A DNA stretch of 64,000 nucleotides. Origin: a virus. Position 1 is the stretch's first letter, and every line of letters starts with the position of its first letter. The position numbers were made by a program, and so were the translations under genes. Under the pieces are notes generated by a model, which did not search any database, was not told where the DNA came from, and saw only the letters and a list, made by a program, of their open reading frames with translations. Location: the IMG/VR virus record IMGVR_UViG_3300043466_002666. One strand, 5' to 3'. Of the stretch, positions 1 to 64,000 are shown one piece after another.

Positions 1-221
1 TTACAATCTTTCTCATTGATTGAATTGATAAGCTGATTTTTATTTACTTTACGAAAAGATTTATTAAATAAAGCAAACACAATAGCTTCAATTATAGTAC
101 TCTTACCAGCACCATTGGTTCCAACGATTAGAGTAGTATTGGCGTCGTTTAAGTTGATCGTGGTGGGAGTATTCCCTACAGCAAGAAAATTTGAGTACGT
201 TACAGACTTAAATAAAATCAT
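1..221 (-). CDS. gp46: gp46 recombination endonuclease ATPase subunit (Rad50/SbcC-like), N-terminal part, runs off the window edge
   Basis: Manual translation from ATG at 221: MILFKSVTYSNFLAVGNTPTTINLNDANTTLIVGTNGAGKSTIIEAIVFALFNKSFRKVNKNQLINSINEKDC. Contains Walker A GTNGAGKS and lies downstream of gp47. Confidence 0.93.
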   Translation of the reverse strand, partial: MILFKSVTYSNFLAVGNTPTTINLNDANTTLIVGTNGAGKSTIIEAIVFALFNKSFRKVNKNQLINSINEKDC

Positions 222-483
222 AAGAAACAGTATCAGGAGGAATTACAAAATCGTCAGGGGTTATTACACAGTAATTATATCCAAAATTCTCACAGGCAAT
301 GATGGCATCCTCTTCTTCAATTTGCACTAGTTGCATTTCAGGAAAACCATCAGCTTCAAGAAGACCAATATAACGAAGAGCATCATCCTCGTCAACAAAC
401 ATTTGCAAAACTTTACTTCCATCAGAAGTTTCTACTGCATATGCTCCTTCTTCTTTTTTGTCCTTGAGAGTTAGTATATACAT
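208..483 (-). CDS. hypothetical protein between gp47 and gp46
   Basis: 91-aa acidic ORF overlapping both neighbours; position typical of T4-like cyanophages. Confidence 0.8.
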   Translation of the reverse strand: MYILTLKDKKEEGAYAVETSDGSKVLQMFVDEDDALRYIGLLEADGFPEMQLVQIEEEDAIIACENFGYNYCVITPDDFVIPPDTVSYDFI

Positions 484-1532
484 TACTGAATTTCAGAAGC
501 TTCCAGGTAAATAGATTTTATGATAGATTTCAATTGAGATTTATCATGATTATTTTTCATATCTTCTATATATCTCTGCAGAGTGGTTAGGGTATCTTCG
601 TGCTCTAACATTTCATCATCATTTTTATTCAGCAGAATTTGAGTATCTTCAATAATTTTTAGATCATGTACTCCGATGGTATAAAATTTTTCAATTACTT
701 TGTCAAAAGTGTATAGATCGGTTTTCTCTTCTACAATTACTTTAACGTAGCTATCTACGTATTCTGATAGATCTACTTTTGTATAATCATGTTTAATATC
801 ATCATAGTAAAATTTATTAAACATTCGATATGGATTACGAATAAATTTTAACTTTCTAGCATCCAGATCATATAGATGAAAACCTCTTTCTTCATTATAA
901 TCACTCCAAGTCATTTCATAAGGATTGCCAAGATAGTAAATATTATCACTTCTAGATTTGTGATGAAAATGACCGGAGAATACTCGTTTAAATTTAGAAA
1001 ATATATCTCTATCCAATCCACCTTCAAACATATGTCCTGGATGAGCTTCAAACCCATTAATTTCAAGGTGTCCCATCAATACTTCTGATTTAGTATTTTC
1101 TAGGTGATTCATCACTTTGAACTGATTTTCGGAATTAATCCATGGAACCATTGTAATGGTATTTCCTAGAACATCAATATCACAGATCTCATCGTATACA
1201 GTGATATTGTCATATGAATGTAGTAGTAGTTGGGGAGTATTTACTCGATTAGTATTTTTATAATATGCTGTGTGATTACCGACAATCATATGAACCTGAA
1301 TACCAAGTTCTTGTAGTCGATCATAGTAATGTTTTTTAATACGATCCCATGCAAGAAAGTCAATAGCCTTTCTATTGTCAAAGGTATCCCCAAGATCAAA
1401 CAAAATCTTGATATTGTTTTTTTCTAATGTTGGGAAAAATACATTATCATAGAATTTTAGAAAAAATTCCCAGAAAGCCTGAGAACCTTTTCTTCCATCC
1501 AAATGTTGATCGGTAATAATTGCACTGTTCAT
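483..1532 (-). CDS. gp47: gp47 recombination endonuclease nuclease subunit (Mre11/SbcD-like)
   Basis: Metallophosphoesterase motifs TDQH, GDTFD, GNH, GHLE, SGHFH; adjacent to gp46. Confidence 0.95.
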   Translation of the reverse strand: MNSAIITDQHLDGRKGSQAFWEFFLKFYDNVFFPTLEKNNIKILFDLGDTFDNRKAIDFLAWDRIKKHYYDRLQELGIQVHMIVGNHTAYYKNTNRVNTPQLLLHSYDNITVYDEICDIDVLGNTITMVPWINSENQFKVMNHLENTKSEVLMGHLEINGFEAHPGHMFEGGLDRDIFSKFKRVFSGHFHHKSRSDNIYYLGNPYEMTWSDYNEERGFHLYDLDARKLKFIRNPYRMFNKFYYDDIKHDYTKVDLSEYVDSYVKVIVEEKTDLYTFDKVIEKFYTIGVHDLKIIEDTQILLNKNDDEMLEHEDTLTTLQRYIEDMKNNHDKSQLKSIIKSIYLEASEIQ

Positions 1533-1999
1533 CGGTTGTTGCGATACTCAAGATTTTCTTTAATGCTATTCATATCAGACATATTAAATCCCATAATATT
1601 ATCATCTGCAGCAAATACCTGATCGTAACCAGATCTTTCAAGTAATTTAGTTTTAACTTCTAGTTGTTTCTTTTCTTTTTGAATTCTGCGAAGGAAAGCA
1701 AAGTAAATGATCTGTGTAAAATATGCAAATGGATTAGTAGATTTCTCTGGATCAAAGTTATCAATATATTGAAGACAGTTTTCTATACCATCACAGATCA
1801 TATCATCCTTAAACATGTAGTTAACAAAATTAGGGCGATATGATAGGTGAGTAGCAATCTTTAGAAAACATTCGCCAATATAGTTAGGAACCCTTGGCTT
1901 TTCTCTACCTTCTTCTCTTGATAATTTAACTTCTTTTCTGTAAACCATTAAGGCGTCTAAAAATTCCTTATTGTTTACATAGTGTTCTTTTTTCTTCAT
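1529..1999 (-). CDS. gp55: gp55 late-transcription sigma factor
   Basis: HYVNNKEF, YIGECFLKIA, RPNFVNY, NFDPEKSTNPFAYFTQI motifs. Confidence 0.96.
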   Translation of the reverse strand: MKKKEHYVNNKEFLDALMVYRKEVKLSREEGREKPRVPNYIGECFLKIATHLSYRPNFVNYMFKDDMICDGIENCLQYIDNFDPEKSTNPFAYFTQIIYFAFLRRIQKEKKQLEVKTKLLERSGYDQVFAADDNIMGFNMSDMNSIKENLEYRNNR

Positions 2000-2024
2000 T
2001 GAAGGACTTGTTTCTGATGATACC

Positions 2025-2053
2025 AGTATAACAGCTTACTGTAGATTTGTCAA
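2025..2053 (-). promoter_or_regulatory. sigma70-type promoter for gp55-gp47-gp46
   Basis: Minus strand TTGACA (2053-2048), 17 bp, TATACT (2030-2025). Confidence 0.8.
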
Positions 2054-2069
2054 GGGGTAGGGGGGGGGG

Positions 2070-2098
2070 TTGACAAGGGTGCTGGATTCTGCTACAAT
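2070..2098 (+). promoter_or_regulatory. sigma70-type promoter firing antisense into the uvsW operon
   Basis: TTGACA (2070-2075), 17 bp, TGc-TACAAT (2093-2098); no plausible plus-strand gene follows. Confidence 0.65.
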
Positions 2099-2145
2099 AA
2101 CCATGTCAGGGTTCAGAAATTAGTTCTTTAGAGTACTTAGAGACC

Positions 2146-2544
2146 TTAAGAATCAATATTCAATTTAAATGACTTCTCTAGAAGCTTCCTTGCTTCTTCA
2201 ATCTTATTTTTAAATCCTAGTTCCTTATCTAGAGATACTCTATTATTATGTTCTTCATTTAGATACTTTTTTAGAGTACTACGATACAGAGTTAATATTT
2301 TATTATCTGCTTCACCAACAGTAAATACTTTATTTTTATCTATAAAGAATATATCTTCCTTTGAGAATTTAATCCAAGGTCTCATATCTACTTTATACAT
2401 TTCTCCTGCTGGAGTAGAGATTGGTTCTACAGATATTTCAAATGGATTCTCTACAACAAATCCATCTTCTTGTTCACATACAACTATATTGCCAACTAAC
2501 TCAGTACCATCAATTAATTTAATTACTCCATAGAATTCATTCAT
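2146..2544 (-). CDS. conserved hypothetical protein (Sm-like fold suspected) between uvsW and gp55
   Basis: 132 aa, IKLIDGTELVG...PWIKFS pattern; conserved gene position. Confidence 0.75.
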   Translation of the reverse strand: MNEFYGVIKLIDGTELVGNIVVCEQEDGFVVENPFEISVEPISTPAGEMYKVDMRPWIKFSKEDIFFIDKNKVFTVGEADNKILTLYRSTLKKYLNEEHNNRVSLDKELGFKNKIEEARKLLEKSFKLNIDS

Positions 2545-4012
2545 GTTCTTTCCTTGTAAAATTTACTGGAATTATTTCATATTCAAAATTCTCTTCTGAA
2601 TATGTTTTAATTCTTTCTACTAGATGATTTAAAGTATAATTCTTTTTTTCTCCTTTTGAGAAATCGTCTGCGATGTCAAATAATTTTGCTTTTGATTTGT
2701 TTTCTCCTTTTCGCAATACTCTTCCGATGGATTGGAGATTTCTAACTCTTGATTTACTAGGGGAAGCAAAGATAACGTTATGTAGATTTCTAATGTTAAT
2801 ACCAGTAGAAAAAGTACCGTAAGAAGCAATGATGATGGCATTAGATTCTTCTTCTGTGAGTTTCCTTATTAATTCTCTTTCTTCGGTATCAACACCACCA
2901 TATACAAAGAATACTTTTCGTTTATCACCTACATCACTATTTATTATTTCGTGAAGTATCTTGCCATGTTTTTCTACCATAGCAAATAAAATTAGAGTGT
3001 TTCCTTCCTGATTTATTGCAAGATTTTTAATATAGTTGTTTCGTCGTTCATGACGACAAATGTAATCTATCTCTTCTTGATATGACTCAAATGGCGAATA
3101 ACCATGTTGGAGAAGAAGGATATTGATTTTGAGGTTTGAGAGATACCCCTTGTCTATCAAATTTTTGGTCTTAATAACCTTGTTAACAGGTCCAAATAAC
3201 CCCTCTAAAACGAGTTGATTTGTGCTTGACCCATCCAGAGTACCTGTGAACCCAATTCTATACTTGCAATTATGCAGTTTTGTCATGATCGTAATTAGTG
3301 ACTTGGCTTTGAATTGATGAGCCTCATCTCCAATTACAACATCATACTTTTCAAAGAAATTTTTTGGTAACTTATAAATTGATTGCCAAGTTGTAACAGT
3401 TACTTGTTTGTTAGTTTGTTTTGATTTGCCAGCATAAATTTTATGCACATCATCTCCCCACCCATAATCTTGAAAGTCTTTTGATAACTGTTCTACAAGA
3501 GAAGTAGTAGGTGTGATAATAAGTACATTTAAATTTCTATCAATATAATATCTCATGATGCAGTAAATCATTAAAGACTTACCAGATGCAGTTGGAGATA
3601 ATAACAGTTTACGATTATTTCGTAATGCTTCGTAAATTGCTTTGTATTGATAATCACGAACTTTAAATGGAATATTTAAAGATTTAACATAATCAACTAA
3701 ACCTTCTGGAGTTATTTGTTGATTGGAATCTTTAGGCATTCCATAAAATTTATTGTCTTTGTCAATATATGTGTATCCTCTAGAACAAAGCCATTCTGTT
3801 AGATAATCATACAGACCAACATATATTGTGCCTTCATATGGACTGAATAATTTAATCTTTCCATCCCATAATCTATTTTTATATTGAGGCATAAATTTCG
3901 CACCAGGAACCTCAAATGTAAAATACTCAGACAATTCATATTTTATATGAGGTTCACATTCAACAGTCAGATATACTTCATTCTTTTTTTGGATAATAAC
4001 GTCAGCCATCAA
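2537..4012 (-). CDS. uvsW: UvsW SF2 DNA/RNA-DNA helicase
   Basis: RDYQ, PTASGKS, DEAH, TGT, QSIGRVLR motifs; follows uvsY. Confidence 0.96.
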   Translation of the reverse strand: MMADVIIQKKNEVYLTVECEPHIKYELSEYFTFEVPGAKFMPQYKNRLWDGKIKLFSPYEGTIYVGLYDYLTEWLCSRGYTYIDKDNKFYGMPKDSNQQITPEGLVDYVKSLNIPFKVRDYQYKAIYEALRNNRKLLLSPTASGKSLMIYCIMRYYIDRNLNVLIITPTTSLVEQLSKDFQDYGWGDDVHKIYAGKSKQTNKQVTVTTWQSIYKLPKNFFEKYDVVIGDEAHQFKAKSLITIMTKLHNCKYRIGFTGTLDGSSTNQLVLEGLFGPVNKVIKTKNLIDKGYLSNLKINILLLQHGYSPFESYQEEIDYICRHERRNNYIKNLAINQEGNTLILFAMVEKHGKILHEIINSDVGDKRKVFFVYGGVDTEERELIRKLTEEESNAIIIASYGTFSTGINIRNLHNVIFASPSKSRVRNLQSIGRVLRKGENKSKAKLFDIADDFSKGEKKNYTLNHLVERIKTYSEENFEYEIIPVNFTRKEHE

Positions 4013-4440
4013 ATACTACCTTGCATGAATTTTTGCCAATCAATACTATTCTTGATTTGAAATCCTCGTGTGTTTATATTTTCAAGAATTTTTTCAAGAA
4101 CAAACATCATTTCTTTATAATAATTTAGGATGTTTAAAGACTTTTGAATTTCTTCATCAGACTCAATGTATAGTTGAACATCTTGTTTCAAAATTTTTAA
4201 ATCAAAAGGTTTTTCCTTGTAAACTTCGGAATCTGCCTTTCCAGTGTAATACTCAAATTTTTCTCTAAGTAATCTTTTGTAATCCTGTTCCTTTTTAACT
4301 TTTATAAGCCTTACATCAGAAAGATAATTTAAATACTTGCTGTGTAGTTGTGGAATTTTGATTGATTCGTGGTCTAATAAATCTTGATCCATTACTGAAT
4401 CTTTTTTCCATTCATCTTTAACAAAGTCAATATCAATCAT
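4009..4440 (-). CDS. uvsY: UvsY recombination mediator
   Basis: KIPQLHSKY, YYTGKA, RGFQIKNSIDW motifs; gp3-uvsY-uvsW synteny. Confidence 0.92.
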   Translation of the reverse strand: MIDIDFVKDEWKKDSVMDQDLLDHESIKIPQLHSKYLNYLSDVRLIKVKKEQDYKRLLREKFEYYTGKADSEVYKEKPFDLKILKQDVQLYIESDEEIQKSLNILNYYKEMMFVLEKILENINTRGFQIKNSIDWQKFMQGSI

Positions 4441-4973
4441 AGTTTGTTGTCATTAATATCGTATATATCATATATAGTGTACTTAAAAGTGGCTGGTACA
4501 GTAAAATACTGAACATCAGTTGCATTAGTATTAAATGTTAATGCTCCAATATCTGTAGGAAACACATCATTAAATACTACTTTAAATTTCTTTTTAAAGT
4601 TTGAATCTAGAATAAACAATACTGCATCACTATAAGTTTTATCTTCTAGATCCTCACCGGGAAGTTCTTGAATATCTTGCGATGAATATGGATGGCCTAA
4701 TTTTCTAATCCAATTATGCACAGTAACATAATTAGACATATTTTCATCTACAATAAATTCTAACGATAAATCTTGAAAATTTATTTCATCACCTGGATGA
4801 GGAATTGCATTGTATCGTGTGGATTGATTTGCAACTGAAATACTAATCCCAGGTATTGTTGCAGACTGACAAAAAAATGATACCTTTGGATATTTAATTA
4901 ACTGAAATTGAAATCCTATACCAGTTAAAAAATTTGAAGGGCAGCCTGAGTTGGCTATAAAATTTGCAGCCAT
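4437..4973 (-). CDS. gp3: gp3 tail tube terminator / tail completion protein
   Basis: NFLTGIGFQF, PKVSFFCQSATIPG, FIVDENMSNY motifs; follows gp23. Confidence 0.9.
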   Translation of the reverse strand: MAANFIANSGCPSNFLTGIGFQFQLIKYPKVSFFCQSATIPGISISVANQSTRYNAIPHPGDEINFQDLSLEFIVDENMSNYVTVHNWIRKLGHPYSSQDIQELPGEDLEDKTYSDAVLFILDSNFKKKFKVVFNDVFPTDIGALTFNTNATDVQYFTVPATFKYTIYDIYDINDNKL

Positions 4974-4994
4974 GGGTTTTATTTATATTTAGAT

Positions 4995-5020
4995 AAAAAA
5001 AGAGCCCCTTTTGGGGGCTC
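4995..5020 (-). terminator. Rho-independent terminator after gp23
   Basis: GAGCCCC stem with short loop followed by a 7-U run on the minus strand. Confidence 0.85.
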
Positions 5021-5041
5021 CTGAATTATGTGAATCAGTGA

Positions 5042-6433
5042 TCACATTAGGTTGATGACTCTGGTTCTTCTGTAGTAAACGTTGTCGTTTGCCTGTAGAG
5101 CACCAGAACGCTGGGTTAGACCACCTGCGAATGGGTTTGCAACCATGCCATAACGGGTCTTGAAGCCAATCTTTGGCTGGAAGGTGTCCTGACCGATGGA
5201 ACGAACCATCTGGAGAGGTACATATGGGCAATAGAAGAGACCTGCATCATATGCATTAGAACCCTTATAACCCATCACGTAGTAGTGATCGTTGGAGATA
5301 TTTGCTGAATATGGATCAACATATACCTTGATGCGACCATTTATTGTACCAGCTAGAGTTGATACGGTGTCGTCTGGAGTGTCTGAAGTGTTGAGTAGTG
5401 GGGTGTAATCCATTACCTTAGCAGCAGCTAGAGCACTTGCAACGTCTGCTGAACAGACGATGAAGTTACCCTTTCCTCTACGAGTCTCATGACCGATTGC
5501 GTTTGCATCACGCTCAATCTGGAATAGTAGACCCTTGAACTTCTCAACTGACCAACGACCATTGGAGTCAACGTCTAGGTCGAAAGTACCAGCGTTAGCT
5601 ACGTTATTCTGAGCACCAGGCTTAGCGGTTACGTAGATGGTACGAACAACTTCACGGTTGATTTCAGTTAGAATCTCTGAGCTTAGAATGTTAGCTAGCT
5701 CAGTCTCAGCATCAAGACCATGGATAGCCTTGAGGTCTTGTGCTAGTTCTAGGGTGTACTCAGCTTTTAGAGCACGGCTCTTTGCTGTTACAGTTACCTT
5801 CTCGATTGAGAAGCTCATTTCACGGAACTCAGATCCGCTTTCACCTAGAGCTTCAGCAGCGTTGGTGTTCATACCACCAACATAACCGTAATCGCCAGGG
5901 CTTGCTGCGTTTAGTACGCCAGGGTTGGTTGCACCTTCGCCAGTTGCAGCAGAGTATGCACCACCAGCAGCAGAGAAACCTGAAGGAACTTCGTTGAAGA
6001 AGGTCTCGTTGTCGAATACGTTTGGAGTAGCACCGTTACCATTACGGTCAGTACCACGATGAGCACGCATTGCGAAGATTAGACCAGTTGGACCGCTCAT
6101 TGGCTGAACACCGCAAATGTCATAAGCAATTAGCTTAGGCATTGAACGGCGGATTAGGCTGATTAGAACTGGGTCGAAACCTGCAACAGGACCACCAGCA
6201 GCAGCGCCACCTGAGAAGCCGTGAGCGCCTACACCAGCACCACCTGAGGTGAATGAACCAGTGCTATTAACTGCAACCTCGGAAAGAACACCACGCTCTT
6301 CACGTAGGAATGATTCTTGGTTCTCAAGAAGAACTGCGGTTACGGCCTTACGATATCTGTCTGTAATTGGGTTTAGATCGTTGTGCTCCAAAATAGGAGC
6401 CCATTTTCTTTGTAGCTGTTCTGAATTAAACAT
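5042..6433 (-). CDS. gp23: gp23 major capsid protein
   Basis: DPVLISLIRRSMPKLIAYDICGVQPMSGPTGLIFAMR, KSRALKAEYTLELAQDLKAIHGLDAE, FQPKIGFKTRYG. Confidence 0.99.
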   Translation of the reverse strand: MFNSEQLQRKWAPILEHNDLNPITDRYRKAVTAVLLENQESFLREERGVLSEVAVNSTGSFTSGGAGVGAHGFSGGAAAGGPVAGFDPVLISLIRRSMPKLIAYDICGVQPMSGPTGLIFAMRAHRGTDRNGNGATPNVFDNETFFNEVPSGFSAAGGAYSAATGEGATNPGVLNAASPGDYGYVGGMNTNAAEALGESGSEFREMSFSIEKVTVTAKSRALKAEYTLELAQDLKAIHGLDAETELANILSSEILTEINREVVRTIYVTAKPGAQNNVANAGTFDLDVDSNGRWSVEKFKGLLFQIERDANAIGHETRRGKGNFIVCSADVASALAAAKVMDYTPLLNTSDTPDDTVSTLAGTINGRIKVYVDPYSANISNDHYYVMGYKGSNAYDAGLFYCPYVPLQMVRSIGQDTFQPKIGFKTRYGMVANPFAGGLTQRSGALQANDNVYYRRTRVINLM

Positions 6434-6481
6434 TTGGGGTAAACTCCTTGGTTGTTAAATTTATTGTTAGGAATCTATTAA

Positions 6482-6489
6482 TATTTATA
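6482..6489 (-). promoter_or_regulatory. T4-type late promoter upstream of gp23
   Basis: TATAAATA on the minus strand about 50 bp before the gp23 ATG. Related (A/C)TAAATA cores precede gp3, gp22, gp20, gp18, the VrlC-like gene, gp8 and gp25. Confidence 0.85.
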
Positions 6490-6502
6490 AAAATCTAGAC
6501 TA

Positions 6503-7639
6503 TCACTGAGCCCATCTGGATACAGCTTGTACATAAGCTGCCATTGGTCCCTCGTAGAAATCTTGATTCTTTTCAACTAGGTCTTCCACATAATTTGATT
6601 GAAGTCTTGGGAAATAATTTTCCTTAATAGTCTCAACCTTGTCACGGAAAGATTCTTCACTAATAAACTCAACACCTTCTGAAAGGTTGAACAGTTTTTC
6701 TTTCTGTGTTTCTGCTAGACCTTCGGATACTTCTGCAATAATTCCATTTTTAATGTATGATCCGATTTCTTGGTTTAGCCCAACATTGATTTCAATCTGT
6801 TCGTTGAGTTTTTCCTCCATCTCATCTAGTTTAGTTGCCATTTCGGCAACTACATCTTGTTCCTCTTCAGGGAGATCAATATTGTTCTCCAGGAAGAGAT
6901 TAGCAAGACCTTGCATTAGATTTTCAGCAATTTCGGTCTTGATGCCATTATCAATAGAAAGCTGGTTCTCAGCAATCCACTGCTCAGCAACATAATCAAG
7001 GTGAGCGTCTACACGAGTCTCTAGGGACTCAGCAATCTCTTCGATTTCTTCGATTAGACGCTGTTCGTATAGTGCCTCAAACTTTTGAACTTCTTCAACT
7101 ACTTTTGCTTTTACTGCAGCTTCAAAAATTGTAGCTGCCTTCTGCATGAAGTGTTCGGAGAGTTCTTCTCCGTAGAAAAGTGCATTGAGATCGTCGGTTA
7201 CATCGACTTCAATCTCTTCTGCCTTCATTTTTGTTTTTTTCTTGGAAGACTCTTTCTCTTCCTTCTCATCTTCATCTTCATCTTCTTCTTCATCATCTTC
7301 TTGAGCTTCATAAATTAGCTCTTCATCATCTAACTCTTCTTCTTCTCTCATTCCTTTTTGACCAGGAGCTGAGCCTTGAAGACGAGCCATTCCATCTGGT
7401 GACTTTGCACCAGCATTTACTTTAGAAGATGACTTACTCATTCTTGAAGAAGCTTTCTTGCCAATTTCATCACCTTCTGGTTTGGTTGTGGAAGAACCAC
7501 CTAGTTCCTCTGGTGATGCACCCTGGCCAGGAGTGCTGTGCTGTAGTTTTTGCATACGGTCTCCTGGTTTAGCGTGAGCAGTGACAACGTTTCCTTCTTC
7601 TAGAAATTCGTCAAATTCTGTATTTAATACATTGGACAT
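6503..7639 (-). CDS. gp22: gp22 prohead core scaffold protein
   Basis: Acidic coiled coil, KAATIFEAAV, YVAEQW motifs; between gp21 and gp23. Confidence 0.93.
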   Translation of the reverse strand: MSNVLNTEFDEFLEEGNVVTAHAKPGDRMQKLQHSTPGQGASPEELGGSSTTKPEGDEIGKKASSRMSKSSSKVNAGAKSPDGMARLQGSAPGQKGMREEEELDDEELIYEAQEDDEEEDEDEDEKEEKESSKKKTKMKAEEIEVDVTDDLNALFYGEELSEHFMQKAATIFEAAVKAKVVEEVQKFEALYEQRLIEEIEEIAESLETRVDAHLDYVAEQWIAENQLSIDNGIKTEIAENLMQGLANLFLENNIDLPEEEQDVVAEMATKLDEMEEKLNEQIEINVGLNQEIGSYIKNGIIAEVSEGLAETQKEKLFNLSEGVEFISEESFRDKVETIKENYFPRLQSNYVEDLVEKNQDFYEGPMAAYVQAVSRWAQ

Positions 7640-7681
7640 CGAAAAAACCCTCTAGAAATATGTGATATTTTCTACTATTAT

Positions 7682-8335
7682 TTATGAAATTTTTATATTA
7701 CGGAGAAAACTTTCAAATACTTGAAGTTTTCTTTCAGTTAAACTATTAGAAGATGCATTATTAATTGCTCGTCTGTAACTATTAATTACTTTTTCTTCTA
7801 ACATGCCATTATTCCAAATCCACTCCTTACCTTCCATAATACCTTGTACAAAAGCATCTGGAGCAGAAGGATCTGCAACAATATCTGCAGCAGTAGATAA
7901 CATGAAGTCATCCTTTACTACATTGATTCCGTTTCTTTCTTCAATAGAACCAATTCCTCTTGAAGATACACCTAGAGTAACGCCAGACTCAAGTAGAGAT
8001 TTGGCAATTTTACCCATTGGAGTTTCTAGAATCTGAGCCTTACCAATAAAATTGGTTCCTTCTGAACGAAGAGAAACAATCTTGTGAGACACTCTATCTA
8101 GGTTAATTGTTGGACTATCTGGATGACCTAGTTCACCTAGAGCACGACCTTTTGCAACATAGTTCTCGTTATAAGAACCAACCTCTCTTTCAAGAGTTTG
8201 CATAGGGTACATACGACCATTGCGGTTTTTTAGTTCCGCCTGAAGAAATACTCCTTCAATGTATAGATTCCTTTTACCACCTTTTTCTTCAGTGATAACT
8301 TTGATATCTTCGATAGTTTCTGTGATTAGTTTCAT
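7682..8335 (-). CDS. gp21: gp21 prohead protease
   Basis: IEGVFLQAELKNRNGRMYP, ALGELGHP, GVSSRGIGS, DIVADPSAPDAFV. Confidence 0.97.
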   Translation of the reverse strand: MKLITETIEDIKVITEEKGGKRNLYIEGVFLQAELKNRNGRMYPMQTLEREVGSYNENYVAKGRALGELGHPDSPTINLDRVSHKIVSLRSEGTNFIGKAQILETPMGKIAKSLLESGVTLGVSSRGIGSIEERNGINVVKDDFMLSTAADIVADPSAPDAFVQGIMEGKEWIWNNGMLEEKVINSYRRAINNASSNSLTERKLQVFESFLRNIKIS

Positions 8336-8589
8336 TGTTCGTACTCTTCTTCTGGTACATCTTCTTCATATTCATCGTCATCCTCATATTCAACTACAGA
8401 GTCGTCCTCTTCATAATAATCATCCTCATCTTCATAGTTTCCTGTTGCAAACATATTCTGAGCAAGTTCAATTTTTCTCATTCCGATCTTTTCTGAGGCA
8501 AGACCAAACAGAGTATCATAAATTTTTTCATTTGCATTAATATTGTTTCTAGCAATAATGCTATCAACAATTTCTTGTGACAAAGACAT
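8332..8589 (-). CDS. small acidic prohead core protein (gp67/gp68-like position)
   Basis: 85 aa with very acidic C-terminus, between portal and protease. Confidence 0.7.
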   Translation of the reverse strand: MSLSQEIVDSIIARNNINANEKIYDTLFGLASEKIGMRKIELAQNMFATGNYEDEDDYYEEDDSVVEYEDDDEYEEDVPEEEYEQ

Positions 8590-8629
8590 AAAAACCTCAA
8601 TAATATATGAAAATTACAATAACTATTTA

Positions 8630-10291
8630 TTAAAATTTACCTTTCCCATAATCAGATGGAGCGATAAAGTCTTTAAATTGACTATTAATTCCGCCTCCTG
8701 CTGGGCCAGCTTCTCCAGATGCAGCTACATCAGGTTGTACCTGGTGATCTTGACCTGGGGGCAACATACCCTGCTGATCCATCATCATTTGATTTGGATC
8801 TTGGATAATTCCAATTTCTTTCTCTTTTTCAATTTGCATATCAATCTCTTCAATTTCATCATCAGTTTGTTTTAGAATTTGTCTACGAACATATTCTACT
8901 GAGAAATATTTACCTAAATATGGTTCAACTTGATTTACAATATTAAGTCTATCATTCAAGATTTCAGATTCTTTTAATTCATTGAAATGGTTATCAAAAA
9001 TATAATCGTATTGAATATATTCTTTCATTTCTTCCCAATCATCTGCAGTAATAATTCCTTTTAGAATTAACTGAGTTCTGAGAAGATCATGGAATAAATC
9101 ACTAAAACGCTTACGAAGTCTACCAACAAATTTAGCAAATTTAAGTTCGTCTCTAGTGATTTCGTTAGTTCTTCCGATGGTGAATGAAGATTCTTGCTCT
9201 AGTCTTGAAAGAGGAATATTAAGAGATTTGTAAAGTTTCTTCTGGAAATACTTAACGTCCTCTAGTTCTCCTAGGTTCTGTCCGCCTGGGAGTGTGGTAA
9301 TTTCTGTACCTCGACCACCTTCACGGCGAGGTAGCCAGAAGTCTTCAAGCATACTCATATGCTTTCTGTCATCTCTGATTTCACCAGTTGCAGAATCATA
9401 TACAACTTTATTTCTATATCTACCCATAACTTCACGTAGATATTGTTCTGCCTTCACTTTAGGTAGATTACCTACGTCGATATAAAAAATACGACGTTCT
9501 GGTGCTCTTGAAAGTCTGTAAATTACAAGTGAGTCTTCAATCATTCGGAGTTGATTGACAGATTTAATAGCCTTGTATAGATAACTCAAGACCATGTTTC
9601 TGTTATGATCAAATAGTCCAGAAGGAACATAAGTTACAGCATCATTAGAAATTTTGATGCCATTTGCATCAGAACCTTTGTAACCTCTTGGAAAATAAAT
9701 GTAGTATTCAATAAACTCACCGTAATCATACTTTTGACCCTCCATTGTAGTGAGAGAGTCTACGTTTTTTTGTCGTTTAATTTCTCGGACTCTTTTGATT
9801 TTTAGAGAGTCAATATATCTAAGTTCTTTGATACCTTCTTTTGGTTTATCAAAGTCAATAATTTTATGGTAATATAATCTGCCATCAATATACCAGCGAC
9901 GAAAAATATTATGGCACTTTTTATCAAAATTTAAAAGACGTAAAATATTAGAAAATTCTTCTTTAATTGATTTTTTAATTTTATCACTTGCTTGAAGAGT
10001 AGAAAGCTCTACAGATACTGGAGCATAATCCAAATCACTACTAATAGCTTCATTAATAATATCATCAATAGCACTATCAATCTCTGGATGTAATGCAATT
10101 TCTCTATATTTTCTAACCAGCTCAAATTCATTATTATGTTGGCCAACGCCATCTAGATCTAGATACTGACCAAAATAGGCACCTGCGGCGACTACCGAGG
10201 TGCCATCATCATCATTAGGAGGCGCTGGTGAAAACGCCTTGGCTGGTTTCTTCTTTCTGTCTTCAATAGAGAAACCAAATAGTTGCGTCAT
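8630..10291 (-). CDS. gp20: gp20 portal vertex protein
   Basis: LFGFSI, IYRLSRAPERRIFYIDVGNLP, MLEDFWLPRREGGRGTEITTLPGGQNLG. Confidence 0.99.
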   Translation of the reverse strand: MTQLFGFSIEDRKKKPAKAFSPAPPNDDDGTSVVAAGAYFGQYLDLDGVGQHNNEFELVRKYREIALHPEIDSAIDDIINEAISSDLDYAPVSVELSTLQASDKIKKSIKEEFSNILRLLNFDKKCHNIFRRWYIDGRLYYHKIIDFDKPKEGIKELRYIDSLKIKRVREIKRQKNVDSLTTMEGQKYDYGEFIEYYIYFPRGYKGSDANGIKISNDAVTYVPSGLFDHNRNMVLSYLYKAIKSVNQLRMIEDSLVIYRLSRAPERRIFYIDVGNLPKVKAEQYLREVMGRYRNKVVYDSATGEIRDDRKHMSMLEDFWLPRREGGRGTEITTLPGGQNLGELEDVKYFQKKLYKSLNIPLSRLEQESSFTIGRTNEITRDELKFAKFVGRLRKRFSDLFHDLLRTQLILKGIITADDWEEMKEYIQYDYIFDNHFNELKESEILNDRLNIVNQVEPYLGKYFSVEYVRRQILKQTDDEIEEIDMQIEKEKEIGIIQDPNQMMMDQQGMLPPGQDHQVQPDVAASGEAGPAGGGINSQFKDFIAPSDYGKGKF

Positions 10292-10323
10292 AATAATCCT
10301 ATAACTCTTTTATGTATTTATTA

Positions 10324-10959
10324 TCAAACTTTATCCTTGGTTACTTCAAAGAAGTTATATTGGAACTCTACAGTGAATTCTTCAATCTGATCATTTGCTT
10401 CAAATGATAAATCAATAGATGAAATTGCAGAAGGCCATGCATCATAGAATTTATATGCACGGATTGTTTCCATGCCGTCTGTTCCACCATTAGTTGAGTC
10501 TGGACCCCTGGAAGGTGTCTGACCATCTCTGCTGAGTTGGAATACTGTCATATCCACACAATATGAAGCTCCACCATCTGCACCATACCCTAACTGTGAT
10601 ACGTTTTCAGTTAAAGCATTGATTCCTCTTGACCATGTTTCAAACGCTTTACGAATTTCAAAATTACCATCATTTACTATGGTAACTGACCATGGTTCAA
10701 AAGTTCTATCTCCAGCAACTTTAAGCATTCTTCCACGGAAAGGAACTTCAATAGTTCCAATGTTTGATGCTGGGATTTGAGCAGTTTTTACAAGAAATTC
10801 AGCTTGAGTGGTTAAATTTGGTGATGAGGTTGATGCTGGACCACCAACATCCCCAATTTGATTTAGCTGAGGTGGGAAATTTAATCTAACTAGAAATAGA
10901 TTAGGTCTTGCCCCACCTTTCTTTAAATATGATTTGAAATCTGAAATACTCTTAGCCAT
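10324..10959 (-). CDS. gp19: gp19 tail tube protein
   Basis: GGARPNLF, VPFRGRMLKVAGDRTFEPW, IEEFTVEFQY. Confidence 0.97.
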   Translation of the reverse strand: MAKSISDFKSYLKKGGARPNLFLVRLNFPPQLNQIGDVGGPASTSSPNLTTQAEFLVKTAQIPASNIGTIEVPFRGRMLKVAGDRTFEPWSVTIVNDGNFEIRKAFETWSRGINALTENVSQLGYGADGGASYCVDMTVFQLSRDGQTPSRGPDSTNGGTDGMETIRAYKFYDAWPSAISSIDLSFEANDQIEEFTVEFQYNFFEVTKDKV

Positions 10960-10991
10960 TGTGTTCTCCTAGATGGTTTACGAAAAAATGA

Positions 10992-13025
10992 TTACTGAGT
11001 TAGTTCGCCAAAGGAAATGCCAGTTCTTGTAGCAACAAAGGTAATTGTGATGAAGTTGATGCTTCTTGCAGGCTTCACATAAATTTCAGCATTAAATTCA
11101 TTTCTGTCAATGACATCTGGAGTATTATTGGTTTCATCACACACCACAAGGAAATCATAGATACCTCTTCTTCCTTGAACACCTCTTAAGTAAGGTTCAA
11201 CGGCAGATTTGAAGGAACTTCTAGTTACCTCATCATTTACTTCAAACAACTGGAATTTAGAGAATCTTGCAACATTCTTTTCAAGTTCGATGAATAGTCT
11301 ACGAACATTAATTCTATTGAATGCACTAGGAGAAGATAGTGCAGTCTTATCACCAAATAAAACAATACCTTGTCCAGGGAATGAAACGATAGGATTGATT
11401 CTATTGGTATAAAGTCTGTCTCTTTCTGATTGCTTTGGTGAATATGCAAGCTTAGTTGCATTTCTCAGATTTCCTCTATTATATCCTGCAGGAGAGAACC
11501 AAGTCTCAGAATTAATAGTGGTATTGATGCAAAGACCAGCAACATCTGCTGCACATGGGACGTAACGATAAGTATCGTTGAACTTATCATAGATGTACTT
11601 ATAACCAGAGTCGAACATTGCAAATGAGCTACTTGCAATTCCACTGAAGAAATCTACAATGTTTTCAGTTTTAACAGCACTGGTAGAACTATTAATTACA
11701 TCTGATCTTCTTGGAGAAATTACAGCTACACAATCTCTTCTTGATTCTGCAATATCAATAAGCTTAGCTGCTCTATCTGGACTTATAGTTCCAGGGATTA
11801 GGAAATCAATATCATTGAAACTTTCAGAATCTCTGAATAGTTCATATCCATTGTCTATTGCAGCTGTTACATCAACTGTATCACCAGTGAAATTATAATC
11901 TGTTCCACCGCTTAAGCTAAATCCGATAACTGGAGAATTTGAACTAGAAATTGGTGAGAATACCTTATTTGAACTATTTGTTTCGCCAATCACTGCATTT
12001 GTTTGACCTTCTAAATTAATTTTAGAAGTTCCAACAAAATCAATTCCGGTTGAGTGACCTGGGAATACATACTTGGATCTTTCTGCAATTGCAGTATGGA
12101 AGTATACTAATGAACCATCTAGAGTGCTTGCATCTTTTGCTTTGGAAACAAATAGATACTTCTCAAGAATTGAATTTGGAGTACCAGTAATAATTCCATC
12201 TTCATCTAATACTACAATATGCATTTCATCAAATTTGCCGCCTTTAGAAGCAACAGAAGAAGATGTTCCTGGCTGAGGAGCAACATCTCTCCATTTTAGT
12301 CCAGATGCATACTCAAGAGTGTCGTAATAACTATTATCTGGCGCTGCACTGATTGCACCAGCTGCAATTAAAGTTACTGGGGTTCCTGCATTGTCGGTAA
12401 TGCTATATGCTGGATACCCATTGGTTGGATCATCTGAAGTTGGAATTCTCTTTGTACTATCATTTAAAATGATATGAAGAGTATTATCTGTAGTGCTTGA
12501 CTTGTAAATCCAGCCAGTTCCTACAGTAGTGCTGCCTTTTTTAATTACAATGGCATCTCCTGCTGAGACTGTAGGATCTGCACCAGTGTAAGTAATAATT
12601 TGGTCTGCACCATGATCAACTGCAACTACTTTTAAAGAATTTAATTTTGTTCCAGCAGATCTTGCTGCAAATTTAAATGCAGTTCCAGTGTAGTTATCGT
12701 AATCAAATTTACTCTTAATAATGAAAGAACTTAATCCTGCATCAGATGAAGAATTTAATACAATACTTGAACTTGTTGGTCTTACTACCGCAGCAATTCC
12801 ACCATACTGAATGATGGTTAATGCAGCAAACCAAGACTCATAGTTATCGTTATTTGGTGTACCAAATGTATCTAGCAATTCCTTTTCACTAGTAATGTAG
12901 GTTACAGTATCTACAGGACCAGTTTCTGCTGCAATTACAATTGCAGCAACATTTTGATCGGATACATTAATTGTAGGAGTTAAATCAATTTCCTTAATAG
13001 ATACTCCAGGTGAAGCAAACGCCAT
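10992..13025 (-). CDS. gp18: gp18 contractile tail sheath protein
   Basis: SPGVSIKEID, WFSPAGYNRG, RINVRRLF, VVCDETNNTP, KPARSINFI. Confidence 0.98.
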   Translation of the reverse strand: MAFASPGVSIKEIDLTPTINVSDQNVAAIVIAAETGPVDTVTYITSEKELLDTFGTPNNDNYESWFAALTIIQYGGIAAVVRPTSSSIVLNSSSDAGLSSFIIKSKFDYDNYTGTAFKFAARSAGTKLNSLKVVAVDHGADQIITYTGADPTVSAGDAIVIKKGSTTVGTGWIYKSSTTDNTLHIILNDSTKRIPTSDDPTNGYPAYSITDNAGTPVTLIAAGAISAAPDNSYYDTLEYASGLKWRDVAPQPGTSSSVASKGGKFDEMHIVVLDEDGIITGTPNSILEKYLFVSKAKDASTLDGSLVYFHTAIAERSKYVFPGHSTGIDFVGTSKINLEGQTNAVIGETNSSNKVFSPISSSNSPVIGFSLSGGTDYNFTGDTVDVTAAIDNGYELFRDSESFNDIDFLIPGTISPDRAAKLIDIAESRRDCVAVISPRRSDVINSSTSAVKTENIVDFFSGIASSSFAMFDSGYKYIYDKFNDTYRYVPCAADVAGLCINTTINSETWFSPAGYNRGNLRNATKLAYSPKQSERDRLYTNRINPIVSFPGQGIVLFGDKTALSSPSAFNRINVRRLFIELEKNVARFSKFQLFEVNDEVTRSSFKSAVEPYLRGVQGRRGIYDFLVVCDETNNTPDVIDRNEFNAEIYVKPARSINFITITFVATRTGISFGELTQ

Positions 13026-13085
13026 GTTTATTACCTCTATGAGATTTTTTTTCTCAAAACTATTTATTTATCTTTATATTTTGAA

Positions 13086-14762
13086 CTACTTATATTCCCA
13101 CATATAAGCCATATCACCATATTCATCAACATTCCACTTATCATCTGTAGCAGCAGTCCAATAATCTCCTTTAGTATCTACAAATGTAGTTTCAGTATCA
13201 GTCAAGCCATCCAATATAAAACCAAATGGAGCCATATCCTGCTCAATAGCCTCTCTTTGATCTTCAAAAATTCTTTTCCTAACATCATTTGAAGTAAGCT
13301 CCCTAAAATAAGGTTGAGTTGATAACCAAGAGAAAATTACGAGACACATTGCCAAGTCATCATTACAACCTTCCTCTGCAGAAAAAGTATCACTCTTTTG
13401 AATGAATGTAGTCAATTCACTAATAATGTCATAATCTGGAACTAAAAGTTTATCATCTTCAATCATTGCTTTTAGGTTGGCACATCCATACTTTTTAACT
13501 GCCTTGGTCATCTTCACTCCCAGTTGTGCCTTGTTGGAAAATCCAGTTCCAACTATCTGGCCAGCACGACCTTTCATTGCACACATTAGCAAGTTATCGT
13601 ACTCTAGATCAAACTGCAGGATATCTGCTACTTGACCACCGATATCATTGACCTCAACCAATATATTGGCATTATTGTAGTTTTTACCGACTGTATCTAT
13701 GATATTGGGGAAGAGGATGGGTTTTATCTCATTATTCTTGTATTTTGCTACCATTTTATAAGGGATTGTAGTGACATCCATTACCACGAAGGCAGAGTAA
13801 TCATTTCCAACTCCCCTGGCAACGTCAACGGTCATTACATAATCATGACCATCTATTGGGTCTTCATATACATCCAATCCACCACTTCGTTTTAATGGAT
13901 CTTCATAAACCATTGCACGAAGTTTATTTGGATTGATTAAAGTATCAACAGATCCTAGGAAGGTACACTCAAATTCTTGCTCAAACTGTCGTTGAGAAGT
14001 GTTTGCAATAGTTTCTTCTTTCCACTTCTGGTCTCTTCCTGGAACATCCCACCAGTTAACTTCCAATGGTGTGTAACTGTTCTTTCCTCGTTCTGCATCG
14101 TGCCAGAACTTATAGAACATGTTCATTCCATTTGGAGTGGAAATGATAATTACTTTAGTAGTTTTACCAGATGAAATAGTAGGGTATACAGAACTAAAAA
14201 ACTGTTCTGCAATGTGGTTCGGAATGAACGCAAATTCGTCCAGGAAGATGATGTTGAATGAGTTTCCTCGGACAGCAGATGATGAAGTAGAAGCAGCAAT
14301 AATCTTGGATCCGTTCTCTAGCTCCAGTGATCCACGGTTCCAAGAACCCACGCCCTGCTGTAACCATTTAGGTAAGTTTTCGTATGATAACTGCAATCTG
14401 GATAGAAGTTCCCTTGAGGTCTCTGCTTTGTTTGCAAGAATTGCGATTTTTACGTTGGGGTTGAACAAAGCATAATGTAACAGGTAGGAAACAACCGTAG
14501 TTGATTTTCCAGTCTGTCTTGGAAGCTTTGCGATATTAAATCTATGCTTATGGAAATTGTCAATCAATTTTTCTTGGAAGTCCCACATTTTAAATGGGAC
14601 TAGACCTTCATCAAGAGAAACAATTTTGATGTACTTTTTTGCAAAGTAAATTGGATCTTCTTGACATGTCAAATACTCTTCTAACTGTTCAGAAGTAAAT
14701 TGTATTTGTACGTTAGAAGGTTTGAGGTTAGGATTACCTTTATAACTAGATCTTTCACTCAT
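13086..14762 (-). CDS. gp17: gp17 terminase large subunit
   Basis: YKGNPNLK, RQTGKSTT Walker A, IFLDEFAF Walker B, ISTPNG, DVARG nuclease motif, DDLAM. Confidence 0.98.
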   Translation of the reverse strand: MSERSSYKGNPNLKPSNVQIQFTSEQLEEYLTCQEDPIYFAKKYIKIVSLDEGLVPFKMWDFQEKLIDNFHKHRFNIAKLPRQTGKSTTVVSYLLHYALFNPNVKIAILANKAETSRELLSRLQLSYENLPKWLQQGVGSWNRGSLELENGSKIIAASTSSSAVRGNSFNIIFLDEFAFIPNHIAEQFFSSVYPTISSGKTTKVIIISTPNGMNMFYKFWHDAERGKNSYTPLEVNWWDVPGRDQKWKEETIANTSQRQFEQEFECTFLGSVDTLINPNKLRAMVYEDPLKRSGGLDVYEDPIDGHDYVMTVDVARGVGNDYSAFVVMDVTTIPYKMVAKYKNNEIKPILFPNIIDTVGKNYNNANILVEVNDIGGQVADILQFDLEYDNLLMCAMKGRAGQIVGTGFSNKAQLGVKMTKAVKKYGCANLKAMIEDDKLLVPDYDIISELTTFIQKSDTFSAEEGCNDDLAMCLVIFSWLSTQPYFRELTSNDVRKRIFEDQREAIEQDMAPFGFILDGLTDTETTFVDTKGDYWTAATDDKWNVDEYGDMAYMWEYK

Positions 14763-14768
14763 AGTAAA

Positions 14769-15770
14769 TTATTTTAATTTTGGTTTTCGCCAATCGGGAC
14801 CTTTTAATTTTGCTTTTGCTGCAGATTGTTCTCCTGCACTTGTTGTTCTATCTGCAAGATTTCTAATTTTTGCTTGTCTTCTAGCAGAACTATGTCCAGA
14901 ACCAATTTGAAAACTTACATTATCTGCTTCATTCATAAACTGAGAGAAAGACTTTGATTCACCTCTTAGTTGACGATAATGAGCTTTTAATTCTGCTCCG
15001 CCAGAAGATTTAGCACCTTTGAGCCAAGGATCTTCATCTGAATCATTTGACTTACTAACTGGTTTGGTGCTTGATTTATACTTAACTTTTGACGAAGTTG
15101 GTTTGCGAGGCATATAGACTTTTCCGCCACTTGCAGTTCTCTCACCAGTATCTACTCTATTCTTCAATCTATCTACAATTCTGCTAAGCACTCCTTCATC
15201 AATTTTCTCATCTGATGCCAGATATTCTGCAGCAGTATCTACAAAGTCTGCAGCTCGTGTAATTTTTGATTGTACCCATGCAGGAAGTTGTTGATCAGAT
15301 TTGCGAATAATTCTGCGAAGCATAGCAATAGATCTTTCCATCTGATCCAATTCAAGCCTTGCCATATACCCTTCATGGTCTTTAATCTTTCCACTATTAA
15401 TTTCTTTATGATCTTCTTGCATGTTCAAAAGACTGGTATTCATTTCCCATGCGCTTGGACCATATGAACATTGTGATTTAGTTTCTTTCTTTTCACAAAG
15501 ATGACAATAACGAACTTCTTGTTTCTCTTCTTTGACGGATTTTTTTCCATCTTTCCATTGAGACTTTAATTGCTTTTCCATTTTTAGTAAATGCTTGTAA
15601 TAGTTAGGAAACTCAGCAATATGTTGGAGAGCAATTCCGTAAGCCTCTTCATGAGTAGTTACGTGCTCTCTTTCTACAGTAGAACCAACTTCTGCCTGTC
15701 TAATAACGTAATCAACAGATACACCATGTTTCTTGGCGATTTCTTGTTCTGTAGGAACTTTCTTTTTCAT
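14769..15770 (-). CDS. multi-module hypothetical virion (probable internal head) protein; likely start MKKKVPT at 15770
   Basis: Modules EREH...IALQHIAEFPNYY, CxxC and LPAWVQSKIT, separated by Glu-ending linkers; KSFSQFMNE motif. Confidence 0.7.
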   Translation of the reverse strand: MKKKVPTEQEIAKKHGVSVDYVIRQAEVGSTVEREHVTTHEEAYGIALQHIAEFPNYYKHLLKMEKQLKSQWKDGKKSVKEEKQEVRYCHLCEKKETKSQCSYGPSAWEMNTSLLNMQEDHKEINSGKIKDHEGYMARLELDQMERSIAMLRRIIRKSDQQLPAWVQSKITRAADFVDTAAEYLASDEKIDEGVLSRIVDRLKNRVDTGERTASGGKVYMPRKPTSSKVKYKSSTKPVSKSNDSDEDPWLKGAKSSGGAELKAHYRQLRGESKSFSQFMNEADNVSFQIGSGHSSARRQAKIRNLADRTTSAGEQSAAKAKLKGPDWRKPKLK

Positions 15771-17134
15771 TAGTAAATCTCCCTCCACTGAAGACCTGCT
15801 CTGATTGTTCCAGCGTTATTACCCATGTTCGTTACCAATACAACATATACTTCAGATGAACTTGAGTCAAAATTTTGAACGATAATGTTTTTCTTTGCTG
15901 CTGAAATAGAACCTGTTGAAGCAGATCCTAAAGAGTTTTGTGAAGAACCAGCAGTTACATAACCACCAAATAAGACATCACGATTTGCTGCTGTATAACC
16001 AGTAGCACCTACAGAATATTGAACGCCACTATCAGCATCAACATCGGTCCAAGTAAGTGTTCCTGCCAAACTTGCTTCGCTAGGTAGTTTAGCAATTTGA
16101 AATGCCATCGTTTCGCCAGTTGGATACAGAGCAATATTATTCAACTTGACAGAAATTCTGTTTGGATAAGATTGGAATGTATTTTTCAAACGAATTGCTA
16201 ATACTGGTAGAGTGGCAGCTGCTCCAACTGCTCTTGATGCTGTCATCAAATGCATAAAGTCAATACCACTTTCTGTGTATCCACCTTCTGACATTACAGT
16301 AGAACAAATCTGATCCATCGAACCACCAGAAGTTGTGCCTGTGTTTAGGATCTCACATCTTACTGGGAGGTTTGGATTAGACATATAAACTTCTGATAGC
16401 ACATTAGAGCAGTAGTATTCATGTGCTAAAATGATCTGACCAGCATGAACAAATCCACAACGAACTCTACCAACTCCAAGCCACTGAAAGTCAATATAAA
16501 CCAGTTGAGTTTTTGAAGTATTGATGTTGAACTTGGAAGGACCAGTTCCATCACAAGGATCAATATTCCATTCTGATTGAGGAACTCTTCTCTTGTAGTC
16601 TCCTACTGTTGCTTCACTAGCACTGCCGCCAGCATAGGAACGAATTACAAAATTGAGTGTACCATTTGTTGTGCCGTTGGAAGTTCCATTTCCAACTTGC
16701 TCAAAGTAAATGCCATCTCTGTCATCAAAGTATCCAGTTCTCTTGGTTACATTCTGCTGGGCGTAACCAAAGCATACCGAACTAAAGATAACCTGTGATT
16801 TACCTGGCTGGTAATGATGATAGAACTTTGTTTGATGGGAGGCACTAGAAGCAACATTAGATGTTGTTGTCATCGTAGCACATGCTTTATTCACGTCATA
16901 TTGAATGTTCCCACCATTCAATGTTCTATCGTTGAAGTTAGGATCAATAGCATAGAGATGCTTATAATCACCGAGAGTGAATGTCTCGGCAACTCTCAAA
17001 CGACCAAAAGCATCATTAGCAGTTGCACCAGTACCAGTAGTAAGATTGCCGAAGTTATCGGCAAGCATCACTACTTCATACTCATCATTATTATCACTAG
17101 CTAGTGATTGGTCTGAACGGTAAAACTTTGCCAT
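15770..17134 (-). CDS. hypothetical virion structural protein (beta-rich)
   Basis: 454 aa, DAFGRLRV, DFQWLGVGRVR; within the late module. Confidence 0.75.
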   Translation of the reverse strand: MAKFYRSDQSLASDNNDEYEVVMLADNFGNLTTGTGATANDAFGRLRVAETFTLGDYKHLYAIDPNFNDRTLNGGNIQYDVNKACATMTTTSNVASSASHQTKFYHHYQPGKSQVIFSSVCFGYAQQNVTKRTGYFDDRDGIYFEQVGNGTSNGTTNGTLNFVIRSYAGGSASEATVGDYKRRVPQSEWNIDPCDGTGPSKFNINTSKTQLVYIDFQWLGVGRVRCGFVHAGQIILAHEYYCSNVLSEVYMSNPNLPVRCEILNTGTTSGGSMDQICSTVMSEGGYTESGIDFMHLMTASRAVGAAATLPVLAIRLKNTFQSYPNRISVKLNNIALYPTGETMAFQIAKLPSEASLAGTLTWTDVDADSGVQYSVGATGYTAANRDVLFGGYVTAGSSQNSLGSASTGSISAAKKNIIVQNFDSSSSEVYVVLVTNMGNNAGTIRAGLQWREIY

Positions 17135-17137
17135 CTA

Positions 17138-17686
17138 TCAACCACCAACAATTTGAATTTCTGTTGCATATACTTTAGCACCACCACTTCCAGCAATTGT
17201 AGCATACTTAAAACTATTATTTAGAGTGGCCGTTCCAGTAAAATCAGCATAACCAGAAGAATTAAGAGCAACCGAAATTGAAGTATCTGTTACTGCAGTT
17301 ACTGCTAGGTGTGCAACGCCAGTATTATATGCAGCAACCGAAGAACCAGTTAGAGTAACATAATCACCAACAACAAACGAATGTGCTGGACGACCAACAT
17401 CTTGTCTCATATTTAGAACAGTTGTACTCGCACCCTTAGTAATACTAGCAATAGCAGCTCTTTTTACAGAAGCAACCTTGACTACAATCTCATACCCATC
17501 ATGGATGTAAAGTGTGCTGTTTGCTGCTAGAGGGTTTCCTCCCCATGCAATTCTTGCTGGACCTTTTGCAATATCAGCAATAAAACGAATTACACCACTA
17601 TTGACGATAAATGCAGTAGATTGAGTATCTGTAGTATCTGTAGTATCTACTATAGGTAAATCTTGTACAACTTTAATGACTGACAT
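17138..17686 (-). CDS. hypothetical virion structural protein
   Basis: 182 aa, rich in small residues; between gp16 and gp17. Confidence 0.75.
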   Translation of the reverse strand: MSVIKVVQDLPIVDTTDTTDTQSTAFIVNSGVIRFIADIAKGPARIAWGGNPLAANSTLYIHDGYEIVVKVASVKRAAIASITKGASTTVLNMRQDVGRPAHSFVVGDYVTLTGSSVAAYNTGVAHLAVTAVTDTSISVALNSSGYADFTGTATLNNSFKYATIAGSGGAKVYATEIQIVGG

Positions 17687-17706
17687 TTAAATTCTCCGAA
17701 TTGTTA

Positions 17707-18123
17707 TCATTCTTCCGTATTATTTATTTTGGATTGTTTTAGAAACTTTTGAAGTTCTGCGGTGCTTCCGATAAACATTGTATTGTTTACAGTAGATGGA
17801 CCTTTTCTGGAAGGAGTATCTTCTTCAATGGTCTTCATTTTTTTCTGAAGATCAATTAATTTGTCAGTCATATCAGCAATATTTTTGATGCCTTGGAAAG
17901 CAACTTCATATGCTCTTGGATGATCACTATTTCTAGCTACATCCATGATGCCATCAATCGCTTCCTGACCCTTTCCAATTAAATTATATAATTGTTCTCT
18001 ACTATATTCATAATCTTTTTCAATATCTTTTATATCATCTTCAAGTTTTACAATTTCTGTTTCGGAAACTGTATCTTGAGGGACAATATTAAAAGCGTCA
18101 TCTAATTTATCGAATGTTGACAT
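17707..18123 (-). CDS. gp16: gp16 terminase small subunit
   Basis: DYEYSRE, HPRAYEV, NNTMFIGSTAELQKFLK. Confidence 0.94.
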   Translation of the reverse strand: MSTFDKLDDAFNIVPQDTVSETEIVKLEDDIKDIEKDYEYSREQLYNLIGKGQEAIDGIMDVARNSDHPRAYEVAFQGIKNIADMTDKLIDLQKKMKTIEEDTPSRKGPSTVNNTMFIGSTAELQKFLKQSKINNTEE

Positions 18124-18125
18124 GA

Positions 18126-18923
18126 TTATTCAGTCCAAAGTTCATTAAATCCAAAATCATCATCTGCTTCTACTAAAGCATCATCTAGAGTATTAATAAC
18201 TCCATCGTTATTATTATCTTCTAATGCTTTTGGAGTTACACTATATGTCACATATCTGTTGGCGTTAATTGCAGTACCAATATCAACATTGACCTTTTTG
18301 ATTATATCTGAAGTTGTAATTGGTCCGTAAATATATGACTTTGCAGTAAATGTTAGAGTGTAAATAATAGTTCTTCTGACAGTAAAATCTCCTTCATAAT
18401 CATCTTGAATAGTTACACCATTTAGTAAAATTGGAATATCTTTTTTCTCATCTGTCTCTGCGACCATATTGATCGTAATTGAAAAATATGGCTGAAAGAA
18501 AGGTAAAATTTGTTCTAAAATTTGAACAGCATCGTCGTTATTTTTGCTGATGATAGCAAGCTCAAAATCTAAATTATATGGAACTGGCATATAATGTGAA
18601 TATGATATATCAGTTTCTCCATTCTTTGGAGTTCTGCATACCTGAGTTGGTCCTAACTTTCTTGAGGGATCATATGTGATTCCTTTTAACTCAAACGCAA
18701 TTCTAGGTAGCTGAATCTGAGTAGGTCTTCGTTGATCTAAATCTGGTTCTGCTTCTACTCTTGCTAAAAATTTCTCAACAGGACCATATGCAAAAGGAAC
18801 TTTAATGGATTGCTTAACAACTCCATCTTTGTCTTTTCTTCTGAGTTCTATATTATTAAATAGAGTGCCAAATCCAATAATTGTTTTACGAATTGATTCG
18901 TTATAAAAATGTGTGCCTAACAT
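18126..18923 (-). CDS. gp15: gp15 tail sheath stabiliser / tail terminator
   Basis: FYNESIRKTIIGFGTLFN, VPFAYGP, PVPYNL, QILEQILPFFQP. Confidence 0.95.
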   Translation of the reverse strand: MLGTHFYNESIRKTIIGFGTLFNNIELRRKDKDGVVKQSIKVPFAYGPVEKFLARVEAEPDLDQRRPTQIQLPRIAFELKGITYDPSRKLGPTQVCRTPKNGETDISYSHYMPVPYNLDFELAIISKNNDDAVQILEQILPFFQPYFSITINMVAETDEKKDIPILLNGVTIQDDYEGDFTVRRTIIYTLTFTAKSYIYGPITTSDIIKKVNVDIGTAINANRYVTYSVTPKALEDNNNDGVINTLDDALVEADDDFGFNELWTE

Positions 18924-20020
18924 TAAAATTCTCCCATATTTGAATATTCACCGAATGGATTTCTTTCGGACCAGTCGATAATTTGGTCACCTTCATCTTC
19001 AAACCATTTGTTTTCGTTGAAGTCATCATTTTCATTTTCAATAGAGCTAAAGGTACTGATTACCCACTCTGCATTACTAGTTCCTCCGATTAAAGTTTCT
19101 CCGTCTTTAAACTTTCCTACTATATCTATAAGCTCAAGCTCTTTATTAGTTACATCATATCTTATAACTTTTCCTTTGGCTCCGCTTATAGAACCTGTTA
19201 CGATCTCTTCAAATTTATAGATGCCTTTTGGTGCCAATACTGCCTGTGCAGATGCTCCATTTCCAGCACCACCGATAATTACTGCAGGAACAGAATTATA
19301 TCCAGATCCAGGTTGAATAATTTTAATTCCTGTAATTACTCCTGCAGAAACTGTAGCAGCAGCTTGAGCACCAGATGCTCCACTTACAATACCAAAAGTT
19401 ACAGTAGTTCCAGATGCAGTATATCCGGTGCCTCCATTGAGAACATTAATTTGCTTAATTCCTTCTGTAAGTTTAAATGTAATAGAATATCCTTCCTCTC
19501 TTCTAATTTTATCTATTTCTTCTACCCCAGTTTCAAATCTTTCACTGGAATCCTCCATTACTTCACAAACTAGTTGATATGTCGCAATCTGTCCTAATTG
19601 TCGAAATGGTTTGTTGTGCTCTACAAATTTAATTTGAAATAGTTGATTTGTTAGAGGGAAATAAATTACATCACCTTCATTAGGTCTTTCGTTGGTGAGT
19701 AAATTGTTTGATGAGGAGATTAGATCTTCCCATCTTCTCTTTGAAATTATAAATGTTGCCTCTTCTGCAATACGTACTCCAAATTTAGTTAATAACGTTC
19801 CTTCCCCGGTAAATCCTTCGTAGTTAGAAACATACATTTCTATCATGTAGTTTTCATCAAATAATGCAAGAGGATCTTCTTTGAATAATCTGTCATCATC
19901 TGAAAATTCTCTTGGCAAATAATAAACATCAAAACCATAAATTTTCAAAGATTCTATAATTAAATCTTCATACAATCTTTGTTCTGATGATGTTCCGTGG
20001 GAAAAGTAAACGTTTTTCAT
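18923..20020 (-). CDS. gp14: gp14 neck protein
   Basis: EQRLYEDLIIESLKIYG, YYLPR, RPNEGDVIYFP, FSE/WSERNPFG-type C-terminus. Confidence 0.94.
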   Translation of the reverse strand: MKNVYFSHGTSSEQRLYEDLIIESLKIYGFDVYYLPREFSDDDRLFKEDPLALFDENYMIEMYVSNYEGFTGEGTLLTKFGVRIAEEATFIISKRRWEDLISSSNNLLTNERPNEGDVIYFPLTNQLFQIKFVEHNKPFRQLGQIATYQLVCEVMEDSSERFETGVEEIDKIRREEGYSITFKLTEGIKQINVLNGGTGYTASGTTVTFGIVSGASGAQAAATVSAGVITGIKIIQPGSGYNSVPAVIIGGAGNGASAQAVLAPKGIYKFEEIVTGSISGAKGKVIRYDVTNKELELIDIVGKFKDGETLIGGTSNAEWVISTFSSIENENDDFNENKWFEDEGDQIIDWSERNPFGEYSNMGEF

Positions 20021-20841
20021 TATCCTACCATATCAAGTGGTGGCAGTTCATATGTACTTAGAAGTTCTTCATATAGCTTATCCAACTCTCCAGATGCATC
20101 ATCATATAATTGACGACCATTGAAAGTTACCCCACCTGGCATCTGAATACCTTCAAATTTAGATAAATTTTGACCCCACTGCTTTTTGATAAGTGAAGTT
20201 AAATATTTTTTGACCCAAATTTCATTATAAAGTTTATTGAACTCATTTGGATCCAATGCTCTATAACAATCAATAACAATAAAATCATCTTTAGATTGCA
20301 TACCCCAATCAAGATCAATATACAATCTATTTTGAACTTTATTATAACGAATATCTTTGTTGCCTTCTAACATAAAATCTAGTGTTTCTAGATAAGTCAG
20401 CACCATATAATAATTCATAATATCATATGAATAGAAATTATAAAAGTCATTTAGAAAGAACTGATATCTAAAACCAAACATGTTATTAACAAAAGCATTT
20501 GATACTTTAAAAATGCCTTGCACTGCAATAACGTGATCTGGAACTGTTAGATATCCTCTTCCTTCTTCAAAACTTAAAGTCCTGGATGAATCAGAATCAT
20601 TGGTGTCAGTTTTAGTAGTAGTAAAATTTCTTTTCTTTCCATTATCAAGATCTTCTTGGGTAAGTTTGTACTTCAAGTACATCCTTTCCATGCCATTATA
20701 GGCTCTCTCATTAAAAATTTGAATTGTGTCGTCGATGAGATCTTCTATTTGATCGTCATCAACATTAATTTCAATCACTGGTTTTCCAAGTCTACGAAGA
20801 CAATATTCTTTTAATTGTACTCTACTACTTGGTTTTGTCAT
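20020..20841 (-). CDS. gp13: gp13 neck protein
   Basis: LKEYCLRRLGKPVIEINVDDDQ, KKQWGQNLSKF, PGGVTFNG. Confidence 0.95.
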   Translation of the reverse strand: MTKPSSRVQLKEYCLRRLGKPVIEINVDDDQIEDLIDDTIQIFNERAYNGMERMYLKYKLTQEDLDNGKKRNFTTTKTDTNDSDSSRTLSFEEGRGYLTVPDHVIAVQGIFKVSNAFVNNMFGFRYQFFLNDFYNFYSYDIMNYYMVLTYLETLDFMLEGNKDIRYNKVQNRLYIDLDWGMQSKDDFIVIDCYRALDPNEFNKLYNEIWVKKYLTSLIKKQWGQNLSKFEGIQMPGGVTFNGRQLYDDASGELDKLYEELLSTYELPPLDMVG

Positions 20842-21056
20842 TATACTGACCTTCTAGATTTTGTAAGTTCTTTTGTTGGAGTTTCAGATTTGTCATCAAA
20901 AGAACCCCCATCTGAAACTAAAGGTTGCTTTTGGGTAGCAGTTATCATATTATTAAGATAAATCACTTTAGCTTCAAGCATTATGTTTTGGGATGTCAAT
21001 TCATTTATCTTTTTTTGCATTACTGCTAATAAATTATTTACTTCATCTGAGTTCAT
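20841..21056 (-). CDS. hypothetical coiled-coil protein
   Basis: 71 aa abutting gp13. Confidence 0.7.
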   Translation of the reverse strand: MNSDEVNNLLAVMQKKINELTSQNIMLEAKVIYLNNMITATQKQPLVSDGGSFDDKSETPTKELTKSRRSV

Positions 21057-21082
21057 AATTACCTCATAGTTTTAGTTATTTA

Positions 21083-23503
21083 TCAATAGGTTCCACCATC
21101 AAGAGTTGTAGTCCAAACTGGAACACCAGAACCATTTACAGTTAAAATTTGATTTGATGTTGTTTCATCAGAAGTTCCTGCAGCAACTGTTCTTGTTAAT
21201 CTCTTGTATTGATCAAAGAAAGCAACACCATTTAATACCCCATCATCAAGTTTTACTGTTTTGAAATATGCACTACCTCTAGTTCCATTGAATACATTTC
21301 CAGAATTTGTGGCATCTGGAATGTATGTAAAATAATATGTTGTTACATCTTCAGAGATTCCAGACTCATCATAACCGAAGAAACCAGTTTTTAAGCTGCC
21401 ATTGTAGTATCTGTATTCGATACCACGATCCATATTATCGTCTGCACCTTGAGTAAATGTTAAAGTGACTCCAGCTGCAATTCCCCCAGTTAATGCTGCA
21501 CTAATGGTTATTTGATTTGAAGTATTAACTACAATTGTAGTGTTTGCAGGAATGTTGGCATCACCAGTAATAATATCTCCATTATTTAATCCTGTAGTAT
21601 TATCAAGGATTAAAGTTGTTGCTCCATTTGAAGCAGAAGATGTTAAAACTTTCTCGCTAATCGCATCTCCAAGAGTAAAAATTGGATCATTTACAGTCAT
21701 TACGGTAGAATTTACCGTAGTTGTAGTACCAGTTACCTTAAAGTTACCTCTAACAATGACATCACCGCCAGCATCTCCGCCAGCAGGATAAGGATCAAGA
21801 GTAATTGTTTGACCACTTACATCTCCATAAATTGTAGATCCATTAATTTTTAGATCTCCAAAATCAGTTGTGGTAGCAGCAGTACCAAAATTAATAGTAG
21901 TGGCGTTACCAAAGGCATTTACAGTAGTTGCATTGCTATTTAATAAATTAAATGTAGAAGTGGAACAATTTAAAGCTCCACCATCAATAGATATAGTTCC
22001 ATCAACATCTAAATTATTATTGATATTAGTAGTACCTGTAGCAGCACCAATTTCAACCGCAGTGGCGGCACCAGCAAAATTTACAGTAGTTGCATTGGCA
22101 TTTAATAAATTAAATGTGGATTGATTTGTTGTGAAATTTCCGCCATCAACATTTAAATTATTATCAATATCAATATTTGCAACTCCAAAAGTAACTAATT
22201 CAGTAGAGTTGGTTGTGTCAATTTTAATATAATTATTAGAACCTTCCGCTAGCAAAAATGCACTTGCTGTATTATCTTCAACCGAAATATTTACTTTAGC
22301 AATTGAATTTCCAATTTCAATTAATTCTGAACCATTTATGGTTGTAATATTTAAATAGTTTACTAATCCTTCTGTAATTGAAAATGCATTGGAAGCATTA
22401 TTTAATATATTATTCTTAATAGATGCAATATTATTTCCTAAAATTAATGATTCCGAAGAATTAGTAGTATTAATTTTAATGTATTCATTAGTACTTTCTT
22501 TAACTACAAAAGCAGAAGCAACATTATCTTTAACAATATTATCAATCGCTGAAATATTATTACCTATACTTACTTTTTCAACCGAATTAGATGTTGTGAC
22601 ATCAATGTATACATTAGCATTTTGTTTTAATTGAAACGCCCCTAAAGAATTATCTAAAACTTCAACGGAAGTTTTAGCTAAAGTATTTCCAATAGAAATT
22701 AATTCAGATGAATTTGTAGTGTTTATTTTTAAATATGAGTCTATACCTTGTTTAATATCAAGGGATCCTTCAATATTATCTCTTAAATTAAAATTGGTAG
22801 CAGAGTCTGTAAAATTTACATCTCCACCCTGAACCGTTAAATCGCCACTGACTGTTAAATTAGTAGGTGTTCCTGCCAGACCTACATTAAACGATCCAGC
22901 AACATAAAGATCTCCTCCAATTCCAACACCACCAGAAACAACTAATGCACCACTAGAAACTCCTGATGAAACAGTAGTATCAGAAATAGAGACTGCAACA
23001 CCACTTGTAAAATTCCAATCTGCCCCAGTAACTTCTAGTCTATCATTAGTAGCTTCATTATATCTAATTTTGGTGTCCTTACTTGTACCAAAAGTTAAAT
23101 ATGTATCATCTGGAATTTGTATTTCTCCAACTCCATTTGGATCTAATACAATATCCCCATCTGTATTTGTAGATGAAATAGTGTTACCATCTAATCCAAG
23201 ATTATCTACATAAAATTCATTGACTTTTTTCGCAGAATCTACTAATACCGCAGAGTTAGCAGTTAATGTTCCATGCCCATGATCGAGCATATCAGTAAAA
23301 TATTTACCACCAATAACTTCAATATTAGCAGCAATACCTCCAGTTTCAGTACCTGTACCAAGGTACATTTTACCATAGGATGTTACTGTGGCACTTTGGG
23401 CATCAATATAATTACCAGTACCCCAAGAATAACCTAACTCACCTTGACCGAGATTTGGTTGTCCAATTCCAGAAGATCTTTTAATTTTAATAATAGTTGC
23501 CAT
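21083..23503 (-). CDS. tail fibre / fibre-like structural protein
   Basis: MATIIKIKRSSG N-terminus, internal repeats of about 40 aa (YxKINTTNSSEL...), LDGGTY C-terminus. Confidence 0.75.
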   Translation of the reverse strand: MATIIKIKRSSGIGQPNLGQGELGYSWGTGNYIDAQSATVTSYGKMYLGTGTETGGIAANIEVIGGKYFTDMLDHGHGTLTANSAVLVDSAKKVNEFYVDNLGLDGNTISSTNTDGDIVLDPNGVGEIQIPDDTYLTFGTSKDTKIRYNEATNDRLEVTGADWNFTSGVAVSISDTTVSSGVSSGALVVSGGVGIGGDLYVAGSFNVGLAGTPTNLTVSGDLTVQGGDVNFTDSATNFNLRDNIEGSLDIKQGIDSYLKINTTNSSELISIGNTLAKTSVEVLDNSLGAFQLKQNANVYIDVTTSNSVEKVSIGNNISAIDNIVKDNVASAFVVKESTNEYIKINTTNSSESLILGNNIASIKNNILNNASNAFSITEGLVNYLNITTINGSELIEIGNSIAKVNISVEDNTASAFLLAEGSNNYIKIDTTNSTELVTFGVANIDIDNNLNVDGGNFTTNQSTFNLLNANATTVNFAGAATAVEIGAATGTTNINNNLDVDGTISIDGGALNCSTSTFNLLNSNATTVNAFGNATTINFGTAATTTDFGDLKINGSTIYGDVSGQTITLDPYPAGGDAGGDVIVRGNFKVTGTTTTVNSTVMTVNDPIFTLGDAISEKVLTSSASNGATTLILDNTTGLNNGDIITGDANIPANTTIVVNTSNQITISAALTGGIAAGVTLTFTQGADDNMDRGIEYRYYNGSLKTGFFGYDESGISEDVTTYYFTYIPDATNSGNVFNGTRGSAYFKTVKLDDGVLNGVAFFDQYKRLTRTVAAGTSDETTSNQILTVNGSGVPVWTTTLDGGTY

Positions 23504-23522
23504 TTTTTGTGTCCCTGATGGT

Positions 23523-23762
23523 TTAATAGTTACCGCAATTAATAGTCAGACCATTTCTTTCTATAATATTAGAAGCAACCCAAGCATCAAGATTAGCATC
23601 ATATTGCAAAAGGGCTCCATGTTGAGCATTTAGTACATCTACATCACGCAATGAAGAAATTTTTTGTGCTGCATTTGCAGCAATAGTTATTACTTGTGGT
23701 TGGTTAGATACTGTAGCAGATATCTTAGGAGAAGGTGAAGTATTTACTGTAATATTAGTCAT
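23523..23762 (-). CDS. small virion protein
   Basis: LRDVD...GALLQYD...W motif; INCGNY end resembles the fibre C-terminus. Confidence 0.7.
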   Translation of the reverse strand: MTNITVNTSPSPKISATVSNQPQVITIAANAAQKISSLRDVDVLNAQHGALLQYDANLDAWVASNIIERNGLTINCGNY

Positions 23763-24094
23763 TTTGTTACTCCTGGATTAATAGTAACAATTCCCTCTAT
23801 TACTCTAGTTTTTTTACCAAAAGAATCGGTAAGAACTACATCATATAAGTATCTTCCTTGTTCTAAAGAAGAAGTTTGCGAAAAACCCAAATCAAGTATA
23901 ACAATTCCAGTGGCTCTATTAGGCGAAAAAGTTACTGTAAAATCTGTTGATGTGCTACTATAATAAGATTTTCTTATTTTAGCCAATCCTGTATAACCGG
24001 TCAAATTCCATGGCTGATTGTTATCATCATAGATGGTAATTTTAGCGTTGAAATCAGAACCTTGGTCAACATATAAGTTTTTTACAGCTGCCAT
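23759..24094 (-). CDS. baseplate/fibre-associated structural protein (BppU-like suspected)
   Basis: NLYVDQGSDF, LTGY, GRYLYDV, TRVIEGIVTINPGVT. Confidence 0.72.
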   Translation of the reverse strand: MAAVKNLYVDQGSDFNAKITIYDDNNQPWNLTGYTGLAKIRKSYYSSTSTDFTVTFSPNRATGIVILDLGFSQTSSLEQGRYLYDVVLTDSFGKKTRVIEGIVTINPGVTK

Positions 24095-24101
24095 TTAAAA
24101 A

Positions 24102-24134
24102 TATTTATATAGAGAGATCTCCCTAATATTTATA
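24102..24134 (-). promoter_or_regulatory. two tandem late promoters
   Basis: TATAAATA at 24109-24102 and 24134-24127. Confidence 0.75.
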
Positions 24135-24153
24135 AGCAGATCTATTCTTGAAA

Positions 24154-24312
24154 TTATTTTTTTATTAATAAGTTCATAACTACCTGTTGTTGGATATGAT
24201 ATAATTTTGCAAATTCTTTTGCAATGTGCTTGGCACCCTCTTCGTTCAACGTATCTATATCATTATAAATTTTTTGAAGAGTAAATTGTTTATTAAGTGG
24301 TAGATCGTTCAT
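24154..24312 (-). CDS. nblA: NblA-like phycobilisome degradation adaptor (52 aa, missing from the ORF track)
   Basis: MNDLPLNKQFTLQKIYNDIDTLNEEGAKHIAKEFAKLYHIQQQVVMNLLIKK aligns without gaps to the NblA pattern LxLEQQF...(M/L)xxxxAK...LL. Confidence 0.6.
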   Translation of the reverse strand: MNDLPLNKQFTLQKIYNDIDTLNEEGAKHIAKEFAKLYHIQQQVVMNLLIKK

Positions 24313-24526
24313 TTAATTTTAACAGCAAAGTTTTAATTTCAGTTAGCTCAGATTTTAGATCTTGTAGCTCATTCTCAATTTTATCAATTTTCTGAGATTT
24401 ATTCTGTCTCATTTGATAACTTTTCATATATGATTCATACTCATATGTATTACTATTAACGATGGCACCACTATCAGAATCTCGATATAACCCTGGGTGC
24501 CCATCAACCATTACCTTTTTCATCAT
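24293..24526 (-). CDS. conserved hypothetical protein
   Basis: VDGHPGLYRD..SGAIVN plus C-terminal coiled coil; follows the giant structural gene. Confidence 0.8.
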   Translation of the reverse strand: MMKKVMVDGHPGLYRDSDSGAIVNSNTYEYESYMKSYQMRQNKSQKIDKIENELQDLKSELTEIKTLLLKLNERSTT

Positions 24527-27500
24527 ACTGCTAATGCAATTGCTCTGAAGTTTCTAATTTTTGGAACATTAGTTTGATCTGCACTAATCATACATACCTT
24601 AATTGAGTATTCTTTAAACTCCGGTAAATTCTTTACTTCAAACTCAAATGCTCTGTAGTCAGATGAATTCACTGAAGTTGGATATGAAATTGGAGGCAAT
24701 TCAATATAATTCATATCATCAAATGAGCCTAGGTTTCCATCACCATTTATTTTAACAAATACCTTAATCTCAGAATAGTCTCCATTCAAACCTTGTTTTC
24801 TAATACCATCTAAAAGAACTTTAATTGCAGTCGAAGTATTTTGTAAGGTAACTTTTTTAGTAATATATGATGAATATTTACCAGAATTTGGAGTCAATTC
24901 TGCAGAAATATCTACAACATCATTAAGAATTTTTTTGCTAATTCTATTGCATACAGTAATTGCTGATGACCCAATTACATCTACTACAGGACTGATGTTA
25001 TCAATTTCAGTAGACATTCTCAAATTAAATATTAGTGATGATGGATTAGATGGGAAATAAATTGAATTATTTGCAGATGAAACAACCAATCTAGGTGTAG
25101 TCATTTCGCAATACTGCTTATTTTCTACAGATTCTTCATTAATTTGAGAGAATGAGGATTGTGCAGCATAAATGCTATTTCCAGTAACACTTGTAAATGT
25201 AAATGATAAATCTGTTGAAGGAAGCACCAGAGTATTAATATTTGGATATAATTCCTCATATTGAATATTTCTAGATGCAATTATAGAATTTCCCCCAGCA
25301 ATAATAGTGGAATTTGCATTAGTGGTTGCTGCAATTTTATATCTATCCAAATCAACCACTTGAGTGATTTGATGTACTTTATTAATTTGTGTTAATGGAA
25401 TTCCATTAATTGAATAGCATTTTACACTAGAACCAATTGCATGTGTTGCTGCTACACTGCCAGAAACTCCTCTTTCAGAGATAGTAAGTGTATTTCCAGA
25501 AATACCAGTGTATTTAATAATTTCATTATTGATTAATACAAATCCAGGATTTGTTGGAGATACTGGAAGTTTATTGATAGTTCCCCAAGTAGTAGCACTT
25601 GCATTGCCAACAGTAATATTTCCAGTTTGTGATGCGGTAGTGATTGCAGTATTTAAACTAGTATCTGGAGCATCTGACATAACAGAAGATAGTTTAACAT
25701 AATTTTGTATACTGTTCATGCAATGATTTGGATGATATACTTCAATAGTTGCAGAGTTATCTGTGAATGATAGAGAGTCTGGATTTAATACTGCATCTGG
25801 AACAGGATCGTTATTTAACTTGCAGTTATATGTAGTATTTGTAATAAATTTAGCTCTATTTAATACAAATTTAACATCTTCAAATTGATCTGGTGACCAA
25901 GTTGACATATTCTGAGATTTAAATAATGAACCAGAGTATGGTTGTTTATCAATAATAAATGAAGTTAATACATCATTTTCAGTAAGTCTAGATATCCACA
26001 TTTTATATTGTTTAGAATTACTTCTAACTATAAATGCATAATATGTGTCTTGATTTAAATATACCAATGATGGGAAAGTAAATCTGGTTGCTACAGAAGC
26101 ATTATTAGAAACATTTACATTAGATGCATCTACGACAGCAACTCCATATGGAACTACAGTATTTGTGAGTGTTCCATTCTCCATAGTTCTAATTTCTACA
26201 GAGACTGGTACTGAAGGATCTTTGGTTTGGAAGTATAGATCAATTGAAGATATAAACACTCCGCCAGTAGAATCTACAAAGAATGACTGTGCTACTGGGT
26301 CTCCTCCCCCTGCAGGTGGTGGTGGTGGTGGATCTGGAATGAAGACTGTTCTAGTTCCTCTGATGGGTGTAGACGTGATTTGTGGGGTTTGTAATGAAAC
26401 TACATTGCTGGTTAAGCTAACTCTTGCACCTAAAGTATCATATACTGTTTCTGCATTTGACTGAGAAATTCCATAAATTGAAGTTCCAGTAATTTCATCA
26501 CATAACTTAAACACAGATGTGCCAGTCTGGTATGTTTGTGGAGGAATAATCAAGAAGGCGTTCAATACTCCAAATGAATCTGTTTTTACTCTAGGTGATG
26601 TAAGAGTAAGTGTTCCAATTGCACCTGAGGAATTTCCAGATATAACAAAAGTCGAACCCAATATAACTGGATTTATATTACTTCCATCAATAGTTAAAAT
26701 ATTGTCAATACTTAAATATGTGGAAGTTGAAGAATATGAACCTAAATCATCAGCAATTACTGTTGCAGTAATTACATTAGCTCCTTGGACAGTGCTAGCT
26801 AATGTTGGACGTAAAGTTACAGTTTCACCAATTACAAAAGTTCCAGTCCTATTGGTCATTCCAGTGATATTTTTAGGGAATATCATTGAATCATTCAGTG
26901 CATCATCAACAAAGAAGTGGAATAATGTATTGGGCTTTAACTTAGATGCAACTACATTAACAATTCGGGATCTAACAAACTCTTCTGTGCCAATACTATT
27001 AATACTATCCCCAACTTGAATTTCTTGAGTTAATGTTGAGAATGTATTATCAACTCCAGTTCTCTGTTGGAAGACATTAGTGCCGCCACCTGTCCTAGCA
27101 GACCCAGTAGAATTCCATGCACCCCATTGTTCACCTGAAGCACCACTATTGTCAAATAGGAATCTAATTGGTTCTGATAAATCTATCTGTTGAGTCTCTC
27201 TTTGAGTTCTAATTGTATCGAACCAGACATCTTTATTTGGACTTAATACTAATTCACCATTCCATGCAATAACCTCAAATGGCTGTAAATTTTCTACTCT
27301 ACTTGCATAAATTTGGCTAATATATGCAACCTCATCATATGGTAAAGTAACTAAAGAGCCAGTTTTAGTTGTGGTTGAGTTTGCAGAATCATAATTTAAA
27401 TTTACATTGTTTACATATGGGTATGGCCTTACTAATGCATTATCTGTATCAATAGATGCAGTATATTGAATATTATTGAAGTCTGCAAGATTAGTAGTTT

Positions 27501-30500
27501 TAAAATTATCTGCAATAAATCCTGTTTTGAACCTATTATTGCCATCTTCATCTACAATACTTAGACTGTTGGTTCCAATTTCAAGAAGATTGAGAGAAGT
27601 TAATGTTTCTACAGTTTCAAGTCTTTTATCAATTGAACCAATATCTTTCATTGTATATCTTCTAGACTGCTCAATATTTAATGAGGCAGAAGAAACTGTC
27701 TTCATATATGGTGGAATATTGACAGTTGCTAGCAATAACGCATTTTGAATATTTTCTGGGACTTGTGGAGTGTTAGTTTCAGATCCTTTGATTGCAACTA
27801 AATTGCCATTTTCATCTAGGAAAATTTTATCAATTCTGCCAAGATAGTAGTCATAATCAGCACTAACAATTTCTCCTGGGAAGACAAAATTTGAAATAGA
27901 TCTAGTTAGTGAATAGTAATTCAATGCTGAGTTAGTTTCTTGATATGGAGTGGATAGTGTGCCACCAGTACCAGTAGATGGAACGGTTTCATATCTAAAA
28001 TCTACAATATCAGTATATGGAGTTCCCTCATATGTATTTGGAATTAATGCATAATCTACTTCAGATACATTGTATGAATTTGTAGAATAAAAATCATTAG
28101 AAGTATTTGCATGATTATAATAATCAAATACTACAATAAATTTATTTGTTGGGGTTGGTCTATTTTCAATTCTAACTAATTTTGAAATATTGTAAAATTC
28201 TGCATTGTCATTTTTTACAAGTGCATAGTTAGTTGTAATATCTTTATATCTTCCATGAGTTGATGTGGTGATATATCTGCCAGTAATTAAAGTACTAGAA
28301 ATAATATCAACACTTAAAGCTAACGAAGTTCCTTGAATAAACTTTTCGGAACTCAAGTAAACTACGTATAAAGTTGTTCCGCTAATTGAAATAATTTTAG
28401 CTTTAATATTTTCGTATCTAATTATATCTCCAACAGTTAAATCAGACGCATTATTAATTACCAAAGAATCAAACATTGATTGATTGGTATCTGTAGGAGA
28501 CAGTGCTTCATGAATAGCATGAACTCTATATACATCCGAGAACTTCAGTGAAATATCTTTATCACTAATTCTAGTTCCATATACTAAATTCGTAAGATTT
28601 TTTACTTTATCTACAGATAAGAAATTAAATTTATTTGATGACTTAATTTTTATTGTTGGATTGTTAACTCGTACTTTATATACGACATTTACAGAAGTTC
28701 CATTCAATGAAGTACTTACAGCTAAATTTACATTAGTAGCAGAAACAACTGTTGGTGTAAATGCTACAGTCCCAGATGCATTAGTTATAATAATGTTAGA
28801 AGCTGAAATTGTATAGTCTGATGTAGTTGAAATAGTTACAGTGCCAGAAGTTACAACTTTATTTTCAGTAATTGTCTTATAGTAAGACATATCACTGGAA
28901 GATTTAATAAATTCATTTGAAAATTTGACAAAAAAGTTATTTCCAAATGAGCTTAACTTTGGAACTAATTTTTTGACATTATAATAAGTTCCATTTGCAA
29001 CTGTGCCAGTCACGGTAACACTTGAATCTGAAGACACTGCAGATACTGTTACTGTTGAAGATCCAACTAAAAGTTTCATTGGAACTTTTAAGTCTTGTAA
29101 AAATGAAGTGCCAGTTCCAGTTAATATGTTATTATTAATTACAAAACTACTTCCAGAAATTGCAACTTGAGTTAATGCTAATGAAGCAGAGAAACCAGAG
29201 GCTGTTTTTACATTAGTAACGTTTTCAATTTTATTGTTCTCTACACTAGAAATAGTATATGTATTTGAATCTCTACTATTTGCAATAGTAGCTCCACTTA
29301 AGAATTGTCCAGAAATTTGACTCAATACAATAGTATTACCACTAATAGACTCTACAATTCCTTGACTTCCATTAGTAGAAAATACAAAATCTCCAATCAC
29401 AACAGTTGGAGTTGATTGTGCTGTTGTTATAGTTGTAAATAATGTTAGGTCTGCAACGAATAATCTTTCTTCGGCAGTTAAAGATAAAACTCGTGCTTTA
29501 CCGATTTGAGTTTCTACACTGTTTGTAGTTTTATTTAATATTAATATAGATCCTGGTGCAACTCCACCGTTAATAGTATTTGCTTGTAAAGTAAAATAAT
29601 TTCCAAACGATGCAACAGCACCTTGATTGTTTGTGGATAAAAATTTCCTAGGTTTTTCTATTGTCAAATAGTTTTTACTAGTATTTTGAATTTCAAAACC
29701 TTTTACGTATGCTTTTAGTGGATCCAATTCCACTGTATAATAATTACGTCCATCAATAGCATTTCCATCTTGAGTGATTGGAGTTCTATTTAAAATTTTT
29801 CTGCCATCTGGTAAGACATCGTTTAAATTATATACTCCATTATTTTCACCAGAGTTATAAGTTTCTTTAATTCTGAGATTAATAGGATTGACAGTATAAT
29901 TTCCAGACTCATCATAGGTCCTTCTTGCAAGATTTTTTTCTAGTTCATTATAAATGGATACATCTGCCTGCTCTACTAATTTACCATCTTCTAGACGTAG
30001 TAATTCAATAAAAGTTGGATCTGATGAAAAATTAATATCTTGCTTTGCTAATGCTGCTTGAATTTGTAATCTATCTGCACCTGGAGCAGTAAAGTTTGAA
30101 GAGCCTACTGCGTTATCATATAATGAAGAATCTGTATCTGCAGTTACAATAGTTTCGGATATAGATAATCCAATCTTATATGATGGGAAATTGGAGTACT
30201 GATCTAAAATTATACTTTGTAATGGTACGGTTACAAAAAATCCTCGTAAAAAATACACTCCCTCAGTGATATATGCGGCACTTCCAATAAAGCTAGAAGC
30301 ATTTTGAGTAGCTGTAATAGCTACTGGATTATTTAATTCATCAACTAATGTTTCTCCATTTGAGAATTTAGTCAGTTGAGTATTGTTTACAACATTTCCC
30401 GATGAAATATACTTTACATATAATGTAGCTGTAGATTTTTCAGAATCTGCAGCACTAATACTATTGATTACCCTTGCAGTGACATTACTAGTAGTTCCTC

Positions 30501-30798
30501 TAATTATAGTATCAGTTAAATTTTCCCTGATAGTTTCAAAACTTGTTCCATTAATTGTAGACTGAACAAGTACAGCATTATATTGTAAGTCAAATCCAGT
30601 CTGTCCAGGAATTACTACAGACCCCTCTTTGAATACATGCTGCCCAAATTTTTGAATTTGGTGTTGTAAAATTGATTGTAGAGTAGTTAGTTCTCTTGCC
30701 TGAACTGGATAGTTAGGCTTAAACAGCACTCTATAAAAATTTTTACTTTCATTGAAATCATCAAAATATGGCTGCAAACTGAGATCTGTATTTTGCAT
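24523..30798 (-). CDS. giant virion structural protein (VrlC/DUF4815-like)
   Basis: 2091 aa, PYFDDF...FYRVLFKP..VQARELT..QS, APGADRL, RRTYDESGNY, DPVAQSF, FRAIALA end. Confidence 0.88.
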   Translation of the reverse strand: MQNTDLSLQPYFDDFNESKNFYRVLFKPNYPVQARELTTLQSILQHQIQKFGQHVFKEGSVVIPGQTGFDLQYNAVLVQSTINGTSFETIRENLTDTIIRGTTSNVTARVINSISAADSEKSTATLYVKYISSGNVVNNTQLTKFSNGETLVDELNNPVAITATQNASSFIGSAAYITEGVYFLRGFFVTVPLQSIILDQYSNFPSYKIGLSISETIVTADTDSSLYDNAVGSSNFTAPGADRLQIQAALAKQDINFSSDPTFIELLRLEDGKLVEQADVSIYNELEKNLARRTYDESGNYTVNPINLRIKETYNSGENNGVYNLNDVLPDGRKILNRTPITQDGNAIDGRNYYTVELDPLKAYVKGFEIQNTSKNYLTIEKPRKFLSTNNQGAVASFGNYFTLQANTINGGVAPGSILILNKTTNSVETQIGKARVLSLTAEERLFVADLTLFTTITTAQSTPTVVIGDFVFSTNGSQGIVESISGNTIVLSQISGQFLSGATIANSRDSNTYTISSVENNKIENVTNVKTASGFSASLALTQVAISGSSFVINNNILTGTGTSFLQDLKVPMKLLVGSSTVTVSAVSSDSSVTVTGTVANGTYYNVKKLVPKLSSFGNNFFVKFSNEFIKSSSDMSYYKTITENKVVTSGTVTISTTSDYTISASNIIITNASGTVAFTPTVVSATNVNLAVSTSLNGTSVNVVYKVRVNNPTIKIKSSNKFNFLSVDKVKNLTNLVYGTRISDKDISLKFSDVYRVHAIHEALSPTDTNQSMFDSLVINNASDLTVGDIIRYENIKAKIISISGTTLYVVYLSSEKFIQGTSLALSVDIISSTLITGRYITTSTHGRYKDITTNYALVKNDNAEFYNISKLVRIENRPTPTNKFIVVFDYYNHANTSNDFYSTNSYNVSEVDYALIPNTYEGTPYTDIVDFRYETVPSTGTGGTLSTPYQETNSALNYYSLTRSISNFVFPGEIVSADYDYYLGRIDKIFLDENGNLVAIKGSETNTPQVPENIQNALLLATVNIPPYMKTVSSASLNIEQSRRYTMKDIGSIDKRLETVETLTSLNLLEIGTNSLSIVDEDGNNRFKTGFIADNFKTTNLADFNNIQYTASIDTDNALVRPYPYVNNVNLNYDSANSTTTKTGSLVTLPYDEVAYISQIYASRVENLQPFEVIAWNGELVLSPNKDVWFDTIRTQRETQQIDLSEPIRFLFDNSGASGEQWGAWNSTGSARTGGGTNVFQQRTGVDNTFSTLTQEIQVGDSINSIGTEEFVRSRIVNVVASKLKPNTLFHFFVDDALNDSMIFPKNITGMTNRTGTFVIGETVTLRPTLASTVQGANVITATVIADDLGSYSSTSTYLSIDNILTIDGSNINPVILGSTFVISGNSSGAIGTLTLTSPRVKTDSFGVLNAFLIIPPQTYQTGTSVFKLCDEITGTSIYGISQSNAETVYDTLGARVSLTSNVVSLQTPQITSTPIRGTRTVFIPDPPPPPPAGGGDPVAQSFFVDSTGGVFISSIDLYFQTKDPSVPVSVEIRTMENGTLTNTVVPYGVAVVDASNVNVSNNASVATRFTFPSLVYLNQDTYYAFIVRSNSKQYKMWISRLTENDVLTSFIIDKQPYSGSLFKSQNMSTWSPDQFEDVKFVLNRAKFITNTTYNCKLNNDPVPDAVLNPDSLSFTDNSATIEVYHPNHCMNSIQNYVKLSSVMSDAPDTSLNTAITTASQTGNITVGNASATTWGTINKLPVSPTNPGFVLINNEIIKYTGISGNTLTISERGVSGSVAATHAIGSSVKCYSINGIPLTQINKVHQITQVVDLDRYKIAATTNANSTIIAGGNSIIASRNIQYEELYPNINTLVLPSTDLSFTFTSVTGNSIYAAQSSFSQINEESVENKQYCEMTTPRLVVSSANNSIYFPSNPSSLIFNLRMSTEIDNISPVVDVIGSSAITVCNRISKKILNDVVDISAELTPNSGKYSSYITKKVTLQNTSTAIKVLLDGIRKQGLNGDYSEIKVFVKINGDGNLGSFDDMNYIELPPISYPTSVNSSDYRAFEFEVKNLPEFKEYSIKVCMISADQTNVPKIRNFRAIALAV

Positions 30799-30841
30799 CT
30801 ATTTAACCTTCAAATGGTTGCTTCGTTTTTTATTATTTATT

Positions 30842-32476
30842 TTAGAACTCGATGACGAGTTTTACATCTTCAATCTGATCATTAGATCTGAATACGGGTT
30901 TTCTATTTTCCACGTATAAAATTTTACCACTATATTTTTTAATTTCTCCAGCAGAATATCCAGATACAAATGTGATGCCAGCTACAGTGCTGTTATCGGT
31001 TGTATCTGGAGTAGCAGTTACACTACTAATTGATCCAGTGATAGCATTTGCACCACTAAATTCTACTAATTTGTCTTTGTTATTTCCAGTCTGTTCGGCA
31101 CTAATATATTCATTTTGATAGTATCTTAAGATTTTATTAATAGAATCCCAATGAATTACTCTTCCTTTTGCACCAGTATTAGCTTGAGTAATAATCTCGC
31201 CATTTTGATAGTTTACAGTAGTTGATGATGCAAATTTAATTGTTTTGCAAACTGCTGCAGTTGGAGAAATATAGTCTATACCACTATTTGAAGATGGATC
31301 TTCAATAAGACCAAATCTTCTAAATTGCATATTGACTGGAATATCACCGCTACCATCTAGAAATTCTAGATTTTTGTTAATCATAATACGATATGCACCC
31401 AATTCATAAATTGGATTGGCCCCATGCCCACCAGTAGGAGAAATAATTATTTCAATAGATGCAGTTGTTCCTAAACTTGTAGTAGCTCCAGTTCTAGCTA
31501 ATGCATCATTTAGACTAGAATATGAAGATGTTAAATTTAAAGATGCAAAAGTATATCCACTACCAGACTGTTCCATGGTAGCAGTTTCAATTTTGTTTGC
31601 AAAGCTTCCACTTGATGGGACAATAATTTTTACTACTGCTTTCGTGGAATTTAATCCAAGCCCCCCATTTCCAATTACTGGTACGTAATATGTACCTGGA
31701 GTTAAACTTGCACCTCTATTTGTAATTAATACTTGATTTATAGAACCATCTACAGCCGCAGTTTGTACTGCAGTATCTACTCTAACAGGAATGAAGTCAG
31801 TTGATACAAATTTGATATAATCACTGATTGAAATAGTATACATGTATTTCCAACGATATCCATCCCCATAAGTAACAATATCAGTGCTTGTTCCGGTTGG
31901 CTCTACTGTGGAAGGCTTTCCATTTGGATATGCTTCAGTTGATGGAGTTTGGCCATTGTAAATGCACTTATAGACTTGAAAATTACTATTCATCACATAA
32001 AAACTAGTATCATATAATTTAGATTGTCCATTTGCAGAGATTTTGGTCACGCCATTTGTAACCGTGCCATAATCATGTCTATACATATCATAAACAACCC
32101 CTGATTGCCAAGTTCTTTTACGAATTACCTCAGATACATCTGATCTAGTCACTCGTTTAATTGCAATCATATCATCATAAATTTCATCAATTTCATCCAG
32201 ACAGTCTACTGGATCTGGTGGCAGAAAGTCTGAAACAGTAGATACGCCATCATATTTTTCTACAATAGCTCCACTTGTTGTATCATTCCAATTATAAGAT
32301 CTTCCTATAAACAAGTATATTTTGCTTCTATATTTTTGTGCAGCATTGGCTTCCGCTGGATAGTTTAATGCATCCTCTGATGCAGGATTAAACGTAGAAC
32401 TATATGGCTCTTCTAGAGATTCAATAAATTGCTGAGCTGCAAAAATTCTAAAATTATCAGTTACTAATGAAGGCAT
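30842..32476 (-). CDS. gp8: gp8 baseplate wedge subunit
   Basis: YDMYRHDY, FYVMNSNFQVYKCIYNG, GYRWKYMYTI, GGHG, QIEDVKLVIEF. Confidence 0.92.
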   Translation of the reverse strand: MPSLVTDNFRIFAAQQFIESLEEPYSSTFNPASEDALNYPAEANAAQKYRSKIYLFIGRSYNWNDTTSGAIVEKYDGVSTVSDFLPPDPVDCLDEIDEIYDDMIAIKRVTRSDVSEVIRKRTWQSGVVYDMYRHDYGTVTNGVTKISANGQSKLYDTSFYVMNSNFQVYKCIYNGQTPSTEAYPNGKPSTVEPTGTSTDIVTYGDGYRWKYMYTISISDYIKFVSTDFIPVRVDTAVQTAAVDGSINQVLITNRGASLTPGTYYVPVIGNGGLGLNSTKAVVKIIVPSSGSFANKIETATMEQSGSGYTFASLNLTSSYSSLNDALARTGATTSLGTTASIEIIISPTGGHGANPIYELGAYRIMINKNLEFLDGSGDIPVNMQFRRFGLIEDPSSNSGIDYISPTAAVCKTIKFASSTTVNYQNGEIITQANTGAKGRVIHWDSINKILRYYQNEYISAEQTGNNKDKLVEFSGANAITGSISSVTATPDTTDNSTVAGITFVSGYSAGEIKKYSGKILYVENRKPVFRSNDQIEDVKLVIEF

Positions 32477-32516
32477 TCTTTTATGTCCTTATGGTTAGTC
32501 TTTGTATGATTATTTA

Positions 32517-35500
32517 TTAAATAAATTTATCAAAGTATACCACATCTCCTTGATTATGTGTGGTTGATGATAGTAAACGAGTACATCCAACTAGTTGATT
32601 TGATATAATGTTAGTGTACTCAATTACATCTGTGGATATAATTACTCGGAATGTATCATATCCTTCACCAGAATTTTTAACCTGTACAGATATCACTCTG
32701 CCCATAGCATCCAATACTGGTTTGAGTACACATCCACTTCCACCACCACCAACAATAGTAAGTGCTACATCTCTATCATCATATCCAATTCCTTGAGTTA
32801 TTACCTCAACTTTTCTAATTCTTCCATTGCTGATGAATGGTCTAAATGTTGCAGAAGATCCAGTTGATGACGTAATGTTAATTGATATATCACTTTCTTC
32901 AAAATTTTGAGCATTACTTAATGGAATAATTTCAGTTGTGGAAGTTATATTTGATGCTAATTTAGTTCCAATTCTGATATTTGAAGTACTCAATGGTGTT
33001 TGAGTTTCTGCAAAAATATATGAAGTGGGAACTATTCTTTGAGCAGCATATTGATTGTATCCAGGATACTGAATAGTTACAGGGGATTCAATTTTACCGC
33101 CTAATGTATAATTTACTGGTGCGGTTGCTTTAGCACCATAGCCACTTCCAATAGTTCTCAATATAACTGGATGACGGTACTTAGTTCCGCCATTGGTGAT
33201 TGTAATTCCAGAAAGTTTTCCATTTGCTAATGTACTAGTTGCATCAAATCCACTGGGCGAAGTTCCAGAATATGATGCCGTCTTCAGAACAGTAGGTGAT
33301 AAAATTTGAGTGACAGTTCTTGATGTGGTTTCACCATCAACGAAGATTTTATCTCCAATATTAACTTGGTAATACACATTGTCAATTTTCATATCTTCTG
33401 GAGATCCTTTAAAATCTAATACCACAATTTTGGTTGCACTTGTATTGGAATTGAAGACTAATTGATTGTTGTCAATATAATAATCATATAATGGACTTTG
33501 AATATTTCCATCCTTGATAACTATAATTTGATTTTCATGTGGTCTTGGACGACTAATATTGGCATTTGGATAATATGGAGAATTTGTTTGAGTTTTAAGA
33601 TCATATACTTTTCCACCAAATCCAGAAGTAATACTAAGTAATTTCATGAAAGATCCAACACATTTTACAGAAATAATATCAGATTGAATCGGAGCAGTGG
33701 TAAAAGTAATTTGACTCTTTATATCTCCATCTAACGTATAATCTACACCAGGATCTAAAATTTTTCCATTTTTAATTACAACTATACTAGAATCTGATGG
33801 AGTGGAATCATTTTCAATTGTGCCAGGAGGCACAAAATTTTCTTGATTTAAGAATAGATTAAATTTAGTGTTAATTCCGTTATATGGTCTGTGGATTTGG
33901 TCTAGTAAATGGAAAATTCCAGCAAATTTAATGCCAAATACATATGTAGATGTATTGTTGGAGGATAAAGTTATTCTCGATGTAGTAGTATAAGTGTAAT
34001 CATTTATTTCATCAAATTTCCAGGTATTGTTAGAGAATATTACTAAATTTTCTTGTTCTGGCGATGTTATTTGTTGACTTAAATTATATACAGTATTTGA
34101 TCCAGATACTGAAGTTAAATTTATAACCTTATTGCCATACATTCTAATCATGAATATGTCGTCTGTTTCTTGCGGGGCAACCAAAAATTCAATTTGTCCT
34201 CGATTAGGAGTAATTGTATATTGTACACCAGGATATTGAATTACACCATTTACTGATACTAAAACATCAGCATCTTCAACGATATCTGATTGGATTAAAT
34301 TTTGATTATTATATAACAGTCTAAACTTAGTTTTAACCCCATCTGGACAATTGACAAGTGAATCTATGTAAGTGATTGGGGCATATAAAATTGCAAAAAT
34401 TGAATCAATAGTGACTGAAGATGACAATGTTACTACGTTTCCAGAAATGGTAAAATTATTTTCATAAAATTGTGGTGCTCCGTTTATATACAATATTAAA
34501 TCTTTATATTGAGATGGCAATATTGTAGTAGATAATGTTACCGAAACTCCAGTTACATTGGAAATATTAATTTTACTGGAGCCATGACGATAATCTAGAT
34601 AGATATTATCGGCTGCAGTAATATTTGTTGTAAATGTTATACTTCCATTTGTAATCGTAAAATCTTCTATTGGATTTTGAACCACTCCATTTCTCAATAC
34701 AAATATATCGGATGCGGATGGCGGATTAAAACTCTTGTAATTTACTTGTAATTTATAAGTGGATTTACTGTAATCATCATTCAAATTATCAACAATTTGA
34801 GTTTGATAAGTGGATGATCCAATTTGGTAAATATAAATTATATCTCCAGAAATTAACGATGGGTCTAATAATGTTATAGTTGATCCAGAAATACTGTACA
34901 GTGAGGGACTTATTGCTTCAGTTCCATTAAGGCTGAGTATTAAATCAGATTTAGTTGCCGGTAGGTCAGTAGTTATTGTACTACCACTTATGGTTAAATT
35001 ATATGTATTTGTTCCTGATGCAAATGTGATTGGGTCAATTACACGCTTTGGATTTGTGAACGCTATAATACAAACTTCGTCTAGTGTTAGACTAACAAAA
35101 TTTGCAAAGCTCAATATATTGGTACTGGAATTAAAACTCCATGAATTGCCTACTTGTAAAATACCATTTACATAAACTAAAAATACAGTCGTATCAATTG
35201 TCGGAGACTGAGAAGTATATTGTAGAGAGGATGGATTTAGTTGAGTAAATCTATTTGTAATATTTACTAAATTTTGAGCACTATAATTTACTATATCAAT
35301 AGTATCAGTTGATGTGGGAGGAATAGTAAATTTAATATTTCTTGCATCAACAAGACCTTCAATTGTATAATCTACTTCTGGATATTGATACAGCCCATTT
35401 TTGATTACTTGTAGGTGGCTTGAACTATATACGCTGCTGCTAACATAATTTGAGGTTAATCCAAAACGAGTTTCTATGCCATTGTACATTCGGAAAGAAT

Positions 35501-38500
35501 CAATCGCAAAGTTTTGATTTAATCCGTCATATGAATAATATACAGAAACTTGGTCCTCGGCAAGTAATGGATTTGCGAATTGAATACTACTACCAGTTAT
35601 AGTAAAGTCAATTCCAGGTTTTTGATGTACTCCAGATAAAATTACAACTAAATGTTGTGCAGATATCGGAGTAAATAAAATTCCATTTATAGATAATGGG
35701 AAAGTATCTTGAGTTCCATCTAAACATCCAAACGAATCTAATAATACATTTTTGGTTTTCTCTGGCTCTAGTTGTCTATTAAAGTATGCAAGTTTAACGA
35801 CATCAGATAGACTTGGTGCAGTTGTAAATGTAATTTTATTGTTACTAATTGTATGTGATTGATTAGTCAGTTTGGACAAAATTCCATTTTTGATTACAAA
35901 TACATCTCCAATATTTGCAATATACTGAGGAACTCCCCTATCAGACAAATTAAAGATTTGTCTAGATCCATTTTGTGCAACATTTAATCTATCTAATATT
36001 GCAGACTTGAAATTTGTTGTATTTGCTAAGTACTTACTGTTAAAATCTATAACTGTGCAGGAATCTGTTGAATTGTAAGTTTGAACAAATGTGATTGAGG
36101 ATCCAGTTAAAGTATATTGATCGTGATCTAATACTTGATTATTGATATTTACTAATAAACTATTTTCCCCATTTACTGGAGTATATGGTAGCCCATCTGC
36201 ATAGGTTAAATTAAATGTTTTTGAAGAGCCGTCAAAAGTAATTTTATTTAAAACTTCAACATAGCTAGTTGAATATTCTGGGCTAGTATATTTAAATTTG
36301 GTGTCTAATCCATATACTGTAGTAGTATCTGTGCCAGAATACACAGTACCATTTAACAGAGTCTTGGTTATCTTATGAACAGAATCTTGAGTTTTTACTG
36401 AATTTGATTCAATATATTGAGTTACTTTTTTGATTATGCAATTATCAAGTTGTAAAATTTTATTAGCATTTACTGTAGCTGGATCAATGATATAGCATGA
36501 AATGGTTTCATCAATATACCAGCCAAATATATTAGAGACATTGATTGATTCCGATAGCACAACTTGATTGCCAACCACAGAAAAATCAGTTAACAGCTGA
36601 GATTGACACACTGAATTTGTAAATAGTAATACATTACAACTTGAACTTGGTGAATAGTTTATCGAATATGTTGTTCCAGATCCAGAGAAAGTTAATGCCT
36701 TTAGCTGTTCATGATATAAAATAAAAATAGAATCTGAGCTTTGTATTGTTTGCGATAATGTAACAATATTTCCACTTAATGTGTAGGTAGGTGCTTGGAC
36801 AACTCCATTAATAGAAATCAATAAATTCTCATATGAATTTGGTACAAAATTTAAATCATCTTTAGTCAAAATTAATTTATTATTGTCAACAACATAATCT
36901 ATTATTGTGAATGGAGTGTCTAGCTCATGCGAAATGATTTCATCCGAAGAATTTAAGTTGAATGATGGAATAAAATTGGAATCAGATATGTAATATGAAA
37001 TTCTTGGAGTTTGTAGTATACCAGAGTAAAAGATAAAGTATGAATTTGTATCATCTATACCAAGACATGCAAAATCTCTTGAAATTGTAAAGAGATACTC
37101 ACTTAACAATAATGATTTATTGTTTAAGACTTGAATTTCTATATAATTATCTTTGATTAATGTTATTAATCCTACTGTACCAGAAAAATTGCCAAACACA
37201 AAATCTCCAACAGAGAATGCACTATAATTATCAACATAAACTGTTTGTGTAGTGCAGTTGGATAATTTTAAGTTTAAATTTGCAACGTTTGATAATGTTG
37301 CCTTAAATAAAACTGAGCTGTTAAATGAATCTTCTTGCCTTTCAGATAATTTTGTAGTATTCTCTACTCTATACTTACCAAAGACTTTATATCCTGCTGG
37401 GTGTGTATTTTGAATTACTTGACTCTTCCATTCAGAAGTATTTCTTTGAGATACTAAGGTATATGCCCAATCTTGGTAGTAATTACTATCAATAATTCTT
37501 TGAGTTGAATCACTGACAAAACCAAAATTATCTAAAAATTTGTATGAATATGATGTGTATGGAGATGGTGTGCAGTATGCACTTGCGGTTTTAATGCTTA
37601 TAATATTTCCATAAACATTTCCATCTTTAGTGTATACAATATCATTTTCAGAAATAGTTCCAGAAACTGGATAATACTCTACAGTAGATGATGGGACATC
37701 AAAATGAATTACTCTACATGTAACACTAGAGCCATTGGACACGAATGATAATATATCATTTTCTTCTAAGATTTTTCTTTTAATTTTTGCTTCTAGAACA
37801 GCACCAACTCCAAAAGCACTATCAATGGTTATTGTTGGAATAGAACTAAAATTGAATCCACCTTTAATAACTTGAACTTCTGTAACAATACCAGATGAAG
37901 TAATTACCTTAAATTGACAATTAGGATCTACTACTCCATTAACTTTTACTACATCCGTAATTGGATTGTAATTTAATCCTCCACTTTTAACTAAAATACT
38001 AGCAATTTGAAAATTATTAGTTATCTTTGCAGTTGTTGGCATTACAACTGGATATTGTGTAAGTTTGTTGCCAATTAACTCATTTCCAATTGATGAATAT
38101 TCAAATTTACTAATCTTTCCAATATTATCTGAATTTAATTGTATTAATGCACCATATCCATTTTGAGTCAAAATTCCAGTCACTTCGGGTAAACTAGAAT
38201 AATTTTTTCCTTTGTTTGTGATTATAATTTTATCTATTGATCCACTTGCTGTTCTTGAATTTGTAATATAAGTCAATCCAGCTATAGTTATAGAACTAAG
38301 ATTTGATACATTTTCAATAGAAAATTGTGTAGATGAAACTATGCTGTACACAGTTTGAGTATCTAAAAAATTATTAAATTTTACTTTATCTTTAGTCGCT
38401 AATCCATGTGGAGCACTAGTCGTAAATGTGATAACAGCTCTTTCATTGATAGTTGATAATTGATATGATGAAATAGCTTTTCCTTCGACGCTAGCAATTT

Positions 38501-40544
38501 GTGCATTAAAGCCACTTCCTAAGTTTCCATCATTGTTTATTACTAATTTGTCATTTACTTTATAATTAATTCCTTTATTTTCAATAATTACTGAATTAAT
38601 CTCACCATAATTGTACTTATTTGCAGTTAATACAGTTTTGTTTAGTTTGTAGGTTGTTTCTGGATTCAATTCAAAGACATTAGTATGATATAGTGATCCG
38701 CCATCCGCAATAATGGGCTGAGATGGCAACGCATGTAATCTAAAGATAATAGGAGTTGTATTTCTATCTCCATTCACATATCCTTTGATGAAATAACTTA
38801 CTTCTCCGGCAGTCAAACATTCTCTACCATATAGAAATATATTAGTATTTGCAGATACTGTTAATGAGCCAGGAGTCGTTAAAGTACAATTTATAAATTG
38901 AGTGGATGTCCTGCTTTCATAACGAATAATTTTATTGTTTACAAATAATCTTCCTTTCTTTTGTGGGAAATTAAATGTACTATTTACTGTAATTGTAGAA
39001 CTTGATGAACTAGTTACAATAGTTGACTGAGTGGTAGTAGTTGAAGAAGGTAAGTATAGCTTTTTATAATTTAATTTAGTATCAATTTCAAATTCATACA
39101 CATTATCTTTTACTCTTGTAATTTCAGAAATATCTAATGAAGTTCCTGGAATCTTATTTGTGATATCTCTTGATTGAACTAATTCAATAAAATCAACATT
39201 ATCAAGATTTTTGATTGAACTGTAATCCTGCAGTAACTCACACCTAATTACTTTCTTCTCATAATAAGTCGCAGCAGAAGGTTTAATTAAATAATTTTTG
39301 GGATACTCTACTGTAGGATCTTGTGAAATAGTCTCAATAGATGGATTTCCTTCTTTATTAATGTCTGTGATTGGATATGCTTTTGCAATAAAAGATCTTG
39401 GGTTTTCCCCGCCTTCTCCAATAATTCTATCTCCGATTCTAAAATAACCAATAATTTCAGTCAATAATAATTCATCTGCTCTAGGATCCCAACTATCTAC
39501 TCTGGCAGATCCAGTTGTAACACCATTTGCATTTTGATTAATTATTTTTTGTCCTTGTGTAAAAGATCTATCTCTAACTCTTGCAGTAATTGGACCAATA
39601 TAATTTTGTCCAGCATTAACAACTTGAACTGAAGTAATGGTTCCAGATGAATTCATTCCAGTGACAACCATTTGAGCACTGGTTGGAACTTGATTAAGTT
39701 GATTAGGTGATCCAGTCCCAGAACCAAGAATATCAATTATTGGGGGAGATACTAAATTTGATAAGTTATCTACTTCATAGTAATAATTTAATCCGCCAGA
39801 AACTAATTGAAATGCACTAATATCTCCACCATAATTTAAAATTTCAATTTTTGCATCCTTTCCACCAGGAACTAGTTTTAATTTTAACTTTTTATCATTA
39901 AATAAAATTCGGAAAAATAATTGATGAGATTGCTCACTTCCCTTCGATAAGTAAAAGGATTTAATATTCTTTAAAAATGAAGATATATTAAGTTCTTCAG
40001 TTAATACTTCTGGTAATGTTGGCGATATTTCTGATCTAATTCTTCTGAGAAACTCCATGACAAAGGAGTACCCAAGATTAATAACTTTTGTGCGAGAAGT
40101 ATGCTGTTCTGCCGCAGAACCAGTATTATATGAAATTTGATTAAATGGACTATTTTCTAATACAAATGCACTAGTTCCCCTAACGCAGTCTACAAACTGA
40201 GTCTGAGTTTTTGTTCTGTAGAATATAATTTCATCATCAATTGACACATATCCATTTTTTTCTGGAAATCCTATAGTGCTATCTACAGAAATTGTAGTGC
40301 TGGATGCATTTATGGATGTAGATAATAATGTAGATTCTATTAACCTATTTGGATGATAATATCCAATATTATAATATTCAATAAAATTCTTTACAACATC
40401 CAGGTACCCATATCTAGATTCTTGCGATTCGTAATATGAACTTAGAAAAGATACAAATTTTGGATTACTTTCTGCTACAAAAGATGGGAGCTGACGTTCA
40501 ATTAATGTAGAAATATCTACAATCTTTTCCTTTAAACTGTTCAT
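32517..40544 (-). CDS. gp7: gp7-like baseplate wedge initiator (very large, repeated beta domains)
   Basis: 2675 aa, QLPSFV...FVSFLSSYYESQE, IKSFYLSKGS, DSNYYQDWAY, HPAGYKVFG; between gp6 and gp8. Confidence 0.85.
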   Translation of the reverse strand: MNSLKEKIVDISTLIERQLPSFVAESNPKFVSFLSSYYESQESRYGYLDVVKNFIEYYNIGYYHPNRLIESTLLSTSINASSTTISVDSTIGFPEKNGYVSIDDEIIFYRTKTQTQFVDCVRGTSAFVLENSPFNQISYNTGSAAEQHTSRTKVINLGYSFVMEFLRRIRSEISPTLPEVLTEELNISSFLKNIKSFYLSKGSEQSHQLFFRILFNDKKLKLKLVPGGKDAKIEILNYGGDISAFQLVSGGLNYYYEVDNLSNLVSPPIIDILGSGTGSPNQLNQVPTSAQMVVTGMNSSGTITSVQVVNAGQNYIGPITARVRDRSFTQGQKIINQNANGVTTGSARVDSWDPRADELLLTEIIGYFRIGDRIIGEGGENPRSFIAKAYPITDINKEGNPSIETISQDPTVEYPKNYLIKPSAATYYEKKVIRCELLQDYSSIKNLDNVDFIELVQSRDITNKIPGTSLDISEITRVKDNVYEFEIDTKLNYKKLYLPSSTTTTQSTIVTSSSSSTITVNSTFNFPQKKGRLFVNNKIIRYESRTSTQFINCTLTTPGSLTVSANTNIFLYGRECLTAGEVSYFIKGYVNGDRNTTPIIFRLHALPSQPIIADGGSLYHTNVFELNPETTYKLNKTVLTANKYNYGEINSVIIENKGINYKVNDKLVINNDGNLGSGFNAQIASVEGKAISSYQLSTINERAVITFTTSAPHGLATKDKVKFNNFLDTQTVYSIVSSTQFSIENVSNLSSITIAGLTYITNSRTASGSIDKIIITNKGKNYSSLPEVTGILTQNGYGALIQLNSDNIGKISKFEYSSIGNELIGNKLTQYPVVMPTTAKITNNFQIASILVKSGGLNYNPITDVVKVNGVVDPNCQFKVITSSGIVTEVQVIKGGFNFSSIPTITIDSAFGVGAVLEAKIKRKILEENDILSFVSNGSSVTCRVIHFDVPSSTVEYYPVSGTISENDIVYTKDGNVYGNIISIKTASAYCTPSPYTSYSYKFLDNFGFVSDSTQRIIDSNYYQDWAYTLVSQRNTSEWKSQVIQNTHPAGYKVFGKYRVENTTKLSERQEDSFNSSVLFKATLSNVANLNLKLSNCTTQTVYVDNYSAFSVGDFVFGNFSGTVGLITLIKDNYIEIQVLNNKSLLLSEYLFTISRDFACLGIDDTNSYFIFYSGILQTPRISYYISDSNFIPSFNLNSSDEIISHELDTPFTIIDYVVDNNKLILTKDDLNFVPNSYENLLISINGVVQAPTYTLSGNIVTLSQTIQSSDSIFILYHEQLKALTFSGSGTTYSINYSPSSSCNVLLFTNSVCQSQLLTDFSVVGNQVVLSESINVSNIFGWYIDETISCYIIDPATVNANKILQLDNCIIKKVTQYIESNSVKTQDSVHKITKTLLNGTVYSGTDTTTVYGLDTKFKYTSPEYSTSYVEVLNKITFDGSSKTFNLTYADGLPYTPVNGENSLLVNINNQVLDHDQYTLTGSSITFVQTYNSTDSCTVIDFNSKYLANTTNFKSAILDRLNVAQNGSRQIFNLSDRGVPQYIANIGDVFVIKNGILSKLTNQSHTISNNKITFTTAPSLSDVVKLAYFNRQLEPEKTKNVLLDSFGCLDGTQDTFPLSINGILFTPISAQHLVVILSGVHQKPGIDFTITGSSIQFANPLLAEDQVSVYYSYDGLNQNFAIDSFRMYNGIETRFGLTSNYVSSSVYSSSHLQVIKNGLYQYPEVDYTIEGLVDARNIKFTIPPTSTDTIDIVNYSAQNLVNITNRFTQLNPSSLQYTSQSPTIDTTVFLVYVNGILQVGNSWSFNSSTNILSFANFVSLTLDEVCIIAFTNPKRVIDPITFASGTNTYNLTISGSTITTDLPATKSDLILSLNGTEAISPSLYSISGSTITLLDPSLISGDIIYIYQIGSSTYQTQIVDNLNDDYSKSTYKLQVNYKSFNPPSASDIFVLRNGVVQNPIEDFTITNGSITFTTNITAADNIYLDYRHGSSKINISNVTGVSVTLSTTILPSQYKDLILYINGAPQFYENNFTISGNVVTLSSSVTIDSIFAILYAPITYIDSLVNCPDGVKTKFRLLYNNQNLIQSDIVEDADVLVSVNGVIQYPGVQYTITPNRGQIEFLVAPQETDDIFMIRMYGNKVINLTSVSGSNTVYNLSQQITSPEQENLVIFSNNTWKFDEINDYTYTTTSRITLSSNNTSTYVFGIKFAGIFHLLDQIHRPYNGINTKFNLFLNQENFVPPGTIENDSTPSDSSIVVIKNGKILDPGVDYTLDGDIKSQITFTTAPIQSDIISVKCVGSFMKLLSITSGFGGKVYDLKTQTNSPYYPNANISRPRPHENQIIVIKDGNIQSPLYDYYIDNNQLVFNSNTSATKIVVLDFKGSPEDMKIDNVYYQVNIGDKIFVDGETTSRTVTQILSPTVLKTASYSGTSPSGFDATSTLANGKLSGITITNGGTKYRHPVILRTIGSGYGAKATAPVNYTLGGKIESPVTIQYPGYNQYAAQRIVPTSYIFAETQTPLSTSNIRIGTKLASNITSTTEIIPLSNAQNFEESDISINITSSTGSSATFRPFISNGRIRKVEVITQGIGYDDRDVALTIVGGGGSGCVLKPVLDAMGRVISVQVKNSGEGYDTFRVIISTDVIEYTNIISNQLVGCTRLLSSTTHNQGDVVYFDKFI

Positions 40545-42721
40545 GAGCAGGTATCTGGAATAACTGGAGTAAAGTCTTCAATATTTTGATCTGGTGGTGG
40601 ACAACCGAGCTGAATAAGTCGTTGTTCACTTTCATTATCTGTAAATCCTTGGGCTTCAATTTTATTATATATTTTTTGGCATTCATCAATAAAGTCAGTT
40701 GGCTGATCTACCGTAACACTTCCATCTGGATTTGTAGTAGTTGCAGTTCCATCATCAGCTACGGTGGTGACACTTCCATCTGGGTTTGTTACAGTTGTTC
40801 CGGGAACATTTGTTACAGGATCTGTGCCAAACGGATCGCCAGATGGATACGGACTTGGATTCAATACGGATGGAATTGGTAGTGGTTGAGTGGTATCAAA
40901 ATCATCTGGTGTAGTATTATTAGTACCAATAAATTCAATATCAATTAATTCTGTAGTTGGATATGTATCAGCACCAGTGGTGATATCAGCATTTTCAGGA
41001 ATAACGTAAATATTTATTGGAGTATCTTGGCAGGAAGTAATAGAAAATTCTACTTCTCCAGTCTCATAATTAATTGTTCCTACTATACCAATAACTCTTT
41101 CCCTAGTAGTTAATAAGTAAATATTGTTATCTTGATCACATCCAGAGAAATCATTTCCAAATGCACCTAAAAATACTGGTTCATTGAAACCTTTTAGGCA
41201 GAATGGATCACTGATTAAAGTATATTTTGTTTGAATGTTATATTTTAATTTTGTGTAATATTTTAATTTATACTTATAGAATATATTCTCAACTAGTGTA
41301 ACTGATCTTTTAAATAATGCTTTTAGAATGACAAATTTAATATTTGGATCAATATCTCGCAATAAGCAAATTAATTTAGATGATGAAAATACACCATTAA
41401 AATTTTTAAATTCATCATCTAAATTATATTCTGTAATAATTTGCCTAGCAGCACTAATTAAAGTAGATGTAGTCCTTCTAGATTTTGCTTCATCAAAAAT
41501 AATTTTAATATAAAGTTCAATATAAAATGCTATAGCATCTTCTATAATTGGAGTGATAGAACCCACTGTATATGGTTGAATTTCGTCTTTAATTCTCTTC
41601 TTTTCTATGGTTGAGATAGATGAGCCCACTTTAGGCTTAATAGAAATAAAAACTTTACCATATTCTGGTGGTGATTTGGTTTCTCCACCCACAACTCGGA
41701 CTAAATCTGCATTAGGATAGATATTTTGTAAAATACTTTCATAGTCACTGACCACTACAGCTCTTTGTTGTGCAGCATAGTAACGTGGTGCCCTATACTT
41801 GATAGATCTAATTGGCTCAAATTCAGATCCACCATCTGTTTTAGTTGCTAGTGCAGTTGGAACTACATTTACTGTGCCAATTTGAGTACCAACTCCAAGA
41901 TTATAACCGATGGTAGATCCAATAAATTTTAATTCTGATGTAGAAATATTGTTTGATTGCGAACCACTAGATACGATATAATTTACGACTACAATCTCTC
42001 CATTTTGGAGCTTTCTACCAATTACGTCGTCCCCAAATACTATCTCATATTTTTGATCTTGAACTTCTTCTACAAAAAAGATTCTATCTGCAGCACCAAC
42101 TCCAACAATACTAAGTTTTTTCTGGTACTCTACTTCTAAATTTGTTGCAGGATCTGAAATTACATAAACTTTGATAGATTCTGCATCAACATAATTATTT
42201 GGAACAAAAAATCTCTGATTTTCATTAGATTCATCTACAGTATACCTAATTGAAAACTCAGCTCCTTCCTGAACCTCTACATTTTCAAATGTTACACTAT
42301 TATTGCCTTGAGTATCCTTAGTAATTTCATTTCTAAGAATAAATGTGTAATTTTTATTATTTTGAGTTACTGAGAAAATAGGTCCTGGGGTTAAATTTAC
42401 AGATTGATATTGAGAAACATTGTTTACAGTAATATTATAGCTAATTTTTGCGGATACATATGAATTTGGAGTATATCCAAGTTTTTTTGCATGTGAAACT
42501 ACATTATCACGAAGAACAGCAGTATCCAAATTTAATTCATTTGCTGCCATATTAATATTATATGACGAATACATGCTGTTATATGCCAATACATCCACCA
42601 ACATGGATAAATTGGACCCTTCAAAGTCATAGTCTTTGAAGTCAGTTTTAGTTTTGATGAAATTTTTAATGGATTCTCTGATTTGATCGAATTCTAATGC
42701 AGAGATAGTAGGTAGTTCCAT
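40541..42721 (-). CDS. gp6: gp6 baseplate wedge subunit with C-terminal extension
   Basis: LEFDQI, FKDYDFEGSNLS, DVLAYN, RAVVVSDY, YGKVFISIKP. Confidence 0.95.
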   Translation of the reverse strand: MELPTISALEFDQIRESIKNFIKTKTDFKDYDFEGSNLSMLVDVLAYNSMYSSYNINMAANELNLDTAVLRDNVVSHAKKLGYTPNSYVSAKISYNITVNNVSQYQSVNLTPGPIFSVTQNNKNYTFILRNEITKDTQGNNSVTFENVEVQEGAEFSIRYTVDESNENQRFFVPNNYVDAESIKVYVISDPATNLEVEYQKKLSIVGVGAADRIFFVEEVQDQKYEIVFGDDVIGRKLQNGEIVVVNYIVSSGSQSNNISTSELKFIGSTIGYNLGVGTQIGTVNVVPTALATKTDGGSEFEPIRSIKYRAPRYYAAQQRAVVVSDYESILQNIYPNADLVRVVGGETKSPPEYGKVFISIKPKVGSSISTIEKKRIKDEIQPYTVGSITPIIEDAIAFYIELYIKIIFDEAKSRRTTSTLISAARQIITEYNLDDEFKNFNGVFSSSKLICLLRDIDPNIKFVILKALFKRSVTLVENIFYKYKLKYYTKLKYNIQTKYTLISDPFCLKGFNEPVFLGAFGNDFSGCDQDNNIYLLTTRERVIGIVGTINYETGEVEFSITSCQDTPINIYVIPENADITTGADTYPTTELIDIEFIGTNNTTPDDFDTTQPLPIPSVLNPSPYPSGDPFGTDPVTNVPGTTVTNPDGSVTTVADDGTATTTNPDGSVTVDQPTDFIDECQKIYNKIEAQGFTDNESEQRLIQLGCPPPDQNIEDFTPVIPDTCS

Positions 42722-42724
42722 TTA

Positions 42725-43141
42725 TTAGCTTTCTCTTACGAGGATAAAATCTACGGTTTGCACAACTGGAGGTAATCCAACTATGAAATATTCTATAGTT
42801 ACATCAAATTCGTTAGAATCATCATCATTATTAACTGTAATATTCTCTAGTGTAATTCTAGGCTCATATGTAATAAGTACAGTCTCAATTTCTTCAATTA
42901 ATGAGGTTGCAGAAAATGTCGAATTTAGTTCAAATAAGTAACTAGTTGTATCCGTTCCAATTAATGGATTGAATAATCTTTCACCTAATTTAGTTAAAAC
43001 TAAATTTTTAACTGATTGCTTAATAGCTTCCTCATTTTTTAACACCACAATGTCCTTGGTGACTGGATTTAAACCAAAATTTAAGCTAATGTCTTTAAAA
43101 GACCTAGAAATTTTGCCTAATTCTTGAGAAACGGTGGACAT
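42725..43141 (-). CDS. gp25: gp25 baseplate wedge subunit
   Basis: FKDISL, AIKQSVKNLVLT..GERLFNP, YEPRI. Confidence 0.95.
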   Translation of the reverse strand: MSTVSQELGKISRSFKDISLNFGLNPVTKDIVVLKNEEAIKQSVKNLVLTKLGERLFNPLIGTDTTSYLFELNSTFSATSLIEEIETVLITYEPRITLENITVNNDDDSNEFDVTIEYFIVGLPPVVQTVDFILVRES

Positions 43142-43167
43142 TAAGGTAAAAAACTAGTAGTTATAAA

Positions 43168-43323
43168 CTATTTAGATACATCTTCAAAGTATTCACAGTA
43201 ATCAATACTATATTTTTTTAATTTTTGAGTTTTTTGAGGAACATAGTCAGTAACTAATCTAGTTGTTCCCCACATAGTTTTCATATATGTGGTGTCCCTA
43301 TCGGGATTTGGATGCATTGCCAT
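43168..43323 (-). CDS. small hypothetical protein (51 aa, not in ORF track)
   Basis: MAMHPNPDRDTTYMKTMWGTTRLVTDYVPQKTQKLKKYSIDYCEYFEDVSK; GGAG SD-like sequence upstream. Confidence 0.65.
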   Translation of the reverse strand: MAMHPNPDRDTTYMKTMWGTTRLVTDYVPQKTQKLKKYSIDYCEYFEDVSK

Positions 43324-43394
43324 CTGTTTTCTCCAAAAATGGGTCTAACAGAACTTTTAAAGGGGTTTCTATCCCTTCGATGATATTTATTAAT

Positions 43395-43417
43395 AAAAAA
43401 GGAGGTCATAGACCTCC
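43395..43417 (-). terminator. Rho-independent terminator
   Basis: GGAGGTC-TAT-GACCTCC followed by U6 on the minus strand. Confidence 0.8.
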
Positions 43418-43427
43418 AAATACTATA

Positions 43428-43571
43428 TTATCGACCTTGACCTCGATAAGCTTTTTTCCGACCATTACGACTCGTAGCAGAGAGTCGGGTGTTTTTTGAA
43501 CGACCTTGACGGGTCATTTTGGGGTTGCCGGGTGTGTATCCAGACTTGTTAAAACTAGGTGCTTTTGCCAT
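43428..43571 (-). CDS. small basic protein ending YRGQGR (47 aa, not in ORF track)
   Basis: MAKAPSFNKSGYTPGNPKMTRQGRSKNTRLSATSRNGRKKAYRGQGR, directly after the PAAR gene and before a terminator. Confidence 0.75.
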   Translation of the reverse strand: MAKAPSFNKSGYTPGNPKMTRQGRSKNTRLSATSRNGRKKAYRGQGR

Positions 43572-43572
43572 G

Positions 43573-43896
43573 TTAGTTCACGAATACGTTGGTGGGAACA
43601 GGTAATATTATACGGGGTGAAACGGTATTTGTCAAGTCCCCTACGTGCCCAGATGGCCTTCCGTTAACAAAGACTTTGCTTGGTGCAATGATGGTCCTTG
43701 CAAGAGGGGCACAGCTTGTGTTAGGACACACTGGAAAGCCTGGTGCAGGGGTTAGAACGTCCCCTGCCTTGGCTCGGGGTCTTCCATTGGCAAATACGGT
43801 AGACACAATAGGAGTCACAATATTTGGTGGATAGACACAGCATGGTCTAAATGAAATCGAATCTGGATTTCCTAATGCTGCTATTGGTCTTGTCAT
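43573..43896 (-). CDS. PAAR-like spike tip protein (gp5.4-like)
   Basis: RPIAALG, VFANGRPRAKAGD, VFVNGRPSGHVGD repeats; Cys/His metal ligands. Confidence 0.85.
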   Translation of the reverse strand: MTRPIAALGNPDSISFRPCCVYPPNIVTPIVSTVFANGRPRAKAGDVLTPAPGFPVCPNTSCAPLARTIIAPSKVFVNGRPSGHVGDLTNTVSPRIILPVPTNVFVN

Positions 43897-46800
43897 ACGG
43901 CTTTATTTTGAATTGAAATTGGCCAAAATTGAGACAAGTAATTATTCTTCTGATAACTATGAATTGCATAGTTACTACCTGAGAATGGAGTTAAAGTACT
44001 TTCAAATAACAAAACTTCTCCACTTTCAGTAGTTCCAGATCCATCGGATGTTGCAGTGAAGATAGTTCCTACACCATATCCATCTGGAGCACCATAATCT
44101 TTCCAGTTAACAGATCCAAGAGTCTTAATTATATATGTTACCTCAGATTGAATATCGCCTGAGTTTGCAGTTTTTTCAAATGATGATGTGGTATCAAACA
44201 TTTCTCTTGTGCATTGCAAAAATTGAGTTTCAGTTTTATCTTTATAATAGATAATCTCTTCTCCAAGGTAATAATGATATAGTGTCTCATTTCTTGTTTC
44301 TGGGTTCACATCTTTCTTCACAATGAATTTTGGAATAATCAAATACCCAGCAGAAATAAAATCATGAGTACTATTTACAGTAATAGTAGTATCTGATGTT
44401 TTTAGTTCTTGAGTAAGCTTTGCATATGGAGGTTCATCCATATATGGGTTACCCTTGTTCTTGACTGCACTTGAAAGATTTTTGCTGACTTCATTTACTC
44501 TAAAATTTAAAATTTTATCAAAGGTAACTTGGTAGTTTGTATCATTACCATGCCAGAAGGTAGTTGGTGCTGGTCCTGCTGCCCATGCAGTAGTACTACC
44601 TCCAATTGGTGGAGCTGGGAAAGCAACTGCAGAAATAGTTACTGTAGTAATAAATCCTTCACCATCAACATTAACATTAGCTTGCCAACCAGTTCCACTT
44701 GATGGAGATATGCTGCCCGTCCAGCGAGGAATAGATTTGATCTGAATTTCTATGTTATTGGCATCAGAATCTGGGAATAATGCAGAATCATCAACAAAAC
44801 TAAAGTCTTCAATAACGTATTCTAAAGATTTAAATCTAGGTGGAATACGATATGCAGCTTCAGTTTTAAATACTTGACTAGATTTATCTTCACCTTCAAT
44901 CAGTGGAGGTAGATTTGGAATAGTTGTTTTCTTTGGTACAGATCCACCAATAGTTTCAATAGCTCTCAATAGAGTGTTTTGCAGCGAATTTTCATTGGAA
45001 ATGACTTGTTTGTACATTTCCTCAGGTAAATTGATGTTTGCAAAATTAAAACTATTCTGTAAATTTGATGTAATGATACCCTCAAGTTCTTCTTTACTGT
45101 AAGTTTTAGGTGTTTTTACATCAACACATGGATCAAAGTTAGTATCATTTTGAATTGGTGCAATATATTCATTAAAAGTCTTAAATTCACTGTGCGGATA
45201 GTAGACTTTTGAGTAGTCTGGAGTAACATTGTTATCGCATTCAGAGTCTTTTACTGCTTGGACAGTACGAGTTCCTAATTTTAATCTCTCAGTATCAACA
45301 ATTTCTCTTTGAATGGTAAGAAAATCAGATGAAGAAAGCTTAGAAATCCAACTGTCAAGCTCATTTTTCTCTGCAGGGCGATTAAAATACGTCCAAAATA
45401 CATTGTTTACCTCATATGCAGCATCATTTGCAGGAGAAACACATAAAAATTGCTGCTGTAAGTAATAACTATCATCACTTAGAATAACACTACCCAGTAT
45501 AAACTTACCTAATTCATCTTCTAAGTAAGTAGATTCGCAGAATCCATCTCTAGAATAGAATAATGGTGTATAAGTATAGAACTTTTTATCATTACTGACA
45601 TAAACTCCACATACTGCAGACCTATCAATAATGCCTTTGCCAGCAATAACCTGAATTCTGTTCTCTGGAATTATTGCACTATTCTGAACTCTGGTTACAT
45701 TCCACCCACGAACAAAGGTATTGTTTTTATTATCTTGTTTTTTAAACCAAACCTTAAAGCTTTTGCTGTCTACTACTTCAATTTGTGATACAAAAACAAA
45801 AGATTCTTCTACTCCAGATGCAGTTTGATCATCAGTAATAGAAATTTGAATATCATTATTGTCACTAATAGTAGTTTCATCTAAGAATGTAACTAGATAA
45901 TACTTTCTATTATCAGAATCATTAGAACCACCTTCATCATTTTTATTCTTTGCTTGTATTCTAATATCCTTAGTTGTAGTTAACTGAATATCTTTGTTCT
46001 TGTTATCATCAAAAACATGATAAACAGGACTAGTATATTGAGGAGTACTAGGAGTATTTTTAGAATAGTATTGATCCTTCACAAATGGAGCACTGCCCCC
46101 ACTAATCTCTGCATAACATAAGATTTGGTTTGAAATGTTATTTGCAAGACCAGTATTAGTAAATTTTACGTTTCTAACCTTTTTCTTGTTTTTATACTTA
46201 AGAGGTTTAGTAAGAAAGATTTTGAGTCCTTGAATACTATCTACGTAGGTCTCTTTTTGAATGCCATACCCAATAACTTTATCACCAACATTGATAATTC
46301 TATCCTCTGCTCCGTCGTTTTTGTTAATGAAGATAAACCCAGGAGTCTTATTATTCTCAGAAACTTTAGAGACTCTTCTTCTAACGGACTCTGTGGTTCT
46401 CAGAGATTTCTCGTCAAAGTGCTCAGAGTTATAGTTAACTACTTTGTTTACTGTCCAACCATTGATGATATCACCAACAGCAATCATATCTTTATTGGTG
46501 GTATTCTCATAGTAAAAGAATATCTTATTGTCGAGTGTACCGCCATGGTATGCAATACTACCTTCAGGTAGGCCAATTACTTGACTGTCTACTCTAGCAA
46601 GTGTGAATGTACCGCTAACACTTGTACTGGATACTGCATATTCTGGGCAAGGTGCTGGTGCCTCAGGATCTGTACTCGGTGGTGGAGTAGTTACAGTAAT
46701 ACCTCCCACAGGACGTGCAGGAAGTGTATGAGTTAATGGCCACTCAAAGATATGATAGAAGTATTGTTCGTCGTATACTTTATCTGCTTTGCAATATCTT

Positions 46801-47141
46801 TCATAGACTGGTCTACTCTTGATATCATCACCAGAACCAATAATCTCATATTCTGGTTGATAAAATACTTGATCAACAAAGTTTACATTCTCGCCATTAG
46901 AATTCTCTGTATCAATGGCAGGAACTTGAATTACAGTTCTGCGAAGCTTTTCTTGCTTACTGCCATTCTGTATAGTTTTATTTGCAGCATCAGGTGGTCT
47001 TACTTCGTACCAGTATTTCTCAATATAAGGAAAAGTTATAGTTATCTGAGCTGGTGGTTGTCCTTCTGGTGCTGGACATTCGGAATATGTAAAAGTTAAT
47101 TCTGCATCCTTGGGATCTTTTTTTGGACTACAATTAGCCAT
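43893..47141 (-). CDS. large hypothetical virion/baseplate-associated protein
   Basis: 1082-aa ORF at the head of the late module; C-terminal ITVNST...EEIIYY module shared with the gp7-like protein. Confidence 0.75.
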   Translation of the reverse strand: MANCSPKKDPKDAELTFTYSECPAPEGQPPAQITITFPYIEKYWYEVRPPDAANKTIQNGSKQEKLRRTVIQVPAIDTENSNGENVNFVDQVFYQPEYEIIGSGDDIKSRPVYERYCKADKVYDEQYFYHIFEWPLTHTLPARPVGGITVTTPPPSTDPEAPAPCPEYAVSSTSVSGTFTLARVDSQVIGLPEGSIAYHGGTLDNKIFFYYENTTNKDMIAVGDIINGWTVNKVVNYNSEHFDEKSLRTTESVRRRVSKVSENNKTPGFIFINKNDGAEDRIINVGDKVIGYGIQKETYVDSIQGLKIFLTKPLKYKNKKKVRNVKFTNTGLANNISNQILCYAEISGGSAPFVKDQYYSKNTPSTPQYTSPVYHVFDDNKNKDIQLTTTKDIRIQAKNKNDEGGSNDSDNRKYYLVTFLDETTISDNNDIQISITDDQTASGVEESFVFVSQIEVVDSKSFKVWFKKQDNKNNTFVRGWNVTRVQNSAIIPENRIQVIAGKGIIDRSAVCGVYVSNDKKFYTYTPLFYSRDGFCESTYLEDELGKFILGSVILSDDSYYLQQQFLCVSPANDAAYEVNNVFWTYFNRPAEKNELDSWISKLSSSDFLTIQREIVDTERLKLGTRTVQAVKDSECDNNVTPDYSKVYYPHSEFKTFNEYIAPIQNDTNFDPCVDVKTPKTYSKEELEGIITSNLQNSFNFANINLPEEMYKQVISNENSLQNTLLRAIETIGGSVPKKTTIPNLPPLIEGEDKSSQVFKTEAAYRIPPRFKSLEYVIEDFSFVDDSALFPDSDANNIEIQIKSIPRWTGSISPSSGTGWQANVNVDGEGFITTVTISAVAFPAPPIGGSTTAWAAGPAPTTFWHGNDTNYQVTFDKILNFRVNEVSKNLSSAVKNKGNPYMDEPPYAKLTQELKTSDTTITVNSTHDFISAGYLIIPKFIVKKDVNPETRNETLYHYYLGEEIIYYKDKTETQFLQCTREMFDTTSSFEKTANSGDIQSEVTYIIKTLGSVNWKDYGAPDGYGVGTIFTATSDGSGTTESGEVLLFESTLTPFSGSNYAIHSYQKNNYLSQFWPISIQNKAV

Positions 47142-47153
47142 ATGTATAAGTCA

Positions 47154-47336
47154 TCAGTCTCCTACTTTATGTATGCGAATACCAGGAGTATCATGATGAT
47201 CAAAGTATTCAAATTCTAAAGTATCACCCTCAATCCATTGCATTTCATCGAGAATCTCATCGGGGAATGTAATGAAATATTCGCCAGATTTATTATCGTA
47301 CTGTACTTCTGTGGTAAATGAAGAAAATGTAGACAT
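47154..47336 (-). CDS. AbrB/MazE-like swapped-hairpin DNA-binding protein
   Basis: GEYFITFPDEILDEMQWIEGDTLEF matches the AbrB pattern (x-I-P-x-x-I-x-x-x-L/M-x-W-x-x-G-D-x-L). Confidence 0.65.
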   Translation of the reverse strand: MSTFSSFTTEVQYDNKSGEYFITFPDEILDEMQWIEGDTLEFEYFDHHDTPGIRIHKVGD

Positions 47337-47394
47337 AGTTTGTGTAATAACATAATTTATATAGTTGCATAAATAATTAAAAATTTCAACAAGT

Positions 47395-47949
47395 ATGTAT
47401 AATTTATCAGAATCATATTTGAACGTTTATAACTTAGATGAAAATGTATCTGGTGGTAGAGCCACTAGGGCAAGTTTTGGTGGTATTTCTCAAAGAACTT
47501 CTTCTGCAGAAGCTAGTAGAATTAGATCTGCTGGTCATGAAGCTAAACTTAACAAAATGAGTAAAGAGCCATCTAAAGGTGGTGTACCCAGAGATTCTGC
47601 AAGTCTAAGTAAAAAAAGAACTCCAGAAAAAGCAGCACAAGATAAAAAGAAAAGCTTACCAAATGTATTGCCTCATATGAGAAAAACTCCAGCACAGCAA
47701 AGAACTGGAGAAAGAAATACTAATATTAGAGGAGCATTATCAGATACTCGCTGGGGAACTCGTGCAGCTAATTATGACTGGAGACAACAGAAAAGAGCTG
47801 AAAGAAGTAAAAGACTAGGACTTAATAAAGAAGACATTGAATATATTTTAGATTATCTAGTATATGAAGGATATGCAAATAGTTATGATACAGCATGTAA
47901 TATTTGCGAACATATGTCCGACGATTGGATATTAAATATTTTAGACTAA
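47395..47949 (+). CDS. late, basic, probable internal head protein (only convincing plus-strand gene)
   Basis: CATAAATA late-promoter core at about 47368-47375; own terminator at 47958-47990; acidic N- and C-terminal caps around a K/R-rich core. Confidence 0.8.
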   Translation: MYNLSESYLNVYNLDENVSGGRATRASFGGISQRTSSAEASRIRSAGHEAKLNKMSKEPSKGGVPRDSASLSKKRTPEKAAQDKKKSLPNVLPHMRKTPAQQRTGERNTNIRGALSDTRWGTRAANYDWRQQKRAERSKRLGLNKEDIEYILDYLVYEGYANSYDTACNICEHMSDDWILNILD

Positions 47950-47957
47950 TTGTTTAT

Positions 47958-47990
47958 TCCGAGAACTTAAAAAGTTTTCGGATTTTTTTT
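47958..47990 (+). terminator. terminator for the plus-strand gene
   Basis: TCCGAGAACTT...AAGTTTTCGGA stem followed by T8. Confidence 0.7.
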
Positions 47991-48093
47991 GTGTAAAAAT
48001 TTTTCCGAGATTATTTTAAATGTCTCGGAAAGACATAGAGTAATATATGATAATTGCTCTCGGAGACTTGTGTTTGTTGGGAGAGGCATAATT

Positions 48094-48684
48094 TTAAATT
48101 TTTTTTAGTTTGGCGCAAGAACTTCCAGAGGAGATTGCATTATGTAAACTTTTGGCAAAAGCTTTTGGAGTTTTTGTTCTTGTTCTTAACTGAATCCAAT
48201 TCCAATTATCTTCAATCCAACCAGTTAAATTTGTACCACTATAAACTTCTCCAGTAATTCCATCTAAAAGTTTAAATTGTTTTGCAGTAATTTTAATCAT
48301 ATTCTCTTTTCTAGAGACCCACTTTAAATTATTTGCATGGTTGTTTAATTTATTAGAGTCAATGTGGTCAATTTCTTTGTACTTATGTGGATTTTCTAAG
48401 AAACATTCTGCTATTAATCTATGCACATAATATTTTATTTGCTTTTCAGTTTTCCCCTCGGCATTTTTTAGAGAAATATTAATGGCTAGATACCTATCAG
48501 TTGGATTACTTCCACCTCTTGGGTGTTGTTTTAATTCTCTAAGGCTTCCTTTTTTAGAGATACATCCAGAAGTTCCTTTAATATGTGTTGAATACCATTC
48601 AGTGAAAACTTTACCATCTTCTGAAACATAATAACCATCGAACTTTGTGGGTAAAATTTTCTGGGAAAAATTTTTTTGATTCAT
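48094..48684 (-). CDS. HNH homing endonuclease (NUMOD4-HNH type); likely start MNQKNF at 48684
   Basis: YYVSEDGKV, YVHRLIAECFLENP...IDHIDSNKLNNHANNLKWVSRKEN. Confidence 0.88.
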   Translation of the reverse strand: MNQKNFSQKILPTKFDGYYVSEDGKVFTEWYSTHIKGTSGCISKKGSLRELKQHPRGGSNPTDRYLAINISLKNAEGKTEKQIKYYVHRLIAECFLENPHKYKEIDHIDSNKLNNHANNLKWVSRKENMIKITAKQFKLLDGITGEVYSGTNLTGWIEDNWNWIQLRTRTKTPKAFAKSLHNAISSGSSCAKLKKI

Positions 48685-48764
48685 TGAGTATATCGAAGTC
48701 GATGGATAAGGTTTATAGCTTATATAGTATCTATTTTTTTCACGGCCCGGCGGGCCGGCGACCC

Positions 48765-48878
48765 ATAAGGCCCGCTTATACTGCCCTGCCCGACTGATCA
48801 GGACTGCTGATGGATCAGGAATGCTGATCTGTCTTGCCACTGGCTGATAAGCACTGCTGATGGATCAGGAATGCTGAT
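48765..48878. repeat. array of five AT(A/C)AG-N5-CT(T/G)AT palindromic boxes, including a 26-bp exact direct repeat
   Basis: Boxes at 48765, 48797, 48814, 48847 and 48864; ACTGCTGATGGATCAGGAATGCTGAT at 48803-48828 and 48853-48878. Confidence 0.85.
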
Positions 48879-48911
48879 GGAAGGGGCCAGCCTGGCTAGC
48901 CCCGTTGCTGA

Positions 48912-49079
48912 TCAGGCCAACTCTAGCCAGCCATCCACATAGGTGTTCACTCCGAACACTAGGGCTGCAGCCTTGGCCTCAGCCTGCTGGCGGGTCTCGG
49001 CCTTAATGCTGATAAGCTCAGCCATCAGCTCGGCGGTCTCGGGTGCGGGGTAGAAAGCGGTGAAGGTAAAGGTGGCCAT
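48912..49079 (-). CDS. early small hypothetical protein (55 aa, not in ORF track)
   Basis: MATFTFTAFYPAPETAELMAELISIKAETRQQAEAKAAALVFGVNTYVDGWLELA; own TGc-TACAAT promoter at 49115-49107 and GGGAG SD. Confidence 0.75.
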   Translation of the reverse strand: MATFTFTAFYPAPETAELMAELISIKAETRQQAEAKAAALVFGVNTYVDGWLELA

Positions 49080-49151
49080 TGGGGTTCTCCCTTGGTTGAC
49101 TAGTCAATTGTAGCACGGATGGGGCCAGCCTGGCCAGCCCCTGGCTGCTGA

Positions 49152-49376
49152 TCAGTCAGCCGATGCAGCCGCTAGCAGTTCGGCGATCTGATCAAACCGA
49201 TCCCACGCTGCCTTGCCCACGGCGCTGCAGCCGCTGGGGGTAAGGTCTGGCCGACGACCCTCTACGGCATCCCGCCAGAGGCTGTGCCAGCGTGTTGCGG
49301 CGTCAGCTAGCTGGCTTTGCAGCTGGCGGGCCTCGTTACGGGTGAGGGTCAGTGTGATAGTGGTTTGCTTAGCCAT
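49152..49376 (-). CDS. early small hypothetical protein
   Basis: 74 aa, GC-rich codons, A/C-rich leader, upstream hairpin. Confidence 0.72.
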   Translation of the reverse strand: MAKQTTITLTLTRNEARQLQSQLADAATRWHSLWRDAVEGRRPDLTPSGCSAVGKAAWDRFDQIAELLAAASAD

Positions 49377-49438
49377 GGTTCGGGTGTGGTTGATCGGTGG
49401 AAGTGGAAGGGGAGGCCCGGAGGCCTCCCGTGTGGGGG

Positions 49439-49624
49439 TCAGGCTAGGACTCGGTTCAGCCTGTTGTGGAGCGCCTGGGCGCAGAATTGGCCCCGGATCC
49501 CCATGGTGAGGGATGCCCCACGGTGAGGGATCAGATCCACCCAGGCGGTGGCCCCGCTCCGCCAGATGGCAAGGCGGAAGCCCAGGGCGTGAAGGGCGGT
49601 GATGTCGGCGGCGTTGTGGGTCAT
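49439..49624 (-). CDS. early small hypothetical protein
   Basis: 61 aa directly behind a TTGACA-18-TATAAT promoter cassette. Confidence 0.72.
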   Translation of the reverse strand: MTHNAADITALHALGFRLAIWRSGATAWVDLIPHRGASLTMGIRGQFCAQALHNRLNRVLA

Positions 49625-49704
49625 GGTCTCGGGGTTGTGGGGGACCGTTTGCCCCCGTTGAAAGAATTATAGAGGGTGGAAGGGCCAGCTGTCAATCAGC
49701 TGGC
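49622..49704 (-). promoter_or_regulatory. early promoter/stem-loop/leader cassette, copy 1
   Basis: GGCCAGCTG-ATTGA-CAGCTGGCC hairpin containing TTGACA (49695-49690), 18 bp, TATAAT (49671-49666), then leader hairpin GGGGGCAAACGGTCCCC. Confidence 0.85.
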
Positions 49705-49713
49705 CTGTATGGG

Positions 49714-49998
49714 TCACCAATCGCTGGGGTCGTACTGATCACAGAGCCAGTCGGCCCGCTCAGCTTCTGTCATTGGCCTAGTGAGGCTGAGCGGGCCGCA
49801 GGCCCAGATCTCAGCTTCCTCGCCTTGCTCAACCGGGCAGGCCCAGCTGAGAATCATCCCAGAGGGGAGATACAGCCACGCCCTGGTGGGCTGGCCAGCC
49901 TTGGTATCCACATAGAGCCAGTGGATCACTGTCTGAAACTTAGGGGGAAGCTGGAGCTGGCCCACGGTGCAAGGGGTGAACAGATCAGCAGTTTGCAT
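49714..49998 (-). CDS. early hypothetical protein; likely start MQTADLF at 49998
   Basis: ORF behind cassette copy 2, with the same CCCGAGACC-ATG leader end as the 49624 gene. Confidence 0.72.
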   Translation of the reverse strand: MQTADLFTPCTVGQLQLPPKFQTVIHWLYVDTKAGQPTRAWLYLPSGMILSWACPVEQGEEAEIWACGPLSLTRPMTEAERADWLCDQYDPSDW

Positions 49999-50081
49999 GG
50001 TCTCGGGTGGTAGTGGGGGACCGTTTGCCCCCGTGATCACAATTGTAGAGGGTGGAAGGGCCAGCCGTCAAGCAGCTGGCC
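49996..50081 (-). promoter_or_regulatory. early promoter/stem-loop/leader cassette, copy 2
   Basis: Near-identical to 49622-49704; TTGACG (50071-50066), 18 bp, TACAAT (50047-50042). Confidence 0.85.
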
Positions 50082-50089
50082 CGATGGGC

Positions 50090-50413
50090 TCAAACTGTGG
50101 CGTTGCGATCCTGGCTCCAGTCCCGGAGCCGGCGAGTGCTGGCCTTGCTGAACACCCGGTCCCCAATGGTGCGGCCATCAGCCAGGGTGATTACAGAGCG
50201 CCCAGCGGCGTCAGCCGCTATCTGCAGAGCCTGGCGGCCAAGCTTGCGCTCTGCAGGCAGAGCGGTGGGGCTCTCCCACAGATCCAGCAACCATTGGGCA
50301 CGATGCCGGCCAACGATGCAGCCGGTTTTGATCGTGACCTTGGCTACTGCCACAGCCACGGGGGTGGGGATGCTGGTGCGGGTGAGGCGGTCAGAGCGGT
50401 TGGGGTTTGCCAT
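50090..50413 (-). CDS. early basic hypothetical protein
   Basis: 107 aa, AGGA SD, own TACAAT -10 at 50461-50456. Confidence 0.72.
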   Translation of the reverse strand: MANPNRSDRLTRTSIPTPVAVAVAKVTIKTGCIVGRHRAQWLLDLWESPTALPAERKLGRQALQIAADAAGRSVITLADGRTIGDRVFSKASTRRLRDWSQDRNATV

Positions 50414-50455
50414 GTTCCTGGGGGTGTGCGGGCTCCTGTCGGCCCGCTTGATGTA

Positions 50456-50516
50456 ATTGTAGGGGATGGGGGGACCCTGCCTATGGGTCAGGCCCCGGAT
50501 TGTTGCAATCTGTCAC
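50456..50516 (-). promoter_or_regulatory. early promoter lacking -35, with HLR1-like direct repeat
   Basis: GTGACAGA-TT-GCAACAAT (50516-50499), 37 bp upstream of TACAAT. Confidence 0.55.
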
Positions 50517-50794
50517 ACTGACGGCAACCCAGCAACCCAGGCTGCTGCAGCCGCCAAGCTGGAGAACTCAGCTCCCACGCTGGGGCATTGCCAGACGCTA
50601 AAGCAGCGGCGCTCCCATTGGCCGGCGTCATTGTGATCGTATGGGGCGTCTACCATAACGCTCACAACCTGATCCACTCGGATCAAGTGAACCCAGCCAC
50701 GGCGGCCCCTGATGGCGGCCTGCCAGTCCCGAACCCAGCGGCGCTGGCCGGGAGCTGGAGAGAAGACGGCTGGGCGGGAAGCTTGGCTGATCAT
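50513..50794 (-). CDS. early hypothetical protein (Trp-rich)
   Basis: 93 aa behind a TATACT -10 at 50824-50819. Confidence 0.68.
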   Translation of the reverse strand: MISQASRPAVFSPAPGQRRWVRDWQAAIRGRRGWVHLIRVDQVVSVMVDAPYDHNDAGQWERRCFSVWQCPSVGAEFSSLAAAAAWVAGLPSV

Positions 50795-50818
50795 GGCTGA
50801 ATGCCTCAGGACTCATTA

Positions 50819-50879
50819 AGTATACAGACTAGGAAGGGCCAGCCGTGGCTGACTGACCCGGTTTGTTGCAAAGCTTAAT
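50819..50879 (-). promoter_or_regulatory. early promoter lacking -35, with HLR1-like direct repeat
   Basis: ATTAAGCT-TT-GCAACAAA (50879-50862), 37 bp upstream of TATACT. Confidence 0.5.
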
Positions 50880-50881
50880 CT

Positions 50882-51640
50882 CTACACTTTGCTGGTGAGA
50901 ATCGGCTGAAGCTCTTTACGATAGCCTCCGAACTTACCAGCCCGGCGGCGTGCAAACAATGCTTTGCCGTAGGTTGAACCTTTAGGCTGGGTTGAATGCA
51001 CAAGCAAAGCAAACGGATTGTCGCCGAAACAGTGGCTATCATCATGATCAACCTCTAAACCCAAAGCCTCAGCTTCCTCGTCATTGTGAACCACTTTACT
51101 ATAACGAGGGAACAAACCTTCGTCGATCATGTGATCGAACTTGCCCCCATAGCTGGCGGTCATGTAGAAGTTAGAAGGCAACTCCAAACCTACAAACAGC
51201 GGCAGGTTCTTGCTGTAGCAGTAGAACTTGAGATCAGGATTAAGCTTGGCAACCTCTAGCCAAGCGAGCAAGTAAGCGAGGCTAAAGAAGTCGCCGGACT
51301 CGTGAATTCTCACCAGCTCGATCCTTTTAGTGCGAGCATTCTGCAGGCTGGTGTTCAACAACTCTACAGCAGTGCTGGCCTTAATCGCATCTGCGATTAG
51401 CTGGAGATTGCGAGCCCGAGAGAAAAACGGGCCATCGTATTGTGCCTCGCTGGTTGCAGCAAAGCACCGAAACTGAGTTTGCGGGCCGTCTTGAATGTGG
51501 CGCTTGCCGTTCTCACCAACAACAGCAAAGCTCAGGCAGAAAAGGGCACCGGGGCAGGTCTTGCCTGCCGGCAGGTTGAAAATCAGAGTTTGCTTGCCAA
51601 GCTTGGCGTTGCCGGTGGAAAAGGTCAGCAGATCAGACAT
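50882..51640 (-). CDS. GP88-family protein (radical-SAM-like, Cys-containing)
   Basis: GNAKL, LPAGKTCPGA..C, CFA, RIHESGDFFS, FYCYSK motifs. Confidence 0.8.
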   Translation of the reverse strand: MSDLLTFSTGNAKLGKQTLIFNLPAGKTCPGALFCLSFAVVGENGKRHIQDGPQTQFRCFAATSEAQYDGPFFSRARNLQLIADAIKASTAVELLNTSLQNARTKRIELVRIHESGDFFSLAYLLAWLEVAKLNPDLKFYCYSKNLPLFVGLELPSNFYMTASYGGKFDHMIDEGLFPRYSKVVHNDEEAEALGLEVDHDDSHCFGDNPFALLVHSTQPKGSTYGKALFARRRAGKFGGYRKELQPILTSKV

Positions 51641-51667
51641 GGGTCTGTGTCGGTGGTTGACTTGAAA

Positions 51668-51719
51668 ATCTTAGCAGGTGGGAAGGGCCAGGCTGGCCGG
51701 CCCTGTAACAAAATGAAAT
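51668..51719 (-). promoter_or_regulatory. early promoter lacking -35, with HLR1-like direct repeat
   Basis: ATTTCATT-TT-GTTACAGG (51719-51702), 28 bp upstream of TAAGAT, which carries a TG extension. Confidence 0.6.
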
Positions 51720-51720
51720 A

Positions 51721-51885
51721 CTATACTTTAGCCAGGCAATTGTCGATAAAGACAAACAGCTCGCCCAGGTCAATGGTAGAGTTAACCCAGCGAACAGCAG
51801 AGCCATATTCAGCCAAGAATTCATCAGCAACTAGACACCCAGCTGCAAAGTCTAGGGCTTCAAAATAGCTTAGGGTCGGGTTCAT
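51721..51885 (-). CDS. early small hypothetical protein (54 aa, not in ORF track)
   Basis: MNPTLSYFEALDFAAGCLVADEFLAEYGSAVRWVNSTIDLGELFVFIDNCLAKV behind a TAGGAT -10. Confidence 0.7.
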   Translation of the reverse strand: MNPTLSYFEALDFAAGCLVADEFLAEYGSAVRWVNSTIDLGELFVFIDNCLAKV

Positions 51886-51909
51886 TGGTGTGCCTGCAAG
51901 TGCCTGTTA

Positions 51910-51961
51910 ATCCTACAGCAATGGGTGAGCCCGAAGACTCACCCATGTAACATTATGTAAT
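51910..51961 (-). promoter_or_regulatory. early promoter lacking -35, with near-consensus HLR1 repeat and UUCG hairpin
   Basis: ATTACATA-AT-GTTACATG (51961-51944), 28 bp upstream of TAGGAT; spacer is the hairpin TGGGTGAGTC-TTCG-GGCTCACCCA. Confidence 0.65.
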
Positions 51962-51963
51962 AT

Positions 51964-52155
51964 CTACATCTCCAGCTGCCAATCTTGGTCTTTAAGTATA
52001 TTTACCCAAAAGAAGTTTCGTCCATTCATACTACGCAGGAACACTTTGTCTCCTTTGTGTTGTTCTACAATACAATGTTCGCATGATTCCATTAGATTAG
52101 CGAACCTGTTTTTAGCTTTCTTTGAGATTGGCTTAACCGAAATCATCGGATCCAT
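51964..52155 (-). CDS. conserved cyanophage-type small hypothetical protein
   Basis: 63 aa, PISKKAKNRFANLM...CIVEQ...FFWV. Confidence 0.75.
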   Translation of the reverse strand: MDPMISVKPISKKAKNRFANLMESCEHCIVEQHKGDKVFLRSMNGRNFFWVNILKDQDWQLEM

Positions 52156-52185
52156 GATGAGACTTTGCGATTGATTATGCTTAAT

Positions 52186-52236
52186 AATTTAAGCATGATG
52201 AGAGCAGCAATGAGTTCAGCTGTCACAATTTGTTAT
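52186..52236 (-). promoter_or_regulatory. early promoter lacking -35, with HLR1-like direct repeat
   Basis: ATAACAAA-TT-GTGACAGC (52236-52219), about 27 bp upstream of TAAATT. Confidence 0.5.
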
Positions 52237-52283
52237 AGTTAATAATTTGGTGGGGAGTTGCCTCCCCGTGTATAGTTAATAAT

Positions 52284-52547
52284 TTAGACAGTAACAGTTA
52301 CTAATTCTTCAGTCTTTCGGCCATCAGCAATGGTAGAACCAATGCTAACATCTTTCAGCATCTGATCATTAGTAAGCAAATCACTCAGGAATTGTGCATA
52401 AGACTCACTACATGTGAATGTGTATGCTTTGTCTACATTGCTGTGATAAGTGATAATAATATCAGTATTGTCTACAGTAATGGAATGAATGGCACTGGAC
52501 TGTTCTTTAGTAAACTGACGGTGAACAGGAGAGATTGCAACGGTCAT
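52284..52547 (-). CDS. KTSC-like small protein; likely start MTVAISP at 52547
   Basis: SSAIHSI...IIITY...AYTF...SIG pattern; the upstream annotated part overlaps its promoter. Confidence 0.6.
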   Translation of the reverse strand: MTVAISPVHRQFTKEQSSAIHSITVDNTDIIITYHSNVDKAYTFTCSESYAQFLSDLLTNDQMLKDVSIGSTIADGRKTEELVTVTV

Positions 52548-52577
52548 GGTGTTCTGTGTGTTGTGTGTACAGTTAAT

Positions 52578-52633
52578 AATGTAGCTGGTGGGGGCTGAGG
52601 TTGTCAACCCCTTTGGGCCAGTTTCAGAATTGG
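52578..52633 (-). promoter_or_regulatory. early promoter cassette (duplicated at 52921-52976)
   Basis: TTGACA-18-TACATT plus upstream CCAGTT-N4-AATTGG; about 52-bp near-identical copy at 52921. Confidence 0.82.
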
Positions 52634-52758
52634 ATCTCGTCTAGAGTTGGCTCTGCAGAGTTTGTATCATCGTCTGCAGTCAACATGTCCAGAATCGAGA
52701 GAATCTCATTGCCAGTTTGGCCTTTACGAAGCATTGAAATCAGAACTGCTGTAGACAT
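52624..52758 (-). CDS. early small hypothetical protein (44 aa, not in ORF track)
   Basis: MSTAVLISMLRKGQTGNEILSILDMLTADDDTNSAEPTLDEIQF. Confidence 0.7.
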   Translation of the reverse strand: MSTAVLISMLRKGQTGNEILSILDMLTADDDTNSAEPTLDEIQF

Positions 52759-52763
52759 AATAA

Positions 52764-52898
52764 TCAATAATCGTAGTTGGAGTTAATGAAAGCAACAAAA
52801 TGTTGCTGGGCTTCGGCATCATCATCAGCAGGAATCAGCATATCATCCTGCCAATCATAAACCTCAGCTTCAAGTTCAACGAAATCGTAGGTGTCCAT
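52764..52898 (-). CDS. early highly acidic micro-protein (44 aa, not in ORF track)
   Basis: MDTYDFVELEAEVYDWQDDMLIPADDDAEAQQHFVAFINSNYDY; first gene behind the 52921-52950 promoter. Confidence 0.7.
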   Translation of the reverse strand: MDTYDFVELEAEVYDWQDDMLIPADDDAEAQQHFVAFINSNYDY

Positions 52899-52920
52899 TG
52901 GTTCAGTAGTGAACATTGAT

Positions 52921-52976
52921 AATGTAGCTGGTAGGGGTTGGACTTGTCAACCCCTTTGGGCCGGTTTCAGAACTGT
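52921..52976 (-). promoter_or_regulatory. early promoter cassette, second copy
   Basis: TTGACA (52950-52945), 18 bp, TACATT; CCGGTT-N4-AACTGT 10 bp upstream of the -35. Confidence 0.82.
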
Positions 52977-53143
52977 CAGTCTAGGCAACCGTTGGCGTTC
53001 AGCCAGCCAGCACACCAGCCCTCACCAGTGTAGCATCCGACATAGTAGTTGCCAATTGAAATACCAAACTGTTCTTCCATGTGGTAGGTATTCTTCAGAT
53101 CCCAACCGAGATAGAAGAACTTGGTGTGAATGGAGAATTTCAT
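52976..53143 (-). CDS. early small hypothetical protein (55 aa, not in ORF track)
   Basis: MKFSIHTKFFYLGWDLKNTYHMEEQFGISIGNYYVGCYTGEGWCAGWLNANGCLD behind its own promoter. Confidence 0.7.
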   Translation of the reverse strand: MKFSIHTKFFYLGWDLKNTYHMEEQFGISIGNYYVGCYTGEGWCAGWLNANGCLD

Positions 53144-53166
53144 GGTCTTGTGTGGTTGACTTGTTC

Positions 53167-53222
53167 AGTATGGCATGGGTTGGGGGCTGGTGTCAACCCC
53201 CTGATTGATTAGTAATACTAAT
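53167..53222 (-). promoter_or_regulatory. early promoter with LysR-type box
   Basis: TTGACA (53196-53191), 18 bp, TGc-CATACT; ATTAG-N5-CTAAT at 53208-53222. Confidence 0.75.
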
Positions 53223-53404
53223 CAGACATCATAACAGAGGTATTCCATCATCTCTTCTTTATACATTGCAGTCTCAGCTTCAGTGTTAAATTTAACACCT
53301 GCGAGGAAGTTGTAATGGTCAACCCAAGATGCACACCATGTCATTTTGTAGTCATGATTTGCAACTGAGTTGTACTGATTGCAAGTGTCGAGAATCAGAG
53401 CCAT
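53222..53404 (-). CDS. early small hypothetical protein
   Basis: 60 aa behind a TTGACA-17-TAAGTT promoter. Confidence 0.7.
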   Translation of the reverse strand: MALILDTCNQYNSVANHDYKMTWCASWVDHYNFLAGVKFNTEAETAMYKEEMMEYLCYDV

Positions 53405-53431
53405 TGGAGTGGTTCAGAAGTGAACAAAGGT

Positions 53432-53508
53432 AACTTAACCGATTTTCAGGGTCCTGTCAACCCTCTGACTGATTAGCTGTCCTTATGGTGTTGATAAGGG
53501 TTGCTAAT
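53432..53508 (-). promoter_or_regulatory. early promoter with tandem LysR-type boxes
   Basis: TTGACA (53460-53455), 17 bp, TAAGTT; boxes at 53472-53486 and 53494-53508. Confidence 0.7.
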
Positions 53509-53666
53509 TCAGTTTCATCTAATCCCAGAACATATTCTTCAATTACATTCTCCATGAATGTGTAGTTGTTACTATAGAGCTGTTCTTGTAGCAGTTCGAT
53601 AGCTTCGTCTTGATTCATGGAATGTAGATTAAAGAAACTAATCACTTCAGTGTAGTCAACCATCAA
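53457..53666 (-). CDS. acidic small hypothetical protein
   Basis: 69-aa helical acidic ORF. Confidence 0.65.
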   Translation of the reverse strand: MMVDYTEVISFFNLHSMNQDEAIELLQEQLYSNNYTFMENVIEEYVLGLDETELATLINTIRTANQSEG

Positions 53667-53809
53667 TAATCACTCCCATCATTATAATGATCATAATTAG
53701 CCATTACAGCTGCAATAGCATTATAATAACCCGCCTGGGAGTTATCATAAAAGATCTTTGCTAGTGATGCAATTAGGGCTTCCAAAGAAGGTCTCTCAGG
53801 GACATATGC

Positions 53810-53910
53810 AATATAGGCCATTTTCGGGTGCCTGTCAAGTGGTGAATGATTAGCAATGCTTATGGGTGTATGATGTATAGTTAATAATCTCTGATATTAG
53901 CAATACTAAT
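53810..53910 (-). promoter_or_regulatory. early promoter with LysR-type boxes
   Basis: TTGACA (53838-53833), 17 bp, TATATT; boxes at 53849-53863 and 53896-53910. Confidence 0.7.
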
Positions 53911-53975
53911 CGGAGGGGCTCGGAATGATTTGGAGTCCTTATGGGTTTTTTGATGGGTTTTTTGGGCCGGGGGGC

Positions 53976-54004
53976 TTGACAAATTCGGCGTGATGTGGTA
54001 TACT
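53976..54004 (+). promoter_or_regulatory. strong plus-strand sigma70-type promoter
   Basis: TTGACA-17-TATACT with TG extension; two ATGGGTTTTTTG repeats (53941-53964) just upstream. Confidence 0.85.
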
Positions 54005-54009
54005 GCGGG

Positions 54010-54170
54010 CCAAGACTGCTGAACCTCCGAACCTTTCTGAGACAATCAGACACATTCGGAGGTATACAGTATATACTTAATAATCTATCACATATACTTG
54101 GAGGTATACAGTATATACTTAATAATCTATCACATATACTTGGAGGTATACAGTATATACTTAATAATTC
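54010..54170 (+). ncRNA. putative structured non-coding RNA or origin primer transcript
   Basis: Downstream of a consensus promoter with no credible ORF; stems ACCTCCGAA/TTCGGAGGT and TCTGA/TCAGA, then tandem repeats. Confidence 0.45.
54058..54168. repeat. 42-bp tandem repeat, about 2.6 copies
   Basis: GGAGGTATACAGTATATACTTAATAATCTATCACATATACTT at 54058 and 54100, partial copy at 54142. Confidence 0.95.
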
Positions 54171-54230
54171 TCTCTCTCTATACACATCACAAACTTATAT
54201 TTTTTATTACATTTAATATAATGTTAATAA

Positions 54231-54830
54231 TTACTTATATCCATACTCACCTTTCCGCATCACTTCTATCCATCTATTCAATCCATCAATGATTCTTTGA
54301 TCTGTTTCTTGTGGTAGATAATAATCTTGTATACACTTTATCTTTGCATTGAGATATGCTTGATATGCTTCTTCTAATGTATAAAAATACCCAAGATGAA
54401 CTCGTTTTGCATTCATATAAATTTTGACATAAAATGGTTTAGTTTTGTTGGTATTAACTCGACTAACTCCAGTTACATATTTGGTAGTAGATTTACGATG
54501 TAAAAGAAGGTTTAATCGTTGGTCTACAAATACACATTTATCTGGTCCATAAACTTTATTGCCAGGATACATTATATCCTTATCTAATTGTTTACCTAGT
54601 ACATTACCTTGCTCTAGATACCATTTTCTGAAATTGGAGAATGTATGCCATTCTGGTGTTACACTACAACCTTCATAAGATGAATACCTAGGATTGTTAG
54701 AATAGCACCTTTCTAGCATTTTCGACCAACTACTATAGGCAGGACAGAATACACTTTTACCATTTATACATGGTCGAACAGTATAATCAGCATCATTAAC
54801 ACCTATCCCACACACAAGTTTTTTCTTCAT
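54231..54830 (-). CDS. HNH-type homing endonuclease with AP2-like C-terminal domain
   Basis: GIGVND, YSSWSKMLERCY, EWHTFSNF, QLDKDI...Y.PDKCVFV...N, HLGYF...EAYQAY. Confidence 0.82.
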   Translation of the reverse strand: MKKKLVCGIGVNDADYTVRPCINGKSVFCPAYSSWSKMLERCYSNNPRYSSYEGCSVTPEWHTFSNFRKWYLEQGNVLGKQLDKDIMYPGNKVYGPDKCVFVDQRLNLLLHRKSTTKYVTGVSRVNTNKTKPFYVKIYMNAKRVHLGYFYTLEEAYQAYLNAKIKCIQDYYLPQETDQRIIDGLNRWIEVMRKGEYGYK

Positions 54831-54834
54831 AAGT

Positions 54835-55173
54835 TCATTTCTTTTTGTTGGTTAGTTCAATTCGCTTTATGATTTCTGCTTGTTCGTCTTCTCTATCTGC
54901 TTCTGCCTTCTTGTTAGCATGATACCTTGCTACTCTATCTCTTTCTGCCTGTAGTCTTTCTTTTTGACTTTGATTTAATTGCCTTTGTCTTTCTGATACA
55001 TCTTCACCGAGTTTGTATTCTCTTGGGCCTCGGTCTGGATTTTTGTCAATATACTTCTGCACTGCCTTAGCACCGATTCCACCTTGTTTCTTTAATTGCT
55101 TCTCGATGTGCTTCTTAGAGTACAATGGTTTGACTTTCTTTGCTTCTTCTAGAAATTGCTTAAAAGTAATCAT
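54835..55173 (-). CDS. probable internal head protein with capsid-targeting-like N-terminus
   Basis: MITFKQFLEE resembles the T4 IP targeting sequence MKTYQEFIAE; CTAAATA late core at about 55207-55201. Confidence 0.7.
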   Translation of the reverse strand: MITFKQFLEEAKKVKPLYSKKHIEKQLKKQGGIGAKAVQKYIDKNPDRGPREYKLGEDVSERQRQLNQSQKERLQAERDRVARYHANKKAEADREDEQAEIIKRIELTNKKK

Positions 55174-55221
55174 TTTGAATGTTTTTGAAGGGCTATGATG
55201 TATTTAGTTGGAATGGGAGTT

Positions 55222-55368
55222 TTAGTGTGAAAAACTAGTGTTTTTTGGTCGTAAATACTGAGCTTTGAGGTGGTTCAGAGATTGCTTCCTAGCCTTGAGT
55301 TTGCCTTTGCAGGTGCCTTTTGTGCTTTTTGGTTTGTTAGAGTGATGTTGCCAATTTGGTGTTATCAT
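55222..55368 (-). CDS. small basic hypothetical protein (48 aa, not in ORF track)
   Basis: MITPNWQHHSNKPKSTKGTCKGKLKARKQSLNHLKAQYLRPKNTSFSH. Confidence 0.6.
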   Translation of the reverse strand: MITPNWQHHSNKPKSTKGTCKGKLKARKQSLNHLKAQYLRPKNTSFSH

Positions 55369-55499
55369 GGGATTTTGAAATAAAAACCACTCTGGTGTGG
55401 AGTGGTTGATGTTTGCTTATTTAGTTTTGGTATAGGTATGATAGGTACCAAAGATCTTAATAGTTTTTGGCTTTGGATTGTGGTGATAGGGTTTTTTAC

Positions 55500-55772
55500 T
55501 CATAGTGTTTGTACCTCGTTCAGAATGTTGTTAATGTCAGTTTCATCTTGGTGGCCTAATACATCTTCCGTGATAGGTGTATCATAGCACAGTTCATATT
55601 TATCTGGTGTGCCTTTCAGAATAGCTATTTCATATAGATCATCTTGAAATCCATAGGAACCAGGAAAGCGTACTACAGATACACCATAACCATTAGGGAA
55701 AAAGTGTACTGCCTGAATGCCATCATCCTTGAAATACGGATGTGATTCAAAGTTCAAATCAGTGAAGTTCAT
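55500..55772 (-). CDS. conserved phage hypothetical protein; likely start MNFTDL at 55772
   Basis: FPNGYGVSVV...SYG...LYEIAIL...YDTPITEDVLG. Confidence 0.75.
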   Translation of the reverse strand: MNFTDLNFESHPYFKDDGIQAVHFFPNGYGVSVVRFPGSYGFQDDLYEIAILKGTPDKYELCYDTPITEDVLGHQDETDINNILNEVQTL

Positions 55773-55927
55773 TTGCAGTGATGGTGATTGGGATATTTCA
55801 TGCAATACACTTGATGTACTGCTCGATATTCTGTGTCTATCAGTTTACCATTATCACGAAGAACAGCAAGAGTATTCCAACCAATGATAATAGCAAAAGC
55901 ACAAATAGCAGTTGGAATCAGTTTCAT
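55769..55927 (-). CDS. small membrane protein; likely start MKLIPT at 55927
   Basis: Hydrophobic N-terminal segment; ATGA coupling with neighbours. Confidence 0.6.
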   Translation of the reverse strand: MKLIPTAICAFAIIIGWNTLAVLRDNGKLIDTEYRAVHQVYCMKYPNHHHCK

Positions 55928-56100
55928 GCATTGTACCCTTCGATTTGAAGTAAAGCACGACGGCAATCATATGCCTGTGTTTGTGAATTGAATGTTGCTA
56001 CCTTTTGAAATGGTTCTAGCCTATAGATAGACCATTTCGTAGAACCAATCTCTTGCATGATGCGATAGGGATTGTCAATACCAAGTGGATACGGTTTCAT
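55924..56100 (-). CDS. small hypothetical protein (58 aa, not in ORF track)
   Basis: MKPYPLGIDNPYRIMQEIGSTKWSIYRLEPFQKVATFNSQTQAYDCRRALLQIEGYNA; ATGA overlaps at both ends. Confidence 0.68.
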   Translation of the reverse strand: MKPYPLGIDNPYRIMQEIGSTKWSIYRLEPFQKVATFNSQTQAYDCRRALLQIEGYNA

Positions 56101-56345
56101 GCTTCGATGATAGAGAAGGAACCACAGAATTTGCGAACCCAGTTTAGAGTATCTTTGTAGTTTCTCGGATTAGAGAGAACTGCAGTAGCATTATTGCGTG
56201 GATTGTGAGCAATAGCAACATACTGATTGTCATCAACCTCTTCAATCCACATCTGATTTACATTACCATCTTGCCAATCCCAGCGAGATGTGGTGTAGTG
56301 ATACACTTCACGAGGCTTGCGGTTTGTGGTGAATGTTTGGATCAT
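56097..56345 (-). CDS. hypothetical protein
   Basis: 82 aa behind its own promoter. Confidence 0.72.
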   Translation of the reverse strand: MIQTFTTNRKPREVYHYTTSRWDWQDGNVNQMWIEEVDDNQYVAIAHNPRNNATAVLSNPRNYKDTLNWVRKFCGSFSIIEA

Positions 56346-56370
56346 GGGTGGTTCCCTTGACTACCTTTGT

Positions 56371-56424
56371 ATATTAGCCCACCTGGGGCGGAAGGTCAAC
56401 CTCTGATTGATCAGTCTTCTTAAT
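56371..56424 (-). promoter_or_regulatory. early promoter with LysR-type box
   Basis: TTGACC (56399-56394), 17 bp, TAATAT; ATCAG-N5-TTAAT at 56410-56424. Confidence 0.65.
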
Positions 56425-56559
56425 GGTGCGGAAACGTTTCCGCATTTCATACTGATGGTTCCGTGTGAATGCGTAAAGAATCACAACAAGTGCTCCAGCC
56501 AATCCTGCAACAGCAGCAATAGCATTGATCTCAGTGGGGAAAGTAGTGGTTTCAATCAT
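56374..56559 (-). CDS. small single-TM membrane protein
   Basis: AIAAVAGLAGALVVILYAF transmembrane segment. Confidence 0.65.
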   Translation of the reverse strand: MIETTTFPTEINAIAAVAGLAGALVVILYAFTRNHQYEMRKRFRTIKKTDQSEVDLPPQVG

Positions 56560-56776
56560 CTAGAATACCTTCTAAGCGTGGTAGTGTAAAAGTTATGTAG
56601 TCTGGGTCTTCTTCAAGAAGTTCTCGATACTCATCATAGATTGCAATGGCATTGAAAACATTCTTGCTCATCTTTTTGCCCTTTTTGGTTTTCAATGCAC
56701 GTTTATCAAATAGCTCCATTCGATTTCGTGCATTGACTTCAGACAAAAAGATTGAATAATCAACTGGGTCCATCAT
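56552..56776 (-). CDS. hypothetical protein
   Basis: 74 aa, overlapping operon arrangement. Confidence 0.65.
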   Translation of the reverse strand: MMDPVDYSIFLSEVNARNRMELFDKRALKTKKGKKMSKNVFNAIAIYDEYRELLEEDPDYITFTLPRLEGILDD

Positions 56777-56918
56777 TGTGAGGATCTCCTTTTCCTTCTA
56801 GTGATTTGGCGAAAAGTTCAACATACTTTTCAAGATATGCAGTATCGTAGGCTGCAAGATGATTCTTTGATAATTCCTTGTGCATGTTGTTCAGGTTGGT
56901 CCAATCTTCGTCGTTCAT
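56760..56918 (-). CDS. small hypothetical protein (52 aa, not in ORF track)
   Basis: MNDEDWTNLNNMHKELSKNHLAAYDTAYLEKYVELFAKSLEGKGDPHNDGPS; ATGA-coupled to the phosphoesterase. Confidence 0.65.
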   Translation of the reverse strand: MNDEDWTNLNNMHKELSKNHLAAYDTAYLEKYVELFAKSLEGKGDPHNDGPS

Positions 56919-57547
56919 AGTTCCAAATCAATGTGTTCTAATTCACCCAGACCAATGTATTCAACACCTTTGTGTATGGTGTGATGATTTACATGCCAAT
57001 GTCCATGAATGAATAGATCTGGTTTGTGAATCTCTAGTATATTATCAAGAAACTGACGAGTGATAGATGGATCGTCATATTTCGTTTTATTACACTTAGA
57101 GCACACTATGTATGTTAGACTCTCTGGCATTTCATGTGCCACAATGATAGATGGTTTGAGTTTCTCATATACATCGCACACAATGAGAAACTCTTTATAT
57201 GATAATTCTTCATTCACCCACCAGTTGTAACCTTCTGTTCTGTAATGTGCATCAATAGATTTTGCACCACCAATACAGAAGATTTTATCATGAACCATTG
57301 TGCCATCAGGTATCCAGAATGGATGCTTTTTACATACACTTGGATTGTCATGATTGCCACGAATGAATCGGTGATCACCTTTTTTCATGGAATCATATGG
57401 TGGATTAGAATGAACTTGCTCAGTGATCTTACTCACAAAGCCAACACCGAAGTCACCAACCTGAATCGAAGTATCGCATTCATTGATGATCTTCTTATAC
57501 TTTTTCCAATTACCATGAACATCACCAATGAAGCGAATACTTTTCAT
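56915..57547 (-). CDS. calcineurin-like metallophosphoesterase
   Basis: GDVHG, QVGDFG, RGNHD, AHE, HGHWH motifs. Confidence 0.9.
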   Translation of the reverse strand: MKSIRFIGDVHGNWKKYKKIINECDTSIQVGDFGVGFVSKITEQVHSNPPYDSMKKGDHRFIRGNHDNPSVCKKHPFWIPDGTMVHDKIFCIGGAKSIDAHYRTEGYNWWVNEELSYKEFLIVCDVYEKLKPSIIVAHEMPESLTYIVCSKCNKTKYDDPSITRQFLDNILEIHKPDLFIHGHWHVNHHTIHKGVEYIGLGELEHIDLEL

Positions 57548-57870
57548 TTGTTAAACCATTTGTAGATATAATATATTGCAAACAGAATGATTGCAACTAG
57601 AATCACATAGCGAAACACATAGACAGCCATCATGGCACCGAAGAGCAGAATCCAGAACCAACTACCATCAGACGATCCACTAGAATACGATTCGGATGAG
57701 TTATTAGATGATCGTGAACTAATTGGATTGCACGTAACAACTTCTTTTGCACCATAAGTTGATTTAATCTGTGCAATAGCATCTTGTCGTACAATACCAG
57801 GAGTTTCAATCTCGATGTTCTGAAGAACATTAGATTGAGTTCGGATTGTTGCTAACCAGCGTTGTCCCAT
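57544..57870 (-). CDS. membrane protein with C-terminal TM segments
   Basis: Ser-rich linker followed by a hydrophobic C-terminus. Confidence 0.7.
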   Translation of the reverse strand: MGQRWLATIRTQSNVLQNIEIETPGIVRQDAIAQIKSTYGAKEVVTCNPISSRSSNNSSESYSSGSSDGSWFWILLFGAMMAVYVFRYVILVAIILFAIYYIYKWFNK

Positions 57871-57871
57871 G

Positions 57872-58048
57872 TTACTGTCCTACTTTGTAAATAATGCAAC
57901 GCTTAAACTCTTGCCACTCAGTATCGCTAAAGTTATCACTAGCATAAGGAATACCAACATCACTGGCACATTGCCTTGCAATACTTTCAGGAACAGGAGT
58001 CGATAGGAAATCATACTGAATGATTGTGGCCAGAAGAATTGGAATCAT
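57872..58048 (-). CDS. small secreted/membrane protein (58 aa, not in ORF track)
   Basis: MIPILLATIIQYDFLSTPVPESIARQCASDVGIPYASDNFSDTEWQEFKRCIIYKVGQ. Confidence 0.65.
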   Translation of the reverse strand: MIPILLATIIQYDFLSTPVPESIARQCASDVGIPYASDNFSDTEWQEFKRCIIYKVGQ

Positions 58049-58269
58049 GATTCAGAAGTGAAACGGTCAGCCCAGAGTTCGTAAAACATTTCCCGAAGAT
58101 TCTCAATCATTGTATAACGCTGAATGATTGGATTCTCCATGGGAATATCATATAGCCCATCATCATATGGTGCTACAAGTTGAAATGTATCTAGGGCATG
58201 ATGTAGAATCTCATTGATGAGTTCATGTTGGGATTCTGTCAGAGTGACAGTGATGTTACTTTCGTTCAT
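58045..58269 (-). CDS. hypothetical protein
   Basis: 74-aa acidic ORF in operon. Confidence 0.68.
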   Translation of the reverse strand: MNESNITVTLTESQHELINEILHHALDTFQLVAPYDDGLYDIPMENPIIQRYTMIENLREMFYELWADRFTSES

Positions 58270-58271
58270 GA

Positions 58272-58508
58272 TCAGTTGTTAGTGTTAATGTTCAGTCCAC
58301 CGAAAATCATACGAACACCAACAATGATGCCCCAGATTTGCCAGATGGTGAGTACAGTGTAATTAAACAGGTTCACCAGAATCCAGTGAACAATCCATGC
58401 AGGAATCAACATGAATGCAGCACCAAGTGCAAATAGTAGCACAGCTACAATAACAATTCCCAGGCCAGTACCTAAGATCTCAGCCCAGGTAGTGTTGTTG
58501 TTTGACAT
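58272..58508 (-). CDS. two-TM membrane protein; likely start MSNNN at 58508
   Basis: Long hydrophobic stretches; promoter at 58562-58590. Confidence 0.7.
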   Translation of the reverse strand: MSNNNTTWAEILGTGLGIVIVAVLLFALGAAFMLIPAWIVHWILVNLFNYTVLTIWQIWGIIVGVRMIFGGLNINTNN

Positions 58509-58561
58509 AATGCGTCGTCGGCGTGATGTGCGGGTCAAGAAACCTCCGTCTCAACAAAGAT

Positions 58562-58616
58562 ACAATAGGATGATTTGGCTGGCTTGTCAAGGGGGGTGTG
58601 CCAGCCTGGCAACTGG
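58562..58616 (-). promoter_or_regulatory. early promoter with CCAG-N8-CTGG inverted repeat
   Basis: TTGACA (58590-58585), 17 bp, TATTGT; CCAGCC-N4-AACTGG starting 10 bp upstream of the -35. Confidence 0.65.
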
Positions 58617-58617
58617 T

Positions 58618-59859
58618 TCAGTCAACATAGTATTCAGGAGGAATGCCCTGCTTGAATACAAAGTCTACCACAGATTGCAGACGCTGTTGTGTATTCTTAC
58701 CATAATTTTTGTGAACTGGTACAGTCACAAAGCCATATGATTTACGATATGACATATAATCACCAGGAGTGAGTACACCATTAGCCATATCTTGTGCATC
58801 TTCACGATCTACACGAATCACACGACCAATAGTTTGACACATCTCAATCACATTGAGATTTCGCAGGAGCACAGAATGTGTGAGCCCTGGGCAGTTGATA
58901 CCTTCACTGAGAATAGAATAGTGAAACAATACAAATTTCTTCTGTTTGTCTTGTCCCCACTTAGTCATTGTCTCAAAGAATACTTCACGATTCACTTTCT
59001 TGTCATTGACATATGCACCTTCTTTAGATGTGATGTGAAGAATCTCATAGCCACGCTGTTTGAACTGATTCATCACATCAGTACGAAACAACATCTGACA
59101 CAATACACGAGTGCTAGGTGCAGCTACCAATACTTTCTGTGCTTTGGTATCATCAAGACCATCCAGAATATCCAATAGAGTCTTAGCATCATGCTTGGCT
59201 GCATTGTCTTTATCACGCTCACCATCAATCTCATGAATTTGTACCATTGGAGGAATGATACTACCATTCTCGATCAGTTCAGGTGCAGGTACATTCTCGA
59301 TCACCTGACCAAACACAATAGAGTTATTCATGCCACGACCTTTAGGGTTCTGTGACAGTTTAGGTGTAGCAGTGAAATAGTATGCAGACTCTGCATGTTG
59401 AGACATCATTGCAGTAGAATAAAAGAAGTCTCGCTTACAGGCATTGTGAGCCTCATCAAAGTAGACTGTATCAATGTGTATTCCACTGTCAATAACACGA
59501 TGAAGAGAATGATAAGTAGTAAAAAGTAATTGGTGTTCATTGTTGAATTTGACCATGTTATGAAACATGGTAATTTGATCAGGATTAGTTGTAGAGAAAT
59601 GCTTAGTCTCACCAGAGTGAACATGGGCAACCACAGCATTGGTGATCTGATCAGTGAACTCTGCACAGAGCTGATTGGCCAGAAGGATCCTGGGAGCCAC
59701 CACAAGGGCTGTGAAGGGCTTCTGTGCCTCATTCAGACGACGAATCAGATCACGGATCATGATCAGGGTCTTGCCTCCGCCAGTGGGCACATACACCTGG
59801 CCCATACGAACCAGTTCCATCTTGGTGAGGCTACGGCTTTGGTGGGGTCGAAGCTTCAT
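58618..59859 (-). CDS. SF2 DEAH helicase (ResIII-like); likely start MKLRPHQ at 59859
   Basis: LRPHQ, PTGGGKT, DEAH, FTATP, LSEGIN, QTIGRVIR; promoter TTGACA-18-TATGGT at 59910-59881 lies inside the longer track ORF. Confidence 0.9.
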   Translation of the reverse strand: MKLRPHQSRSLTKMELVRMGQVYVPTGGGKTLIMIRDLIRRLNEAQKPFTALVVAPRILLANQLCAEFTDQITNAVVAHVHSGETKHFSTTNPDQITMFHNMVKFNNEHQLLFTTYHSLHRVIDSGIHIDTVYFDEAHNACKRDFFYSTAMMSQHAESAYYFTATPKLSQNPKGRGMNNSIVFGQVIENVPAPELIENGSIIPPMVQIHEIDGERDKDNAAKHDAKTLLDILDGLDDTKAQKVLVAAPSTRVLCQMLFRTDVMNQFKQRGYEILHITSKEGAYVNDKKVNREVFFETMTKWGQDKQKKFVLFHYSILSEGINCPGLTHSVLLRNLNVIEMCQTIGRVIRVDREDAQDMANGVLTPGDYMSYRKSYGFVTVPVHKNYGKNTQQRLQSVVDFVFKQGIPPEYYVD

Positions 59860-59917
59860 GGTGAAAACAGCAATGGGTCCACCATACCATGGCAGACCCA
59901 AGCTTGTCAAGAGTTAT

Positions 59918-61714
59918 TCAGGACATGTAGAAATGAGGTACAGTATCAAACTCCTTTATACTCTTCATCATACTTTTAGTTACTTGTGCTTTAATTGCAC
60001 CTATCAGTTGTGTTGATTTAAAAGCTCCAGTTGGATTATTCTGCAAGAACAGTTTATATGATTTTTTAGTGATTACACCAAATACAGTTAGGAATATTCT
60101 CTGCTTCAAATATCTGTGCATCTTAATGCCACCTCTAGTTAAAAAATATGATACTTGAGCATTCTCATAATGAGTTTTAATCATAGAATCTGAATTATTG
60201 ATTCCTGATGATAATGAATTCTTTAAAATTAAATTCACTACTGCAACTCTATACGTATTTAAAATATTTTCTCTTTGAGTAACTTTTTCATACTCCTCAA
60301 TGAATTTAATCAAACTATCTTGTCGTTCAGCACCTACAACAAAAAGTGGTTTTGATATATCTCGTTTTGCTCTAGCATATAGTGTCTGCAAATTCTTTAT
60401 TTGCATTGAATAATTCTTTGTATCTTTACTAGGGTTCTTTCCATAATCATATTTTCCTTGAGTTCCCTTCAAATAAGTCATCCTAGAATACATACCCTCC
60501 TTAGTGTATGGTGTCTGTGGGTCTGTTTTCTTTAGTTTTCTATATACTGGAGTTTTACCTGCTCCTACTGGTTTTGATACTTGAATATCAGTATTAATTT
60601 GTTGTGTCAAATTAACTGATTTGTTTATGCTACCAGACAATGCATAGTTTAATGCTTTCTTGCGAATAGATATTAATTCATTATTAATTTTATCAAATTC
60701 TGGATATTTGAATAGAAAATTCTCTAATGGCTTAACTCCTGTTCCTCCAACCCATTGAGTGCTATAACCAGGAGTATTGAAAAACTGACCATTAAATCCT
60801 GCAGTTCCACCTCCATCTGCTTGTGCTTTTGGCCATGCCAATAGATTGAATTTCACATCATTTTCATATAATCCTAAACGTTTATATCTGAAGGTAACTG
60901 GAAACTTCCATTGACCAATTCTATTAACATCAATTTTAGTATGAAGAAACACAGTTTCATCTATCATTTTGTCTATATTTGTTTTAGGATCTGAAAGCAT
61001 AGCAATAAATTTGCTATACGGATCAACATGCTTAAGCATTTTCTTGCCAACTGCATTGCCTGGTTTTCCTACCACTTTGATATTTTTTGTTCCATTAGTT
61101 GCAGGCAATTTCAATGAAACTCCAAACAATGTATGCTTCTTCCAATACATTTCTAGTAGTTCATTATACTTATCAAAGTTATTGATTAAATATATGTCAC
61201 TTTTGTTTAATATTTCAGCTTCAAATGTTTCCTCTATATTATTCTTTGCAGTCTTCTTTACAATGTAAATATCTGCACTGGATAATACATCTTCCTTTAT
61301 TGGAAGTTTAGTTGCTTTAATTATCTTTCCCAAACATCTATTCTTTATCAATCTCATGAATGGATCAGTTTGATCCAAGAACTCATACATTTGAAAATTT
61401 TTAGATATTAAATTTCTATGATAAAAGTTCTTAGCAACATCATATACTATTTTCACGGAAATATCTATACTCTTTTCATTTGTAGATGGTGTAGTAGTTG
61501 TTGGCCAATTTTCAAATACTCGTTCAAATAGAAAATTCTGACCCAAATGCTTCTCATATGCACTGGTATCACTAGTGATATCTGAATCAAACAAATCATA
61601 AAACGATTGCTCATGTTGAGCTTCAGTTTGTTTAGAATACTTATATGCAGCAAAATGAGCAAATGCAAGACATTGCATAAGCTCTTTGCCTAAGTCCCAT
61701 TTTTCTAGTGCCAT
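59918..61714 (-). CDS. large hypothetical protein with PD-(D/E)xK-like nuclease motifs
   Basis: 598 aa, SSADIYIV ... FGVSLK; abuts the ART-like gene. Confidence 0.6.
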   Translation of the reverse strand: MALEKWDLGKELMQCLAFAHFAAYKYSKQTEAQHEQSFYDLFDSDITSDTSAYEKHLGQNFLFERVFENWPTTTTPSTNEKSIDISVKIVYDVAKNFYHRNLISKNFQMYEFLDQTDPFMRLIKNRCLGKIIKATKLPIKEDVLSSADIYIVKKTAKNNIEETFEAEILNKSDIYLINNFDKYNELLEMYWKKHTLFGVSLKLPATNGTKNIKVVGKPGNAVGKKMLKHVDPYSKFIAMLSDPKTNIDKMIDETVFLHTKIDVNRIGQWKFPVTFRYKRLGLYENDVKFNLLAWPKAQADGGGTAGFNGQFFNTPGYSTQWVGGTGVKPLENFLFKYPEFDKINNELISIRKKALNYALSGSINKSVNLTQQINTDIQVSKPVGAGKTPVYRKLKKTDPQTPYTKEGMYSRMTYLKGTQGKYDYGKNPSKDTKNYSMQIKNLQTLYARAKRDISKPLFVVGAERQDSLIKFIEEYEKVTQRENILNTYRVAVVNLILKNSLSSGINNSDSMIKTHYENAQVSYFLTRGGIKMHRYLKQRIFLTVFGVITKKSYKLFLQNNPTGAFKSTQLIGAIKAQVTKSMMKSIKEFDTVPHFYMS

Positions 61715-62353
61715 TTACCTTCTTCTACGAATTGTTGGTGATGGATTACGAATCATCCTTTTATTTGCATAATCTGCATCCATTGCAACATGACCAGTTC
61801 TTGTATTTTGTACTACTGGTTTTTCCCTTGTAGTTTTTTGTTGTGATGTAAGTCCTTTTGGAATAGTATCAGTTTTAGATACTTTTTTAGCAGGAACTCT
61901 ATATGATACTACTGCTGGCTTTTTCTTTCTTTGCTTTGAAGTAAACTCTGCATACTTCTCTGCTTTCTTTCTATCTGGTGTGACATAATGACCTGGACCT
62001 TCACTTCCTTTTGGTGATGGTTTTGGACCAGTTCGTTTGATAGATTTTACAGAGTCTTGATCAGATCCATGATGCAATACTTTAAATCCTATTGTTTTTC
62101 CAGTTCTCTTGAATGCTTCATCTAAAAACTGTGAATATGTTTTGCCCTCAGCATAATTTCCAGTAGATTGTGCTCTTTTGCGAAGTGCTTGAATGAGTGG
62201 ACTATCCCCAGACATTCCTGGTTTTTTACTTAAATTTCTTCTTCTTTCTTTCTCATACTCATATTGTTTAGCAGCAGATCTTTTCTTTTTAGGAACTAGA
62301 CCTCCAGTTTTTGAACCAATTTCTACTTCATCCTTTTCGTAAATTGTATGCAT
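61715..62353 (-). CDS. late protein with PARP-like ADP-ribosyltransferase domain
   Basis: LHHGS...SIKRTG...GPGHYVT...AEKYA signature; KTYSQFLDE precedes the domain; TATAAATA at 62383-62376. Confidence 0.65.
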   Translation of the reverse strand: MHTIYEKDEVEIGSKTGGLVPKKKRSAAKQYEYEKERRRNLSKKPGMSGDSPLIQALRKRAQSTGNYAEGKTYSQFLDEAFKRTGKTIGFKVLHHGSDQDSVKSIKRTGPKPSPKGSEGPGHYVTPDRKKAEKYAEFTSKQRKKKPAVVSYRVPAKKVSKTDTIPKGLTSQQKTTREKPVVQNTRTGHVAMDADYANKRMIRNPSPTIRRRR

Positions 62354-62375
62354 GGAACAATTGATTGATTTTAAG

Positions 62376-62408
62376 TATTTATAAAAAAGAGGGGCTTTTG
62401 GCCCCTCT
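62376..62408 (-). terminator. terminator overlapping a late promoter
   Basis: AGAGGGGC-CAAAA-GCCCCTCT stem with U-run that runs into TATAAATA. Confidence 0.8.
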
Positions 62409-62411
62409 GAA

Positions 62412-62822
62412 TCACTTATTCATTTGTAGTGTTGGAACTGGCATTCCACCTTCTGTTGGTACATAGATGGTTACATTACCATTCTTACTACCATCTTCAA
62501 GTCCAGTGATATACAGATACTGAAGATACTCACGGTTGTCTTTTAGACTGTTACCAATGATTTGGTTTGCCTTAGCAACACCAGTAGCACGAATGATTTC
62601 AGCATCAGCAAGTTGTTGTGCAGAATCTTTCTTTGCTTGTGCTTCAAGCACTGCTACCTGTCGAGTATATTCTGCCTTCTGCAGTTCTGCTTTACCAGCC
62701 AGTGATTGTTGCCATACATTGTATTGTGGACCACCAATAAAGATGAGACCACCAACTACAGCAATGCCAATGGCAAACAAAGCAACCCCAGGGTCAATAA
62801 ATCCATTTTGATTAGTTTTCAT
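62412..62822 (-). CDS. membrane protein with SPFH/band-7-like coiled coil
   Basis: N-terminal TM, EAQAKKDSAQQLADAEIIRATGVAKANQII, YLQYLYI, IYVPTE. Confidence 0.7.
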   Translation of the reverse strand: MKTNQNGFIDPGVALFAIGIAVVGGLIFIGGPQYNVWQQSLAGKAELQKAEYTRQVAVLEAQAKKDSAQQLADAEIIRATGVAKANQIIGNSLKDNREYLQYLYITGLEDGSKNGNVTIYVPTEGGMPVPTLQMNK

Positions 62823-62994
62823 AAATCATACCTTCCATTTGTTGTGACAATTGAAGCAAATCATTGATTAGTCTTTGGTTTTCTTCCTCAAGAACTGCAA
62901 TGCGTTTCTTGAGTTGTTGGTTTTCAGAATTTAGACACATTGCGTCTAGTTCTGCATCAGTGTATTTGTCCATTTTAATAGTGAATTCATTCAT
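62812..62994 (-). CDS. small coiled-coil hypothetical protein
   Basis: 60 aa, overlapping operon arrangement. Confidence 0.65.
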   Translation of the reverse strand: MNEFTIKMDKYTDAELDAMCLNSENQQLKKRIAVLEEENQRLINDLLQLSQQMEGMIYEN

Positions 62995-63173
62995 TTTAAT
63001 CCAACCTCTTTCAAGTATTCATGGTAACGCATAAATCGAGTGAGTGATGGGTGTCCTGGTGGATTCAAGCTCCAACAGCACTCAGTATAGGATAAAAACT
63101 CATACCAAGGCGTGGTTGGATCCAGAACATGAACTGGCACAGTATCAGAGTTTTCCACCAACAACTCCTTCAT
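62991..63173 (-). CDS. small hypothetical protein
   Basis: DPTTPWYEFLSY.ECC motif; operon context. Confidence 0.65.
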   Translation of the reverse strand: MKELLVENSDTVPVHVLDPTTPWYEFLSYTECCWSLNPPGHPSLTRFMRYHEYLKEVGLK

Positions 63174-63381
63174 GTTTAGTTGCTTCAGGAAAACCTTCCT
63201 GTTGCCATTTCAGATATTGTCTGGTAGCAGCAATGCAGTTATTCTCAGACAATGATGTGATGACTTCTTTACCTTCTTTTGTAAAACTCCTCCATGTTTT
63301 CCATCGAGTTTGTTCTACACGAAATGCATCATCAATCCACTGCACTTCTGCAATTTCAGGATGTTCGTTTTGGTTTGTCAT
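63145..63381 (-). CDS. conserved cyanophage-type hypothetical protein
   Basis: WIDDAFRVE...W.S...G...ITSL...VVGGKL. Confidence 0.72.
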   Translation of the reverse strand: MTNQNEHPEIAEVQWIDDAFRVEQTRWKTWRSFTKEGKEVITSLSENNCIAATRQYLKWQQEGFPEATKHEGVVGGKL

Positions 63382-63716
63382 TCAAATTCTCCTGTACGGT
63401 TTTTGATTCTGCCTGTGTGATAAATGCCCTCAACTCTGGTGTCTCGGTCCATTCCCAGATTGTGCCGTCTTTCTGGGTAAAGTTTTTCTGAATAGTCTGA
63501 AGTTTCATAGATTTCTACCTGTACATTAATTTCTCTTGAGTTCCAGTGTCGAATGACACCAGCTACGATGAATAGGTTTGTGACAAAGTAAGTAATGAAG
63601 ATGATAGTCCTAACTACTGCTACTTTGTCTGCTACTTGGTCTTTTTTGTGTGCTTTTTCTCCTAGTGCGAGTGCCCACAGGTGCCACAACGATTTCAGTG
63701 GATTCATTTGGTTCAA
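63378..63716 (-). CDS. small membrane protein
   Basis: WALALGEKA...ADKVAVVRT...IVAGVIRHW. Confidence 0.7.
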   Translation of the reverse strand: MNQMNPLKSLWHLWALALGEKAHKKDQVADKVAVVRTIIFITYFVTNLFIVAGVIRHWNSREINVQVEIYETSDYSEKLYPERRHNLGMDRDTRVEGIYHTGRIKNRTGEFE

Positions 63717-63921
63717 AGAAGGTTTCTAGTGATGAAAACAATTCTTGTTTTTGTTTTCGTGGTGCTTTACCAGTAATGGTTCTAATATCACCATCAATTG
63801 GTTTATACCTGTCTATGTATTTCTTTAAATGATCTTCACAACTAAACCAACAAACTTTACTTTCACCTTTATCAGTGTGCTCCAACCTATAGGGGAATCC
63901 TTCATATGGAAAATCTGTCAT
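63610..63921 (-). CDS. hypothetical protein
   Basis: FPYRLE...CWFSCEDHL.KYIDRY. Confidence 0.7.
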   Translation of the reverse strand: MTDFPYEGFPYRLEHTDKGESKVCWFSCEDHLKKYIDRYKPIDGDIRTITGKAPRKQKQELFSSLETFFEPNESTEIVVAPVGTRTRRKSTQKRPSSRQSSSS

Positions 63922-64000
63922 CGAATAATTTCTACGTGTGTAATTTTACCATCTTTGAAACAAATACTACATCGTGGCCACTCTTCCCATTTTTGATGTG
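63918..64000 (-). CDS. 3' end of a hypothetical gene entering from the right edge
   Basis: ...HQKWEEWPRCSICFKDGKITHVEIIR* with ATGA overlap to the next gene. Confidence 0.55.
   Translation of the reverse strand, partial: HQKWEEWPRCSICFKDGKITHVEIIR

Follow-up and report, generated by a model that had tools for sequence, protein, structure and literature searches.

The hyperplastic region of IMGVR_UViG_3300043466_002666 is best explained, in our view, as a series of one-gene cassettes, in which two of the three upstream motif classes (classes 1 and 3) are forms of a general early-promoter element, the third (class 2) is a lineage-restricted substitute for it, and one or more proteins probably dock on all of them. 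The cassettes share one anatomy and a fixed geometry, are conserved in related genomes, carry different boxes at orthologous genes and have insertions and deletions at their borders. The window analysed here, a stretch of 64 kb, holds a compact natural experiment, with one core promoter and three interchangeable upstream boxes exchanged at orthologous genes, and it bears on the question of how the programme of T4-like cyanophages begins when MotA and AsiA are lacking.

The phage and its hyperplastic region

The source is a T4-like cyanomyovirus, and the stretch considered is its hyperplastic region, which has the helicase gene on one side and the baseplate genes on the other. The window contains head, sheath, terminase and baseplate genes of T4 type, and its major capsid protein shares 72% identity with that of S-CREM1. 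Every gene of the locus lies on the minus strand. Promoter cassettes are dense among the small ORFs of the region, and the genes downstream of them are tiny and of unknown function. The twelve promoters with upstream motifs of the original prediction were all found again, together with a plain promoter of the helicase gene (Table 1), and the motif classes are indeed mutually exclusive and spatially clustered in the window. All three classes are conserved, at equal offsets, in nine related IMG/VR contigs; in the complete 172-kb genome of a relative the boxes are limited to about 1-4 kb. Start sites, the label "early" and positions such as -50 or -55 are all counted from predicted -10 boxes.

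Table 1. Promoter cassettes of the region, with positions in the window and z values for hairpin folding
Cassette	Class	Span	Strand	Upstream element	-35 region and stem-loop	-10 box
Helicase promoter		59881..59910	-	no box	TTGACA-18-TATGGT	
P58590	3	58562..58616	-	repeat 58601-58616; core CTGGCAC 37 nt before -10	hairpin 58581-58606 (z -3.4) enclosing TTGACA 58585-58590	58562-58567
P56399	2	56371..56425	-	box 56408-56425, degenerate ATTAA-N5-CTGATCA	TTGACC 56394-56399	56371-56376
P53838	2	53810..53942	-	box 53847-53864; two extra class 2 boxes, 53896-53912 and 53926-53942	TTGACA 53833-53838	53810-53815
P53460	2	53432..53509	-	boxes 53470-53487 and 53492-53509	hairpin 53448-53464 around TTGACA; leader palindrome GTTCA-N4-TGAAC	53432-53437
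P53196	2	53167..53223	-	best box GATTAGTATTACTAATCA 53206-53223	G5/C5 hairpin 53182-53201 around TTGACA (z -5.4)	CATACT 53167-53172
P52950	3	52921..52976	-	repeat 52961-52976	hairpin 52934-52954	52921-52926
P52607	3	52578..52633	-	repeat 52618-52633	hairpin 52591-52611	52578-52583
P52224	1	52186..52236	-	repeat 52219-52236, starting 35 nt before -10; core TGTGACA	weak hairpin (z -1.1)	TAAATT 52186-52191
P51944	1	51910..51961	-	repeat 51944-51961, starting 36 nt before -10; core TGTTACA	hairpin 51923-51944 (z -4.8)	TAGGAT 51910-51915
P51704	1	51668..51719	-	repeat 51702-51719, starting 36 nt before -10	hairpin 51684-51704	TAAGAT 51668-51673
P50859	1	50819..50879	-	repeat 50862-50879, starting 45 nt before -10; core TGCAACA 46 nt before -10	hairpin 50836-50859	TATACT 50819-50824
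P50496	1	50456..50516	-	repeat 50499-50516, starting 45 nt before -10; core TGCAACA 46 nt before -10	hairpin 50471-50496	TACAAT 50456-50461
P50071, P49695, P49147 (same build, outside 50456-59910)		49107..50082	-		GC hairpin with TTGAC-like loop, then -10; family D4, 84 nt, 83%	

Anatomy of the cassettes

From an architectural perspective, the region is built of putative self-contained single-gene expression units, each with four parts: an upstream recognition element of 16-18 bp centred about 50-55 nt before the predicted start site, then, over the -35 region, a stem-loop rich in GC, followed by a -10 box and a conserved leader. The stem-loop spans the -35 region with or without TTGACA inside it. 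Hairpins over this region have a mean z of -2.7, compared with -0.03 in controls, and 10 of 16 promoter regions reach z <= -2.5. Since T-tails were not found on the stem-loops, these are not canonical terminators; they may insulate neighbouring units. At P58590 the sequence of the hairpin arms varies among relatives and their complementarity is kept. The class 3 cassettes of the window retain TTGACA within the hairpin, and hairpin-only class 3 cassettes are seen in relatives (L002 at 13376 and L003 at 14896). In class 1 the GC-rich hairpin replaces the canonical -35. Of what had been claimed for the five class 1 promoters, the repeats and their fixed distance held; the lack of a -35 holds only loosely, as degenerate -35-like hexamers lie inside the hairpins, and the likeness to HLR1 is good for 51944-51961 only.

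Classes 1 and 3 share a core

Classes 1 and 3 have a 7-bp palindromic core in common, TG[T/C]nACA or [G/C]TGnCAC, whose first base lies 37±1 nt before the -10 box or one helical turn farther. In the set formed by the window, six relatives, Syn9, S-SRM01 and Sf-FR1, 34 cores start at 37 nt and 16, 19 and 12 at 36, 38 and 39 nt, with about 3-10 per bin elsewhere and 0-1 at 36-39 nt for a reversed-pattern control, the register of the heptamer being ambiguous by 1 nt. The distance from class 1 element to -10 over 27 cassettes is 35/36 nt in 20, 44/45 in five, 54 in one and 33 in one, a count that pools orthologous and paralogous cassettes, as do the other cassette counts given here, and therefore overstates the number of independent events. 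This spacing shows helical phasing; the centre is predicted at about -49.5, or farther upstream by one or two helical turns, and the middle base of the core (T, A or G) varies across 27 cassettes.

The three class 3 repeats of the window each end exactly 10 nt ahead of TTGACA, as originally described, and the arrangement recurs in relatives. The pattern (CCAGTT-N4-AACTGG type) has 8 matches for 2.4 expected, a number that none of 100 shuffles reaches, with the qualification that the arms are just 4-5/6 complementary and that two of the three repeats sit inside a 60-nt duplicated cassette. The syntenic region of Syn9 has CCAGTT or CCAATT, N4 and then AGGTGGCACA ahead of gp78 and of gp79. From this comparison we read classes 1 and 3 as probable variants of a general early-promoter element of T4-like cyanophages.

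The class 2 box

Class 2 has the form ATWAG-N5-CTAATCA and is found in the lineage of the window and in S-CREM1; it was not found in Syn9, S-CRM01 or S-PM2. With at most one mismatch, 8 matches occur in the 64 kb for 1.5 expected, a count attained by no shuffle out of 100, and all of them fall within 53206-53942. The placement 10-11 bp above the -35 was borne out: the CTAAT of the four boxes ends 10-11 nt ahead of TTGAC, and the offsets recur in relatives. Across 35 cassettes from seven genomes, with 27 distinct boxes, the half-sites are near-invariant and the N5 spacer varies freely; 34 of the 35 have an offset of 15-16 nt to TTGAC, and the dyad centre computed from the box offsets lies at about -54.5 in the same proportion. 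Compensatory change between the half-sites is absent among the 35 (A.A stands at one pair in 12). Class 2 appears to be a separate, lineage-restricted palindrome of LTTR type that can occupy the place of the class 1/3 element.

The suggestion that the boxes lie where activators bind fits these patterns, since invariant half-sites with varying spacers, a spacing to the -35 or -10 fixed to about 1 nt and the helical phasing of class 1 all look like the marks of sequence-specific protein recognition sites. In the mechanism that we favour, the upstream elements would dock one or more DNA-binding proteins that aid the host RNA polymerase at cassette promoters.

Exchange of boxes and movement of genes

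The class of the box differs at orthologous genes between relatives. At the promoter orthologous to P52607, four relatives have a class 2 box and L004 has a GTGTCACA core; the GP88-family gene 50882-51640, which lies downstream of P51704, is preceded by a class 2 box in L007 and L009; and the orthologous helicase promoter of S-CREM1 also bears one. Other observations concern the cassettes as movable units. P52950 is a duplicate of P52607 (family D7: 60 nt, 87%), and the left half of the P52607 repeat forms the final codons and stop of ORF 52624-52767. The P53196 cassette is 94-98% identical to those of relatives, with coding flanks at about 70%. P56399 sits within the 3' end of ORF 56374-56559 and is kept in all relatives. 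Gene 50513-50794, downstream of P50859, is absent from the relatives compared, in what looks like the insertion of a module, and the junction falls in the shared cassette segment of P50859. Homology between cassettes may drive gene shuffling in a manner similar to that of PeSL (promoter-early stem-loop) cassettes.

Candidate readers of the boxes

A reading that we consider rather unlikely is that phage-encoded or virion-injected regulators recognise the boxes, which would then set the promoters apart by timing (immediate-early, delayed-early, middle or early shut-off). The analogy would be with MotA-dependent middle promoters and the PmSL cassettes of other T4-like phages, the latter being known in phage nt-1. 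Class 1 promoters resemble T4 middle promoters in having an upstream element and no good -35, and the limitation of class 2 to the clade of the window and S-CREM1 agrees with a phage factor that co-evolves. The small ORFs of the region, however, yielded no DNA-binding regulator, the sole DNA-binding-like ORF (54231-54830) being the C-terminal half of a homing-endonuclease family, and a core common to distant cyanophage genera is better suited to a conserved host factor.

Quite unlikely, too, is that class 2 boxes are genuine sites of the host LysR-type carbon regulator RbcR, so that a few early genes would be tied to Calvin-cycle or inorganic-carbon status, or box copies on replicating phage DNA would titrate RbcR off the host RuBisCO and carboxysome genes. 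As quoted in PMC13249358, the RbcR motif of Synechocystis (Bolay et al. 2022) is ATTA(G/A)-N5-(C/T)TAAT, with sites at about -90 (activation) or about -10 (repression). The half-sites and 5-nt spacing of class 2 match this consensus, exactly at 53206-53222 and with one mismatch in most others. The original assignment of class 2 to a LysR-type factor agrees with the motif but not with the position, as the centre near -54.5 corresponds to neither of the reported RbcR positions; moreover, the left half is often ATAAG and a conserved CA follows the right half.

The broader proposal, that three host factors sense host state, namely RpaB for light and redox at class 1, a LysR-type regulator such as RbcR for carbon at class 2 and a third factor at class 3, each with its own effector set, is very doubtful. 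There is precedent in cyanomyovirus genomes, in which host NtcA and Pho-box sites have been predicted (PMC3037559), and besides the agreement of class 2 with the RbcR consensus, element 51944-51961 has only 2 mismatches to HLR1 and a predicted centre near -49.5, not far from where RpaB activates. HLR1 consists of two (G/T)TTACA(T/A)(T/A) octamers 2 nt apart, and RpaB activating sites are centred at about -51 (PMC6525291). Class 1 is likewise two-part, with a 10-bp period, a predicted centre near -50 and a -10 without a good -35. As a family, class 1 does not fit the HLR1 octamer pair: only 51944-51961, in P51944, has at most 2 mismatches, the other four window sites having 4-6 of 16, and the window shows no excess of the consensus (85 matches for 72 expected). 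The T that HLR1 requires falls at the middle of the core, where the base varies freely, which disfavours RpaB; the third base of the proximal TTACA may be T, A or G, and the equivalent position is held by GTGnCAC in class 3 and Syn9. Three independent inputs are also at odds with the position-locked core and geometry that classes 1 and 3 share with Syn9-type promoters, with the absence of class 2 from three other cyanophages and with the restriction of the boxes to a small part of the complete relative genome. The notion of separate effector sets is not supported either, given the exchange of classes at orthologous genes, the confinement of the boxes to one hyperplastic region and the nature of the genes downstream. 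That the window is a multi-input sensor of host state is not supported.

Finally, it is improbable that no dedicated regulator is involved and that the upstream sequences belong to strong constitutive promoters as UP-element-like or structural components, homogenised by recombination and gene conversion between cassettes, as in pure PeSLs: the perfect TTGACA of the window's class 2 and 3 promoters, which should need no activator, the duplicated cassettes, the indels at their borders and the AT-rich tract upstream of the -35 in described PeSLs favour it, but the spacing stays constant though the intervening sequence differs, the elements persist between genera with about 70% identity in the major capsid protein, and the invariant G/C positions within an AT-rich class 2 box of varied spacer argue for base-specific recognition rather than recent copying.

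The docking of one or more proteins on general and lineage-restricted elements remains our preferred reading, and cassette oligonucleotides are potential pull-down baits, with RbcR and PlmA as named candidate binders.

Relation to known elements

Doron et al. 2016 (ISME J 10:1437) reportedly describes the Syn9-type early-promoter element. As read in Syn9 DNA, the likeness lies in a GC hairpin standing where the -35 would be, a conserved leader, small genes adjoining the helicase gene and, about 37 nt ahead of the -10, a core of the form [G/C]TGnCAC or TGTnACA. The window differs in that its class 3 elements stand on promoters that also bear a perfect TTGACA, class 1 combines a different distal half (ATT[T/A]C[A/G]) with the TGTnACA core, and an unrelated class 2 box can substitute for the element. 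By sequence comparison, then, the Syn9-type promoter appears to be the known part and the lineage-specific class 2 box what is added here.

PeSL cassettes are known in RB49/phi1, T4/PST and KVP40/nt-1 (PMC2839356, PMC4122927); in a study of S-PM2, dense PeSLs were not found in that phage. The cassettes of the window share with them a composite of sigma-70-type promoter, G-run/C-run stem-loop and AT-rich upstream part, as well as crowding among the tiny ORFs of a hyperplastic region and a place at indel or replacement borders between close relatives, and they would extend PeSL-type modular gene shuffling to cyanophages. Termination of transcription at the stem-loop and the formation of mini-circles belong to the PeSL type; the hairpins of the window have no T-tails. 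In PeSLs, however, the stem-loop lies upstream of the promoter, whereas here it wraps or replaces the -35, and the upstream part here is a defined box of several interchangeable types.

At yfr2 promoters the GntR-type regulator PMM1637/PlmA has a site, CGRE1, which is a palindrome of 21-22 nt starting at -55 to -57 (PMC6191309). Compared by its verbal description, it has a GTGnCAC-like middle, a sequence that the class 3 and Syn9 core shows at a predicted position of about -49 to -43; its flanks GTTG/GTTA...CAAC/TAAC, likewise taken from that description, were not found at the stated spacing. With the NtcA and Pho-box predictions the cassettes share the idea of cyanophage promoters bearing host-regulator sites; the motifs are not alike, and the predicted sites lie dispersed over the genome whereas the boxes here are arrayed in cassettes.

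Organization of the Upstream Elements

The upstream elements of the promoter cassettes are best read as one general element in two variants, the HLR1-like repeat (class 1) and the CCAGTT-N4-AACTGG-type repeat (class 3), plus one lineage-specific alternative, the ATWAG-N5-CTAATCA box (class 2). This arrangement takes the place of the three mutually exclusive operator classes of the original prediction, which had coupled separate effector sets to host light/redox status (RpaB), carbon status (LysR) and a third signal. Nothing was found that links any class to an effector set, class membership is not conserved, and the genes downstream of the cassettes are ORFs of 47-252 aa, almost all without a known family. 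Most likely, the elements are docking sites for DNA-binding proteins that help the host RNA polymerase at the cassette promoters, as indicated by their base-specific conservation, by a spacing that stays fixed and by helical phasing.

The motif coordinates themselves were re-found unchanged. Within 50456-59910 the minus strand carries eight promoters of the TTGACA/TTGACC type, and five further units have a -10 and no good -35; the description of class 1 promoters as lacking a -35 holds only approximately. The clustering of class 2 was also borne out, all 8 ATWAG-N5-CTAATCA matches falling inside 740 bp (1.5 expected per 64 kb), as was the spacing of the three class 3 repeats, each exactly 10 nt ahead of a TTGACA. 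With up to two mismatches, CCAGTT-N4-AACTGG has 8 matches in the window vs. 2.4 expected.

Genomic Setting

The window encodes T4-type major head, scaffold, sheath and large terminase proteins together with baseplate genes, nearly all on the minus strand, and its major capsid protein shares 72% identity with that of Synechococcus phage S-CREM1. No close isolated phage was found at the DNA level (megablast of the whole region gave no match), and identity of the region to nine IMG/VR contigs is 67-93%. The cassettes sit in a run of small ORFs bounded by the helicase and baseplate genes; the syntenic slot in Syn9 is gp76-gp93, flanked by helicase gp75 and baseplate gp94. The GC-rich island forms part of this run and is kept in relatives. 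At the DNA level, the GP88-family gene of the island matches S-SRM01 and Sf-FR1 at 69-76%; one scan of the GP88-family protein against the genome collection returned short MAG contigs only and no cyanobacteria. Coordinates of individual features are collected in the table.

Features of the promoter cassette region and its surroundings
Feature	Coordinates	Strand	Remarks
Divergent consensus promoter pair	2053-2070	both	flanked by long G-runs/C-runs
GC-rich island	48000-52000		GC 0.50-0.56 (single genes up to 0.65) vs. 0.30-0.40 elsewhere
Homing-endonuclease-type ORF	48094-48840	-	HNH_3 domain
Repeat family D6	48794-48895		tandem ATCAG-N5-CTGAT-like palindromes at island edge, near HNH ORF start
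Leader palindrome GTTCA-N4-TGAAC	53410-53424, 52899-52913		conserved; also in relatives and S-SRM01 cassettes
ATTATTAAC[T/C]ATA-like motif	52231-52287, 52565-52584, 53873-53892, 54069-54130	-	at least 6 copies
Near-consensus promoter	53976-54004	+	TTGACA-17-TATACT with TG
Three 42-nt tandem repeats	54045-54170		without ORF
Homing-endonuclease-type ORF	54231-54830	-	matches only C-terminal half (194-390 of 420) of HNH homing-endonuclease family; also a faint AP2 match
Intrinsic terminator	55385-55407	-	stem + T-tail; sole canonical one of the 12-kb region
Promoter-poor operon	58540-55420		long
Helicase gene	58618-59859		55-59% relatives across hundreds of cyanomyoviruses
Match excluded from promoter sites	63122-63137		falls in what reads as a conserved small ORF (hand translation)

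The Common Core of Classes 1 and 3

Across the relatives, the class 1 element reads aTT[T/A]C[A/G]nnT-TG[T/C]nACA and abuts the 5' side of a GC hairpin, which is followed by a TAGGAT-like -10. The element begins 35, 36, 36, 45, and 45 nt ahead of the -10 in the five window cassettes, and among 27 cassettes the distance is 35/36 nt in 20, 44/45 in five, and 54 and 33 in one each, a helically phased series.

Class 3 had once been regarded as an artefact, on the grounds that two of its three copies are duplicated (the two promoters are copies of a single 60-nt cassette), that one left half is coding and that orthologous promoters carry class 2 boxes. This reading was overturned by better copies in relatives, such as CCAGTT-CAAT-AACTGTCACA with a hairpin-only core, and likewise in Sf-FR1, S-SRM01, and Syn9. 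In Syn9, CCAGTT or CCAATT, N4 and AGGTGGCACA stand ahead of gp78 and gp79, and a similar unit precedes gp63. Inspection of the variants of the class 3 palindrome revealed none of the compensatory changes that would speak for an RNA hairpin.

Classes 1 and 3 form one group, which also takes in the Syn9 elements. A scan for the heptamers TG[T/C]nACA and [G/C]TGnCAC with a -10 box and a start codon after them, on sequences including the window, its relatives, Sf-FR1, S-SRM01, and Syn9, gave an offset histogram from core to -10 that peaks at 37 nt (34 cases, with 16, 19, and 12 at 36, 38, and 39) and rises slightly at 46-47; the other bins hold about 3-10, except for an edge bin with 14. With the pattern reversed as a control, the counts at 36-39 nt were 0-1. 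Such a sharp peak indicates that the two classes have a single palindromic core in common, locked in position and free to vary at its middle base. HLR1 requires a T at this base, which speaks against the reading of class 1 as an RpaB site; moreover, the HLR1 consensus is not enriched (85 matches vs. 72 expected), with a good match at 51944-51961 only. From the verbal description of the motif, the GTGnCAC form of the core resembles the central part of CGRE1, to which the GntR-type regulator PMM1637/PlmA binds (PMC6191309), and by offset arithmetic it lies at about the place of CGRE1, although the CGRE1 flanks were not found around it.

The Class 2 Box

The class 2 consensus, [G/C]AT[T/A]AG-n-A-nnn-CTAATCA, comes from 35 cassettes, those of the window and of six non-redundant relatives. 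Among the 27 distinct versions of the box, AT.AG and CT.AT are the near-invariant positions, on either side of a free middle, and TTGAC follows 15-16 nt after the box start in 34 of the 35, although the intervening bases differ. The left ATAAG variant is never matched by a change on the right side (A.A in 12/35), and an RNA hairpin was ruled out by the absence of compensatory changes on the counted pairs. Judged from this pattern of conservation, class 2 is a base-specific site, neither a hairpin nor a fresh copy.

Across all IMG/VR, the exact 18-mer occurs in only about ten contigs, mostly relatives of the window, with one to three copies each, and in a complete 172-kb relative all perfect boxes fall inside 1.2 kb. 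S-CREM1 has two boxes of the same geometry, one of which precedes the helicase gene. Box enrichment was absent from Syn9, S-CRM01, and S-PM2, and a search of the cassette against isolated phages gave chance matches only; among the matches listed for a loose 14-base IMG/VR scan, almost all contigs are outside this clade.

The sites of NtcA, Fur, LexA, CRP, CIRCE and the Pho box we take to be unlike class 2 in half-site or spacing. The half-sites and spacing of class 2 equal the RbcR consensus ATTA(G/A)-N5-(C/T)TAAT, whereas its dyad centre, computed from offsets to predicted promoters, lies at about -54.5 and active RbcR sites lie near -90 or -10 (2026 review, PMC13249358). This match would be the one element still able to carry the idea of host sensing, and it appears rather improbable that it does. 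The literature search gave no paper that connects RpaB or RbcR with cyanophage promoters; host-regulator sites in cyanophage genomes are already an accepted idea for NtcA and PhoB (PMC3037559).

Two other repeats resemble the box. The half-site of repeat family D6 is one base off that of class 2, and four tandem ATTAGTAATACTAA-like units, class 2-like with a different right half, lie within one intergenic region upstream of SfFR1_62 in Sf-FR1 (L136), adjoining the GP88-family gene of this marine phage.

Recombination of Boxes and Cores

The upstream box and the type of core are freely recombined. Ahead of the gene at 52284-52547 stands a class 3 element in the window and in the related contig L001, a class 2 box in four relatives and, in L004, a GTGTCACA core. 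The GP88-family gene is preceded by class 1 variants in most relatives, but L007 and L009 combine a class 2 box there with a hairpin-only core. Furthermore, the gene at 50513-50794 is absent from the relatives comparable here, with the breakpoint within the repeated cassette segment, and two cassettes that match each other at 83%, 49633-49716 and 50009-50092, have unrelated ORFs downstream. This box swapping, together with indels, is the behaviour described for the promoter-early stem-loop (PeSL) cassettes of RB49/phi1, T4/PST, and KVP40/nt-1 (PMC2839356, PMC4122927), previously judged unlikely in S-PM2. Both homing-endonuclease-type genes are located within the shuffled region.

Core Promoters, Hairpins and Leaders

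By z-score, 10 of 16 promoter regions form a stable hairpin across the -35 (mean z = -2.7 vs. -0.03 in controls). In TTGACA promoters the hexamer lies in the hairpin loop or 3' arm, as in GGGGG-TTGACAccag-CCCCC, and at the orthologous promoter that follows the helicase gene, relatives differ in their arms (GGCTGG/CCAGCC vs. GGGCTGTCA/TGACAGCCC) and yet keep them complementary. These hairpins carry no T-tail, from which we infer a putative role in insulation or RNA 3'-end protection. Directly 3' of the -10, many class 2 and class 3 cassettes have the leader palindrome, a candidate for a 5'-UTR hairpin or for a second operator.

Copies of the ATTATTAAC[T/C]ATA-like motif overlap the -10 of the cassette P52607, stand alone or lie within 42-nt repeats, and in relatives the motif is conserved after TAAATT/TACATT -10 boxes. 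The intrinsic terminator closes the promoter-poor operon, and the divergent promoter pair is distant from the hyperplastic region, that is, the tiny genes between helicase and baseplate genes. Finally, the near-consensus plus-strand promoter, opposite to gene flow, runs into the three tandem repeats and may be the source of a non-coding RNA or of antisense transcription.

Follow-up and report, generated by a model that had tools for sequence, protein, structure and literature searches.

Four of five repeat-like sites in the early region of a T4-like cyanomyovirus are probably the upstream boxes of one-gene cassettes of the promoter-early stem-loop (PeSL) type that lack a usable −35 element; in these cassettes a bipartite box at a fixed distance from the −10 is a putative activator site, boxes and hairpins are recombination joints, and the fifth site is the start of a peptide gene. 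The window, the whole 64,000-nt stretch of DNA that was analysed, was assigned to such a phage, with a major capsid protein ~70% identical to Synechococcus myovirus counterparts by sequence comparison and a gp8 match. The sites fall in its variable (hyperplastic) early region, in a run of one-gene cassettes between small ORFs at 48.9–54.2 kb; a 62% GC island stands inside a window that otherwise has 30–37% GC. Searches of the small ORFs against Pfam and PHROGs returned matches only to families without known function, and an Rfam search of the window and four related loci gave no match.

A sequence-only reading had described the five sites (s1–s5) as 18-mers resembling HLR1, the element bound by the OmpR-type regulator RpaB, in promoters without a −35. 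Each 18-mer was recovered once, on the minus strand of the window, and the gaps to the −10 were present as described, at 27–28 nt for s1, s2 and s3 and 37 nt for s4 and s5. The HLR1 consensus consists of two 8-nt direct repeats, (G/T)TTACA(T/A)(T/A), 2 nt apart, and fit was scored as consensus mismatches over the 16 specified positions of KTTACAWWNNKTTACAWW. Boxes s2–s5 belong to one family, ATTWCRWWTTGTWACA or ATTAAGCTTTGCAACA; the D-box form reads ATTWC, five bases, GTWACA, with ATTAAGCTTTGCAACA as the alternative form, and s4 and s5 are termed E-boxes. In the direction of transcription, the features are as follows.

52252–52267, minus strand: GC hairpin GGGGAG-GCAA-CUCCCC, upstream of the small 27-aa ORF
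52219–52236, minus strand: s1 box ATAACAAATTGTGACAGC, containing the GTG that begins a small ORF and the very short leader before it; 5 HLR1 mismatches, 2 against the D-box consensus
52143–52226, minus strand: previously unlisted ORF for a 27-aa hydrophobic peptide (MTAEL...RKVSSWIR), with a GTG start codon and a stop that overlaps the opening codons of the 63-aa ORF
51964–52155, minus strand: 63-aa ORF, phrog_1653, function unknown; stop codon immediately before s2
51944–51961, minus strand: s2 box ATTACATAATGTTACATG, D-box; best HLR1 match, 2 mismatches
51923–51944, minus strand: s2 cassette hairpin between s2 and the −10, 11-bp stem, cUUCGg loop, −20.8 kcal/mol
51910–51915, minus strand: s2 cassette predicted −10, TAGGAT, without a −35
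51721–51885, minus strand: 54-aa ORF downstream of the s2 cassette
51702–51719, minus strand: s3 box ATTTCATTTTGTTACAGG, exact D-box consensus; 4 HLR1 mismatches
51685–51703, minus strand: s3 hairpin GGGCCGGCCAGCCTGGCCC, crossover site of a ~260-bp ORF indel relative to L081 and L082
51668–51673, minus strand: predicted −10 of the GP88 gene cassette, TAAGAT (TGC-extended)
50882–51640, minus strand: GP88-family gene (PF17338, E 1.7e-41)
50862–50879, minus strand: s4 box ATTAAGCTTTGCAACAAA, E-box; 6 HLR1 mismatches, 3 against the D-box
50836–50859, minus strand: s4 cassette hairpin, −16.3 kcal/mol
50819–50824, minus strand: s4 cassette predicted −10, TATACT, 39 nt past the 16-mer
50513–50794, minus strand: 93-aa ORF, a one-gene indel with the s4 and s5 boxes at its ends, absent in the close relative L082
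50499–50516, minus strand: s5 box GTGACAGATTGCAACAAT, 4 HLR1 mismatches; the distal half has the TGA stop of the upstream ORF and the proximal half is TTGCAACA
50471–50496, minus strand: s5 cassette hairpin, TAGGCA in the loop
50456–50461, minus strand: s5 cassette predicted −10, TACAAT
50090–50413, minus strand: 107-aa ORF downstream of the s5 cassette

Site s1 does not belong with the others. The GTG at 52226–52224 begins the 27-aa ORF, and the −10 that had been proposed for it, TAAATT, lies within the codons of that ORF. Conservation of the peptide extends to L108, L002, L004 and L110, and L001 and L118 carry variants of it. Site s1 is the start of the peptide gene and not an upstream promoter site.

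In every intergenic spacer the parts follow one order: the stop codon comes first, then a short box of 16–18 nt, the GC hairpin and the −10, and finally the leader with the ATG. PeSLs are defined by an AT-rich stop-codon region, a sigma-70-type promoter, a GGGG..CCCC stem-loop in variable position and a role as recombination joints (PMC2839356; PMC4122927). The cassettes of the window are likewise set between small ORFs in the hyperplastic region of a T4-like phage; each is opened by the stop codon of the preceding gene in an AT-rich stretch and has a GC-rich stem-loop (GGGG..CCCC) within its promoter or next to it. This hairpin, absent from the sequence-only reading, follows each box at −13.5 to −20.8 kcal/mol and fills the −35 region; across cassettes the stem persists although the sequence varies and the length ranges over 17–28 nt. 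In the s2–s5 cassettes, the hairpins have no T-run of the kind seen in canonical intrinsic terminators. The sigma-70-type pair of −35 and −10 is where these cassettes depart from the definition: with −10 elements assigned as consensus matches only, s2–s4 have a −10 alone, as had been claimed, and the s5 promoter has TAGGCA at 16 nt, a 4/6 match to a −35. Neighbouring cassettes at 49695, 50071, 52607, 52950 and 53196 carry both elements, with TTGACA or TTGACG in the hairpin loop, an 18-nt spacer and then TATAAT, TACAAT or TACATT.

The distance between box and −10 was examined across related phages using a 16-nt core, the earlier 18-mer minus its last 2 nt, so that core-based gaps are 2 nt longer. 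Among 24 distinct D/E-box cassettes, the core ends 29–30 nt from the −10 in 15 and 38–39 nt from it in seven, and the best −35 match is ≤3/6 in 20; measured from the 18-mer, the gap is 27–28 nt in all 11 distinct D-box cassettes, which include at least seven unrelated hairpins. The two distance registers that had been noted in the window thus prove real and family-wide, because gaps cluster at two values in cassettes with unlike hairpins and with −35 matches no better than background. These counts support a description of s2–s5 as bipartite boxes that are conserved, that stand at either of two set distances before a predicted −10, and whose promoters have no usable −35. Because the cassettes are connected by descent and gene conversion, common inheritance, and not independent selection, accounts for part of the constancy of the distances and of the likeness of the boxes; s4 and s5 share TTGCAACAA by descent, and the five sites are therefore not independent. 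A cruciform, in which hairpin extrusion would place TTGNNACA at −35 spacing, was rejected because hairpins of 17 to 28 nt leave the linear distance unchanged.

The fixed spacing also bears on an RNA-level explanation, in which box and hairpin form the 3′ end of the upstream mRNA, as an AU-rich ribonuclease site and a protective stem-loop, and the "−10" is incidental. This idea fits the position of the boxes, each preceded by a stop codon and followed by a hairpin of high stability closed by a tetraloop such as UUCG or GCAA, and it fits the retention of the stem as its sequence changes. However, a fixed box-to-−10 spacing would be meaningless for a 3′-end element, neighbouring cassettes have full consensus promoters (e.g., TTGACA-18-TATAAT), and the halves of the related A-box family show identity, not complementarity, at inner positions. 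An RNA-hairpin reading of the A-box itself was rejected on the same grounds, as complementary covariation was absent and inner positions correlate by identity. We consider the RNA-level explanation very unlikely.

Conservation within the box is concentrated in particular columns. Across 11 D-boxes, T2, T3, C5, G11, T12 and A14 are invariant, and C15 and A16 are nearly always present; A occupies position 1 in 11/11, T rather than A occupies core position 4 in 8/11, and GG stands at positions 17–18. The first half is TTTCA or TTTCG in 8/11, TTTCA being the usual form rather than TTACA; in the second half, GTAACA takes the place of GTTACA in 3/11. Box s2 is identical in L081 and L082, with one substitution in L108; s4 recurs in L003, L004 and the L001/L082 contig, with a close variant in L081. 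The closely related E-boxes s4 and s5 sit where orthologous cassettes carry good D-boxes (for s5, in L002 and L003). Only ATTW....TTG..ACA is common to the two forms, which makes a single protein partner for both uncertain. A degenerate D-box scan of IMG/VR returned mostly chance matches outside the close group.

Comparison with relatives shows that boxes and hairpins are joints at which single genes are gained or lost. Close relatives differ by single-gene indels with breakpoints within these elements, as in PeSLs. L082 has a single hybrid cassette, with the left half of s4 and the right half of s5 joined by a crossover in TTGCAACAA and the ORF between them gone; L081 and L082 both have an extra ORF flanked by two copies of the s3 hairpin. 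Such crossovers within boxes would also be expected if the box had no dedicated protein partner and were an AT-rich, UP-element-like sequence plus stop-codon context that persists mainly as a homology patch for cassette recombination. Invariant columns make up 44% of the box, counted in favour of this idea as no higher than the adjacent coding average of 38%; at third codon positions of the adjacent ORF, at the same loci, the value is 17%, a difference that speaks for conservation of the box. Against it, conservation is focused on particular columns, including C5, G11 and C15, in an AT-rich context, and the −10 distance is fixed at two discrete values though hairpin length and sequence vary, which a homology patch does not need. 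A box without a partner is, in our judgement, unlikely.

Taken together, a model for the PeSL-type cassettes emerges. A transcription activator bound at the box, about −50 or −59, would recruit host RNA polymerase; the hairpin, occupying the −35 region, may attenuate read-through; and after box, hairpin and −10, the cassette supplies a conserved leader and the next start codon. The repeated boxes and hairpins serve as joints for homologous recombination, by which single genes come and go, as the relatives show. Among named proteins, an OmpR-type response regulator such as RpaB is the foremost candidate to bind s2 and s3.

The fit to HLR1 is uneven. The sequence-only reading had placed HLR1-like repeats at all five sites; s2, with 2 mismatches, retains this description, whereas s3 and s5 (4 each, borderline as a fit to the consensus), s1 (5) and s4 (6) lie at background frequency. 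Per position, ≤2 mismatches have a frequency of 5e-5 across the window and of 2.8e-5 across related loci, and ≤4, ≤5 and ≤6 mismatches occur in the window at 3.7e-3, 1.7e-2 and 5.6e-2. Window-wide enrichment of HLR1 was not found (85 matches at ≤3 mismatches vs 72 ± 9 in shuffles). Among related cassettes, 24/234 are HLR1-like at ≤4 mismatches vs 2.8 in shuffles, many of them from the A-box and D-box families. In L027/L161, a strong HLR1-like forward match proved to be a variant of a different conserved non-coding element, and a strong reverse match was not conserved; both were set aside.

Under the RpaB reading, these −35-less promoters are switched on by the regulator, through the Hik33/NblS pathway, when light is low or normal and are let go when it is high, which would make the early programme of the phage partly light- or redox-gated. 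Beyond s2, it is supported by the conserved D-box columns T2, T3, C5, G11, T12, A14, C15 and A16, which fall on the core columns of HLR1 and keep its 10-bp spacing. RpaB activates from a zone 45–66 nt upstream (Riediger 2019, PMC6525291); with the start placed from the predicted −10, the 18-mers would span about −41 to −58 or about −50 to −67, and both centres, near −49.5 for s2 and s3 and near −58.5 for s4 and s5, would fall in that zone. Promoters without a −35 are also seen among activator-dependent cyanobacterial promoters, and earlier literature reports HLR1 occurrences in cyanophage genomes. Against this reading stand the background-level scores of the other sites, s1 being a start-codon region, and the TTACA cores, which are not kept in orthologous promoters: the D-box departs from them at positions 1 and 4 and in the GTAACA halves, and some cassettes have ATTAAGCTTTGCAACA. 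Where orthologous cassettes have the E-box in place of the D-box, both cores are lost. On balance, RpaB binding to s2 and s3 is possible though somewhat doubtful, and light gating of the early programme is doubtful.

A broader proposal strikes us as improbable. Under it, early one-gene cassettes of coastal and freshwater Synechococcus cyanomyoviruses would be distributed over several exchangeable upstream operators, namely the D/E-box, an A-box that is a 25-bp dyad, and a CTRATCA box. Different regulators, from host or phage, would read them, with RpaB as the one for the D-box class, and cassette recombination would rewire the response of genes to the physiological state of the host. Were the boxes to bind host regulators such as RpaB, every portable cassette would bring its own conditional switch, and host light or redox control of phage early genes would be directly testable with few short probes.

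Several known systems resemble parts of this arrangement. In T4 middle promoters, also from a T4-like phage, a −10 is combined with an upstream activator box instead of a −35; the MotA box takes the place of the −35 and is centred at −30, unlike the present box at −50 or −59, and MotA and AsiA are not known from cyanomyoviruses. Control of cyanophage pstS by PhoB through a Pho-box, reportedly described by Zeng and Chisholm in 2012, is a precedent for phage genes being driven by a host response regulator of the OmpR family from a box of tandem repeats; the Pho-box motif differs in its 8-bp repeats and 11-bp period, and the genes and signal also differ.

Activating HLR1 sites of the RpaB regulon, such as those of photosystem I promoters, similarly have two conserved blocks one helical turn apart, 45–66 nt upstream of the start (here, the predicted start), and a core promoter without a −35 (PMC6525291). 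Unlike them, the present boxes usually have TTTCA, not TTACA, in the first half, have different flanks, include an E-box variant without both cores and are separated from the −10 by a GC hairpin; RpaB remains a candidate binder here.

The closest likeness is to the PeSLs of RB49/phi1, T4/PST and KVP40/nt-1 (Arbiol 2010, PMC2839356; Comeau 2014, PMC4122927), which also lie in hyperplastic regions among small ORFs without known function, share the succession of stop codon in an AT-rich stretch, promoter, GGGG..CCCC stem-loop, leader and ATG, and are repeats at which crossovers produce one-gene indels between close relatives. The present cassettes differ in their cyanobacterial host, in having, at s2–s5, a −10 alone rather than the full −35/−10 promoter of classical PeSLs, and in carrying a sequence-specific bipartite box 29–30 or 38–39 nt from the −10, across the hairpin. 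PeSL cassettes account for accessory-gene shuffling in T4-like phages and are known chiefly from enterobacterial and Vibrio phages; in cyanophage S-PM2, PeSL-like elements were reported only as sparse (PMC4503421). In contrast, the present cyanomyovirus lineage appears to carry PeSL-type cassettes at one per gene, with an extra layer of sequence-specific boxes, in fixed helical registers, in place of the −35.

The virus is a T4-like cyanomyovirus whose long ORFs all lie on the minus strand of the window; its major capsid protein, a 463-aa ORF (5042–6433), shares ~70% identity with the Synechococcus myoviruses S-CREM1, S-H38 and S-SZBM1, and a baseplate gene matches gp8 of S-SM1. GC content is 30–37% outside an island of ~62% at 49–51 kb and ~50% at 51–52 kb. 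The five 18-mers singled out by the sequence-only reading (s1–s5) fall within and just past this island, amid small ORFs of no known function, the exception being a GP88-family gene (50882–51640, minus strand; PF17338, E 1.7e-41). Every intergenic spacer between 48.9 and 54.2 kb has the same build, which that reading did not describe: stop codon, short box, GC-rich hairpin, −10, leader and ATG. We call this unit a cassette and name it after its box; hairpin folding energies in the s2–s5 cassettes range from −13.5 to −20.8 kcal/mol. In several neighbouring cassettes the sigma-70 promoter is complete, its −35 lying inside the hairpin loop:

49695: TTGACA-18-TATAAT
50071: TTGACG-18-TACAAT
52607 and 52950: TTGACA-18-TACATT

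One 84-nt cassette is duplicated (49633–49716 and 50009–50092, 83% identity; promoters TTGACA-18-TATAAT and TTGACG-18-TACAAT); each copy places the −35 in its hairpin loop and has another hairpin in the leader. Right after the last GC-rich cassette, at 48800–48878, a 29-nt repeat occurs as two 97% identical copies 50 nt apart, the first crossed by an HNH endonuclease ORF (48094–48840, PF13392). ORF-poor DNA on the margin of the cassette region contains three tandem copies of a 42-nt unit (ATCAC.TATACTTGGAGGTATACAGTATATACTTAATAATCT; 54045–54170).

All five 18-mers are present once each at the positions assigned to them, and each lies at the claimed distance from its named −10 box. They had been proposed to be HLR1 elements, the binding motif of the OmpR-type host light and redox regulator RpaB. 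We counted mismatches over the 16 positions of the consensus (G/T)TTACA(T/A)(T/A)-N2-(G/T)TTACA(T/A)(T/A), a consensus count rather than a weight matrix:

HLR1 mismatches of the five sites, followed by the per-position frequency in the window of matches at least as good
52236–52219, minus strand: s1, 5/16, 1.7e-2
51961–51944, minus strand: s2, 2/16, 5e-5
51719–51702, minus strand: s3, 4/16, 3.7e-3
50879–50862, minus strand: s4, 6/16, 5.6e-2
50516–50499, minus strand: s5, 4/16, 3.7e-3

As HLR1 matches, only s2 rises above background, while s1, s3, s4 and s5 do not, and HLR1 is not enriched across the window (85 matches at ≤3 mismatches versus 72 ± 9 in shuffles).

The comparison drew on two sets of 80 loci, one containing GP88 homologues and the other homologues of the 63-aa ORF preceding s2. 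Directly 3′ of a stop codon, 11 distinct cassettes carry a box, ATTWCRWWTTGTWACA (D-box): s2 and s3 of the window and those of the related loci L108, L115, L181, L109, L110, L118, L116, L082 and L081. The gap from 18-mer to −10 is 27–28 nt in all 11, despite at least seven unrelated hairpin sequences. Columns A1, T2, T3, C5, T10, G11, T12 and A14 are invariant, with C15 and A16 almost so; in the eight loci that have the same upstream ORF, invariant columns make up 44% of the box but 17% of that ORF's third codon positions. A second form, ATTAAGCTTTGCAACA (E-box), is exemplified by s4. A wider scan gave 24 distinct D-box or E-box cassettes, with distances counted from the end of a 16-nt core (the first 16 nt of the 18-mer): the −10 lies at 29–30 nt in 15 and at 38–39 nt in seven, and the best −35 match is ≤3/6 in 20. 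Among s5-orthologous cassettes, L002 and L003 have a D-box and L082 and L004 an E-box; the long register is found in L003, L082, L004 and the window, and the −10 first called at 34 nt in L002 looks miscalled. Because related cassettes show the same fixed distances and poor −35 matches, the description given for these promoters (no −35, and a repeat-like box placed in either of two registers roughly one helical turn apart) holds as a family property for s2–s5, with s1 excluded. The sequences and spacing of s2–s5 are real and evolutionarily conserved. On this comparison, the boxes are most likely upstream activator sites of −35-less promoters, and a sequence-specific activator of some kind probably reads them.

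Is that activator RpaB? The conserved D-box columns coincide with the HLR1 core columns at the same 10-bp spacing, the predicted −10 elements put the 18-mer centres near −49.5 and −58.5, within the 45–66 nt upstream zone from which RpaB activates (PMC6525291), and HLR1 occurrences have been reported in cyanophage genomes. However, the first half reads TTTCA or TTTCG in 8 of 11 D-boxes, position 1 is always A and positions 17–18 usually G, GTAACA replaces GTTACA in three of the 11, and both cores are lost in the E-box. Judged by sequence, the RpaB label would fit s2 well and s3 moderately, and not s1, s4 or s5; RpaB binding at s2 and s3 is a tentative proposition that we consider doubtful, and its extension to all of s2–s5 is distinctly more improbable. 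Separately, an inverted HLR1 with one mismatch (L003 3654–3671, plus strand TGTGTAAACCTTTGTAAC) adjoins a cassette hairpin and ends ~31 nt before that cassette's −10 (TAGACT); the orthologous cassette has a normal −35 instead in the window and an A-box half (see below) in L002.

The s1 site had been read as lying upstream of a −10, TAAATT, a reading that fails: TAAATT sits in codons of a conserved ORF whose GTG start (52226–52224) lies within s1 TTGTGACA.

52143–52226, minus strand: unlisted ORF for a 27-aa hydrophobic peptide, GTG start, almost no leader

Conservation of the peptide sequence extends to at least four related contigs (L108, L002, L004, L110), and the opening codons of the 63-aa ORF overlap the peptide ORF's stop. 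The peptide ORF's own predicted promoter, a hairpin (52267–52252) and an AT-rich −10, stands just upstream, hence the near absence of a leader.

Boxes beside hairpins extend beyond the D/E family. Among 234 distinct hairpin-plus-−10 cassettes with full upstream flank from related loci, about half (131) have an ACA-ending box beside the hairpin. This A-box, an imperfect dyad of 24–25 nt (consensus tGTGACAgTyTnnnAAsTGGCACA), often contains the upstream TGA stop and stands 5′ of the hairpin in related cyanomyoviruses (L001–L080), and occurs in the cultured phage S-SRM01 (L107). In 77% of 91 cases, 29–31 nt separate its end from the −10, although hairpins span 17–28 nt, hairpin length being anticorrelated with spacer length (r = −0.65); the two halves show no complementary covariation at inner positions. 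A −35 match of ≥5/6 is found in 4% of 50 cassettes with both A-box halves versus 54% of those with a CTRATCA box. Many weak HLR1-like matches in related cassettes belong to the A-box and D-box families. The window holds A-box variants with a full −35:

52955–52979, minus strand: A-box variant plus full −35
52612–52632, minus strand: A-box variant plus full −35

Palindromic ATTAG-N5-CTAAT-type boxes (53207–53224 and 53895–53912) lie upstream of cassettes having a −35, and their CTRATCA-ending class recurs in related contigs. In more distant relatives (L161, equal to L027 1615–1740, L121, L163, L175 and others), a conserved non-coding element of ~110 nt, a candidate small RNA with no Rfam match, follows the 63-aa-ORF homologues; in it, a first hairpin (GGAGG..CCTCC) precedes a conserved central part, after which comes a terminator of the GGGGTGGTGCC type that includes a T-run.

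Synteny with 46–58 kb of the window is seen in two IMG/VR contigs, L081 and L082, and all indels end in a cassette. ORF 50513–50794 is absent from L082, where one hybrid cassette joins s4 up to TTGCAACAA on the left to the s5 hairpin and −10 on the right; s4 and s5 therefore owe their shared TTGCAACAA to common ancestry, and the five sites do not count as independent. Both contigs carry an extra ~260-bp ORF flanked by two copies of the s3 hairpin, so in the window's s3 cassette the upstream box comes from one copy, and the −10 together with the leader from its counterpart. The s2–s5 boxes are parts of recombining cassettes of the promoter-early stem-loop (PeSL) type. In T4-like phages, PeSLs run from an AT-rich stretch with the upstream stop codon through an early promoter and leader to the start codon, with a GGGG..CCCC stem-loop of variable position, and serve gene shuffling as recombination joints (PMC2839356, PMC4122927); the window cassettes share this anatomy.
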